Assembly: GCA_964505035.1 (NCBI GenBank)
Contig: CAZDGK010000005.1
Span: 1 to 34,623, forward strand
Length of the DNA stretch: 34,623 nucleotides
Reading direction: 5' to 3'
DNA from: an uncultured Candidatus Saccharimonadales bacterium
GTDB taxonomy: Bacteria > Patescibacteriota > Saccharimonadia > UBA4664
In this document: positions 1 through 34,623 of the stretch, one piece after another
How positions within the stretch are numbered: the stretch's first letter is position 1
Layout of the letters: each line of letters opens with the position of its first letter
Notes under the pieces: model-generated
The model's database searches: none
What the model was told of the DNA's origin: nothing
Seen by the model: only the letters and a program-made list of their open reading frames with translations
Position numbers and translations under genes: made by a program

Positions 1-3000
1 AGGATCTCGATGAGGGCCAGGTTGAACTGATCGGCGGTTGGGGCGGTGTCGTTGATGGTGACGACGGTGCCGGAGGCCGGGGTGGGCGCGGTCTGGCGCT
101 GCACCCAGTAGGTGTCGCCGGCGGGGGCCAGGTATTGGTCGACTAGGGTTTGGTTGGGACCGACGGTGCGAGCGGTGGCGGTGGACCAGTCGGTGCCGGC
201 GGCCCAAATCCAGGAACCGGCCCGGGTGGTAGTGATGGTGGCCGTGGGGGCGCCGGTGGCGGCACTGGCGCCGGCGGTGGCGCCCAGGGCAGTGTCGGCA
301 TTCTTGAAGCCGGCCACGGTGATGGTGCCTTGCCACGAGCCACTGGCCCGGGTGGCGGTAACGGCGGTGGCGGTGAGGGGTCCGGGCGCCACGGCCTGCC
401 AGATCTCGGCGGTGCCGGACTGGGTGTTTTGACGCTTTCGCAAGGTCCAGGTGAGACCGCCCCCAGACACTGAGCTAAACGAGGTGGCACCGGAGCCGCT
501 GGGCCCATCGGAGCTGAGGAAGGCTAGCAGCAGCTCGTTTGACTGAGTGGTGGTGATGGCCGGCGACGTAATGGTGGTACCGGCGACCGATTGGTGGGTG
601 GTCACCTGCGCGTCCAGGCTGATGACTGATGGGCCGGTGGGGACGGTGGCGGAGGCCGCATTGGAGGCCGGGCCGACATTGCCGGCGGCGTCCTGGGCTG
701 TCACGGTGTAGCTATAGGCGGTGCCGGCTATGACCGAGCCGTCGGTGAAGCTGGTGCCGGTGGCGGTGCCGATGGGACTGCCGTCCCGGCTGATGTTGTA
801 GCGCGACACGCCCACGTCATCGGTGGCGGCGGTCCAGGCCAGCGCCACCTGACCCGGCGCCGGCGTGGCGGTGAGGCTGGTGGGAGCGGTGGGCGGCGTA
901 GTGTCGGCGGTGGTGGTAGCCACAGTCTCATTGGACGACGGGCTGACGTTGGCGGCGGCATCTTCGGCCCGCACCTGGTAGTAGTAGGTGCCGGGAGCCA
1001 GCCCAGAGTCGGTGTAATTGAGGGCCGATCCGCTGACCTGAGCCACCTGGTTGGCTGGGCTGGGTGTGAAGCCCGCCGCCGTGGAGCGGAAAACGTCATA
1101 GTGAGCCACGCCAACGTTATCGGTGGCCGCCGCCCAGCTCAGGTCGACCTTGCCGACACCGCCGGCAGCTGCGAGGTTGGTGGGGGCGGTGGGGGCTACA
1201 TTGTCTTCGAACGGCGCCGGGAAGCGGACGAAGCTCGAGACCGACGGCACGCCGTTGCCGTTCACAATTGACAGCAGGTAGTAGCCGGGAGGGGCGTAAT
1301 TGCCGTTTTGGGGCATCTGGACGTTGAGACCGCCGGCAGTTTGGGTGAAGCTCAGCGACAGCGCCCGGGCGTTTTGGTCAAAAGCGTGGGTGCCGGAACC
1401 GGTGCGGATGAGCGAAACCCGCGTGATATTGGCAGCGTCCGGGGTTTGCACGAAGGTACTGGTGTTGTACTGGACCGTGCCGGGAACGGAGGTAATGGTG
1501 GGGCGGGCGCCTTTGAACAGGTAGGACGGTGAGTAGATTTGGTAGTTCTGCTCGTCGGGTACGCCCGGGTCACCGCCGGAGCCGCTGACGAACACCCGGC
1601 CGTCGGGCAGCAGCTGGGCCGTGGAGTGGTAGAGACGAGGGGCGGTGAGCGCAGCCACCGTGTGCCAGGTGCCGGTGGCCGGGTCCCAAATTTCGGCCGG
1701 CAAGACGGCGTGAGCTTCGTTGAAGCCGGTACGCTCAGTGCCTCCGCCGGTGGCCAGGACTGTGCCGTCGGGCAGGTTGGTGAGGTTGGTGAAGCTGCGC
1801 GGGAAGGCCATGGAGCCGGTGGGCTGCCAAGTGGGGTTGGGTTGGTTCATATCGAGGGTGTAGGCAGTGTTGGCTGCGTTGCCGGTGTTGCCGTCATCGG
1901 CCGCCGTGCCGGCCTTCATGAATTTGCCAGGAGCGTAGTTGGCAATGCTGGAGCCGTCGATGATGCGCGCGTCAACCGTGGACCAGGTTTGCAGGTTGGA
2001 GCTGAGGACTTCGGTTTGGGTGGCGATTTCGCTGGCGCCGGCCCAGAGCACGCGGCCGTCGGGGAGCTGATACATGAACGGGTAAATGGGAATGTTGTGG
2101 GTGGCCGAGGTGAGGTCACTCCACGTGTTGTGCTGGGTGTCGTAGATCTCGGGGACTTGGATGAGATCGCTGGCAGAGCTGCCGTAGCCGGCCGTGACCA
2201 GGACGCGGCCATCGCCCAGGGTGGTGCCGGTGGCATACCAGCGCGCGTAGTGCATGTCGGCTAGCGTCTGCCAACTTTCGGTGGCGGGGTTGAAGGCGGT
2301 AATGGTTTTGGTGCCGAGCCCGCCGGAGGTGGAGGTGCCGCCGATGACCATGATTTTGCCGTCGGGCAGGACCGCTTGGCCGGCGCAGAACAGGTCGGCC
2401 AGGGCGTTGGGGACTTGGGTTTGGGCGCCGTTTGACGGGTTGAGCAGATACTGGGCGCCGCCCTGACTGAAGTCGCCCTGGAAGGTGAGGATTTTGCCGG
2501 TGTAGGTGAGCGCGGCATGGATGGAAACCTCGGGCCAGGCTACAACCGGACCCCAAGCGCCAACGACTGACGGATCGCTGGAGCCGTTGCTAACGGTGAC
2601 GGTTACGGTGGCCGAGGTGGCGGTGTTGCCGGAGGTGTCGGTAGCTACGGCTGCCAACGTGTGGCTACCGGCCACCGCCGTGGTGGTGTCCCAGTTGACT
2701 GAGTATGGGCTGGCGGTGTCGGCAGCGCCGAGGTTGGCGCCGTCGAGGGTGAACTGAACCGCGGCTAGGCCGACGTTGTCGCTGGCGTTGGCAGCCACCG
2801 AGATGGTGCCGGAAACGGTGGTGCCGTCGGGCGGGGTGGTCAGGGCGACGGTGGGCGGCGTCAGGTCGTTATTGACGCTAACCGTGATGGTGGCGGCCGT
2901 GGCGGTGTTGCCGGCGGCGTCGCGGGCGATAGCCGACAGCGTGTGGCTGCCGTTACCGACGGTCTTGGTGTCCCAACTGGCGGCGTACGGTGCGGTGGTG

Positions 3001-4460
3001 TCTTCGGCTCCCAGGTTGGCACCGTCGAGCACGAATTGGACGCCGGCCACCCCGGTGTTGTCGGCGGCATTGGCGGTTACATTTACGGTGCCGAGGACGG
3101 TGGCGTTGTTGGCCGGCGCGGTCAGGCTGACGGTGGGTGGCGTGGTGTCGGCGACCGGGTCGGCAGTGGTAAAGGTAGCGTCGGCCGAAACGGCGGCGTT
3201 ACCGGCGGCGTCGGCGGATTTAACACGGTAGTGGTAGAGGGTGCTGGCGGTCAGGCCGGCCAGCGTTTGGCTGTGGTTGGTAACGAGCGCCGGTGCGAGC
3301 GTAGTTGAACTGCCGTAGCTCGTGTCCAGGCCATACTCAACCTGGGTGGTGGCGGGCTCGTCGGTGGTCCAGCTGATAGTCGCCCCGGTCTGGGTGGGGG
3401 TCCCGCTCGAGACAGCGCCAATCACCGGTGGCGTGGTGTCGGGCGCCGGCGTGGTGACGGTGGCCGGAGCCGAGTCCGCCGAGGTGTTGCCGGCGGCGTC
3501 AAATGCCCGCACGGTGTAGCTGTAGGCGGTGCTGGCCGCGGCGGTGGTGTCGGAATAGCTGGTAGCGGTGGCCGTCCCAATCTGGGTGCCGCCGCGCAAG
3601 ATCCGGTAGCCGGTGACGGCAGTGTCGTCGCTGCTGGCGCTCCAGCTAAGGTCGACCCGGGTAGAGCTGACGGCCGTGGCGGTCAGGCCCCCGGGCACCG
3701 AGGGGGCGGTGGTGTCGGTGGCCGCGGCCGGGATTTCGATCAGGGCCAGGTTCCAGCGGTCGGTGGTGGGCGCGGTGTCGTTAATGGTCACCGGCGCGGG
3801 TGCCGGAGTGGCCGCGTTCTGCCGCTGCGTCCAAAATGTATCGCCGGAAGCGGCCAGATATTCGTCCACCTTGGTTTGAGTCGGGCCAACTGTCCGCGCT
3901 ATGGCCTGGTCATAATCATTACCCACGCCCCAGACCCACGACCCGGCCCGGGTGGTCGAGAGGGTGGCACTGGGCGCTCCGGTGGCGGCATTGGCCCCGA
4001 TGGTGGCTCCATCGGCCGTAATATCGGCGCCGATAAAGGTGGCGACGGTAATGGAAGCATTATATGAACCGGAATGGGTCCCCTTGACGGTGGCGTTGGT
4101 GACCACGCTCGGAGCCACGGCCTGCCAAATCTCGGCGGTGCCGCGCTGGGCGTTGGTGCGCTGGCGCAACCGCCAGGTGAGTCCCCCACCCGTCACTGAG
4201 CTGAAGGTCTGCGCCGTACCCGGCCCGTCGGTGGCCAGGAAAGCCACCAGCAGCTCGCCGCCCTGCGAGGTGGTAAAGGCCGGCGAGGTGACCGAGGTAG
4301 CCTTGGTGGTAGCATGAGCACTGACGAGCTTGTCGATCACCAGCCCGCCGGCCGCCTGCGCCCCGCTCTTGGCAAACTGCAAGCTGCTCGACAGCCCGCC
4401 AATGGTTAGAATTGCGATAAGAGCAACCGAGAATCTGCGTAACCCCGACACACGACGCAT
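1..4460 (-). CDS. Large secreted multidomain copper radical oxidase (AA5, galactose oxidase/GlxA-like) with Fn3 and Ig-like domains; 3' end truncated by the window edge
   Basis: Manual minus-strand translation from ATG 4460 (MRRVSGLRRFSVALIAILTIGG..., signal-peptide-like) stays open to base 1. Motifs in frame: DLFCAG (Cys 2385-2387), RWYAT (Tyr 2235-2237), RLYHST (1626-1631), GTHAFDQN (His 1386-1388), PPGYYLL. Kelch-like LPDG.V...GG repeats; DTTPP/DAAGN-bounded Fn3 and Ig modules. Absent from the ORF track because there is no stop in the window. Confidence 0.93.
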   Translation of the reverse strand, partial: MRRVSGLRRFSVALIAILTIGGLSSSLQFAKSGAQAAGGLVIDKLVSAHATTKATSVTSPAFTTSQGGELLVAFLATDGPGTAQTFSSVTGGGLTWRLRQRTNAQRGTAEIWQAVAPSVVTNATVKGTHSGSYNASITVATFIGADITADGATIGANAATGAPSATLSTTRAGSWVWGVGNDYDQAIARTVGPTQTKVDEYLAASGDTFWTQRQNAATPAPAPVTINDTAPTTDRWNLALIEIPAAATDTTAPSVPGGLTATAVSSTRVDLSWSASSDDTAVTGYRILRGGTQIGTATATSYSDTTAAASTAYSYTVRAFDAAGNTSADSAPATVTTPAPDTTPPVIGAVSSGTPTQTGATISWTTDEPATTQVEYGLDTSYGSSTTLAPALVTNHSQTLAGLTASTLYHYRVKSADAAGNAAVSADATFTTADPVADTTPPTVSLTAPANNATVLGTVNVTANAADNTGVAGVQFVLDGANLGAEDTTAPYAASWDTKTVGNGSHTLSAIARDAAGNTATAATITVSVNNDLTPPTVALTTPPDGTTVSGTISVAANASDNVGLAAVQFTLDGANLGAADTASPYSVNWDTTTAVAGSHTLAAVATDTSGNTATSATVTVTVSNGSSDPSVVGAWGPVVAWPEVSIHAALTYTGKILTFQGDFSQGGAQYLLNPSNGAQTQVPNALADLFCAGQAVLPDGKIMVIGGTSTSGGLGTKTITAFNPATESWQTLADMHYARWYATGTTLGDGRVLVTAGYGSSASDLIQVPEIYDTQHNTWSDLTSATHNIPIYPFMYQLPDGRVLWAGASEIATQTEVLSSNLQTWSTVDARIIDGSSIANYAPGKFMKAGTAADDGNTGNAANTAYTLDMNQPNPTWQPTGSMAFPRSFTNLTNLPDGTVLATGGGTERTGFNEAHAVLPAEIWDPATGTWHTVAALTAPRLYHSTAQLLPDGRVFVSGSGGDPGVPDEQNYQIYSPSYLFKGARPTITSVPGTVQYNTSTFVQTPDAANITRVSLIRTGSGTHAFDQNARALSLSFTQTAGGLNVQMPQNGNYAPPGYYLLSIVNGNGVPSVSSFVRFPAPFEDNVAPTAPTNLAAAGGVGKVDLSWAAATDNVGVAHYDVFRSTAAGFTPSPANQVAQVSGSALNYTDSGLAPGTYYYQVRAEDAAANVSPSSNETVATTTADTTPPTAPTSLTATPAPGQVALAWTAATDDVGVSRYNISRDGSPIGTATGTSFTDGSVIAGTAYSYTVTAQDAAGNVGPASNAASATVPTGPSVISLDAQVTTHQSVAGTTITSPAITTTQSNELLLAFLSSDGPSGSGATSFSSVSGGGLTWTLRKRQNTQSGTAEIWQAVAPGPLTATAVTATRASGSWQGTITVAGFKNADTALGATAGASAATGAPTATITTTRAGSWIWAAGTDWSTATARTVGPNQTLVDQYLAPAGDTYWVQRQTAPTPASGTVVTINDTAPTADQFNLALIEI
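3731..4343 (-). repeat. Intragenic duplication: ~200-aa beta-rich domain, first copy (second copy at ~1..629)
   Basis: Both copies contain ELL.AFL..DGP, GGGLTW.LR.R.N.Q.GTAEIWQAVAP, TTRAGSW.W..G.D, GDT.W.QRQ and INDTAPT.D..NLALIEI. The DNA stretch gccacggcctgcca(g/a)atctcggcggtgccg occurs near 388 and near 4114. Confidence 0.9.
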
Positions 4461-4614
4461 ATAAGCCCCCAAGTTAGATACGCTATTAAATGTGCTCCGC
4501 AAAAGCAAAAAAGTAAAGGTCAGGGCTGGTGAAGTTCTAGCGTAACCCACGACCCGGAGCCAGAAATTATTGTTGCAAAACAGTCGATCAAGCCTTGACT
4601 ACTGCCTTGAGTTG

Positions 4615-4635
4615 ATATACCCTAGGGGGGTATAT
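4615..4635. promoter_or_regulatory. CsoR operator overlapping the promoter of the DUF4396-csoR operon
   Basis: Perfect inverted repeat ATATACCC-TAGGG-GGGTATAT, the C-tract/G-tract type-1 CsoR/RcnR site. It lies between TTGAGT (4607-4612) and TATATT (4631-4636), 10 nt before ATG 4646. Confidence 0.88.
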
Positions 4636-4645
4636 TGGAGACCGC

Positions 4646-5128
4646 ATGAACGACCACGAGATGAATGGCCATGACCACAGCGCCATGCAGAAAAATATGG
4701 CTGCCAGTGCTACCCTACATTGCCTGGCGGGCTGTGCGATCGGCGAGATGATTGGTGTGACAGTCGGCACGCATGCTGGCTTTGCGCCTCACCAAACGGT
4801 TATTTTGGCGGCTATACTATCGTTCATATCGGGATATAGTGTGTCGACCTGGCCCCTGGTAAAGGCAGGGGCTTCGTTTCTTAAAGCCGTGCGCCTGGTG
4901 TTTGCCGCTGACACTGTCTCAATCCTGACCATGACGCTGGCGGATAATCTGATAATGCTCCTGATTCCCGGGGCCATGGATAAAAACTTGGCCCATTCGG
5001 TTTATTGGTATAGCAGGATTCTGTCCTTATCGGCTGCATTTATCACGGCCTACCCAGTGAATGTCTATCTGCTCAGACACGGCAAAGGACATGCACTTAC
5101 CCATAGCTACCACGAGCGTAATCACTAG
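4646..5128 (+). CDS. DUF4396-family membrane protein with His/Met-rich termini
   Basis: TLHCLAGCAIGE motif, about 4 TM segments, AYPVN..L...GKGHA C-terminus; N-terminus MNDHEMNGHDHSAM. Confidence 0.85.
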   Translation: MNDHEMNGHDHSAMQKNMAASATLHCLAGCAIGEMIGVTVGTHAGFAPHQTVILAAILSFISGYSVSTWPLVKAGASFLKAVRLVFAADTVSILTMTLADNLIMLLIPGAMDKNLAHSVYWYSRILSLSAAFITAYPVNVYLLRHGKGHALTHSYHERNH

Positions 5129-5136
5129 GAGCTTAT

Positions 5137-5415
5137 ATGAAGTATGGATACGCCGAAAACAAAGAAGCCATCCTCAAGCGCCTGAAGCGGGCCGAGGGGC
5201 AGGTTCGCGGAGTAGCGCACATGGTCGAAAAGGACGAATATTGCATCGATATTCTGACGCAAATAAAAGCGCTACAGGCGGCGGTTGATAAGGTTGCGAT
5301 CGAGCTGGTACGTGACCATGCCAGGCACTGCATGGTGCAGGCTAAGGATGTAGCCGAGCAACGACAAAAAGCCGATGAGCTGGTTGGCGCCATCGGTAGG
5401 ATGCTTTCTCGCTAG
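5137..5415 (+). CDS. csoR: CsoR-family copper-sensing repressor
   Basis: RLKRAEGQVRG...YCIDILTQ...DHARHC gives the Cys-His-Cys Cu(I) ligand set; SD AGGAG overlaps the upstream stop. Confidence 0.92.
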   Translation: MKYGYAENKEAILKRLKRAEGQVRGVAHMVEKDEYCIDILTQIKALQAAVDKVAIELVRDHARHCMVQAKDVAEQRQKADELVGAIGRMLSR

Positions 5416-5483
5416 GGTCCCACGACTATTGTGCGCACGACCTGGAGCCTGGGCCTCGTTCCGGGTATTGTATGATGCTCTTG

Positions 5484-5789
5484 ATGGACCTAAGCGACTA
5501 CCTGACAACCGAGCGCATCAGAGAGCTGGCTCTGCCGTCGAACTTTGACTACGGAGAGGCTATTTATCGGCGCGGGGCCGTGGAGATGATCGAGGAGGCT
5601 GGCACGAAGGTAGAGGCCTGGGTCGGCGGGCTTGATGGGACGGTGCGCGAAGGCGGCGGATCGCGCCGGCGGACGACACTGGCCATGGCTGACGGCCAGC
5701 TTCAATGGCACTGCACGGGTAATCCGAAGACTCACCAGATCTTTTGCAAGCACTGTGTGGCACTAGCACTTCGCGTTGGCAAACATTAA
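5484..5789 (+). CDS. SWIM zinc-finger-like small protein
   Basis: RG..Y-like start (YGEAIY) and HCTG...FCKHCVALAL. Start chosen at ATG 5484, 7 nt after TATGAT. Confidence 0.7.
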   Translation: MDLSDYLTTERIRELALPSNFDYGEAIYRRGAVEMIEEAGTKVEAWVGGLDGTVREGGGSRRRTTLAMADGQLQWHCTGNPKTHQIFCKHCVALALRVGKH

Positions 5790-5998
5790 GGGCTGATTTT
5801 CACCGACTGAACGACGAGTGCGACAGCGCTGAGTATGTGAGATTTGCCAATGGCCTTTTTCGTATGGCAAGTGATCAAGAGGTAGCCAGCCCCGCGCCAG
5901 CTATAGTGCTGCGGTTATATTTGCGAGGATGTATGTAGGCTTGGCCGAGCCTGGGCGGTAGGATACGGAGGCCACAAAACGTAAGGGAGGGATGTTGT

Positions 5999-6229
5999 AT
6001 GGCAAGTAATAACGGCGAAAACGAGAAGATGACTGTCCAGGAAGCTGGGCGGAAGGGCGGCGAGGCTACGGCCCGGACCCACGACCGCGGGTTTTACGAG
6101 GAGATTGGCCGGGAGGGTGGCCAGAAGAGCCCGGGCAATTTCAGGAACGACCCGGAGCGGGCCAGCGCGGCCGGACGCAAGGGTGGCCAGGCGCGGAGCA
6201 GCGACAACAACCAAAACGACCAACAGTGA
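5999..6229 (+). CDS. KGG-repeat general stress protein (GsiB/YciG-like hydrophilin)
   Basis: MTVQEAGRKGG, FYEEIGREGG and NFRNDPERASAAGRKGG repeats; SD GGGAGG. Confidence 0.9.
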   Translation: MASNNGENEKMTVQEAGRKGGEATARTHDRGFYEEIGREGGQKSPGNFRNDPERASAAGRKGGQARSSDNNQNDQQ

Positions 6230-6231
6230 TA

Positions 6232-6252
6232 GAGGGGGCTACAGGCCCCCTC
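6232..6252 (+). terminator. Hairpin after the KGG gene
   Basis: GAGGGGGCT-ACA-GGCCCCCTC directly after the stop; no clear U-tract. Confidence 0.5.
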
Positions 6253-6354
6253 AAATGGAATTATTGGCATAAACATTTTTGGAAAAATGATCAATTCCTG
6301 TCCCTGCCTAGCCATTTATAGTGGCTTACGGATATTAGACACAAGGAGGGACCT

Positions 6355-7380
6355 ATGAGTGTTGCAAAGGTTTGGGTAAGTGGATTGATGACGGTGGTGC
6401 TGGGGATGGGCCTGGCGCCGGCGGCGGTGCTGGCGGCCCCGGGGCCAACCTGCCGGGCTCTGAGCATGCCGGTGGCGCTGGGGCCGGGCTTGCCAGCGAC
6501 TGAGACGGTGGCGGGGACGCTGTGCGTGCCGGCTCAGTTTACAGGGCCGAAGCAGGTGGACGTGCTGGTACATGGCGCATCGTATAACCGGACCTATTGG
6601 GACTTTCCGGTACAGGAGCCGATGTATTCGTATGTGAGCCGGACGCTGGCGCAGGGCCGGGCGACGTTTGCCTACGACCGGCTGGGAGCTGGGCAGAGCA
6701 GCCGGCCGCTGAGCACGGCGGTGACGATTGAGAGCGACGCATACGTCCTGCACCAGGTGATCCAGGCGGCGCGCGGGGTAGCACCGGTGCAGAAAGTGAA
6801 TGTGGTAGGACACTCGTTTGGCTCGGTCGTGGCGATAGACGAGGCCGCGACCTTCCACGACGAGGACCGGCTGGTGTTGACGGGTCTGCTCCACGCCACG
6901 GGGCCAGGGCAGACGAACCCCGCAGCCTTCCAGCCGGCGTTCCTGGACCCGCAGTTTGCCGGCCAGGGTTACGACCCGGGGTACCTGACGAGCACGCCGG
7001 GCTTCCGCGGCCAGCTCTTCTACTACGCGCCGACGGCTGATCCGGCGGTCATCGCCTATGACGAGGCGCACAAAGATGTGGCATCGGCGACGCAGTTTGG
7101 CGAAGGCTTGGCCCAGATCAACACGCCGGCTGGGGCCAATCTGTCTAACCAGGTCACGGTGCCGGTACTGGTGATTGACGGCCAGTTTGACCAACTATTC
7201 TGCGGCCTGACGCTCGACTGCAACAATCCGGCAACAGTGGCAGCCAATGAGGCGCCGTTCTACACGGGCTCGCCGAGCTTCACGTCGGCCATCGTGGCCA
7301 ACACGGCTCACGACCTGGCGCTGCACACCACAGCCGGCACGTCGTTTGCCACCATCAACCAATGGATCGAAACGCACTAG
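6355..7380 (+). CDS. Secreted alpha/beta hydrolase
   Basis: Signal peptide, LVHG oxyanion motif, YDRLGAG, GHSFG nucleophile elbow, G.FD acid, AHD His; SD AAGGAGG. Confidence 0.88.
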   Translation: MSVAKVWVSGLMTVVLGMGLAPAAVLAAPGPTCRALSMPVALGPGLPATETVAGTLCVPAQFTGPKQVDVLVHGASYNRTYWDFPVQEPMYSYVSRTLAQGRATFAYDRLGAGQSSRPLSTAVTIESDAYVLHQVIQAARGVAPVQKVNVVGHSFGSVVAIDEAATFHDEDRLVLTGLLHATGPGQTNPAAFQPAFLDPQFAGQGYDPGYLTSTPGFRGQLFYYAPTADPAVIAYDEAHKDVASATQFGEGLAQINTPAGANLSNQVTVPVLVIDGQFDQLFCGLTLDCNNPATVAANEAPFYTGSPSFTSAIVANTAHDLALHTTAGTSFATINQWIETH

Positions 7381-7470
7381 AGTGACCAGCTGATAACCGC
7401 TCCGGCAGTGCGAGCTGTCGGGGCGGTTATGGTTGGTGGATAACATTTGCCTTGGTGCTATGATGAAGCT

Positions 7471-7680
7471 ATGCAAAAGATAGCGACCAAGGTATTTATT
7501 TGGGCATCGGTGGCGTTTGGAGTGGTCGGCATTGTGTTAGTTTTGGCGTTGCCAGGGCGGGGGCAGCAGAGCTCTGACCTCAACATCATGATGACGAAGC
7601 TGCTGGTGGCGACGGGGTTTGTGGTGCTGTCGTCATTTGCGCTGAGTGTGGCCGCCAAATATTTGAACGGCAAGAACTAG
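7471..7680 (+). CDS. Small 2-TM hypothetical membrane protein
   Basis: Two hydrophobic helices; ATG 7471 lies 6 nt after TGcTATGAT. Confidence 0.75.
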   Translation: MQKIATKVFIWASVAFGVVGIVLVLALPGRGQQSSDLNIMMTKLLVATGFVVLSSFALSVAAKYLNGKN

Positions 7681-7703
7681 CGCAAGTGCTAAGCTGGTAG
7701 CAA

Positions 7704-8630
7704 ATGATCAAGAAGGCCGGCTTTGTGGTGGTGGTACTCTTTGCCATTATTGGCTTTGTGTTCACTGTGGTCTTCCTGGCGATGCAATTTGGGCTGCTGA
7801 ATGTGCGGGGTAGTGCGGCCGAGCGCAATGAGTTCTTTGCTAGCGCGCCACAGGTGAAGGCGGCCGCCACGATGCAACCCGAGCCGGGAGTGGCGCCGGA
7901 GCCGACGCCCGCGCCCAAGGACCCGGCGGTGTCGTGCGTGAGGGTGGACGCAAATAGCAACTACGTGGGGACCTGTCCATGGAATAGCGTGGATGAATGG
8001 AATGTGATTCGGAATGGGCTGGCCAAGGATGCGCCGGTTATCCGGGATGTGGCCACCAAGACACAGCTACCGCCCCGGCTGATCGCGGCAGTAGTGGTGC
8101 CGGAGCAACTGCGGTTCTTCACGAGCGAGCGCGAGTCGTTTAAGCAATTTTTTGAGCCGCTGAAGGTGCTCGGGGCGATGACCAAGTTTTCGCTAGGCGT
8201 GTCAGGGGTGAAGGTAGACACGGCGCGGCGAATTGAGCAGTCGGCCTGCGACCCGAACTCGGAGTTTTATCCCGGCCCGGGCTTCTGTGTGATGCTAAGC
8301 TACCCAGGCAGCAGTGATGACAATGCGCTCTACGCCCGGCTGACCGACCAGCGAAACCACTACTACTCATTTCTGTACACGGCGATCTACTTGAAGGAAG
8401 TGCAGGCGCAGTGGCAGCGCCTGGGTTACGACATTAGCGGGCAGCCGGGCGTGAACGCGACATTGTTTAATATTGGGTTTAATGATTCGCATCCCAAGCC
8501 GGACCCGCAACTAGGCGGCTCGACCGTGACACTGAACGGGGTGAAATACAGCTTTGGCGAGCTGGGACAGCAGTTCTTTGACTCGGATGAGCTGGTGGAG
8601 CAGCTGGCTGTACCAGAGCCGGCAGGCTAG
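7704..8630 (+). CDS. Membrane-anchored protein with probable lysozyme-like (SLT/GH23-like) fold
   Basis: N-terminal TM and Pro-rich linker, then PPRLIAAVVVPE (candidate catalytic Glu), SLGVSGVK, AIYLK and ATLFNIG in the order expected for lysozyme-like motifs. Confidence 0.55.
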   Translation: MIKKAGFVVVVLFAIIGFVFTVVFLAMQFGLLNVRGSAAERNEFFASAPQVKAAATMQPEPGVAPEPTPAPKDPAVSCVRVDANSNYVGTCPWNSVDEWNVIRNGLAKDAPVIRDVATKTQLPPRLIAAVVVPEQLRFFTSERESFKQFFEPLKVLGAMTKFSLGVSGVKVDTARRIEQSACDPNSEFYPGPGFCVMLSYPGSSDDNALYARLTDQRNHYYSFLYTAIYLKEVQAQWQRLGYDISGQPGVNATLFNIGFNDSHPKPDPQLGGSTVTLNGVKYSFGELGQQFFDSDELVEQLAVPEPAG

Positions 8631-8707
8631 ACTTTTATGAGATTGCTCATAGCTTCACCTGGAGCAGTGGCATAGGCTGTAATCACCTATAACCTAAGGG
8701 GGCGATC

Positions 8708-8920
8708 ATGGCAGAGGACAACGAGGGCCGAAAGCTCAACCCAGTGCAGTTACAAAAGTATCTCAAGGGCATCGACTACCCGGCCGACAAGCAGGAGGTA
8801 GTAAAGACGGCCAAGCAGCAGGAGGCGCCGGAGGAAGTGGTAGACTTTCTGGAGCGACTGCCAATGGAGCGGTTTAACAGCCCAAACGAGGTGAGCGAGG
8901 CGGCCGGCAAGCTGATGTAG
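8708..8920 (+). CDS. DUF2795-family small protein
   Basis: LQKYLKGIDYPADK...A....A..EV...L..LP...F.SP.EV pattern; SD AAGGGGG. Confidence 0.88.
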   Translation: MAEDNEGRKLNPVQLQKYLKGIDYPADKQEVVKTAKQQEAPEEVVDFLERLPMERFNSPNEVSEAAGKLM

Positions 8921-8928
8921 CGGCCGGC

Positions 8929-8957
8929 TTGACTTATTGAAGAGCCGATCCTACAGT
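8929..8957 (+). promoter_or_regulatory. Sigma70-type promoter
   Basis: TTGACT-17 nt-TACAGT upstream of SD AAGGAG and ATG 8979. Confidence 0.65.
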
Positions 8958-8978
8958 TATGCCCAAAGGAGATCGGCG

Positions 8979-9575
8979 ATGAAAGCGCGACGAGGCGAGA
9001 GGGGCCTGATAATTGGTTTGATGGTGTTGGCCCTGGCTCTGGGCGGCTATATTTGGTACCTGAAGGCGCAGCCGGCACCGCAAGCGGCCAAAACCACTCA
9101 GGGCTCCCCTACCCCGGCGGCGGGTGTGGCGACAGCGACGCCAGTGGAGACACCGACGCCCACGCCGGCGATTGGGCGCTGCCATACGGCTGACCTGTCG
9201 GCTACGCTCAAGGCCAGCGATAGTGCCGCCGGGACGAGCTACCAGACATTGGGCCTCGTCAACAAGAGCGGCCATACGTGCTGGGTATACGGCTTCCCGG
9301 GCATTTCGCTGCTAGATGCCAGCGGCAAGCAGCTAGGGCAGCCGGCGGCGCGGTCGGGCGCGGCCACCACGACGGTGACACTGCTGGCCGGTGGCTCGGC
9401 CTACAGCACGCTGGGCTTTCCGAACCCGGGTAACTTTGACCCCGGTACCTGCAGCGCCCAGTCCACGAGCCTAAACATCTACCCGCCCGACGAAACGGCG
9501 GCGATCGTGGTGGCCGACGGGAAGCAGGCTTGCCCTGGTTTCTCGGTGACGGCCCTGAGTCCGACCGCTCCGTAA
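8979..9575 (+). CDS. DUF4232-domain surface protein
   Basis: N-terminal TM, Pro/Thr linker, then C...DL, AAG, N.SG.TC...GFPG..L.D, V.L..G..A and YPPDET motifs. Confidence 0.82.
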   Translation: MKARRGERGLIIGLMVLALALGGYIWYLKAQPAPQAAKTTQGSPTPAAGVATATPVETPTPTPAIGRCHTADLSATLKASDSAAGTSYQTLGLVNKSGHTCWVYGFPGISLLDASGKQLGQPAARSGAATTTVTLLAGGSAYSTLGFPNPGNFDPGTCSAQSTSLNIYPPDETAAIVVADGKQACPGFSVTALSPTAP

Positions 9576-9615
9576 TGTCTTGTGGTCAACGTGAGAAAAC
9601 GCTTATGCTTGGTGC

Positions 9616-10839
9616 ATGGGCAAAGATACTCTGACTCCGATGAAGCCGGTGCGACCGGTCCGAAACAAGTGGCTGCGGTGGGCGGTGCCGGCTGTAGCGA
9701 TTGTGGCGCTGGGGGTGGTTGGTGTGGTGGGCTGGAAGCTTTACCAAAGCCACAATCCGTTTGTGGACACCACTCACCCGCCGCAGTTTGTGACGGCGGA
9801 CTTTATTGATTTATCGAAGATCTTTAGCATTTCCAAGTTCCGGTCGTTGCAGGGGCACGATTTTTCGGGTGGGGGTGAGACCTGCCGGAGCATGAAGCAT
9901 TATGTGGTGCCGCAGCACACCCAGGCCATGGGTGAGCTGGTGGCGCAGAACGGTGGCATTCCGCCCAAGCCGGATGGCAAGACTGACGTGGACATTTTTA
10001 GCCCGTTTGATGGCCAGATTACCCGCATTGACCAGGAGCGCACGCCGGTGGGCGAGCAGATTTACCTGCGGCCGGATACGGCGCCGGCCTTTGAGCTGCG
10101 GCTGTTCCACGTGTTTAAGGTGGACGGGATCAAGGTGGGGGCGCACGTGAAGGCCGGGCAAAAGCTGGGCGTGATTTCGTCGTACTCGGACACGGATATT
10201 TCGGTGGAGGGCGGCGGTAAGTTTATCTCGGTGTTCCAGGTGATGACGGATAAGGTATTTGCGGAGTACCAGGCGCGGGGCGCCCAGACGCGCGACGACT
10301 TCATTATTAGTCGCGAGTACCGGGATGCGCACGCGGTGACGTGTGACCAAAGCAAAACCGGTAGCCAGAAGTTTGATTTGCCGGCGAATTATGATCCGGC
10401 CAGCGAAGAGGTGCACCTGAGCGGCTATGTGGCGCCGCAGCAGCAGCCGACGGGCAATGCCCAAAAAGGCAGTGGGCACCCGCTAGTGATCACGCAATGG
10501 GGCGTGCAGTTTGCGGTGGATGGCGTGTTGTCTAACCTGCAATACCAGATAATCGATGGCGCGGTGAAGTTCTACACCCCAGAGCTGTATCCGAAATACC
10601 AAGCTTGCGGACCTACAGGAGGCTTGGGGGCGCTGAGCCGCGTCGCCGCATCGGCTGACACCGGCTCCGCAACTGCCATCAAGGCCGGTTCAATTGGTGG
10701 CTACAATTACTACTACACTGCCGCCCAACAGCCCTGCGTGCAGAATGCCGCCGCTGCGTCTGACGAGCAATTGGAACAAGACCAGCACAACATGCTGATC
10801 ACTAGCATGCGAGATCTGACGCTCAAAGCTGCGCAATAA
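9616..10839 (+). CDS. Membrane-anchored protein with M23-like (barrel-sandwich hybrid) region plus an extra C-terminal domain
   Basis: TM anchor; IFSPFDGQI, LFHV and GAHVKAGQKLG resemble the M23 fold, but there is no canonical HxxxD/HxH pair. Confidence 0.6.
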   Translation: MGKDTLTPMKPVRPVRNKWLRWAVPAVAIVALGVVGVVGWKLYQSHNPFVDTTHPPQFVTADFIDLSKIFSISKFRSLQGHDFSGGGETCRSMKHYVVPQHTQAMGELVAQNGGIPPKPDGKTDVDIFSPFDGQITRIDQERTPVGEQIYLRPDTAPAFELRLFHVFKVDGIKVGAHVKAGQKLGVISSYSDTDISVEGGGKFISVFQVMTDKVFAEYQARGAQTRDDFIISREYRDAHAVTCDQSKTGSQKFDLPANYDPASEEVHLSGYVAPQQQPTGNAQKGSGHPLVITQWGVQFAVDGVLSNLQYQIIDGAVKFYTPELYPKYQACGPTGGLGALSRVAASADTGSATAIKAGSIGGYNYYYTAAQQPCVQNAAAASDEQLEQDQHNMLITSMRDLTLKAAQ

Positions 10840-10882
10840 CGAGCCGAGCGGGCAGTAGCTATGAAGGCGGGTGGACGCTGGC

Positions 10883-11992
10883 TTAGGGGGTGATAACCTC
10901 GCCATCATTCCATTTATTGTTCTGCCAAACCATACCAGGCCGGGTTTGGTCGAAGTCGCTGATAGGGCCGTACAGGGCGCAGTATTGGTTATCGGGGGTT
11001 GGACCTTTGGTAAAGATGTTGTTGGTAAAGCTGACGTTATATGACTGGCCGCTGTAGGTTTTGCCATTGGTGCTGCCACCGTAGGCGCAAAAGGCGGCGT
11101 ATTGAGTGGGCGGAAACAGGTTGTGGTTGATGTACACGTCGTGGATGATCGCAAAGTCTGGATAGCCAGTGAGGCTGGCGGAACACGAACCTTCGGGGTC
11201 GGGCTGCACGGGTGCGTCGCAAACAATAGTGTTGTGGGTGACGTGGGTATCCTGCTCGAATCTGATGGCGCTGGCATGCCAATTGTCTTGGATTTTTTGC
11301 CCGTGCACGTATGAATCAAGGATGGTGCAGTTGCTGGAGCAGTACATGCCCCGGTTGCCGCCAGTGACATTGACGCGGGTGGCGGTGTAGTTGCTGGACT
11401 GAATGCCCGTTACCTGCCGGGTTGCGCCAGGTGTGGCATTGATGGTGCTGTCGGTAACGGTGAAAGCCGCGTCACTGCCTTCGTTGCTGACGGTGCCGTT
11501 GATTTGGCTGTTGCTGATGGTGACGCCGGCGGCTTGGATCGTGAGGTCACAGCTGATGGTTTTGGCGTTTATGACGGTGCTGGGTGTGGTGATGGTGCAG
11601 GGGCCGGTGTAGGCCGAGAGGACGGTGCCGGCCGGAACGCCGGTGTTGCCCGCGCCCGGCCAGCACGTGCCCGTGCCGTCCGGGCCGCCGGGGACGTGAT
11701 TGGCGGCGCCGCCGCAGCCGGGCGCGGGGGTGGGTGTGGGCGTCGGGGTTGGCGTGGCGGTGGGCGTTGGAGTTGGGGTGACGCCGAACACTAGCATTCG
11801 TCCGCCGATGGCTCCGGCCTGGGTCTTGACGGAGGCGTTGCCGCTAATGGTGCCGTCGGGAGGCAAGAACGAGGCGGCCGGGCCGGCGGCAAAGATGCGC
11901 ACGACGACGTAGCCCAGAATTACCGCGAAACCAATAGCCGGAAGCGTGTGCCAGCGTTTGAGCTTGACGGCGGGGCCTGGTCCAAATTTCAT
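10883..11992 (-). CDS. Secreted or anchored right-handed beta-helix (pectate-lyase-like) protein with a PT linker
   Basis: True start ATG 11992 (6 nt after TACAAT); the track's upstream extension overlaps a real + gene. TM, (PT)n linker, CWPGAGNTGVPAG, then repeated V.I.NS.I / .N.F beta-helix turns. Confidence 0.75.
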   Translation of the reverse strand: MKFGPGPAVKLKRWHTLPAIGFAVILGYVVVRIFAAGPAASFLPPDGTISGNASVKTQAGAIGGRMLVFGVTPTPTPTATPTPTPTPTPAPGCGGAANHVPGGPDGTGTCWPGAGNTGVPAGTVLSAYTGPCTITTPSTVINAKTISCDLTIQAAGVTISNSQINGTVSNEGSDAAFTVTDSTINATPGATRQVTGIQSSNYTATRVNVTGGNRGMYCSSNCTILDSYVHGQKIQDNWHASAIRFEQDTHVTHNTIVCDAPVQPDPEGSCSASLTGYPDFAIIHDVYINHNLFPPTQYAAFCAYGGSTNGKTYSGQSYNVSFTNNIFTKGPTPDNQYCALYGPISDFDQTRPGMVWQNNKWNDGEVITP

Positions 11993-12031
11993 ATGGTTAT
12001 TGTAGCTTAATTGTTTGATAGCATAGGAACT

Positions 12032-12769
12032 ATGAAATGGTTGGCGCAGAACAGAATTCGGGTTTTGGGACTGGCACTGGCGGTGATGTGGCCGGCCGCG
12101 AGCGCGCGAGCGGCAATTGAGATTTACACGGTGTCGCCTCCGGGGGTGTTTGCCAAGACCGGGAGCGAGACGAACATTCACCAAGTTTGCACGCTGGGTG
12201 AGGCGCTGAATTTGATATTGGATGATGCGGGCGTCAATGAGATTGCCTTTCACGATCCGATTGTCGACATGTGCAAAGACGATACGATTTCGAACCTGGA
12301 CCAGTATGTGAAGCTGGATACCGTCGGCGAGGTGACCGTGAAGTCTGACCAGCTGACGTATCTGCACAACCAGCAGGGCGACATCACGATGCGAGGGCTG
12401 CCTTATGACCAGGAGCCGGACGTGCTGGTGGACGGTCAGCCGGCGACGAGCGCGGACGTGGGCAACAAGCAGTGGGACGGGGCACAGCATACGCTGAAAT
12501 TTACGGCCAAGCATTTTAGTACCTACAAGGCGGTGGCTAAGGGCGGGGCGGGTGCGAGTACAGCGACGCCAGCAGCCCAGCAGAGACAAGCTGGCGCGCT
12601 GGCGACTGGCGGGCTATTGGTGTGGGGGCTGGCGGGGATCGGGCTGGTAACTGTGATGGTGCTGGCGATTGCCCGGATGGCGCGCCCGAAGCCGGCGGCG
12701 GCTGACCCGGAGCCAGCAGACGGCCCGGAGCCCGAAGGCGAAATAGAGCCGGGAACTGGCGACCAGTAG
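12032..12769 (+). CDS. Hypothetical surface protein with signal peptide and C-terminal TM anchor
   Basis: AxA-type signal peptide, beta-rich domain ending KHFSTY, TM helix, acidic Pro-rich tail. ATG lies 7 nt after TGaTAGCAT. Confidence 0.8.
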   Translation: MKWLAQNRIRVLGLALAVMWPAASARAAIEIYTVSPPGVFAKTGSETNIHQVCTLGEALNLILDDAGVNEIAFHDPIVDMCKDDTISNLDQYVKLDTVGEVTVKSDQLTYLHNQQGDITMRGLPYDQEPDVLVDGQPATSADVGNKQWDGAQHTLKFTAKHFSTYKAVAKGGAGASTATPAAQQRQAGALATGGLLVWGLAGIGLVTVMVLAIARMARPKPAAADPEPADGPEPEGEIEPGTGDQ

Positions 12770-12803
12770 GCTCGAAGCATAAGCACTATGCTATGCTGGG
12801 GGC

Positions 12804-14234
12804 ATGGAAACACCCGAAGCCACACCACCCGAATCAAAGCCTGAAGCCACGCCGAAGCCCAAGAAGGCCGGCTTTAACCTCAAACCGTGGCAATGGGCGG
12901 TGGCTAGTGTAGGCGCGGTAGTACTGGTGGGCGGCGGAGCGCTGGCGGTGATGATGGTGACGGGGCACAGTCCGATCAAGGATCTGAAGCAAGGTAACTT
13001 GCCGAGCAAGAATGCGGCCGGGCAGACGGTGACGTACGACAAGCAGGCATCGGTGCAATTGACCAGCGGGAAGTGTGAGGGCGTGGGCAGTGTCCCGATA
13101 ACGGCGCCGATGCCTATCGCCCAGATTGGCTCAATTCAGCCGTATGGTTTGATGGTGGGCGGACACGTGACGCCGGTGGACCACCAGTACTACATTGGGC
13201 TGGACGGCCGGGCGTTGCGCGACACCTACGATGTGGTGGCGCCGGCGGACGGCTGGTTGGTGGCGATTCAGCACCGTGGTGATAAGTACAACACGCCAGC
13301 CCACACGGTGGACGTGCCATCAAGCGATGAGTACCGGCTGGTGTTTTCGCATACCTGCAGCTTCTTGACCTACGTGGACCTCGTGACATCCTTGAGCGAT
13401 CAGGTGAAGGCGGCGATGCCGGGCTACGACCCGCGCACGGGCAACGGCTTTAAGCCATTCAAGGTGACGAAGGGTGAGATTATTGGCCACATTGGCGGGC
13501 AGACGCTGGACTTTGCGGTGTGGGATCTGAGTCAGACTCCCCTACCCTTTATTGCCCGCAATGCTTACGACAATGCCGAGTCGTGGAAGGTGTTTACGGC
13601 GCCGACTACGAAGTATCTGGACCCAGCCATCAAGGACGCGGTGGTGGCCAAATACATCCGGACGGCCGACCCAGTGGACGGACTGGTGTGCTATGACCAA
13701 GACGGCAAGCTGGTGGGTACATGGTTTGCGGCCGGGACGAATGGATATCTGGGTGCGACAGCGCAGGGCCCGAACCCTGGGTACTGGCGCGGGCATTTGA
13801 GCTTTGCGCCCAACTATATTGACCCGTCGGCCTGGATGGTGTCGATTGGTAACTATCCGGGAGTGATACCCGGAGCGTCGACAGATCCGAACGCCAAGAA
13901 CGCCAACGCTCAACAGTTTGGCATAAAGGGCAATGGGCCGGACCCGACGACGATTACGCCCAGCTCGGGAATGGTGAAGTATGAGCTGGTGCAGCAGGAG
14001 CTGACGACGCCGGACGGGCAGCGCTGGATGGGTGACTTTGCGCACGGCGTGAAGGCCGAGAACGCTCCGACGGTGCGAGGCACACTACTGGTACAGATGA
14101 CGGGCAAGCGTGAACTGAAGGTGGAAGTGTTCCCCGACAAGCTGGCGGCCGAGGTGAGTGGGTTTGATAGCGGCGCCAAGACCTACAACCGGGGCGAAGA
14201 CGCCACCACACCCGCCAGCAACACCGCGCATTAG
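12804..14234 (+). CDS. Membrane-anchored protein with a degenerate M23-like region
   Basis: TM anchor; GHVTPVDH, VVAPADG.L, VTKGEIIG.IGG, and TLDF where M23 has HLHF. Confidence 0.6.
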   Translation: METPEATPPESKPEATPKPKKAGFNLKPWQWAVASVGAVVLVGGGALAVMMVTGHSPIKDLKQGNLPSKNAAGQTVTYDKQASVQLTSGKCEGVGSVPITAPMPIAQIGSIQPYGLMVGGHVTPVDHQYYIGLDGRALRDTYDVVAPADGWLVAIQHRGDKYNTPAHTVDVPSSDEYRLVFSHTCSFLTYVDLVTSLSDQVKAAMPGYDPRTGNGFKPFKVTKGEIIGHIGGQTLDFAVWDLSQTPLPFIARNAYDNAESWKVFTAPTTKYLDPAIKDAVVAKYIRTADPVDGLVCYDQDGKLVGTWFAAGTNGYLGATAQGPNPGYWRGHLSFAPNYIDPSAWMVSIGNYPGVIPGASTDPNAKNANAQQFGIKGNGPDPTTITPSSGMVKYELVQQELTTPDGQRWMGDFAHGVKAENAPTVRGTLLVQMTGKRELKVEVFPDKLAAEVSGFDSGAKTYNRGEDATTPASNTAH

Positions 14235-15070
14235 AGCTGCCCGGGCCGAAACCCGGCTAGCTCTTTGGCGTATTGGGTGGGAGTTTTGCCCATAACCTGC
14301 TTAAAGTCATTCACGAAATGGGACTGGTCGGCATAGCCCAGCTCGGCTGCGATGTGTGTCCAATTGGGAGCAGAGTTGATGAGCGCCAGGCGGGCGGCCT
14401 CTTGGAGACGGCAGCGCATAATGATCCATTTGAGGCCTGCGCCCACATGAGTCTGAAACAGATGCTGGAGCGTGCGTTCACTGAGATTGAATATAGGCAG
14501 CACTTCCTGCACAGTGCGAATGGATGGATCGTCCACTACCGCTTGGATGATGGAGGCGACGCGCCGGAGGTTGGCATCGACAGCGGGGCGATGTTCCAGC
14601 AACAGGGCCTCCAGCCGTGCTACTATGTCGGCGTCCAGGTGACCCGTGAGCTGGCGCCGAAAGTCCGGCCCGGTGCCCCGAAACACGCGCACCGCCGGCA
14701 GAGTGCGGTCGGTGAGAGCGGTCATGGTGTGCGGCCAAAAGGCACGGAAGCCGCCGGGGGTGAATTTGACCGCGGCGATGACACCCCGGCCTCGTACCTC
14801 GTATTCATACTTGCCGGTGGTGACGCCTGTGAGCCAGCCGCGGTCGGCGCGAAACGCCAGATTGACGCAGGCATCGGGCAGAATCTCGGCGGTGTAGCGC
14901 TGGCCAGGTTCTAGGCTCCAGCGTGAAATCCAATAATATTCCACAAACGGCGCTAGCGCCGCCGAGGGCAGGTAGCGTTCAACCCGAAAGTGCTGCGCGG
15001 CCCGCACGGGGTCTAGCAGAGCCTTGAGCTCGGGCAGGGCGTTTGCGGATTTTTGCAAGCGTTTGGCCAT
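14231..15070 (-). CDS. AraC-family transcriptional regulator (DUF6597-type N-terminus)
   Basis: PS..L.PFVEYYW and ILPDAC N-terminus; SERTLQHLF...G and IAAELGYADQSHFVNDFK..G.TP double HTH. Confidence 0.92.
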   Translation of the reverse strand: MAKRLQKSANALPELKALLDPVRAAQHFRVERYLPSAALAPFVEYYWISRWSLEPGQRYTAEILPDACVNLAFRADRGWLTGVTTGKYEYEVRGRGVIAAVKFTPGGFRAFWPHTMTALTDRTLPAVRVFRGTGPDFRRQLTGHLDADIVARLEALLLEHRPAVDANLRRVASIIQAVVDDPSIRTVQEVLPIFNLSERTLQHLFQTHVGAGLKWIIMRCRLQEAARLALINSAPNWTHIAAELGYADQSHFVNDFKQVMGKTPTQYAKELAGFRPGQL

Positions 15071-15109
15071 GGTTTGAGCGTATTATAGCCCGGTTAAGGA
15101 GTACCTGAT

Positions 15110-15544
15110 ATGTCAACCACTTTTACCGCTACCAAGAGTCTTGTGATTAACGCTCGTCCCGCCCGGGTGTGGGCTTCGCTGACCGAACCAGCATTGGTAA
15201 AGCAGATTATGTATGGCGCCGAGGTGGTCTCGGACTGGAAGGTGGGCAGCCCGTTGCTCTATCGCGGGACGTGGGAGGGCAAGCCGTTTGAGGATAAGGG
15301 CACCATTCTGAAAATTGAACCTAACAAGCTCCTGAAGGCCACTTACTTTAGTGAATTCAGCGGATTGGAGGACAAGCCAGAGAATTATAATGTGGTGACG
15401 TACGAGCTGGCCGAGGCCGGTGGTGGCACCAAGCTCACGGTGACGCAGGAGAACTGCCCCAGCCAGGAGAGCGCGGACCATTCAACCAAGAACTGGGAAA
15501 GGGTGTTGGAAACGACGAAGGAGTTGCTAGAAAAGTCTGCTTAG
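15110..15544 (+). CDS. SRPBCC/AHSA1-like ligand-binding protein
   Basis: INA.P.RVW..LT.P, SDWKVGS, G.IL.IEP, TKLTVTQ...W..VL pattern; SD AAGGAG; divergent from the AraC gene. Confidence 0.9.
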   Translation: MSTTFTATKSLVINARPARVWASLTEPALVKQIMYGAEVVSDWKVGSPLLYRGTWEGKPFEDKGTILKIEPNKLLKATYFSEFSGLEDKPENYNVVTYELAEAGGGTKLTVTQENCPSQESADHSTKNWERVLETTKELLEKSA

Positions 15545-15558
15545 CGCAGCGCATTAGA

Positions 15559-15587
15559 TTGACCGCAGTCGCAAAAAATGTTATTGT
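15559..15587 (+). promoter_or_regulatory. Sigma70-type promoter with extended -10
   Basis: TTGACC-17 nt-TATTGT preceded by TG. Confidence 0.65.
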
Positions 15588-15638
15588 GTGACCTGCGTTT
15601 CAGTCACAATTCTTCCCGACCATGGATTGGAGTTGATT

Positions 15639-15986
15639 GTGAAGGTTCTCATCGTCGAGGACGACGCTGGCGTACGCCTGCGATACCGGGAGGCTTGCCC
15701 GGCCGGCACTGAGGTGCTGGAAGCGGACAACCTGGACATGGCTATCAAGCTCTTCCTGGAGCACGAGGCCACCACCGATGTGATCATCGTGGACGGCTGC
15801 GTGCCGGGCGACGAGATCAACACCCTGCCATTCATCCGGAGTGCGCGGAGGCGGGGCTACGGCGGCACGATGATCGCCGCCTCCAGCTCCAGCCTCTACC
15901 GCGAGCAGATGGTGGCAGCCGGGTGCGACGGCCAGAGCGACAAACGGTCGCTGCCGACGCTGCTGCCAGCTCTGCTGGCGGCTTAA
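15639..15986 (+). CDS. Single-domain response regulator (receiver)
   Basis: GTG start after GGAG; KVLIVEDD, IIVDG (phospho-acceptor Asp), MIAASS, AGCD...DK. Confidence 0.8.
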   Translation: MKVLIVEDDAGVRLRYREACPAGTEVLEADNLDMAIKLFLEHEATTDVIIVDGCVPGDEINTLPFIRSARRRGYGGTMIAASSSSLYREQMVAAGCDGQSDKRSLPTLLPALLAA

Positions 15987-16009
15987 CCCCGCCTCACGGC
16001 AAACGCCCC

Positions 16010-16048
16010 CGACCTCCGAGCTGAACCTGGCTCGGGGGTCGATTTGTC
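16010..16048 (+). terminator. Intrinsic terminator-like hairpin
   Basis: CGACCTCCGAGC-8 nt-GCTCGGGGGTCG followed by ATTTGTC. Confidence 0.6.
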
Positions 16049-16161
16049 TCTGGATTAATGTGCCCACAGGAAAGCCTTTAATTTTGTCTGTCAAAGGTGT
16101 ATAAACGTATTTACATCTCGGCCGAACAGCGGCTGACATGAGCACGAAGGAGTGTGAACTC

Positions 16162-16329
16162 ATGGCCAAGAGCAACGACGCGGCCGCGCAAGCGGCAGCA
16201 GAGGCGGCGGCTAAGGCAGCGGCTCAAGCGGAGGCGGCGCGAGTCGAGCAGGCCCGCATCACCGCGGCCGCTCAACTGGCCGCTCAGCAAGCGCGCGCCC
16301 GCAGTGGCGGTGGCGCAAGCAGCAACTGA
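16162..16329 (+). CDS. Small Ala-rich helical peptide (55 aa)
   Basis: SD AAGGAG, ATG 16162, AT-rich upstream region and a terminator downstream; 25 of 55 residues are Ala. Confidence 0.65.
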   Translation: MAKSNDAAAQAAAEAAAKAAAQAEAARVEQARITAAAQLAAQQARARSGGGASSN

Positions 16330-16367
16330 CCCACCCGCCGGCTCAAGCCAGCAACTCCCAACTGCAA

Positions 16368-16400
16368 CCGGCCCCAGTATTTGGGGCCGGCGTTTTATTT
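16368..16400 (+). terminator. Intrinsic terminator
   Basis: CCGGCCCCA-GTATT-TGGGGCCGG followed by CGTTTTATTT. Confidence 0.8.
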
Positions 16401-16412
16401 GGCGGACACAGC

Positions 16413-17015
16413 CTAGAGGAGGGTGCGCCAGTAATACCAGAACTGGACGAGAACGGCGATAAGGATGACGAGATAGCCGAGCACAACGATGAGGTGCCGG
16501 TAGGTTTGGAGCGGGCGGATAACCGGTGCCAGGAGAGGCGGCGTGGGCCAGACCCCGGCGCGGAGGTTGCGCAGTGTGGTGTACCAAAACACCGCCAGCG
16601 TGACTACCCACACGACCATGCACCACGGACAGAGGGCGTGGATGACGTAGATGGACTGGAAGGCTAGCCAGAGCACGAAGATGGCGCCTAGGGCCGAGCC
16701 GGCGTTGAAGAGGCGCCAATACCAAGGCCGGAAGGTAGCGCCGGCTAGCAGGCTGAAACCGACCACCATGACGGCCGCGAAGCAGATGAGGCCAAACCAC
16801 GAATTGGGCAGGCCAAAGGCGGCGGCCTGGGCGGTCTTCATGACTGATCCGCAGCTGATGACTGGATTGAGACTGCAGGCGGGGGTATAGGCTGGGTTGG
16901 CCAATGATTGGAACTTGTCGTAGGTGATCTCGATGGAGGCTAGCAGCCCAAAGGCGCCGGCTACAACAAGCAGCCAGGAGTAGGCGCGGCCATGAGCGGG
17001 AGCAGGAGTATTCAT
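16413..17015 (-). CDS. Vitamin K epoxide reductase (VKOR) family disulfide-bond formation protein
   Basis: CSLNPVISCGSV loop cysteines, FGLPN, CPWC active site, multiple TMs. Confidence 0.93.
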   Translation of the reverse strand: MNTPAPAHGRAYSWLLVVAGAFGLLASIEITYDKFQSLANPAYTPACSLNPVISCGSVMKTAQAAAFGLPNSWFGLICFAAVMVVGFSLLAGATFRPWYWRLFNAGSALGAIFVLWLAFQSIYVIHALCPWCMVVWVVTLAVFWYTTLRNLRAGVWPTPPLLAPVIRPLQTYRHLIVVLGYLVILIAVLVQFWYYWRTLL

Positions 17016-17096
17016 CGCGCACAGTATAGCAGAATGGCCTGAGAGCGGGCTGTGATCTTGCCCGGGAGGGCGCGGGCGGCTACCATAAGAATAGAG

Positions 17097-18503
17097 ATGC
17101 TAAGCAAGTTCTCAGCAGGAGCATGGTGGGCGTGGATGAGCAACCCCCTGAAAGTGGTGCCGCTGCTAGCGGCGGTTTTGGGTTTGATGATGGTATTCCT
17201 GGCGCCGCCACTAGGCCGGGTGCCGGATGAACCCTACCACTTCTATCGGGCAGTAGGGATCTCACAAGGGCATATTTGGGCCGAGAGGCTGCAAGGACAG
17301 GACGGCCTGGAGCTGGGTGGGTATATTCCGCGGTCGCTGCAGAAGCTGACGGCTCCCCTACTGCATTCCAAACTGGACTTTGATAAGACGATTTGGCAGC
17401 GGTTTGACGGCTCGGCGGTATATAGTCCGGTGCCGTATGTGCCACAGGTGTTGGGCGTGCTGACCGGGCGGCTCCTGGACCTGCCGCCATTTGGATTGTT
17501 CTATCTGACGCGGCTGTTTAATCTGGCGGCCTGGGTGGCTATGGTGTATGCGGCGATCCGAATAGCGCCGCGATGGGGCTGGGCGACTGGAGCAGTGGCC
17601 CTACTGCCGATCACGGTGTTCCAGTCGGGCACGGTGACGGCCGACGTGATGACGGTGGGACTATCGATGCTGCTAGTGGCTCAGGTGGTGAGAGCCGCTA
17701 CCGAGCCTGGCGCCTTAAGCCGCCGGGAATACAGCTGGCTCGTGGCGACGGCGGCCGCGCTGGCCCTGACCAAGCCGCCGCTGGCGCTGCTGCCGCTGGC
17801 GGCCATGGCGATCCCGCGGCGGCGGTATGGCAGCACCCGCCGGTGGCTGGCTGGCCTGGCTGGCATAGTGCTGCCAGGACTCCTGCTGGTGGCCGCCTGG
17901 AGCGCGACGGTGGGCCGGGCCAACGTGACTCAAGGCTTTGTGGAGGCACACCCGATGGCTCAGGTGCAAGCTATCGTGCATGACCCTTGGATCTTCCCGC
18001 AGGCAATGCTGAACCTACACTTTGTGGATAGTGACCGGAGCTTCCAATTGATAGCTTCGGCGACGACGCCGGCTGGCTGGCTGGGAATACCGACCTACCT
18101 GTGGGTGGTAATGGTGAGCTACGCGGTGCTGACGCTGGCGATATTGGCGCTGGTGGAGCCCGAGCCGGCGCTGGCGCGGCCGGGGCAGCGCTGGGCGTTT
18201 CTGGGCACCTGGGCGGTGGTGGTGGCAGCAACAGAGGGTGTATTGTATCTGTACTTTAGCGAAGTCGGCGGCCGGGTGGTCAACGGTGTGCAAGGCCGGT
18301 ATTTTATCCCGATGCTGTTGCTGCTACCATTCGCACTAAGAAGTAAGGGATTGTTTGTGCAGACATCGCGCAAAACTCTGAGCCTCCTGGTGGTCGGCGG
18401 CAGCCTGCTGGCGGTGGCGGCGCTGGTGGCGGTGCTGCTGGAGGGCTACCCGCTGCATTTTGACTACTTTAGCCGGGTATGCACGCAATGGTGCCAGCCA
18501 TGA
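17097..18503 (+). CDS. DUF2142-family GT-C-like polytopic membrane glycosyltransferase
   Basis: PP...PDE.YH..RA, YSPVPYVPQ, RLFN and GVQGRYFIP motifs; about 10 TMs. Start at ATG 17097 after TTGCCC-17-TACCAT. Confidence 0.85.
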   Translation: MLSKFSAGAWWAWMSNPLKVVPLLAAVLGLMMVFLAPPLGRVPDEPYHFYRAVGISQGHIWAERLQGQDGLELGGYIPRSLQKLTAPLLHSKLDFDKTIWQRFDGSAVYSPVPYVPQVLGVLTGRLLDLPPFGLFYLTRLFNLAAWVAMVYAAIRIAPRWGWATGAVALLPITVFQSGTVTADVMTVGLSMLLVAQVVRAATEPGALSRREYSWLVATAAALALTKPPLALLPLAAMAIPRRRYGSTRRWLAGLAGIVLPGLLLVAAWSATVGRANVTQGFVEAHPMAQVQAIVHDPWIFPQAMLNLHFVDSDRSFQLIASATTPAGWLGIPTYLWVVMVSYAVLTLAILALVEPEPALARPGQRWAFLGTWAVVVAATEGVLYLYFSEVGGRVVNGVQGRYFIPMLLLLPFALRSKGLFVQTSRKTLSLLVVGGSLLAVAALVAVLLEGYPLHFDYFSRVCTQWCQP

Positions 18504-18850
18504 TGATCGCACTGGGACTGGTGGTGGCTGGGCTGCTGGTGCTCGGGCAGACGCTCTGGAAAATGGCGGCTGGTGCGGCCACGGCGAGCGGCTTGGCCGA
18601 GCGAAGCTGGCAGACGTTTCTGAGCCCGACATTCCTGGCCGGAGCGGTGCTGTACGTGGTAGCGACGGCGCTGTACGTGGACCTGCTCGGCAAGAATGAC
18701 TATTTCCGGGTGCAATCGGTGGTAGTGCCGGCGGCGCTGGTGCTAGCCTTGGCGGTGAGCGTACTGAAGTTCCATGAGCGCGTGAGTATGCTGAATTTGG
18801 CTGGCATGGTGCTGCTACTGATAGCAATTGGGTTGATATTGAAGCGATGA
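18500..18850 (+). CDS. Small 4-TM SMR/EamA-like protein (ArnE/F-like candidate flippase)
   Basis: GQTLWK, P.FLAG..LY and F.E.VS..NL.G..L...G pattern; ATGA overlap with the upstream stop. Confidence 0.7.
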   Translation: MMIALGLVVAGLLVLGQTLWKMAAGAATASGLAERSWQTFLSPTFLAGAVLYVVATALYVDLLGKNDYFRVQSVVVPAALVLALAVSVLKFHERVSMLNLAGMVLLLIAIGLILKR

Positions 18851-19560
18851 AGGGGGCAGGTGTGAATAGTGATGTCTGTGTGATTATCCCGGCTCATAAT
18901 GAGTCACAGGTGATTGGCCAGGTGCTCGAAGGCGTGCTAGAGCGCTTTAGCCGGGTGGTGGTGGTCAATGACGGCAGCAGCGACAATACGGCCGAGGTGG
19001 CGCGGCGCTACCCGGTGACGGTGCTGTCGCACGCGGTGAATCTGGGACAGGGCGGGGCGATGCAGACGGGCTTCGACTGGGCACTGCAGCAGCCAGAGGT
19101 GGAGTATTTCATCAGCTTTGATTCGGACGGCCAGCACCGAGTGGAGGACGCTGAGCGCATGCTGGCCGAGGCTCGCAAGGGCGATGTGGACCTCGTGCTG
19201 GGATCGCGGTTCCTCGACGGCGCAGTGCGGCCGCCCGGCTCGCGGCGGTGGCTGCTGCTGGCGGCCACCTGGTTTAACTACGCACTGACGGGCCTGCACC
19301 TGACGGACGCGCACGTGGGCCTGCGGGTGTTTAACCGGCGGGCGGCATCGGAGCTGAAGCTGACGATGTCTGACATGACGCACGCCACGGAGATCGAGAG
19401 CCGGATCCGCCAGAAAGGCTGGCGCTACAAGGAAATTCCGGTGACGATTGACTACACCGACTACTCGCGGAGTGCCCGGGGGGCATCGGGCCAGCGCAGC
19501 TCCAATGCGATCAATCTGGCGTTTGACTTATTACTACACCGACTAGGCGGGGGGAAATAA
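18847..19560 (+). CDS. GT2 polyprenol-phosphate glycosyltransferase (DPM1/PpgS-like)
   Basis: IIPAHNE, VNDGSSD, NLGQGGA, FDSDGQH, VLGSRF, TDAH.GLR; ATGA-coupled. Confidence 0.92.
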   Translation: MKGAGVNSDVCVIIPAHNESQVIGQVLEGVLERFSRVVVVNDGSSDNTAEVARRYPVTVLSHAVNLGQGGAMQTGFDWALQQPEVEYFISFDSDGQHRVEDAERMLAEARKGDVDLVLGSRFLDGAVRPPGSRRWLLLAATWFNYALTGLHLTDAHVGLRVFNRRAASELKLTMSDMTHATEIESRIRQKGWRYKEIPVTIDYTDYSRSARGASGQRSSNAINLAFDLLLHRLGGGK

Positions 19561-19561
19561 C

Positions 19562-19921
19562 ATGCTCGTGCAAGTAATCCTGATCGTGGCGGTGATGATG
19601 GCGCTACTGTACTTCCTGGGCAACCGCAACACGACACAGCTGCGAGCGGGCAAGAAGGTACTGTTTGTGCTGTTTGTGGTAGCGGCGATTGTGTCAATCC
19701 TGGCGCCGGACGCGCTAACCTGGCTGGCCCACCTGGTGGGAGTGGGTCGCGGCGCAGACCTGCTGCTGTATGGGCTGGTGGTGGCGTTTGTCTATGTGTC
19801 GCTAAATATATACTTCAAGTTCAAGGAATTGGCCCAGCGCCAGGCCCGGGTCGTGCGAGCGATGGCGCTGCTGGAAGAGCGGCTAAATAAGGCCACCGGG
19901 CCAGACGAGCAGGCAAAATAG
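19562..19921 (+). CDS. DUF2304-family membrane protein
   Basis: LAHLVGVGRGADLLLY motif, 3 TMs and a coiled tail; directly after the GT2 gene. Confidence 0.9.
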   Translation: MLVQVILIVAVMMALLYFLGNRNTTQLRAGKKVLFVLFVVAAIVSILAPDALTWLAHLVGVGRGADLLLYGLVVAFVYVSLNIYFKFKELAQRQARVVRAMALLEERLNKATGPDEQAK

Positions 19922-19922
19922 A

Positions 19923-19948
19923 GGCCGTCCCAGCGGACTGGGACGGCC
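19923..19948. terminator. Hairpin between convergent genes
   Basis: Perfect 11-bp stem GGCCGTCCCAG-CGGA-CTGGGACGGCC; T-rich run follows on the minus strand. Confidence 0.75.
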
Positions 19949-19953
19949 ATGGT

Positions 19954-20283
19954 TCACGCGGCTGGCGCCGGACCCGATGTGGGCGCGGCTCCCGGCTTGG
20001 GCGGCCGGCGGTACTTGCGGATGCCGAGCAGGATGAGGAGGACTGCGAAGAATCCTCCGACCAGCTCGATGTCGTCGGGCAGAATGCCGACGACGTCATC
20101 CGCGAGCACGAGCGGCATCAGTGCCACCAGACCAACGGCCAGCTTGTGGCCGCGGGTGATGTGACCCTTGAGGTCGCCGTTGCGGAGGTACAGGCGGAAC
20201 GCCTGCCACCGCGACGGCCTGACCCATTCGGCGGCCGGAACCGCGGGAAGTGCGCGAGCGGGTGGCTTGCTACCCTGACTCAT
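19954..20283 (-). CDS. Hypothetical membrane protein, weakly YkvA/DUF1232-like
   Basis: Two hydrophobic segments around LADDVVGILPDD; SD AAGGTGG; its own promoter upstream. Confidence 0.6.
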   Translation of the reverse strand: MSQGSKPPARALPAVPAAEWVRPSRWQAFRLYLRNGDLKGHITRGHKLAVGLVALMPLVLADDVVGILPDDIELVGGFFAVLLILLGIRKYRRPPKPGAAPTSGPAPAA

Positions 20284-20337
20284 GACACCACCTTTCCCTG
20301 TGAGAACCAATCTAACTGGTGTGCGTTAGATTATGCA

Positions 20338-20388
20338 ATTATACCACTGAGCGAGCATATTTACAAGCGTACAAATTAATTGTATACT
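20338..20388. promoter_or_regulatory. Divergent promoters with overlapping -35 boxes and a candidate operator
   Basis: Minus strand: TTGTAA(20366-20361)-17-TATAAT(20343-20338). Plus strand: TTTACA(20360-20365)-17-TATACT(20383-20388). Palindrome TACAA-N5-TTGTA at 20370-20384. Confidence 0.72.
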
Positions 20389-20424
20389 CGATGGGTTCGG
20401 TCCGGCACGACGAGAGGAGAACCG

Positions 20425-20904
20425 GTGACTGAACCGATGAGTGAAACGCAAGGGCTGCTGCGGCGACTGCTGGACGATTTCGGCATGAGCCAAAGCCACA
20501 TCGCGACCATGGTCGGCACCACTGTGTATACGGTGCGGCAATGGTCGCGCGGCGAGACCCAGCCAACGCCAGTCCGGCCACTGCCAGCTCAGCTGGAGCG
20601 GCTGTACGAGATCCTGGGCCTACTCGGCCTCATGAAGCTGATGGGCGATCAGCAGGATCCGGTGGCCTGGCTGGAGACCCCGCTCAGGTCGCTGGGCGAG
20701 GACTACCGCCTGCGGCCGCTGGACCTGTGCTGGCGGGGCCGGCTCGGCGAGAACATGCCGCTGGTGTACGCACTGGCATCGACGGACGACGACCTGCACT
20801 CGATCCTGCTGGATCAGAACCTGCCCGGCTGGAGAGAGACCTGCAAGTCGACACACCGGGTGTTCATCGCCGACGACGGCCATCCGTCCCTTGCGCCGCG
20901 CTAA
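20425..20904 (+). CDS. XRE-type HTH protein with an MbcA/ParS/Xre-antitoxin-like C-terminal region
   Basis: GMSQSHIATMVGTTVYTVRQWSRGE HTH; WLETPL..L....RPLDL. GTG 20425 follows AGGAG (ATG 20437 is an alternative start). Confidence 0.65.
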   Translation: MTEPMSETQGLLRRLLDDFGMSQSHIATMVGTTVYTVRQWSRGETQPTPVRPLPAQLERLYEILGLLGLMKLMGDQQDPVAWLETPLRSLGEDYRLRPLDLCWRGRLGENMPLVYALASTDDDLHSILLDQNLPGWRETCKSTHRVFIADDGHPSLAPR

Positions 20905-20914
20905 CGCGCGGCCT

Positions 20915-20948
20915 GGGCTCCCAGAGATTCTGGGAGCCCGATTTTTGT
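20915..20948 (+). terminator. Intrinsic terminator
   Basis: GGGCTCCCAGA-GAT-TCTGGGAGCCC followed by GATTTTTGT. Confidence 0.8.
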
Positions 20949-20956
20949 CTAGGAGA

Positions 20957-22393
20957 CTATGGGCCAGAGGTGCTGAGCTGCTGGATGACGTCCATTTGCT
21001 CGCTGAGCTGCCGGATACCACCGTCCTTGCCCGAGACCGGGCAGGTGAGACCAAGACCACCATGGGGATATCCGGGCTGACCTTTCTTTGCTAAGACGGT
21101 CTTCATATAGGCAATGTGGCGCTCGCGGATTTCGGCCTCAACTTCGGGTCGCAGCGCGAGGCGGCCACCGGGTTCGACAATGAGTGGATTGGGGAAATAA
21201 TGTCCGACCATGGCCAACGGCCCAACCATACCCATAGGCACCATGCGAGTGATACGCTCGATCATCCCCTGCTCTATGAGATCATGCATGAGCTTATTGG
21301 GGTCGTCGTAGCCTTCGACTTTGTTGCAGGTGAGCATGGTGATCGTCTGCATGATAGACAAGACGCCCTCATGGACGGCGGCTTTAGGAGCATACCCCTT
21401 GAGGTTGCCATCTTCCATCGGGGTGGCTGCCCCTTGATCGTTGGCTCGAGCCGTGTGGAGCTGGAGGAAGCTCATGTGCTGCTGAGCGATCTGCTGAGCA
21501 TCGTCCTGAACGGCGCGGTCAAGAACCTCGATAGCGTAGGCCGTAGTGCGACCCAAGTCACGGGCGAACTCGGGACCGTAGTCCCCAACCGGAGTGATGA
21601 TAACGCCATAGGGCATGGTGTGATACTCGGTATCGGTGGAGGTGAGCACGAAGTCTTTGTTCCGACCGGTGGCGGCGCTGTACCGGCGATGGGTGTTAAA
21701 TGTGCGGTTGAGATAGACCATGAACATGTCACCCTCTTTGTTCCGGTCTTTGAATGACTGATAGGTGTCTTCGTACTGGCGCCATTGGTCGGGATAGATG
21801 ACTTCGCCGTCATACTGGAGTTGGTTCATCCGGTTGGTTAGCAGGTTGATGGTGTCGTCCCGTCGATAATCATCAGGGGTGAGTTGGAAAAATCGTTTTT
21901 CCTCGGCTGTGCCCTCACGAGTGATCCGGTCAATGAAGGCGGTGGCCAGCCGGCGGGCTTCGTCGGTCCCCACTCCGGCCGGGACGGCAGGCGGTTGATC
22001 GCCAAAGAAGCCGGGTGGGAGCTTGATATAGACTTCGCCATATGGCGCGAGTGCAAATGGTCGGTCGCGGATGCGCTCGCGGCATTCGGCCGGGTTGGCC
22101 TCGAGCATAGCCTTGAGGTGCTGGGCGCCGGCGATGGAGAGCGGGTCAAAGATCTCTTGGAGTTGCTTGCGATCCTTGGCGCCCTCGCCAATGAGCTTAC
22201 GCTCTCCAGGTGTGAGATCATGGGCATTGCGAGGGGCTGGCGGAACGACGACGACAGGTTCGTGATCGTCTTCGACTAGCGCTGCAATGGACTGGGCGGC
22301 TTCCGGGTGCTCATCCGGAGCTGATACCAACTCAGCGGGATCGACCGCGGGGTGAAATGATTCGGAACCGGTGGGAGGTAAGTGCTCTGGCAT
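20957..22393 (-). CDS. Hypothetical cytoplasmic protein (478 aa)
   Basis: Long ORF with protein-like composition; ATG 6 nt after TACAAT; no family recognised. Confidence 0.8.
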   Translation of the reverse strand: MPEHLPPTGSESFHPAVDPAELVSAPDEHPEAAQSIAALVEDDHEPVVVVPPAPRNAHDLTPGERKLIGEGAKDRKQLQEIFDPLSIAGAQHLKAMLEANPAECRERIRDRPFALAPYGEVYIKLPPGFFGDQPPAVPAGVGTDEARRLATAFIDRITREGTAEEKRFFQLTPDDYRRDDTINLLTNRMNQLQYDGEVIYPDQWRQYEDTYQSFKDRNKEGDMFMVYLNRTFNTHRRYSAATGRNKDFVLTSTDTEYHTMPYGVIITPVGDYGPEFARDLGRTTAYAIEVLDRAVQDDAQQIAQQHMSFLQLHTARANDQGAATPMEDGNLKGYAPKAAVHEGVLSIMQTITMLTCNKVEGYDDPNKLMHDLIEQGMIERITRMVPMGMVGPLAMVGHYFPNPLIVEPGGRLALRPEVEAEIRERHIAYMKTVLAKKGQPGYPHGGLGLTCPVSGKDGGIRQLSEQMDVIQQLSTSGP

Positions 22394-22397
22394 GGCC

Positions 22398-23285
22398 TTA
22401 TTGTAAACGCTTTTTCAGATACGATGCAAAGCCGGGGCCGAGGTCGGGGTCGGCCAGGGCGATATCGGCGATGCACTCCAGGTATTTCTGCTTGTTGCCG
22501 GTGTCGTGCCAGGTGCCCTCGAGGACCTGGCCATAGACGGTGCCGGACTTGGCGAGGCTGGTGATGGCGGTGGTGAGGTAGATTTCGCCGTCGGCGTGAG
22601 GGGCGGCGTCCTCGAGTGGGCGGAAGATATCAGGCGTGAGGACGTAGCCGCCAATGGACGCATAGGCAGACGGCGGTTCGCCGGCGGGCTTTTCGACGAT
22701 GCCGTCGAGCTTGAGCAGGCCGTGGCCAAGATCTTGGGCGACGCTAGCCATGCCATAATTTTTGGCCTTGTCGGCCTCGATGGGGATGAGCGAGATGACA
22801 GGCGCCTGGAGCTGGTCGTAGGCCTCAACTAGCTGGACGGCGCGAGGCTTGGGGCCGACGAAGACCTCGTCGGCCCACATCACGAGGAACGGCTCGTCGC
22901 CCAGGAGGTGGGCGGCGTTGAGGATGGGTACGCCATTGCCGATGGGCGTGCCGTTGTCACTGACGAGCGGCTTCTGGCGGACGTAGATGAAGTTGGCCAT
23001 CTCGGCGATGGAGCGCAGCTGGTCGGCCACTTCCCCTTTGCCGGCGCGGTCCAGGCGAGCTTCGAGCTCGTATTGGTGATCGAAGTGGTCCTCGACGCTG
23101 CGCTTGTGGGCACCGGTGACGATAATGATGTCGGTGATGCCGGCCGCGACGACCTCCTCCACGACGTACTGGATAATGGGCTTGTCGATGACTGGCAGCA
23201 TTTCCTTGGGCATAGCCTTGGTCTGGGGCAGGAAGCGGGTGCCGAGACCGGCGGCGGGGATAACGGCCTTGGTGATTTTTGTCAT
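22398..23285 (-). CDS. galU: UTP--glucose-1-phosphate uridylyltransferase
   Basis: KAVIPAAGLGTRFLP.TKA.PKEMLP..DKP, VEDHFD, VEKP, GEIYLT, DTG. Confidence 0.92.
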   Translation of the reverse strand: MTKITKAVIPAAGLGTRFLPQTKAMPKEMLPVIDKPIIQYVVEEVVAAGITDIIIVTGAHKRSVEDHFDHQYELEARLDRAGKGEVADQLRSIAEMANFIYVRQKPLVSDNGTPIGNGVPILNAAHLLGDEPFLVMWADEVFVGPKPRAVQLVEAYDQLQAPVISLIPIEADKAKNYGMASVAQDLGHGLLKLDGIVEKPAGEPPSAYASIGGYVLTPDIFRPLEDAAPHADGEIYLTTAITSLAKSGTVYGQVLEGTWHDTGNKQKYLECIADIALADPDLGPGFASYLKKRLQ

Positions 23286-23307
23286 GGCGTAATTTTACCA
23301 CCCAGAC

Positions 23308-23336
23308 TTGGCAAATGACCTCTAGCAAAGTAGAAT
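23308..23336 (+). promoter_or_regulatory. Sigma70-type promoter
   Basis: TTGGCA-17 nt-TAGAAT, divergent from the galU extended -10 (TGgTAAAAT). Confidence 0.6.
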
Positions 23337-23374
23337 GCGGCCTGTCACCGAACCACCAACGTTTTAGGAGTGTA

Positions 23375-23896
23375 ATGGTTGACATACCGGCCCATGCACA
23401 GCAACGGCACCTTCGCGTAGCCGACATTCTGGCCGGCAACTACGGCGAGCTGTTTGCGATTACCGCCCTGGAGGGCGGCAACGACAGCGAGCTCATGCAG
23501 GCCCGCTGCTACTTGGCGATGTACTACGATGAGGGCGAGCCGGAGGTTGTCTATCTGGCGATGGAGCCAACGGACCTCAAGGGCGAAGGGGCGGCCCGGC
23601 GACTGCAGGGCTACTCACTGGCACCAGGCGAGGCCCGAGGCCCCTTCGTTCAGACACTGCTGACGCCGTCGTTTGAACACTCGATGGAACTCGAGCAAGG
23701 CCTGGACGATGCCGCACTGGATATAGCCTGTCGGCAAGTGGAGGCCCTGGGCCTACCCGTGGCGATTGTGATGTTCTGCCGCAAGCTCAGCGACGGCTCG
23801 GACAAGGTCGTGTACCTGTACCCGGAGGTGTCGCCACCCGACCGGCTGCTGAGGATCTTCAAGGACCAAGCGGCCCGGGCATTTCTGGGGCGATAA
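23375..23896 (+). CDS. Hypothetical protein
   Basis: SD AGGAG, ATG 23375, promoter upstream, hairpin downstream, GC-rich third codon positions. Confidence 0.7.
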   Translation: MVDIPAHAQQRHLRVADILAGNYGELFAITALEGGNDSELMQARCYLAMYYDEGEPEVVYLAMEPTDLKGEGAARRLQGYSLAPGEARGPFVQTLLTPSFEHSMELEQGLDDAALDIACRQVEALGLPVAIVMFCRKLSDGSDKVVYLYPEVSPPDRLLRIFKDQAARAFLGR

Positions 23897-23928
23897 CTGA
23901 CGGCCCGGAGAGGTAGTGGCAAAATGAT

Positions 23929-23961
23929 GGCCCAGGAGCGCGATACGGCTCCTGGGCCTTT
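23929..23961. terminator. Probable bidirectional terminator
   Basis: GGCCCAGGAGC-8 nt-GCTCCTGGGCC-TTT between convergent genes. Confidence 0.72.
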
Positions 23962-23974
23962 AGTCGATGAACGG

Positions 23975-24571
23975 TTACTTCGCGGTGAGGGCGCTCCAGT
24001 ACTCATTGGGGTGAGCACGGAGCGGCGGCGGCTGGTCCGGATGGGGCAGCGTCAGGATGGTGTGACCGCCCCAGGTGAGAGCGGCGTCATCGCGGGCCGC
24101 AGTCGGCGGCTCGAACTGATCGCAGACGAACGCGACCATGGGCCGCCCGCCGGAGCGCACCTCGAGCCCGTCGACCGGGATGTCGAAGCGCTGGACCGGT
24201 CCGTCGCCGTCGATGGTGTCGATGGTCCAGTGACCGTCGCCTGGCTCGACGCCCAGGATGTAGGCGGTGATGTGCTGCGGCTCGTGGGTCTTGGCCTGCT
24301 CGGCCTGAACCGCGGCGCGGTAGCGCTTGATCCAGGCGCTGTCGATGGTCATCTTGACGATGTAGACCATCATGACGGCGGTGAGCAGAGCCGACTCAGC
24401 CAGCACAGCCCCGAACCTGGTGTCGTTGGCCATGAATCGCATGAGGGCCGCGATGGCGACGAAGCCACCCAGAGCCCAGAGCAGGTTCAGGCCAATCAGC
24501 CGGAGCACGTAGGTCCAGCGGTTGGCCGGCGGGAGCGCCCGGATTGTCCCTAGCGAAATGTAGTAGTCCAT
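23975..24571 (-). CDS. Hypothetical membrane protein (2 N-terminal TMs)
   Basis: SD GGAGGTG, AT-rich promoter region upstream, two TM helices. Confidence 0.7.
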   Translation of the reverse strand: MDYYISLGTIRALPPANRWTYVLRLIGLNLLWALGGFVAIAALMRFMANDTRFGAVLAESALLTAVMMVYIVKMTIDSAWIKRYRAAVQAEQAKTHEPQHITAYILGVEPGDGHWTIDTIDGDGPVQRFDIPVDGLEVRSGGRPMVAFVCDQFEPPTAARDDAALTWGGHTILTLPHPDQPPPLRAHPNEYWSALTAK

Positions 24572-24648
24572 CAGGTGTCACCTCCGTGTCGGAGTTGAAT
24601 GTTGACCTGATATTTCTACCATATTTGATGAATTTATGCAAGTATTAG

Positions 24649-24677
24649 CGGCCCGGGACGCGATGGTTCCCGGGCCG
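24649..24677 (-). terminator. Hairpin downstream of 24707..25516
   Basis: 10-bp stem CGGCCCGGGA-9 nt-TCCCGGGCCG; weak U-tract. Confidence 0.55.
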
Positions 24678-24706
24678 ATAGGCGCTGCCAGCAGAGCTAC
24701 CGCCGG

Positions 24707-25516
24707 CTAGTGCTGAAGCGTGGCCGCCACCAGGGTCAGCCAGTACTCCGAGTGGTCCGGCGGGATGGGTTGGTGTTGGCCGGAGCCATAGCGCCGGTAG
24801 ATGACGTCCATGTTGGCCAGGACTTGGCTGACATGGCTGGGCCTGGGATACGGCAGTGCGAACGGGTCGCTGACGGGCCGGAGCTGGCCGGCTGGGACGT
24901 CAATGCCCCAAGCGGCCATTTTGGCCGTAGCGGCCGGATCGGTCAGGTAGCGAGGGTGCCACACCCGGCCCGAAGCTGGCTTGTAGAACGCCAGGTCGCC
25001 ATGCGTGATGATGAGGCTGCCGTCAGCATTGACGTTTTCTCGCAATGGATGCGGCCAGCCGAACCAGTCGAGCATTTGCAATGACCAGCGGCGGACCTCC
25101 GTCTCGCTGGGGGTCGGGTCGTCACTGGGCAGGTAGATGTCGGGGATGAGATCATTGCCGGCCGCGTAGTAGCGGTAGTCGGCAATGTCCAGCCCGGCGA
25201 ATCCCGGGACGAGGCCGGCCGGCAAGACCAAGTGACCGGTACGAACCCGGATATCGGGCCGCAGCCAGAGCGAATAGTCGATATACCAATCGGGCTTGAC
25301 GGCCCAATGCGCTACCTCGTGCAAGGCGTGCCACCAGATGGAGTAAGGACGCTTGGGTTCAGCCGGGAATGGTAGGCCTAGTTGATGAGTCAGGCTGGCC
25401 AGCTGAAGCAGCCGGAGGTCAAGCTGGGACGGCTCCTGATAGCTCGGGAACAGTTCGGTCCAGCCAACAACGGCTGGGCTGTCGACTGGCCGCAGGAGGG
25501 TGACGGAATTTGGCAT
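24707..25516 (-). CDS. Hypothetical HExxH-motif protein
   Basis: WHALHEVAHW motif plus a downstream SETE candidate third ligand. Confidence 0.7.
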   Translation of the reverse strand: MPNSVTLLRPVDSPAVVGWTELFPSYQEPSQLDLRLLQLASLTHQLGLPFPAEPKRPYSIWWHALHEVAHWAVKPDWYIDYSLWLRPDIRVRTGHLVLPAGLVPGFAGLDIADYRYYAAGNDLIPDIYLPSDDPTPSETEVRRWSLQMLDWFGWPHPLRENVNADGSLIITHGDLAFYKPASGRVWHPRYLTDPAATAKMAAWGIDVPAGQLRPVSDPFALPYPRPSHVSQVLANMDVIYRRYGSGQHQPIPPDHSEYWLTLVAATLQH

Positions 25517-25585
25517 AATTCTCGTCTTTCTACTGGGCGGCAGCTGGGCTGCCGGGGATAGATAGCTTAGTGAAAGCCAAATCAG

Positions 25586-25614
25586 ATTATAATATCGTCG
25601 GACTTTTCTGACAA
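25586..25614 (-). promoter_or_regulatory. Near-consensus sigma70 promoter
   Basis: TTGTCA-17 nt-TATAAT on the minus strand, immediately after the NAD kinase stop. Confidence 0.75.
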
Positions 25615-26397
25615 CTAGAAGCGGCCGAGGCGCTTGTTTTCGACACGGTTGTGGAAGCCGTCGGGGGTAAGCTCGACAAGCTGAATAAAGTGATCCGAGA
25701 GATAGATCTCGATGGGCTCCCCTGCCTTGGGCACGATGGCTAGCCCGTCAATCATGAGGGTGACTGGACGCTCGGTGGCATCGGCGGGGTCGATGGCGAT
25801 ACTGACACGGCGCCGGCGTGTCAGAACATGGGGCCGCTGGAGGCTGGAATAGAGGGTGGAGATGTGGGGGTTATTGGGGGTGACGACGAACAGGTCCTGA
25901 GCGGCGGAGTCGATGATGGGGCCACCGGCGGCGAGGTTGTAGGCGGTGGAGCCCATGGGGGTGGCAAAGATGACGCCGTCGCCGATGAAGCTGCCGGACG
26001 ATCCGCCAATGTGCAGATCGAACTTGGCGGCGCGGGGTCCGCCACGCTCGAGCGAGATGTCATTGAAGGCATAGCCAAGGTGGCGGCCACCCTGGGACGC
26101 GGCCAGCAGCGGTGTTTTGATAACGCTGAAGGTATGAAGCCGGAGCGCCTGGACGAGCTGAGGGATTTCATCGGGCTCGACGGTCTGGAGGAAGCCCAGG
26201 CGGCCGGCTGAAATGCCCACGAACATCACGTCGCCCTCAAGGTGCTGGCGGATGGCGTGCAGCATAGTGCCGTCGCCGCCAATGGCGAACACCAGGCCAG
26301 CCGGCAGAGCCGTAGTGCCGGTCAGGGCTGCGCGCAGGGCGGCTTCGGCGGCCTGAGCCGTGGGGGTAGGTTTGGTGACGAAGATGGGAGTATTCAC
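25615..26397 (-). CDS. nadK: NAD(+) kinase
   Basis: IGGDGTML, GRLGFL, ND, GDG....TP.GSTAYNLAAGGP, IDG. True start is GTG 26397, 6 nt after TGcTACAAT. Confidence 0.9.
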   Translation of the reverse strand: MNTPIFVTKPTPTAQAAEAALRAALTGTTALPAGLVFAIGGDGTMLHAIRQHLEGDVMFVGISAGRLGFLQTVEPDEIPQLVQALRLHTFSVIKTPLLAASQGGRHLGYAFNDISLERGGPRAAKFDLHIGGSSGSFIGDGVIFATPMGSTAYNLAAGGPIIDSAAQDLFVVTPNNPHISTLYSSLQRPHVLTRRRRVSIAIDPADATERPVTLMIDGLAIVPKAGEPIEIYLSDHFIQLVELTPDGFHNRVENKRLGRF

Positions 26398-26513
26398 GGA
26401 TACATTGTAGCAATGGCAGGCCTTGCCACAAGAGGGGAAGACATATTGACAAATATACGCTAAAATAGTGCGCACACTGCTACCCGCAGATCCACCGAGT
26501 GAGGGGGTTGCTA

Positions 26514-27374
26514 GTGAAGTACCAACCAATGTTGCCGATCTCGGCTCGGCGGCTTCCGCGTGATTCGAAATGGCGGTACGAGCTGAAGCTCGACGGCTGG
26601 CGAATGATGGCGGAAGTGGCCGACGGGCAGGCGACACTGTGGAGTCGCAACGGTCTGGACCTGACCGCTCGATTCCCGGAACTGGCGACAGAGATCGCCA
26701 GGGTCGTCCGGCAGCGCGACTGCGTGCTGGACGGCGAGGTGGTGGTGCTCGACGAGCGCGGCCACCCAGATCTGCGAGCACTGCGGGCCGGATTGAAGCC
26801 GCGGCGCTACTACATCTTTGACGTACTGGAGGCAGATGGCGAACCAACGGTGCACTTGCCCCTGTCGGCCCGTCGCAGACGGCTGTCGACCGTGGTGGTC
26901 AAGTCGCGCTACGTCCAGATAGTGGACTGGTTTGAAGACGCCGACGCGCTCTGGCAGGTAGTGGCCGGCGCCTCCCTGGAAGGGGTGGTGGCCAAGGACC
27001 TCGAGTCCGAATACCTACCGGGCCGGCGGGCATCGAGCTGGGTCAAAGTGAAACTGCGCAGACGGCAAGTGTTTGTGATTACCGGCTACGTGCTCAATTC
27101 GGCCCGCAGCCTGGCCGGGCTGACTTTGGCCGAAGAGCAAGACGGCCAGCTCGTGGCCGTGGGCCGCTGCAGCACCGGCTTCAGCGACGCTGAGGCCGCC
27201 AAGCTACTGGCCACATTGCGGCCGCTGCGGCAAGGCCAAACGCCAGCCGGCATCCACCGGGTCAAGCCGGTGGTACGATGCCGAGTGGCGTTTAGCGACC
27301 GGACGAGTACCGGCCGATTGCACCAGCCGTCGTACCTGGGCATGGTCCGGGACGACGAGCCGGACGGACGGTAA
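26514..27374 (+). CDS. ATP-dependent DNA ligase (LigD/LigC-type ligase domain only)
   Basis: PML, motif I YELKLDGWR, SRNG, LDGEVV, YIFDVL, EGVVAK, WVKVK, OB domain with STGFS. GTG 26514 follows GAGGGGG. Confidence 0.9.
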   Translation: MKYQPMLPISARRLPRDSKWRYELKLDGWRMMAEVADGQATLWSRNGLDLTARFPELATEIARVVRQRDCVLDGEVVVLDERGHPDLRALRAGLKPRRYYIFDVLEADGEPTVHLPLSARRRRLSTVVVKSRYVQIVDWFEDADALWQVVAGASLEGVVAKDLESEYLPGRRASSWVKVKLRRRQVFVITGYVLNSARSLAGLTLAEEQDGQLVAVGRCSTGFSDAEAAKLLATLRPLRQGQTPAGIHRVKPVVRCRVAFSDRTSTGRLHQPSYLGMVRDDEPDGR

Positions 27375-27383
27375 GTGGCCCAG

Positions 27384-27421
27384 ACCGGCTCCAACACATT
27401 AGTTGGAGCCGGTATTTTGTT
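27384..27421 (+). terminator. Intrinsic terminator overlapping the next gene's promoter
   Basis: Perfect 12-bp stem ACCGGCTCCAAC-6 nt-GTTGGAGCCGGT followed by ATTTTGTT. Confidence 0.8.
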
Positions 27422-27433
27422 ATGATGGTGAGT

Positions 27434-28357
27434 ATGAGTAAGCCGATTTCGGCCCGCCGGGTGATCATTACGTCATTTGTGGTGGATGTGTCCGACGTAG
27501 CATTGAACGTAGCCGTGATGGTGGTGACTGGCAGCGTGGTAATGCTAGCGGAGTCGCTGCAGGGTGCGGCGGACCTGCTGACTTCTACCCTGCTGCTCGT
27601 GGGGGTGCGACGGGCGGCACGGCGGGCAAACCGGGACTTTCACTTTGGCTACGGCCGGGAATTATTCTTCTGGGTACTGATGGCCGGCATTGCGATGCTG
27701 GTGCTGACTGGCACACTGTCGGTCTACGTGGGAGTGCAGCGGCTACTGGAACCGGCGCCGGTAGCGCATGTGTGGCTGACGTATGTGGCGCTGGGCGCGG
27801 GGGCGGCGAGCAACGGCTACGCGCTGGCTCTGAGTATTCAGCGACTGCGCGGCAAGCACCCGGGGCCGCGGCTGTGGCAACGCGTGCGGCACTCCAGCCT
27901 GGTGGAGACCAAGGCGACATTTGTGCTTGATCTGATGGGTACGGCAGCATCGGTGATCGGCCTGGTGGCATTGGGATGGTACGGCGTGACCGGCAACGGG
28001 CGATTGGACGGCGTGGGGTCAATATTGATTGGCGTGACGGTCGCGGTGCTGGCGGTGGGGTTGATTGTGGGAGCCAAGGATTTGCTGGTGGGCCGCTCGG
28101 CCGGCGGCGACATTGACGCGCTGATCCGGCAAGCGGCCCTTGAGGTGAAGGGCGTAAAGCGGGTGCTCGATCTGCGCACGATGTACCTGGGCTCGGAACG
28201 GCTGCTGGTGAATGTTGAGGTAAACCTGGCCGGCGGACTAGAAACGCGCCAGATTGAGAAACTCATCGATGAGATTAAGCAAAACATCAAACGGCAGGCA
28301 CCGATTGTGGGCCACATCCAGGTAGAACTGGAAACACCGGTAATTCGCGAACCATAG
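27434..28357 (+). CDS. Cation diffusion facilitator (CDF) family transporter
   Basis: TGS..MLAE, FGYGRE..FW, DGVGSI.IG, LLVG.S, LRTMYLG and C-terminal dimerisation domain. ATG 7 nt after TGtTATGAT. Confidence 0.88.
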   Translation: MSKPISARRVIITSFVVDVSDVALNVAVMVVTGSVVMLAESLQGAADLLTSTLLLVGVRRAARRANRDFHFGYGRELFFWVLMAGIAMLVLTGTLSVYVGVQRLLEPAPVAHVWLTYVALGAGAASNGYALALSIQRLRGKHPGPRLWQRVRHSSLVETKATFVLDLMGTAASVIGLVALGWYGVTGNGRLDGVGSILIGVTVAVLAVGLIVGAKDLLVGRSAGGDIDALIRQAALEVKGVKRVLDLRTMYLGSERLLVNVEVNLAGGLETRQIEKLIDEIKQNIKRQAPIVGHIQVELETPVIREP

Positions 28358-28389
28358 GGCTATAATGATGGCAATGAGTGAGGACAGAC

Positions 28390-29271
28390 ATGGCTGAACG
28401 GGGGCCAGTGATCGCGGTGCGCGGGGTGTCCAAGCGGTTTGGGCGCAAGCAGGCGCTCAATGAGGTGTCATTTACGGTGCAGGCGGGCAGCATCTTTGGC
28501 TTCCTGGGGCCGAACGGGGCCGGCAAGAGCACCACGATCCGGTGCCTGATGGACTACATCCGGCCCGATAGCGGCTCGGTGGAGATTCTGGGCCGGGACG
28601 CCCGCCGAGACAGCGCATTGCTTAAGCGAGAGATGGGCTATCTGTCGTCGGAGTTGCAGCTATACCAAGGCTGGACGGGCCGGGAGCATTTGAACTTCGT
28701 GGAGGGGGTGCGCGGACGCAGTGACGAGGCGCGGCAGCTGGCGCAGGACCTGGATCTGGACCTAGGCAAGCCAGTGAAGTATTTGTCGAGTGGCAACCAG
28801 CAGAAGCTGGCGATTGTGCTGGCGTTTTGCGGGCGGCCGCGGCTGCTGATCATGGACGAACCGACGCGAGCATTGGACCCGCTGCTGCAGAACCAGCTGT
28901 ATGAGCTGCTGCGCGGGTTTGCAGCGCAGGGTGGTACGGTGTTTTTGTCGAGCCACAACCTGGCAGAGGTGCAGCGGGTCTGCGACGGAGTGGTGGTGAT
29001 CCGGGCTGGCGAGGTGGTGGCCGAGCGAAGCCTGTCCGAGCTGCGAGAGCTGCAGGTGCGGCTGGTGCAGGTGGTGTCGGCGCGTCCCATCCCGCCGGAG
29101 TTTCTGCGGCTGCGTGGCGTGGAGATCGTGCATCAAAGCGAAGGTGAGGTCCAGATGCGTGTACATGGCGACATTAATCCCCTGCTGCGCGTGCTGGTAC
29201 GCTACCCGCTGAAAGACCTACAGGTAACACACGCTGACCTTGAGGATGTGTTTATGGAGTTTTACCACTGA
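28390..29271 (+). CDS. ABC-2 type transporter ATP-binding protein
   Basis: GPNGAGKST, LSSGNQQK, LIMDEPT, SSH. Confidence 0.95.
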   Translation: MAERGPVIAVRGVSKRFGRKQALNEVSFTVQAGSIFGFLGPNGAGKSTTIRCLMDYIRPDSGSVEILGRDARRDSALLKREMGYLSSELQLYQGWTGREHLNFVEGVRGRSDEARQLAQDLDLDLGKPVKYLSSGNQQKLAIVLAFCGRPRLLIMDEPTRALDPLLQNQLYELLRGFAAQGGTVFLSSHNLAEVQRVCDGVVVIRAGEVVAERSLSELRELQVRLVQVVSARPIPPEFLRLRGVEIVHQSEGEVQMRVHGDINPLLRVLVRYPLKDLQVTHADLEDVFMEFYH

Positions 29272-30074
29272 TGTGGCCAGTATTTTGGTATGAGTTTAAG
29301 CACAAGCGGCTGGGCCTGGCGGCCTATTGCGGAGCAATACTGGGCTTTACGGTGCTGTATGTGATGATTTACCCGTCGGTGCTGGCATCGATGGACAAGT
29401 TCCAGGAGATATTCAAGGCCTACCCCAAGGAACTGTTCCAGGCATTTAATATTCCGAGCCTGACGTTTGATACGGTCGAGAAATATCTGGGTGCGGAGTC
29501 GTTTAGCTTCGTGTGGCCGATCATGGGCATCGCGCTGGTGCTGGCCCGGGCAGGCAACGGGCTGGCCGGCGAGATTGAGCGGCGAACGATTGGGCTACTG
29601 CTATCGATGCCAGTGAGCCGGGGTCGGATCTATCTGGCGAAATATCTGGTGGGGCCCGTATCAATACTAGCGTTTACGCTCCTGTCGACGGTGGTGGTAG
29701 TGCCACTGGCACCACTGGCCGGGGTGCAGGCGGATGCTGGCATCATGCTCCGAGCACTGGCGTCCACAACCCTGTTTCTGTGGGCGGTGTTTGGTCTCGC
29801 GATGTGGCTGTCGGCCATGCTGAGCGAGCGTGGTAAAGTTTACATCATCATGAGCAGCGGGCTGGTGCTGATGTATGTCATGAATGTGGTGGCGCAGATC
29901 CAGGACAAGGTGAGCTGGCTGAAGTATGGATCACTGTTTTATTACTTTGACGTGCAGAAGCTGCTGGCCGGCGGGTCGTGGCACTGGCGGCCAGTAGCCG
30001 TGTTTGGTGCGATTATCGTGGTGACGTTTGGGCTGGGGCTATGGAGTTTTGGCCGGCGCGACGTGTCGGTGTAG
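29271..30074 (+). CDS. ABC-2 type transporter permease
   Basis: 6 TMs, AGEIERRTI.LLLS.PVSR..I..AK, F.RRD C-terminus; TGATG coupling. Confidence 0.92.
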   Translation: MWPVFWYEFKHKRLGLAAYCGAILGFTVLYVMIYPSVLASMDKFQEIFKAYPKELFQAFNIPSLTFDTVEKYLGAESFSFVWPIMGIALVLARAGNGLAGEIERRTIGLLLSMPVSRGRIYLAKYLVGPVSILAFTLLSTVVVVPLAPLAGVQADAGIMLRALASTTLFLWAVFGLAMWLSAMLSERGKVYIIMSSGLVLMYVMNVVAQIQDKVSWLKYGSLFYYFDVQKLLAGGSWHWRPVAVFGAIIVVTFGLGLWSFGRRDVSV

Positions 30075-30866
30075 CAGCCGGCTAATGAGCTTGCCTAGAC
30101 CGGCAGCCAGCAACAGCCCGACGCCGGCAAGGGCGGCCCAGGCATAATACGGCTGCACAGCGGGCACGAGGGCGGCCACGACGGGGTTTTGGAACGGACC
30201 AGAGCCGTCAGGGCCGGGGTGTTCGACCCCAAGCTTGATGATGGTGAAAACGAGCGCTAGCGGGCCAGCCGTGAGCAGAGCAACGACACCAGGGCTGGCG
30301 AGCCGGCCCCAGCCAGCGCTGAAACCGACGACGCCAATGAGCGCGAGCAGAACCAGGATGAGGCTCACCTGGGCCGCGCCGCCGAGCTTCTGGTGATTGG
30401 AGGCGCTCAGCGGGCCGAGCAAGCCGACCTGGCTCTTGAGCTGAGCCTGCTGATCGGGGTTACTGGTGGCCTCGGCGACGGCCTGGTCGACACCCTTGGT
30501 ATAGAATGGCTCGACGATTTGGCTGACGAGCTTGAGGCGGATTTGGCGAGGCGTCAGGGTGTTGAGATCGGCTGTCGTGAGGGTGACATTGGGGAAGTCG
30601 CTGAGGGGATGAATGGTGCCGCCGGCGGCCGCGGCCTGGCGCTTGAGGTCGTCGATGCCATTGGCGTCGTCGAGGCTGCCTTGCTTGAAGATGAAGCCGG
30701 ACAGGATCTGGCTGGCCACCGGGATGATGACGTCGCGATCGGTCAGGCGGGCCAGGCTAAAGAGCAGAAGGCTGGCACCGAGGGCAGCCGATAAGATGAG
30801 GCCACAAACCCATTTGGCATCGACGTGCCAGTAGGGCCGGGGGTGATTGGGGTCGTGATGGAACAC
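30039..30866 (-). CDS. Hypothetical membrane protein (1+3 TM)
   Basis: GTG after SD AAGGAG; probably cotranscribed with the upstream GH-like gene; overlaps the permease 3' end by 36 bp. Confidence 0.75.
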   Translation of the reverse strand: MFHHDPNHPRPYWHVDAKWVCGLILSAALGASLLLFSLARLTDRDVIIPVASQILSGFIFKQGSLDDANGIDDLKRQAAAAGGTIHPLSDFPNVTLTTADLNTLTPRQIRLKLVSQIVEPFYTKGVDQAVAEATSNPDQQAQLKSQVGLLGPLSASNHQKLGGAAQVSLILVLLALIGVVGFSAGWGRLASPGVVALLTAGPLALVFTIIKLGVEHPGPDGSGPFQNPVVAALVPAVQPYYAWAALAGVGLLLAAGLGKLISRLLHRHVAPAKTP

Positions 30867-30884
30867 GGAAAGGTCTCCTTGGGG

Positions 30885-31934
30885 TTAGTATTTGAGCGCG
30901 GACCAGGCGGCTAGTCCGGGGCGGGGCTGATTGTCTGAGCCGATGAGACCCATGCTGGTAAACGGCTGCTTGGCCGCTGGGTCATAGAGGAAGGACCAAA
31001 TGATGAAAGTGGGATTGAGGCTGGTGGTGAGCTGGCCAAACAGGGTGATGAAACCGGCCTGCTCCTGCGGCGTAGCGGTCCAGCCGGCCGCCGGGGTTTG
31101 CGAGGGCCAGCCGATCTCGCTAAAGGCGACAGGCTTGATGGTGTGGGCGGTAATGTCTGCGTAGTAGCTAGCCGGGACGTCGCCGGGGTGGTGGAAATAG
31201 ACGCTTGGGTAGGTGGTGAAGGCCAGGAAGTCGGCGGCGGCGAAGCGATCGAGTAGGCCCCACTGGGGTGTGACTGATTTGGCACCAGACAGACCGCCGG
31301 TGAGGCCGCGCAGCTGCTCCAGCTGGAAGGTAGTAAAGACCTGAGTGCTGGGCGAGGCGGCCTTGATGGCGGCGGCAGACTGATTGAAGAGGTCAACAAA
31401 GGTGTTAAAACTGGCCGGCGAGGTGGCGTAGATGCGGTTGACCTCAATGCCGAGACCGAGATATTTGAGGTGATTGGTGGCGGCAAAGCTGGCTGCCTGC
31501 TGGGCATAGGTACTGATTTGGGCGGTGGTGAGCGGCCGGATTGGAACCAAGCTGCCGCCGGAATCGCGGAAAGCGGTAACTTCGATAACGGGCTCGTAAT
31601 GATACTGCTTGCCCAGGGCGGCTACGGTGTGGGCGGCGCCGGAAGCCGAGCCCAGCTCATTCCAATCCCCTGCCCAGGTGACGGCTCCGGCGCCGGCCGA
31701 GCTGGCCTGGGCGAAGAAGCCGGTGAAGTCGGCGGCGGCTGATGAGCGCGGTGACAGCGAGAAACCCTTGAGCACGCCAATGGCTGCCGGACTAGCCGAG
31801 GCCGATGGGCTGGGCTTGGTGGCGGCCGGATGAGACGACTGGCGGACTAGGGCAATGGCTACAACAACTATCAGTACTCCAACCACAAGTAGGATGCCGA
31901 GGTGCGCGAAACCGGCCTGTGGTGAGGGCTTCAT
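30885..31934 (-). CDS. Clan GH-A-like glycoside hydrolase with a prepilin-like N-terminus
   Basis: Start ATG 31934 (6 nt after TATGCT): MKPSPQAG|FAHLGILLVVG...; GIEVN (acid/base), FTTYP, KPVAFSEIGW (nucleophile), Q..F, MGL. Confidence 0.72.
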   Translation of the reverse strand: MKPSPQAGFAHLGILLVVGVLIVVVAIALVRQSSHPAATKPSPSASASPAAIGVLKGFSLSPRSSAAADFTGFFAQASSAGAGAVTWAGDWNELGSASGAAHTVAALGKQYHYEPVIEVTAFRDSGGSLVPIRPLTTAQISTYAQQAASFAATNHLKYLGLGIEVNRIYATSPASFNTFVDLFNQSAAAIKAASPSTQVFTTFQLEQLRGLTGGLSGAKSVTPQWGLLDRFAAADFLAFTTYPSVYFHHPGDVPASYYADITAHTIKPVAFSEIGWPSQTPAAGWTATPQEQAGFITLFGQLTTSLNPTFIIWSFLYDPAAKQPFTSMGLIGSDNQPRPGLAAWSALKY

Positions 31935-32002
31935 GCCTTGAGCATAAGCTTGTTGATGGCGGTTGGCTAGGGGCGGGCAAAGGGCTCTGCTACACTGCTG
32001 AT

Positions 32003-32671
32003 ATGCCAAAACGACGCCGTATCAGTCAACTGCCTGCCCCAGACCGCCCACGCGAACGGCTGCGGGTTAAGGGCGCGGCGGCGCTGTCGGACTTTGAGCT
32101 GCTGGAGGTGGTGATTGGCAACGGTACGGCCGCAGCTGACGTGGGGTCGATCGCACGGCAGGTCCAGAAATTGCTGGCGAAGGGCACGGCTAATGTGACA
32201 CTGGAATCGCTATCAGCGGTGCCTGGCGTGGGTACGGCGGGCGCGAGCAAGATACTGGCGGCGCTGGAGCTGGCCAAGCGGCACCTGGTGAAGGATATCG
32301 AGCCGCTGCGAACCATGAGCGATGTGCTGGCCCGGTTGGACGACATGCGTGGTAAGCAGCAGGAGTATTTGGTGACGTTGTCGCTGGACGGCGGCCAGCG
32401 GCTGATCGCGCAGCGGACTATCACGATCGGCACCCTGGACGCGGTGCTGGCCCATCCGCGCGAGGTGTTCGCCGATGCGATCGTGGACCGGGCGGCGTGC
32501 TTGATTGTGGCGCACAACCACCCGTCGGGCGAGTTGCAACCGAGCGCGCAGGACATTACACTGACGCAGCAACTGGCGGCGGCCGGGCAATTGCTAGGTG
32601 TGCCGCTGCGTGACCACATCATTGTGACGCGAAACGACTATTTTAGTTTCCGTCAGCACCATTTACTATAG
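32003..32671 (+). CDS. radC: RadC-family JAB domain protein
   Basis: RPRERL...G..ALSD.ELL, HPREVF, HNHPSG...PS..D, DHII. ATG 6 nt after TGcTACACT. Confidence 0.95.
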   Translation: MPKRRRISQLPAPDRPRERLRVKGAAALSDFELLEVVIGNGTAAADVGSIARQVQKLLAKGTANVTLESLSAVPGVGTAGASKILAALELAKRHLVKDIEPLRTMSDVLARLDDMRGKQQEYLVTLSLDGGQRLIAQRTITIGTLDAVLAHPREVFADAIVDRAACLIVAHNHPSGELQPSAQDITLTQQLAAAGQLLGVPLRDHIIVTRNDYFSFRQHHLL

Positions 32672-32695
32672 GGACATCAATCAGGAGGGCAACGC

Positions 32696-33589
32696 ATGGC
32701 GGTGCGGTATTTGGAGGTGCGCGGACGGGTCCGGGATTTGGCAGAGAATGTAGCAGCGGACGTCATGCGGCACTTTCAGGCCCGCCAGTATTTGGGCAAA
32801 GCGGTGGTGGTGTGCGATGAACCGGAGGCCTGGCTGGCGGCGGCCGAGCGGCAGTGGCACAAGCTCGGGCGGGCTCTGCAGCGGCGGCGGGCTCAGGCTG
32901 TGGATGCCGATGAGATCTTGCGCCATACGGCCACCATTACCCACATGCAGCAGGTGCGGATGATGAGCGGGGCGCCGGCCGACTGGTCTGAGGCGGTGCT
33001 CTACGCCCTGAGGCCGGACCAGATCGGCGGTTTGCCGGCCAGCTGTTTGACCCTTTATTTGACGCGGCGACTGCCGGAGGCCAAGCTGCAGAGCCTACTG
33101 GCGACCATGCCGAGCTCGGGGCTGGTTGTCGACTACGCCGCACAACTGGCCAACGGCGACTTTGGGCTGTACTCACGGGCGGAATTGGAGCTGAGGGCGG
33201 CAGCCAGCTGGCGAGCGGTAGCCAGCCTCCTGGAGACCGCGGGCGTGGATCTGGCCGTACTGGGGAACCCGCAGGCTCTGGAGCTAGCGGTAGACGACTT
33301 GCTAGATATGCAGGACACCTACCTGCAAGCAGTGGCGGCCTTCCAATACGCGCTAAATCTGGCGCGGCCTCTGCGGACGATCACCCAAATGCAGCGCAAG
33401 CAGTATGAGATGGCGCTGGTATTGGCCCAGCACGTACAGGCGCTGGGGCCCGGCCGACTACCGGCTGACTTCCTGAAGACAGACCTGGATGATTCGTTCT
33501 ACCTGAGTGAAGCCTGGGCCATAGTGGCGGCTGGCACTCGCGGGCTAGCCAGCCTGGCAGCGCGGCCAGGGCTGGTGCTCGTGCGGTAA
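32696..33589 (+). CDS. Hypothetical protein, probably cotranscribed with radC
   Basis: SD AGGAGG, 24 bp after radC; 297-aa ORF with protein-like composition. Confidence 0.8.
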   Translation: MAVRYLEVRGRVRDLAENVAADVMRHFQARQYLGKAVVVCDEPEAWLAAAERQWHKLGRALQRRRAQAVDADEILRHTATITHMQQVRMMSGAPADWSEAVLYALRPDQIGGLPASCLTLYLTRRLPEAKLQSLLATMPSSGLVVDYAAQLANGDFGLYSRAELELRAAASWRAVASLLETAGVDLAVLGNPQALELAVDDLLDMQDTYLQAVAAFQYALNLARPLRTITQMQRKQYEMALVLAQHVQALGPGRLPADFLKTDLDDSFYLSEAWAIVAAGTRGLASLAARPGLVLVR

Positions 33590-33633
33590 CCAGCGCGACC
33601 GGTGCGCCGGAGGCTGCGCTAGAGCCGCAGCCG

Positions 33634-33834
33634 CTAAGAGCCGGTGACCTGCGACCCTAGCGACTCAAAAGCGGCTAGCAACCGCCGGAAAGACGGCTCG
33701 GTGAGCTTTTCATAACTGATGGGCGTGAAGACGGCCAGCCGGCGCGGCCCGGTCTCGCGTGGCAACAAGGGCGCGAACGAGCCGCGGGCGGAAACGTAGA
33801 GGCGGCAGTCGAACCGGAGCGGAGGCTGCTCCAC
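33634..33834 (-). CDS. Small ORF in frame with and directly after the lexA stop
   Basis: TAG-GTG junction, 66 codons, mostly G/C third positions; fills an otherwise empty gap. Confidence 0.45.
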   Translation of the reverse strand: MEQPPLRFDCRLYVSARGSFAPLLPRETGPRRLAVFTPISYEKLTEPSFRRLLAAFESLGSQVTGS

Positions 33835-34455
33835 CTAGTATTTCCGAATCAAGCCAATGACGACGCCCTGGATCTGAATAGGCGTGCCGGATTCGACGAT
33901 GATGGGGTCCATGGCGGAATTGGAGGGCTGCAGGCGGATGTGGTCCTTTTCTTTGTAGTAACGCTTGAGGGTGGCCTCGCCGCCATTGATGAGGGCGATG
34001 ACCATTTCGCCGTTGGATGGTATTTCCTTTTCCTGCACTACCACGTAGTCGCCGGTATGGATGCCTTCGTCGATCATGGAGTCACCTTTGACTTGCAAGA
34101 CGTAGGAGTTGCGGCGGCCCACCATGAAGGGGGGTACTTCGAGGGTTTCGGGGTGGCCACCCAGCGTTTCGATGGGCTGGCCGGCGGCTACCAGGCCGAG
34201 GATGGGCAGGCCGACCGTGTGGGACACATCGACCTCTTCGGCCTTGACCAGCTGAATGGAGCGGGCCTCATTGTCGCCCTTCTGGAGGGCGCCCTTGGCA
34301 ACGAGTGACTCAATGTGCTCGGCCACAGTGGCGACGGAGCCGTAGCTAAAGTGAGCGGCGATCTCACGATAGCTGGGGGCATAGCCGTGTAGCTCGATGA
34401 ACTGAGTGACGTAATCGAGAACTTCTTTCTGGCGCTTGGTGAGTGGACCGTGCAT
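33835..34455 (-). CDS. lexA: SOS repressor LexA
   Basis: LTKRQ...PS.REIA wHTH, VAAG.PI cleavage site, GDSM (Ser), ATLKR (Lys); SD AGGAGG. Confidence 0.97.
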   Translation of the reverse strand: MHGPLTKRQKEVLDYVTQFIELHGYAPSYREIAAHFSYGSVATVAEHIESLVAKGALQKGDNEARSIQLVKAEEVDVSHTVGLPILGLVAAGQPIETLGGHPETLEVPPFMVGRRNSYVLQVKGDSMIDEGIHTGDYVVVQEKEIPSNGEMVIALINGGEATLKRYYKEKDHIRLQPSNSAMDPIIVESGTPIQIQGVVIGLIRKY

Positions 34456-34485
34456 ATGACAAACCCTCCTACGGTTTATAATTCC

Positions 34486-34514
34486 ATGTTACCGAACATA
34501 GGCCGAAGTGTCAA
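34486..34514 (-). promoter_or_regulatory. lexA promoter with a direct-repeat SOS box in the spacer
   Basis: TTGACA-cTTCGGcctatgTTCGG-TAACAT; the 17-nt spacer contains TTCGG-N6-TTCGG (34492-34507). Confidence 0.88.
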
Positions 34515-34520
34515 GACAGT

Positions 34521-34544
34521 GAAAGAGCCCCGGTTTCCCGGGGC
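34521..34544 (-). terminator. Intrinsic terminator insulating lexA
   Basis: Minus strand GCCCCGG-GAAA-CCGGGGC-TCTTTC. Confidence 0.75.
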
Positions 34545-34548
34545 CCTC

Positions 34549-34623
34549 CTAGGCCGGCTCGGCCTGCCGCTCGGGCATGGGATACAGCTCCGGAACGGCA
34601 TTATCTAGCGGGTCGAGCAGGTA
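34549..34623 (-). CDS. 3' end of a CDS entering from the right edge
   Basis: ...YLLDPLDNAVPELYPMPERQAEPA* ends just before the terminator. Confidence 0.55.
   Translation of the reverse strand, partial: YLLDPLDNAVPELYPMPERQAEPA

Follow-up and report, generated by a model that had tools for sequence, protein, structure and literature searches.

An intact gene for a predicted AA5-type copper radical oxidase, likely acquired from Actinomycetota, in a Saccharimonadia genome

The window analysed here, a 34,623-nucleotide stretch of an uncultured Candidatus Saccharimonadales bacterium, begins with an intact gene assigned to the AA5-type copper radical oxidases. In our best explanation, to which we give a probability of about 0.7, the product is a functional, exported, surface-tethered and horizontally acquired enzyme, whose catalytic core is held between two copies of a domain here called X, and whose gene lies beside a DUF4396 gene under CsoR control. 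AA5 enzymes oxidize primary alcohols or sugars in an O2-dependent reaction and release H2O2.

Results

The reading frame is intact and ends on a second contig

On the minus strand, a single stop-free frame of 1486 codons extends from an ATG at 4460 to position 3. This bears out the preliminary description, which had claimed one frame of at least 1486 codons without stating the strand; the in-frame stop that it had named as refuting does not occur within 4460..3. Window position 1 is base 1 of contig C5, and the oxidase gene thus lies at a contig end. Window 1-55 reappears, as its exact reverse complement, in bases 1-55 of another contig, C23; the genome has no further copy of this 55-mer. The description had proposed extending the contig to find the stop, which was reached three codons on: continued into C23, the frame reads ...LIEI-LAR-stop, with the last three codons and the stop at bases 56-67, giving a full protein of 1489 aa. 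The C-termini of full-length relatives are likewise LIEILAR or LIEILAK. With open ends allowed, the frame covers 3..4550 (1516 aa, from an upstream GTG); the ORF track missed the gene because the frame appears only under this setting. The frame is not a chance one, given its length and Pfam E-values down to 1.5e-33.

The oxidase core is embedded in surface-type modules

The domain order first proposed was confirmed by Pfam, self-comparison and structure-database matches: signal peptide, domain X, Fn3, Fn3-like, two Big_7, kelch propeller with E-set, two Fn3 and a second domain X. The features are as follows.

3..4460, minus strand: copper radical oxidase gene (predicted), codons 1-1486 of 1489
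4353..4460, minus strand: predicted signal peptide, residues 1-36, read from the translation; relatives have matching A-x-A sites
3705..4355, minus strand: domain X, N-terminal copy, residues 36-252, all-beta, without a Pfam family
3456..3698, minus strand: fibronectin type III (fn3) domain, residues 255-335 (Pfam)
3165..3413, minus strand: Fn3-like domain, Pur_ac_phosph_N match, residues 350-432 (Pfam)
2931..3137, minus strand: Big_7 Ig-like domain 1, residues 442-510 (Pfam)
2571..2870, minus strand: Big_7 Ig-like domain 2, residues 531-630 (Pfam, Big_7 in two stretches)
1506..2570, minus strand: predicted catalytic kelch beta-propeller, residues 631-985 (Pfam, PDB profile match, alignment, model)
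1224..1505, minus strand: GO-like E-set (DUF1929), residues 986-1079 (Pfam)
621..1214, minus strand: two fibronectin type III domains, residues about 1083-1280 (match to chitinase A1 Fn3, 1k85)
3..620, minus strand: domain X, C-terminal copy, residues 1281-1486 (self-comparison, alignment)

The predicted signal peptide, by which we assign the oxidase as exported or secreted, has an Arg-rich start, a hydrophobic segment at about residues 10-30 and an AQA-A site. This N-terminal segment is the only hydrophobic or membrane segment in the whole translation, and neither a lipobox Cys nor an LPXTG motif was found in the protein. The two Big_7 copies share about 61% identity. Both domains expected of an AA5 enzyme score above their Pfam cut-offs, Kelch/Glyoxal_oxid_N (PF07250) at residues 687-805 with 53.4 bits (cut-off 37.5) and GO-like_E_set (PF09118) with 78 bits (cut-off 25). 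About 1000 of the 1489 residues belong to non-catalytic, surface-type modules, which are conserved across the family.

The copper site is predicted to be complete

The catalytic residues listed in the preliminary description are all present. The motifs FCAG, RWY, LYHS and THAF start at residues 691, 740, 943 and 1024, and align to DLFCTG, ARWY, NYHS and STHV of GlxA, respectively.

2385..2387, minus strand: Cys692, predicted thioether partner (GlxA alignment, conservation)
2235..2240, minus strand: Trp741-Tyr742; the Tyr is the predicted cross-linked equatorial Cu ligand, with the Trp adjoining as in GlxA
1626..1631, minus strand: Tyr944-His945, predicted axial Tyr and Cu-ligand His
1386..1388, minus strand: His1025, predicted second Cu-ligand His

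Cys692 is the sole Cys among the 1486 residues. In an alignment of 15 sequences at 30-80% identity, from which 5 loci with stops, frame changes or partial matches were omitted, the columns F61, C62, W111, Y112, Y314, H315, T394 and H395 are invariant in 15/15. The GlxA ligand numbering used here agrees with passages of PMC11611005, which also describe the role of GlxA Trp288/Tyr289.

In Foldseek comparisons, the structure model (pLDDT 88.9, pTM 0.91) shows the fold of known copper radical oxidases: TMq is 0.90 with GlxA, 0.86-0.87 with the Pseudoarthrobacter siccitolerans galactose oxidase and 0.88-0.90 with that of Fusarium. The protein thus combines a kelch propeller followed by an E-set with the four Cu-ligand positions and, by alignment, the thioether-Cys position. 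Frame, domains, residues and fold together support the earlier claim of a secreted, multidomain and complete AA5-type copper radical oxidase; catalysis is predicted from sequence and model. Our literature searches found no report of activity, copper binding or the cross-link for any member of the subfamily.

The propeller would bind one Cu through Tyr742, Tyr944, His945 and His1025, and a Cys692-Tyr742 thioether would form the radical cofactor. The oxidase would then convert a primary alcohol (or aldehyde hydrate) with O2, releasing H2O2.

The core resembles GlxA and galactose oxidases, with differences

GlxA of Streptomyces lividans/coelicolor (PDB 4UNM, 5LQI, 5LXZ; NCBIfam NF052501) has the same five cofactor residues. 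It is the best match by sequence among solved structures (4unm, 2.7e-45) and joint best by fold, and it shares the Trp directly before the cross-linked Tyr. However, identity in the structural alignment is only about 22%, and the TMt is only 0.67-0.69 despite the TMq of 0.90. The query scores 225 bits against the GlxA equivalog model, whose cut-off is 800, and lacks a counterpart of GlxA domain 2 (residues 111-234, an insertion in the propeller that caps the copper site), the gap being bridged by residues 712-717. For these two reasons, the query is not a GlxA orthologue. Whereas GlxA is membrane-associated, the query has a cleavable-looking signal peptide, and its X, Fn3 and Ig modules add about 1000 residues. 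The glxA gene shares an operon with the cellulose-synthase-like gene cslA; no cslA-like gene lies beside the query oxidase, the nearest GT2 gene being 14 kb away. Passages of PMC11611005 describe GlxA as an extracytoplasmic bacterial enzyme with a role in glycan deposition.

The P. siccitolerans galactose oxidase (PDB 9G43; 9G8H with galactose) is an actinobacterial enzyme with the same propeller and E-set core (E = 1.1e-44, 30% identity). It differs in having Gly before the cofactor Tyr (RGY versus RWY), a length of 617 aa, a different N-terminal domain and no X domains; its properties are known from PDB titles only, and a search of titles and abstracts found no paper on it. The Fusarium graminearum galactose 6-oxidase (AA5_2, 1GOF) and the AA5_2 alcohol oxidases (5C86/5C92) share fold and ligand set (TMq 0.87-0.90, E = 1e-33 to 1.6e-36, 25-26% identity). 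An N-terminal CBM32 domain and a Gly-Tyr context of the cofactor define the AA5_2 galactose 6-oxidases. Neither feature is found in the query: Pfam detects no F5/8-type-C (CBM32) domain, Big_7 domains precede the propeller instead, and the W-Y pair is of the GlxA kind.

The query's own family comprises proteins annotated 'galactose oxidase-like domain-containing protein' in Arthrobacter, Leifsonia, Pedococcus, Cellulomonas and others. Their catalytic regions are 68-75% identical to the query, and they show the same arrangement of X, oxidase and X with Fn3/Big_7 spacers. The actinomycete members mostly have fewer spacer domains (about 1100-1400 aa), and the genomes of their owners measure 3.4-5.2 Mb. 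Listings and abstracts yielded no paper on this multidomain family. Among the papers listed, none dealt by title or abstract with such an enzyme in Saccharibacteria or with AA5 in CPR.

The gene is under purifying selection in soil strains

Strain variants were collected from soil-metagenome Logan contigs of four soil runs in one study. Twenty of the 24 variants are at third codon positions and synonymous (p = 6.6e-7 versus one third), and the oxidase gene is therefore under purifying selection. Among the data sets listed as containing the gene, none is of RNA.

It could be argued that the propeller serves as a lectin or scaffold in an adhesin that has lost its copper chemistry. Kelch propellers often serve as binding domains, and a genome search for copper chaperones (Sco, HMA) found none. 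Against this stand the five cofactor residues, invariant in all 15 relatives, the single Cys exactly at the cofactor position, and a variant in the Tyr742 codon that is synonymous. We consider a non-catalytic adhesin scarcely credible.

Separately, one soil run contained a joint of low depth (2.6) that skips 3152-3478, among the repeated Fn3/Ig domains; we took it as another organism or a repeat artefact.

Domain X folds like phage proteins

Between the two copies of X, identity is 60-62%. Across 17 sequences, X has 39 invariant columns, with Trp, Asp, Glu and Gln at many of them, and its conservation equals that of the catalytic core; this pattern suggests a ligand-binding role. At E <= 0.001, X has relatives in 2609 representative proteins; two or more copies occur in 114 of the best 150 listed. 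Among 38 sampled X proteins, the companions of X were modules of surface proteins, with Big_7 present in 8, CarboxypepD_reg in 8 and PASTA in 2; the oxidase was present in only 2. Ten X-domain proteins that were looked up gave one organism name, a Mycobacterium sp. MAG, and the named rows among short X proteins were Arthrobacter (2), Streptosporangiaceae, Bathyarchaeia and Terriglobales. The halves of X show no similarity to each other (E = 5), and no internal duplication was found.

X had no clear match in Pfam (best E = 0.045-0.15) or in the PDB, by profile search (best E = 0.57) or by Foldseek with its confident model (pLDDT 93.4; no match at E <= 0.001, best TMq 0.29). A wide VIA-align search of solved structures gave a best Z of 5.5 (TgPLP1 APC-beta) and half-domain matches to TNF/C1q-like and CBM jelly rolls at Z 4-5; we treated these as a common arrangement. 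Among the predicted phage structures of BFVD, the X model had 78 matches at E <= 0.001, with TMq up to 0.80; of the 50 listed, 12 bear the name minor tail protein and come from Mycobacterium or Gordonia phages. These 12, among them proteins of the Mycobacterium phages Gaia, Shauna1 and Tweety, share the X fold at E 1.6e-07 to 1.5e-05 (TMq 0.53-0.68), and the best unnamed phage protein does so at E = 2.9e-10 (TMq 0.76). These phage structures are themselves predictions, with functions given by annotation only. By ESM features, X is nearest to mostly viral clusters (score 0.96). At the sequence level, tblastn found no X in 50,697 phage records, and PHROG gave one weak match (E = 0.027). The modelled likeness of X to phage proteins, minor tail proteins among them, is thus one of fold only.

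In the preferred explanation, the catalytic core would sit on Fn3/Ig spacers between two X copies, each a putative binding module for a cell-envelope or other polymeric glycan. If X binds glycans, the enzyme would work tethered to a polysaccharide surface, possibly of its own envelope or of a host's, and not free in solution. The opposite view is that of a free oxidase for soluble soil alcohols or aldehydes (glycolaldehyde, polyols, aryl alcohols), with Fn3, Ig and X as spacers or stabilisers. Passages of PMC11611005 and PMC11267884 name glycolaldehyde as the best in vitro substrate of GlxA and SCO2837p, and simple alcohols as the preferred ones of many AA5_2 enzymes. Both the Glyoxal_oxid_N match and the W-Y pair are of the GlxA/glyoxal-oxidase kind and agree with such a substrate, whereas the large family-conserved share of surface-type modules and the core-like conservation of X speak for binding; we regard a free enzyme as quite unlikely.

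A predicted CsoR-regulated module lies back to back with the oxidase gene

Divergent from the oxidase gene is a gene for a DUF4396 membrane protein, followed by csoR. The N-terminus of this protein is rich in His and Met, and its first helix contains a CxxxC.

4534..4571: lineage-wide intergenic motif of about 40 nt, core CCGGGTCGTGGG on the minus strand
4615..4635: candidate CsoR-type operator, 8+8 perfect inverted repeat ATATACCC, 5 nt, GGGTATAT
4646..5128, plus strand: DUF4396 membrane protein, divergent from the oxidase gene
5137..5415, plus strand: csoR (Trns_repr_metal, PF02583), with a C...HxxxC pattern (Pfam)

The csoR match (95.4 bits at 5161-5394) is the sole PF02583 match in the genome. 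The inverted repeat, whose shape is that of a CsoR box, is the only perfect TACCC-N5-GGGTA in the genome; it lies 11 nt ahead of the start codon of DUF4396 and overlaps the -10 of a sigma-70-like promoter. Together, csoR and this GC-rich repeat point to a CsoR-regulated copper module, which may supply or buffer copper for the oxidase. The link may be a coincidence, since the surroundings of the gene are not conserved: at 19 related loci, tblastn found none of 7 proteins encoded next to it in the window, DUF4396 included, and csoR lies beside DUF4396 in 1/10 short loci of relatives.

A gene for a haem-copper oxidase subunit I (465.9 bits) is present, which makes the earlier description of the organism as probably fermentative doubtful. 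In this 99.3% complete genome, Sco (PF02630), HMA (PF00403) and catalase (PF00199) were not found, which on the points of copper loading and peroxide handling counts against our best explanation.

The 40-nt motif, found only in genomes of this family, has one other copy in the genome, at C23:70-110 just past the oxidase stop, and thus flanks the gene on both sides. It was rejected as the oxidase promoter because in relatives its reverse complement precedes genes, while the motif in the orientation seen here is not followed by real genes. The motif arrays of relatives show no synteny with the oxidase-gene flanks, and the intergenic region 4400-4700 has no Rfam match. On the C23 side, the oxidase gene is followed by a 178-aa ORF and a tRNA-Asn.

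The gene likely came from Actinomycetota by horizontal transfer

The oxidase has at least 6277 matches among long proteins; most are from Actinomycetota and carry the name 'galactose oxidase-like' already. The novelty implied by the words 'hidden giant' was therefore overstated, the same architecture being common in soil Actinomycetota. Among the 120 best long relatives, the 30 rows with organism names comprise 27 Actinomycetota, 1 Chloroflexi and 2 Patescibacteria; the nearest relative (85% identity) is labelled Jatrophihabitans. By contrast, the oxidase occurs in 4/53 genomes of the order, with 35-38% identity in the three besides this one, in 2/401 sampled genomes of the phylum, and at high identity in only 1/26 genomes of the family.

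The genome backbone is that of Saccharimonadia, as judged by LexA on the same contig: it is 84-88% identical to its relatives, and the 6 named rows of the 120 listed are all Saccharimonadia, Saccharibacteria or Patescibacteria. With 1.24 Mb, the organism, a soil bacterium, has the small genome it was said to have. In a tree comparing the query with actinobacterial sequences, a check that had been proposed, the query's companions in a starred clade (99) are two sequences from actinomycete MAGs and two others. A Micrococcales clade lies beside it, and monophyly of the three Patescibacteria rows fails the AU test (p = 0.0077). This is a 'quick' tree, in which several of the closest relatives come from MAGs with labels dependent on binning. 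As actinomycete sequences are closest to the query, horizontal transfer from Actinomycetota is likely, its direction resting on distribution and not on a rooted test. Composition was discarded as a transfer signal: the GC of 0.669, versus 0.607 for the genome, stems largely from Thr/Ala/Gly-rich codons, and with a GC3 of 0.822 the gene ranks only at the 92nd percentile among 468 long ORFs (z = 1.18), which is not decisive and does not mark the gene as foreign.

A binning or assembly artefact, in which the gene of a co-occurring actinomycete was misjoined to a Saccharimonadia contig, would fit the position at a contig end, the Jatrophihabitans label of the nearest relative and a GC close to that of one actinomycete MAG locus (0.671) and above the genome mean. 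However, on C5 the gene runs without a break into 44 kb that carry the Saccharimonadia LexA and family-wide genes, and neighbouring genes have DNA-level relatives in 22/25 other genomes of the family. Independent Logan contigs (3627-4700; 4411-4677) bridge its 5' end into the intergenic region and DUF4396, both flanks carry the family-specific motif, and two other Patescibacteria assemblies contain the same oxidase family. Such an artefact is very unlikely. We prefer transfer from a soil actinobacterial family into a variable, accessory part of the chromosome.

Discussion

Actinomycetota is the phylum of the known Saccharibacteria hosts, and the oxidase probably came from it. The roles suggested earlier for the enzyme, modification of host-surface glycans, O2 scavenging or peroxide delivery, are hypothetical. 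A sharper form is that of a host-directed tool, in which X docks the epibiont on an actinobacterial host wall and the oxidase serves attachment, feeding or killing by altering wall glycans or by local release of H2O2. The phage-like fold of X, its viral neighbours by ESM features and the origin of the family are consistent with such a tool, as is a genome where no catalase was found. The same finding cuts the other way, because such a cell would be exposed to its own peroxide. Moreover, cultured Arthrobacter, Leifsonia, Pedococcus and Cellulomonas isolates, in which the enzyme cannot be a means of host attack, have the identical architecture, the occurrence in a single family genome at high identity places the gene outside the core lifestyle of the lineage, and the X ligand is a prediction. 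Most owners are large-genome bacteria, cultured isolates among them, so the basic job of the enzyme cannot be specific to an attached lifestyle. A host-directed role is, in our judgement, rather unlikely.

A more elaborate version is speculative and unlikely as a whole. The X bookends would be receptor-binding modules for actinobacterial walls, as on actinophage tails; the Saccharibacterium would have captured the whole X-oxidase-X gene from its host phylum, and would dock on the host wall and remodel it oxidatively or stress it with peroxide. Copper would come through the CsoR-controlled DUF4396 protein, and the gene would still be a cassette between two lineage-specific 40-nt repeats.

As a class, copper radical oxidases are familiar from fungal enzymes and Streptomyces GlxA; the query belongs to a known kind of enzyme, leaves knowledge of the class unchanged, and comes from a family already widespread in Actinomycetota. 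For this very large multidomain bacterial family, our literature searches found no characterised member. What is new here is the likeness of X to phage folds and the CsoR/DUF4396 adjacency. An O2-dependent, peroxide-making copper enzyme, as predicted, is maintained by purifying selection in an ultra-small Saccharibacteria genome, where it is rare. The adjacency offers a way to ask how a cell in which no Sco or CopZ was found would load copper outside the membrane, and domain X, with a confident model that resembles only phage proteins, yields the concrete hypothesis of a new cell-wall-binding module.

Completeness of the oxidase gene

The preliminary description placed a long, uninterrupted reading frame at the beginning of the window and stated that the ORF track had missed it. 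The frame proved to be real: on the minus strand, an ATG at 4460 is followed by 1486 residues without a stop. Because it runs off the window edge, it is reported only when ORFs are allowed to extend past the end of the sequence, which accounts for the miss. In that case it is listed from an upstream GTG (3..4550, 1516 aa). Base 1 of contig C5 in the assembly (1.236 Mb, 71 contigs, 99.3% complete) is also the first base of the window. The first 55 bases of C23, another contig of the same genome, reproduce window 1-55 exactly in reverse complement, and this 55-mer occurs nowhere else in the genome. Extending the contig to find the stop, as had been suggested, added 3 codons on C23 (Leu-Ala-Arg) before a stop codon. 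The closest full-length relatives share this C-terminal ending, LIEILAR or LIEILAK. Together, the stop on C23 and the common ending argue that the protein is essentially complete at 1489 aa.

Of the words sampled from window 1-4600, 57-93% are present in four soil-metagenome runs from one study; no RNA run appears among the runs listed. Inside the oxidase gene, 24 differences between the contigs of these four runs and the window are listed, and 20 of them are synonymous third-codon-position changes (one third expected, p = 6.6e-7). One synonymous change falls in the codon of Tyr742, and no insertions or deletions in the gene are listed in the contigs of these runs. We read the excess of synonymous third-position variants as a signature of purifying selection on the oxidase frame.

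Domain order, active site and export

Pfam searches confirmed the domain order previously assigned from the sequence. From the N-terminus to the C-terminus, the protein encoded on the minus strand carries:

N-terminal end, about 210 residues: domain X, an unnamed beta domain
Residues 255-335: fn3 (Pfam)
Residues 350-432: Fn3-like domain, matching Pur_ac_phosph_N (Pfam)
Two stretches: Big_7 (Pfam)
Catalytic region: Kelch motifs and Glyoxal_oxid_N (Pfam; 53.4 bits, cut-off 37.5)
Following domain: GO-like_E_set (Pfam; 78 bits, cut-off 25)
After GO-like_E_set: two further Fn3 domains
C-terminal end, about 210 residues: second copy of domain X, the two copies being 60-62% identical to each other

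The catalytic motifs FCAG, RWY, LYHS, and THAF are all present, starting at residues 691, 740, 943, and 1024, respectively. They pair with DLFCTG, ARWY, NYHS, and STHV of GlxA, the radical copper oxidase of Streptomyces (phmmer, 4unm, E = 2.7e-45), and the Cys, Trp-Tyr, Tyr-His, and Thr-His residues are invariant across 15 aligned catalytic regions of 30-80% identity. An AlphaFold2 model of residues 631-1082 reached a mean pLDDT of 88.9 and a pTM of 0.91. In Foldseek comparisons, this predicted model matched GlxA (TMq 0.90), the galactose oxidase of Pseudoarthrobacter siccitolerans (9g43 and 9g8h, TMq 0.86-0.87), and the Fusarium enzyme (TMq 0.88-0.90). We estimate a probability of about 0.85 that the protein is a working copper radical oxidase.

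The only hydrophobic stretch of the oxidase spans residues 10-30, preceded by an Arg-rich start and followed by an AQA-A site, and equivalent A-x-A sites are found in its relatives. Judged by inspection, the N-terminus would be a cleaved signal peptide. No lipobox Cys, LPXTG motif, or C-terminal anchor was found in the sequence. If the signal peptide is cleaved, the protein would leave the membrane, and any retention would therefore have to come from its own domains. Cys692 is the sole cysteine among the 1486 residues, which fits an exported protein whose lone thiol is kept for the Tyr-Cys cofactor.

Relationship to known copper radical oxidases

Although the protein is assigned to the copper radical oxidases, it is not a GlxA orthologue. 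It scores 225 bits against the NCBIfam equivalog for GlxA, whose cut-off is 800; capping domain 2 of GlxA (residues 111-234) has no counterpart in it; and a cslA-like gene is absent from its immediate neighbours. In both proteins, the residue immediately preceding the cofactor Tyr is Trp; in the bacterial galactose oxidase 9g8h, it is Gly. No CBM32 domain was found in the oxidase by Pfam.

The family is very large. With the catalytic region as query and 8000 candidates scored, at least 6277 proteins of 817-2601 aa matched at E <= 1e-10. Among the best 120, the usual existing name is "galactose oxidase-like domain-containing protein", and 30 carry organism names: 27 Actinomycetota (Arthrobacter, Paenarthrobacter, Leifsonia, Pedococcus, Terrabacter, Cellulomonas, Sinomonas, Solirubrobacterales, and others), 1 Chloroflexi, and 2 Patescibacteria/Saccharimonadales. 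The layout with an X domain at either end of the oxidase is kept in relatives, and the number of spacer domains varies. In the papers found, the bacterial copper radical oxidases described are GlxA, SCO2837p, and a Stigmatella homologue (PMC11611005; PMC11267884); titles and abstracts yielded nothing on the multidomain X-oxidase family. Of the initial interpretation, the enzyme class and export hold, the claim of novelty was too strong, and the host-directed roles found no support.

Domain X as a surface-protein module

Domain X matched no Pfam family (best E = 0.045-0.15), and no sequence relative was found among solved structures. A profile built from 17 copies retrieved 2609 representative proteins at E <= 0.001, 937 of them at E <= 1e-30. 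Two or more copies occur in 114 of the best 150 listed, in a ranking that favours multi-copy proteins. We sampled 38 X proteins picked for their spread of lengths. The oxidase E-set domain was present in just 2 of them, Big_7 in 8, CarboxypepD_reg-type domains in 8, and PASTA in 2, while 14 had no Pfam domain at E <= 1e-12. On the basis of this domain company, X is best described as a general module of large surface proteins. Within the order, the only other X domains lie at G047:C64:39413-40024 and G033:C1:838546-839160 (loci L026 and L027 of two other genomes), where the open frames measure 1608 aa and 588 aa and neither is an oxidase. The first of these genomes additionally has a distant oxidase (38% identity) on a separate contig.

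X has 39 invariant columns, many of them Trp, Asp, Glu, Gln, and Asn. The model of X, with 15 strands, has high confidence (pLDDT 93.4); no clear match was found among solved structures (best Foldseek TMq 0.29, best VIA-align Z 5.5). Comparison with predicted viral structures gave 78 matches at E <= 0.001, the highest TMq being 0.80. Of the 50 matches listed, 12 bear the name minor tail protein and come from Mycobacterium or Gordonia phages; another is a glycerophosphodiester phosphodiesterase of a Microbacterium phage. The ESM Atlas independently placed X nearest to clusters consisting mostly of viral hypothetical proteins (score 0.96). At the sequence level, X had zero matches to phage genomes. 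We infer that X may be a wall- or glycan-binding module, and the chances that it tethers the oxidase to a glycan surface seem about even. This surface could be the envelope of the cell itself, the wall of a host, or a soil polysaccharide.

Putative copper module and oxygen context

A spacer of 186 bp separates the oxidase start (4460) from a divergent DUF4396 gene (4646). The following features lie on this side:

4615-4635: perfect 8+8 inverted repeat of CsoR type, overlapping the -10 element of a sigma-70-like promoter
5137-5415, plus strand: CsoR-family gene (95.4 bits), the only one of the genome, located after the DUF4396 gene

As a perfect TACCC-N5-GGGTA, the copy at 4615-4635 is unique in the genome. 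The N-terminus of the DUF4396 protein is rich in His and Met, and the first helix contains a CxxxC. The oxidase gene thus stands back to back with the copper sensor gene of the genome and a candidate copper membrane protein. This adjacency was not seen at related oxidase loci, and it may be chance. Repeat, DUF4396, and csoR (4615-5415, plus strand) form a compact putative copper-responsive unit divergent from the oxidase. Among 26 family genomes, 11 have DUF4396 homologues (34-50% identity), of which four contain an in-frame stop.

Searches of the genome for Sco, HMA-domain proteins, and catalase found none. A haem-copper oxidase subunit I (COX1, 465.9 bits) is encoded at C3:43919-45286 on the plus strand of another contig, which means that an enzyme using oxygen is not unexpected in this organism and that the fermentative lifestyle proposed earlier is doubtful. 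A surface-glycan gene set (DUF2142 membrane protein, GT2 glycosyltransferase, and nucleotidyl transferase; window 17052-23285) lies 12-19 kb from the oxidase.

A flanking motif and a possible cassette

On either side of the oxidase gene, the genome has one copy of a motif of about 40 nt (core CCGGGTCGTGGG, then TAGAAC), with exactly two copies in all; a tRNA gene lies further downstream:

Window 4534-4571: motif copy 1, upstream of the oxidase
C23:70-110: motif copy 2, directly past the oxidase stop
C23:725-799, minus strand: tRNA-Asn(GTT), 0.7 kb downstream of the oxidase stop

The two copies point the same way, with sequence differences at several positions. The motif is intergenic, conserved, and specific to this Saccharimonadia family, and has no Rfam match. 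In family relatives (loci L029-L036), 2-4 copies form arrays with spacings of 0.5-1.8 kb, and the reverse complement of the motif precedes various accessory genes (DUF7768, NUDIX, Mrr-type nuclease, nucleoside hydrolase, Fic, and ECF sigma factor) by about 60-200 nt. Since the reverse complement precedes genes in these relatives, the oxidase would fill a slot between two motif elements in reverse orientation. The motif could serve as a promoter/operator, or as a recombination site within a variable gene region. tRNA genes are common landmarks of inserted DNA. A convergent 178-aa ORF without an assigned family lies between the oxidase stop and the tRNA gene.

In one of the soil-metagenome runs (X3), a contig links the 3' end of the oxidase gene back to the motif upstream of this gene: window base 1 is followed by 22 letters and then by window 4567 and downward, and these letters match the post-stop sequence of C23 at 20 of 22 positions. 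The head-to-tail joint (depth 4.9) could reflect a tandem copy, an excised circle, or a strain in which the downstream repeat is similar to the upstream one. Such a branch would explain why the assembly breaks at this point.

Origin of the oxidase gene

LexA, encoded at the far window end, has relatives of 84-88% identity, and the 6 named rows in a list of 120 all belong to Candidatus Saccharimonadia, Saccharibacteria, or Patescibacteria. At the DNA level, 22 of the 25 other family genomes contain relatives of window genes between 4.5 and 24 kb, one of these genes being the hydrolase gene that lies 2 kb from the oxidase. These two observations indicate that the contig backbone is Saccharimonadia.

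The oxidase itself is seldom found in this lineage: only 4 of 53 genomes of the order have a match at E <= 1e-20, the other three being just 35-38% identical, as do 2 of 401 sampled genomes of the phylum. Domain X is equally rare (3 of 53 genomes of the order). Close relatives (68-80%) in species-representative genomes come from one 0.9-Mb Saccharimonadales MAG, several 3.4-4.6-Mb genomes labelled Actinomycetes, Chloroflexota, Dormiibacterota, or Microthrixaceae, and Leifsonia isolates. At oxidase loci L018, L017, L022, and L024 of other assemblies, split tblastn matches, and two stops in L024, point to frame changes or stops inside the catalytic region; these may be pseudogenes or assembly errors.

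We built a quick, unrooted maximum-likelihood tree of 55 catalytic regions, comprising 25 named and 22 unnamed proteins picked from 120, 7 loci, and the query. The query clade (SH-aLRT 99) contains a Jatrophihabitans MAG (85%), an Actinomycetes MAG, and two unnamed sequences, and a Micrococcales clade adjoins it. A "Patescibacteria" sequence joins Acidimicrobiales and Cellulomonas (96), and the Saccharimonadales sequence has no resolved position. An AU test run after removal of four long rows rejected a single clade of the three Patescibacteria rows (p = 0.0077).

The GC3 of the oxidase gene (0.822, 92nd percentile) is not decisive on transfer, and its raised total GC is largely an amino-acid effect. 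The Saccharimonadales homologue, located in a 50%-GC genome, has drifted to as low as 52.7% GC. The remaining stretches of the present genome at GC 0.66-0.67 (C34:2500-12500 and C26:2500-7500) may hold more Thr/Ala-rich surface proteins or acquired DNA.

Subject to the caveats that MAG labels rest on binning and the tree is unrooted, we read the pattern as interphylum transfer, most simply from Actinomycetota to Saccharimonadia and more than once. It is thus fairly likely that this Saccharimonadales bacterium acquired its oxidase horizontally from the actinomycete gene pool.

Follow-up and report, generated by a model that had tools for sequence, protein, structure and literature searches.

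A two-gene operon in the window, the 34,623-nucleotide stretch of contig CAZDGK010000005.1 from an uncultured Candidatus Saccharimonadales bacterium (GCA_964505035.1) that we analyzed, pairs a DUF4396 membrane protein with a CsoR-type repressor. On balance, it is probably a self-contained copper-stress operon in which DUF4396 acts as a copper-derepressed Cu(I) export or relay protein. This reading starts from the anatomy of the operon, the conservation of its box, the linkage of its genes across genomes, P1B ATPase searches that came back empty, and the fusions found in the DUF4396 family. The features concerned are the following.

3-4460, minus strand: GlxA-like copper radical oxidase, by its Pfam domains a very large multidomain protein, secreted or anchored, running off the contig start
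4595-4636, plus strand: likely promoter, overlapped by the operator, with two candidate readings
4615-4635, no strand assigned: predicted CsoR operator, a perfect inverted repeat (8+8) whose arms are 5 nt apart
4646-5128, plus strand: DUF4396 membrane protein, 160 residues, four predicted transmembrane (TM) helices (PF14342, E = 1.8e-34)
5137-5415, plus strand: csoR, encoding a 92-residue copper-sensing repressor of the C-H-C type (PF02583, E = 1.8e-27)

The DUF4396 protein matches PF14342 at 119.6 bits (cutoff 27), with residues 18 through 147 spanning profile positions 4 through 140 of 141. TM1 carries the ladder H25-C26-x3-C30-x3-E34, and TM3 carries S92, M96, and N101. In an alignment of 55 family sequences, H25, C26, G29, C30, G33, and E34 are each found in at least 52, and S92, M96, and N101 reach 90% conservation or more. 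The intramembrane HCxxGC motif named in a preliminary description of this DNA was borne out, being at least 90% conserved in the same 55 sequences; in TM1 it reads HCxxGC(xx[GA][DE]), its HCxxGC core is retained in a clade of 23 to 29% identity, and one subclade has HCxAGD instead. Two further traits from that description hold for the window protein but only partly for the family. The Met-rich helix is present here, yet M96 alone is near-invariant (54/55), with M111 in 40/55 and M104 not conserved. The His-rich termini (the N tail, and a C tail accompanied by a GKGH motif) are likewise present and frequent among relatives, very His-rich N tails occurring in Streptomyces homologues, but they vary: in 21 of the 55 sequences the final 40 residues of the N tail lack His altogether, some of these rows being possibly truncated predictions.

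An AlphaFold model of the protein (pLDDT 87.8, pTM 0.77) has helices at residues 9 through 44, 48 through 73, 78 through 106, and 118 through 144. Foldseek returned no matches between this model and solved structures at E ≤ 0.001; the best VIA-align hit, a dynamin-like helical domain, has a Z of 8.4, which is within the range common for helical bundles. A homodimer prediction, run without controls, scored 0.00 and is informative neither way.

The csoR start lies 8 bp downstream of DUF4396, with an AGGAG that overlaps the DUF4396 stop codon, and csoR is predicted to be translationally coupled to it. The regulator scores 96 bits against PF02583 (cutoff 22.8). Among NCBIfam models that of the copper sensor RicR is the best (87.8 bits), followed by FrmR (35.2) and RcnR (29.5). 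Its ligand triad is Cys36, His61, and Cys65 (a Cys on helix 2, then His-x3-Cys), residue numbers that we take to be equivalent to those of Mycobacterium tuberculosis CsoR, with Tyr35 and Glu81 presumably forming the second shell. The two-gene unit with a Cys-His-Cys repressor that had been described from the letters alone is thus upheld by the Pfam matches, the triad, and the 8-bp gap. The C-H-C residues are named as the Cu(I) ligands of CsoR in PMC5057107. The window CsoR is 50.6% identical to copA-linked C-H-C CsoRs from two other Saccharimonadia genomes. Two putative CsoR lineages are linked to DUF4396: 29 of 31 DUF4396-adjacent regulators are of the C-H-H type, and the C-H-C type is found here and in locus L009. 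Both lineages, with the same box, also stand upstream of copA in other Saccharimonadia.

That most Saccharibacteria regulators adjacent to DUF4396 have His as the third ligand could mean that DUF4396 handles another or an additional metal, one that is thiophilic or bound by His (Ag, Zn, Cd, Ni, or Co). PMC5057107 reports that several metals are bound by the H-C-H-H CsoR of T. thermophilus, and His-rich tails bind many. We nevertheless regard this as very improbable: the window regulator is itself C-H-C, the C-H-H lineage and the same box precede ATPases that score above the curated copper-ATPase cutoff, and the metal-related fusion partners of DUF4396, described below, are copper proteins without exception.

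Control by copper through CsoR is further suggested by the 21-nt box at 4615-4635, ATATACCC-TAGGG-GGGTATAT, in which TAC-N9-GTA flanks a G/C tract. It ends 10 bp before the DUF4396 ATG (4646) and matches the published CsoR boxes ATATACCCCTNAGGGGTATAT (PMC3902906) and TATACCCnnnnnGGGTATA (PMC5057107); boxes of the same type precede orthologous operons. A G-tract pseudopalindrome with TAC-N9-GTA at the csoR operon's own promoter is what marks a CsoR operator, and this is what the window holds. The core, ATACCC-N5-GGGTAT, occurs once without mismatch in the window. Its count with up to two mismatches does not exceed the chance expectation (0.84), so the weight of the box lies on its exactness, position, and conservation. 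Across the whole genome (1,236,018 bases) there is one perfect core site and three sites with one mismatch, all lacking the G-tract; no second G-tract box was found, including in a looser scan, which leaves the window box as the sole one.

Two promoter readings are compatible with this region: by eye, TTGACT (4595-4600), 17 nt, and TATACC (4618-4623); by scan, TTGAGT-18-TATATT at 4607-4636. A Shine-Dalgarno sequence, GGAG, lies at 4639-4642. The scan gave a single promoter-like site where chance alone would yield 1.2, and the terminator scan was likewise at chance level, so the promoter is offered as a candidate. The perfect operator over the promoter of the DUF4396-csoR unit, as first proposed, is accordingly read at 4615-4635, over a promoter that is itself predicted.

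The operon was compared with related loci, one of the locus searches using a single protein (P0097) as query. In Saccharibacteria, with eight contig-repeating loci and loci with partial matches set aside, a box precedes DUF4396 by at most 450 bp at 35 of 64 loci, two of these being loose matches without a G-tract, and csoR lies within 2.5 kb at 34 of 64. Among actinomycete and other loci (35 to 47% identity), 21/30 have the box in the same interval and just two have csoR nearby; of 26 pattern matches within 239.7 kb of these loci, 22 fall upstream of DUF4396. At six actinobacterial loci (four from Streptomyces) the box ends 17 to 52 bp ahead of the start codon. Starting from csoR instead, the box is present at 19 of 20 fetched loci. 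Distant-clade loci have no box within 450 bp upstream (0/26), and in an evenly drawn sample of the class csoR and box occur together at one of 19 other DUF4396 loci (L089), where a gene for an FNR-like NAD-binding oxidoreductase sits between csoR and DUF4396. The predicted CsoR-DUF4396 link is thus real beyond the window and is confined to some clades. The CsoR control of DUF4396 proposed in the preliminary description gains from these comparisons, as the box fits published ones, box and gene pair recur in Saccharibacteria, and the box recurs in actinomycetes.

The window genome (1.24 Mb, 99.26% complete, 71 contigs) has no match to PF00122 or TIGR01511 (P-type and copper ATPases), none to PF00403 (CopZ/HMA chaperone), and none in a tblastn search with the P1B ATPase of locus L051. 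The two marks of a csoR-copZA operon, a P1B ATPase effector and a CopZ/HMA chaperone, are therefore both missing, and the absence of copA and copZ first noted from the window extends to the whole assembly, with the reservation for copA that this assembly is split into 71 contigs. P1B ATPase searches were also without a match in three further csoR-DUF4396 genomes (L030 and L131, titled complete, and the chromosome of L024). Elsewhere, csoR is commonly found with a pump: in 23 of 32 CsoR-positive genomes a copper ATPase above the TIGR01511 cutoff is encoded no more than about 4 kb away, by coordinates read by hand.

DUF4396 and CopA all but exclude each other in the window's family. Across its 23 genomes, nine have DUF4396 only, ten CopA only, three neither, and one both, the DUF4396 of the last being a 77-residue fragment; DUF4396-only and CopA-only states both occur inside genus g2. 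The family-level association has a p of 0.003, a value that ignores kinship and overstates the case, since related genomes are not independent. In the class as a whole, CopA above cutoff is found in 3 of 20 DUF4396-positive genomes against 46 of 131 others (Fisher p = 0.12), a weak negative association, and four more of the 20 have a P1B-like ATPase just below the cutoff.

In the scheme that we infer, which covers CsoR binding and copper response as well as the direction, substrate, and energy coupling of DUF4396 transport, apo-CsoR would sit on the 4615-4635 box at low copper and keep both genes silent. A rise in cytosolic Cu(I) would load Cys36, His61, and Cys65, release CsoR from DNA, and allow DUF4396 to be produced. 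DUF4396 would then act as a small, ATP-independent Cu(I) exporter or relay: its cytoplasmic His-rich tails would gather Cu(I), and the TM1 His-Cys-x3-Cys-x3-Glu ladder, facing Ser92/Met96/Asn101 and Asp89/Asp100 of TM3, would pass it across the membrane, perhaps in exchange for protons. Relatives with fused cupredoxin, multicopper oxidase, or DUF305 domains on the outside would deliver Cu(I) to these; in the window genome DUF4396 would fill the role that CopA has in other Saccharibacteria. Two observations run counter to export: the four-TM protein has no evident energy source, and position 97, which is Glu in 52 of the 55 sequences, is Thr in the window's clade.

The closest known counterparts are the csoR-copZ-copA operons of Bacillus subtilis, Streptomyces lividans, and Corynebacterium glutamicum, and the csoR-cueA divergon of B. 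liaoningense. These likewise have a C-H-C CsoR-family repressor and a G-tract pseudopalindrome (ATATACCCCTNAGGGGTATAT or TATACCCnnnnnGGGTATA) over the promoter, with the repressor autoregulated in the operon. In other Saccharimonadia the csoR-box arrangement is identical but is joined to copA. The window differs in its effector, a 160-residue four-helix protein rather than a P1B ATPase of ~700 residues, and in having no CopZ/HMA chaperone match. The cso operon (csoR-Rv0968-ctpV-Rv0970) and RicR regulon of M. tuberculosis also place small membrane proteins of unknown function under CsoR/RicR-type control, and the RicR model gives the best score for the window CsoR; the cso operon, however, includes the ATPase CtpV, whereas the window operon has no ATPase. 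In mer operons, the short membrane proteins MerT, MerF, and MerC have intramembrane Cys pairs, transport a thiophilic metal, and are under the control of a metal-sensing regulator; they are importers that feed a cytoplasmic reductase. They belong to families distinct from DUF4396, with no sequence or fold likeness seen, and the presumed induction by excess Cu(I) points to export by DUF4396 rather than Mer-type import.

Longer homologues (n = 94) carry fused domains: cupredoxin in 34, DUF305 in two, and a multicopper oxidase, a YtkA-like domain, and HMA plus a P-type ATPase (1227 residues) in one each. In those fused proteins that were inspected the outside partner (the C-terminal domain in the ATPase fusion) follows one extra hydrophobic segment after DUF4396, as judged by eye; an extra segment ahead of outside domains implies that both termini of DUF4396 itself would be cytoplasmic. 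The fusions support a tie between the DUF4396 family and copper proteins usually sited outside the cytoplasm. ICMT/PEMT-type methyltransferases are fused to 42 of the 94, and the export model leaves these unexplained.

The single homologue joined to HMA and CopA is easier to reconcile with an accessory or relay role than with that of a substitute pump. DUF4396 might then relay, chaperone, or buffer Cu(I) at the membrane, serving partners or sequestering the metal, with no stand-alone export. The outside copper-binding domains in 38/94 long homologues, the very His-rich N tails of Streptomyces, and a length of 160 residues with no evident energy-coupling module all agree with such a role. Partners are hard to find, however: the window genome and the three csoR-DUF4396 genomes searched have no P1B pump match, and queries for multicopper oxidase, cupredoxin, DUF305, and YtkA were unmatched in the window genome. 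Conserved polar and acidic residues also run along two TM helices, as for a transmembrane path. Overall we judge a pure relay or buffer unlikely, though it deserves some weight.

The conserved CxxxC within TM1 could instead belong to a membrane thiol/redox protein, a CcdA/DsbD-like electron conduit or a Cu(II) or disulfide reductant that serves outside copper proteins and moves no metal. The commonest copper-protein partners are electron-transfer folds (cupredoxin and multicopper oxidase), and the oxidoreductase gene at L089 would fit as well. Yet a single Cys remains in the HCxAGD motif of the clade whose genes are linked to those for multicopper oxidase and ATPase, a loss incompatible with a dithiol conduit; the Cys pair has His, Glu, and Met partners that, like the His-rich tails, resemble metal ligands; and Foldseek matched the model to no solved fold at E ≤ 0.001. 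A redox role is in our view improbable.

Bacterial copper efflux is usually attributed to P1B ATPases and RND systems, along with a small number of accessory proteins. In the present case, a 99.26%-complete genome and three further Saccharibacteria genomes have a copper-sensing repressor with a 160-residue membrane protein as its only visible target. Should DUF4396 prove to move Cu(I), its family, which numbers 1483 clusters at 50% identity among public sequences and extends across several phyla, would count as a new one among transporters. The survival of ultra-small bacteria with no pump, human oral episymbionts among them, in the presence of copper would then be explained, and the CsoR regulon of some actinomycetes, Streptomyces included, would gain an unreported member. 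In its widest form, the proposal is that DUF4396 defines a class of Cu(I) exporter not described before, small, independent of ATP, and with a fold unlike solved transporters, which fully replaces CopA as sole CsoR effector in minimal genomes, including human oral Nanosynbacter, and in larger genomes is wired by fusion or regulon to cupredoxins, multicopper oxidases, and DUF305. This we put forward tentatively, at somewhat less than even odds. A literature search that left aside supplementary CsoR-regulon tables found DUF4396 in one paper, in passing mention in a metal island, with no description of the family, and neither PF14342 nor IPR025509 mentioned; among the listed papers pairing CsoR with Saccharibacteria, titles and opening abstract lines showed nothing relevant.

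The oxidase gene runs divergently from the operon. From its ATG at 4460 the shared intergenic region is 185 bp, in agreement with the preliminary description; an alternative GTG lies at 4550. The protein has at least 1486 residues and Pfam GO-like E-set, glyoxal-oxidase, and Kelch domains, to which fn3, Big_7, and Ig-like domains are added, along with two copies of an end domain of unknown type. Its closest solved relative is 4unm_A (E = 8.2e-47), and the alignment keeps the DLFC, RWY, YHS, and TH motifs. In GlxA and galactose oxidase, such motifs supply the cross-linked Cys and Tyr and the Tyr, His, and His that bind copper. A Kelch propeller, a GO-like E-set, and copper-site motifs together define it as AA5/GlxA-like. 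The NCBIfam GlxA model (NF052501) gives 232.3 bits against a cutoff of 800, below equivalog level. The oxidase is, as far as sequence comparison goes, a GlxA relative and no orthologue: it resembles S. lividans GlxA (PDB 4unm) in its Kelch-propeller core and Cys, Trp-Tyr, Tyr-His, and His motifs, and differs from it in length and in the added domains.

The preliminary description joined the two transcription units into one module of copper sensing, export, and use, with DUF4396 dedicated to metallating the secreted oxidase and the shared intergenic region co-regulating both. The 185-bp spacing, the retained copper-site motifs, and the fusion of DUF4396 relatives to other outside cuproproteins would be in keeping with this, as would co-occurrence: such an oxidase is found in 4 of 151 sampled Saccharimonadia genomes, of which three carry DUF4396 and the fourth CopA. 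A survey of DUF4396/csoR/AA5 neighborhoods, however, found the oxidase catalytic domain (tblastn) next to DUF4396 at none of 78 and then none of 19 loci (0/97), and coupling is not supported; we rejected it as a conserved feature. In genomes G005 and G106 oxidase and DUF4396 are on separate contigs, and 17 of the 20 DUF4396-positive genomes have no such oxidase. The box stands ~155 bp from the oxidase start and directly at the DUF4396 promoter, and the cassette has a GC content of 51 to 54% against 65 to 72% for the oxidase gene. Dedicated metallation is accordingly highly improbable, and the position of the oxidase beside the DUF4396-csoR operon looks accidental, outside the conserved module.

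Other neighborhoods vary as well. DUF4396 genes of the window's family that have no csoR link are flanked by housekeeping genes (PP-loop ATPase, MgsA, Band 7, PIN), with no lead to a regulator or copper gene. The third gene of the Nanosynbacter operon was considered as a copper gene and rejected, as it encodes an alpha-amylase. The two cassettes closest to that of the window (L008 and L009) have mutually unrelated neighbors (SDR, APH, HD, HisRS), and no mobile-element genes were identified beside them, so what would point to a mobile cassette is the dip in GC content together with these varied contexts.

The window, the opening 34.6 kb of contig C5, belongs to a genome of 1,236,018 bases in 71 contigs. 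The features at its left end are as follows.

CsoR box: 4615-4635; ATATACCC-TAGGG-GGGTATAT, read from the sequence
DUF4396 gene: 4646-5128, + strand; 160 codons, start 10 bases past the box; Pfam DUF4396, E 1.8e-34
CsoR-family gene (csoR): 5137-5415, + strand; 92 codons; PF02583, E 1.8e-27
Oxidase ORF: up to 4460, running off the contig, - strand; at least 1486 codons; fn3, Big_7, Kelch, glyoxal-oxidase and GO-like E-set domains

The csoR start lies 8 bases past the DUF4396 stop codon, which an AGGAG overlaps, and 185 bp of intergenic DNA separate DUF4396 from the oxidase ATG at 4460. Sequence reading and Pfam bear out the preliminary description of the box, DUF4396, csoR and this gap to the coordinate. 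A simple count of the box pattern in the window (up to two mismatches) gives one match versus 0.84 expected, no better than chance. We nevertheless take the box as more than chance because it is a perfect 8+8 palindrome, its perfect core is unique in the whole genome (three one-mismatch sites lack the G-tract), it fits published CsoR operators, and it occupies the same place in related operons. The operators compared, from excerpts of the two sources, comprise ATATACCCCTNAGGGGTATAT, a 21-nt consensus for streptomycetes that holds the TAC-X9-GTA motif (PMC3902906), and the boxes TATACCCnnnnnGGGTATA and ATACCCCnnnGGGGTAT (PMC5057107). A genome scan for the operator, as the preliminary description had proposed, located a single G-tract box, at the window operon; a looser scan across all 71 contigs found no second one. 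A putative promoter overlaps the box: the promoter scan gave a single sigma-70-like site there, no more than chance predicts.

The only CsoR-family protein encoded in the genome carries Cys36, His61 and Cys65, and a C-H-C triad provides the Cu(I) ligands of CsoR according to excerpts of PMC5057107. Among NCBI curated models the copper sensor RicR scores best (87.8 bits; FrmR, 35.2; RcnR, 29.5). The triad is shared by only one other of 31 DUF4396-adjacent CsoR proteins (locus L009), the remaining 29 having His at the third ligand position. The nearest C-H-C relatives (genomes G108 and G042, 50.6% identity) are encoded directly beside copA. Our class sample of Saccharimonadia comprised 151 evenly drawn genomes, each at least 80% complete; 19 of 20 csoR loci fetched from it have a TACCCC...GGGGTA box, and in 23 of 32 CsoR-positive genomes, judged by coordinates, no more than about 4 kb separate csoR from an ATPase that exceeds the curated cutoff for copper ATPases. 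Since the lineages are shared and the box precedes both genes, both repressor lineages, acting on one operator type, are predicted to control copA or DUF4396, depending on the Saccharibacteria genome. A second CsoR-family gene of another Saccharimonadia genome (L109, G080:C1:36500-39500, at about 970-1224) encodes a protein 57.6% identical to the window CsoR in which Tyr replaces the ligand His; its C-x-C fingerprint resembles persulfide sensors, and a CsoR-type box, ATATACCCCTAGGGGGTATGA, lies upstream.

The absence of copA and copZ noted in the preliminary description holds genome-wide at 99.26% completeness: PF00122 (P-type ATPase core), PF00403 (HMA) and TIGR01511 (copper ATPase), each of which recovered targets in 13-14 of 14 control genomes, have no match. 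Likewise, tblastn with CopA, YHS, multicopper-oxidase, cupredoxin, DUF305, ICMT and YtkA-like queries returned no match in the genome, and PF07732 found no multicopper oxidase there. Haem-copper oxidase subunit I is present (L171, G000:C3:43919-45286; PF00115, E 3.5e-140), and the cell would therefore have a membrane copper demand besides copper stress. From its gene content, with this subunit and the GlxA-like oxidase both encoded, the organism is predicted to use copper.

DUF4396 occurs in 20 of the 151 class genomes. CopA exceeds the cutoff in 49, namely 3 of the 20 DUF4396-positive and 46 of the 131 DUF4396-negative genomes, a weak class-wide association (Fisher p 0.12). In the window's family (22 genomes plus its own) the two genes are distributed in a complementary way: nine have DUF4396 only, ten CopA only, three neither and one both, the DUF4396 of the last being a 77-codon fragment; the nominal Fisher p is 0.003, the related genomes not being independent. 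Among the nine, G133 carries a P1B-like ATPase slightly below the cutoff, and genus g2 contains both the DUF4396-only and the CopA-only state. Of four csoR-DUF4396 genomes reached via the loci, three lack a P1B ATPase (L030 and L131, titled complete; L024, a chromosome) and in the fourth (L018, titled complete) the sole one is of a 613-aa type below cutoff; a fifth genome, with DUF4396 outside any csoR link, has CopA. A second P1B-like ATPase type of about 612-660 aa is widespread in Saccharimonadia (e.g., G074:C2:46008-47597), scoring 343-381 bits, just below the TIGR01511 cutoff of 397.

For conservation, a pattern search that used the window's protein gave 78 loci, and a second search, with the homologue P0097, gave 46. 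With 8 contig repeats and partial-match loci excluded, the 450 bp before DUF4396 contain a box at 35 of 64 Saccharibacteria loci (two loose, without the G-tract), and csoR is found within 2.5 kb at 34; many of these loci are from closely related and hence non-independent Nanosynbacter genomes. In the class sample, the window's locus aside, csoR and box accompany DUF4396 at only 1 of 19 loci (L089); the others sit among housekeeping genes, and their proteins share 35-67% identity with that of the window. An independent set of 30 loci, from actinomycetes and others (Streptomyces, Nonomuraea, Blastococcus, Solirubrobacterales etc.; 35-47% identity), has the upstream box in 21 cases and csoR nearby in only 2; across their 239.7 kb, 22 of 26 pattern hits fall upstream of DUF4396, and at six actinobacterial loci (four Streptomyces) the box ends 17-52 bp ahead of the likely ATG. 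The most distant clade (23-29% identity) has no box within 450 bp upstream at any of 26 loci. The CsoR-DUF4396 link is thus conserved, but only in certain clades. DUF4396 appears to be an unreported CsoR regulon member in actinomycetes that carry it, because the S. lividans CsoR sites listed in excerpts of PMC3902906 are csoR, copZA1 and copZA2 only. At locus L089 (G115:C22:10600-17000), from the window's family, the box is followed in turn by csoR, a gene for an FNR-like NAD-binding oxidoreductase (351 aa), DUF4396 and DUF305, a putative larger CsoR operon built around DUF4396; P-type ATPase models match nothing in its genome.

We propose that apo-CsoR would cover the promoter and that Cu(I) binding to C36/H61/C65 would release it, so that DUF4396 is made. 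DUF4396 would then clear cytoplasmic Cu(I) along a Cys/His/Glu-Met/Ser/Asn path, perhaps exchanging protons, and in relatives fused or co-regulated copper proteins would receive the ion outside. Taken as a whole, we hold this proposal to be somewhat probable.

Second Pfam domains in 94 longer DUF4396 homologues
Cupredoxin domains: 34/94
ICMT/PEMT-type methyltransferase (P0044-P0088): 42/94
DUF305: 2/94
Multicopper oxidase: 1/94 (Saccharibacteria protein, 72% identical)
HMA plus P-type ATPase: 1/94
YtkA-like domain: 1/94
DedA: 1/94
DNA glycosylase: 1/94
Without second Pfam domain: 11/94

Proteins of the cupredoxin, multicopper oxidase and DUF305 types typically act outside the cytoplasm. The fused proteins read run from a His-rich tail through DUF4396, an R-G-K-G-H-A motif and one extra hydrophobic segment (by eye) to the outside domain; because the outside domains follow this segment, both ends of DUF4396 itself should be cytoplasmic. 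Gene neighbours agree with the fusions (P1B ATPases with YHS domains, multicopper oxidase, DUF305). A substrate other than copper is very improbable, as the sensor is of C-H-C type and copper is the only metal that the fusion partners point to. The main rival, in which DUF4396 is a relay or buffer and not an autonomous exporter, is favoured by the CopA fusion (P0093, whose C-terminal domain follows the extra hydrophobic segment); we judge it unlikely overall and retain export as the working proposal. The membrane methyltransferase partner (ICMT/PEMT-type) is very frequent, and no explanation so far covers its fusion. A single frame of 698 aa behind csoR and box joins DUF4396 to a multicopper oxidase in Saccharibacteria (L013, P0001). 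A 632-aa fusion of this kind occurs in Steroidobacterales (L052), with a second multicopper-oxidase ORF (605 aa) just downstream in which alignment shows no DUF4396 core.

AlphaFold, run on a 55-row alignment (the window's protein plus 54 of 150 listed representatives, picked for near-full coverage), predicts with confidence a membrane bundle of four helices (pLDDT 87.8, pTM 0.77). Foldseek found no solved relative of the model at E ≤ 0.001; in a structural search against representatives, the top Z of 8.4, to a dynamin-like helical domain, is within the range the tool deems common for helical bundles. Residues at least 90% conserved are A19, A22, T23, H25, C26, L27, G29, C30, G33, E34, G37, L58, F60, G63, G75, S92, I93, M96, N101, P108, G109, W121, P137, N139 and G146; Glu occupies position 97 in 52 of 55 rows, but the window's clade has Thr there. 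The preliminary description of a Met-rich helix survives for M96, near-invariant in this alignment, and fails for the remaining Met residues, which are not. C26, C30 and E34, spaced i, i+4 and i+8, would by helical geometry share one face of helix 1. The HCxxGC core is kept in the distant clade and becomes HCxAGD in a subclade with links to genes for multicopper oxidases and ATPases; this single-Cys subclade speaks against a thiol-redox role for DUF4396, which we regard as improbable. A CsoR-repressed copper operon is a known kind of system; the effector is new. Excerpts of PMC7760498 mention DUF4396 in passing beside a metal-resistance island; no further mention of it, nor of PF14342 or IPR025509, was found in the full text of preprints and open-access papers, and none of the NCBIfam models covers the protein.

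An alignment of the oxidase core with S. lividans GlxA (4unm_A, E 8.2e-47) shows the DLFC, RWY, YHS and TH motifs conserved; its score of 232 bits against the GlxA equivalog cutoff of 800 means that it is not a GlxA equivalog. The proposed coupling of this enzyme to DUF4396 is not supported by a neighbourhood survey. The back-to-back arrangement looks like an accident of insertion, because the oxidase adjoins DUF4396 at 0 of 97 related loci; such an oxidase occurs in only 4 of 151 class genomes (three with DUF4396, the fourth with CopA); the two genes lie on separate contigs in G005 and G106; GC content is 51-54% in the DUF4396-csoR cassette, 65-72% in the oxidase gene and 60.7% in the genome; and the contexts of the two closest cassettes are unrelated. 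GC is 51-60% over window positions 4400-6400, which hold DUF4396, csoR, an ORF of 105 aa unmatched in Pfam and a gene for a KGG stress-repeat protein; this low-GC stretch is compatible with a horizontally acquired cassette. The oxidase protein (3-4460, - strand) also contains two copies of one uncharacterised domain of ~200 aa with no Pfam match, at residues about 40-250 and about 1280-1486. The copies (LLVAFLATDGPG... and LLLAFLSSDGPSG..., each ending ...INDTAPT..NLALIEI) flank the fn3, Ig-like and GlxA-like core.
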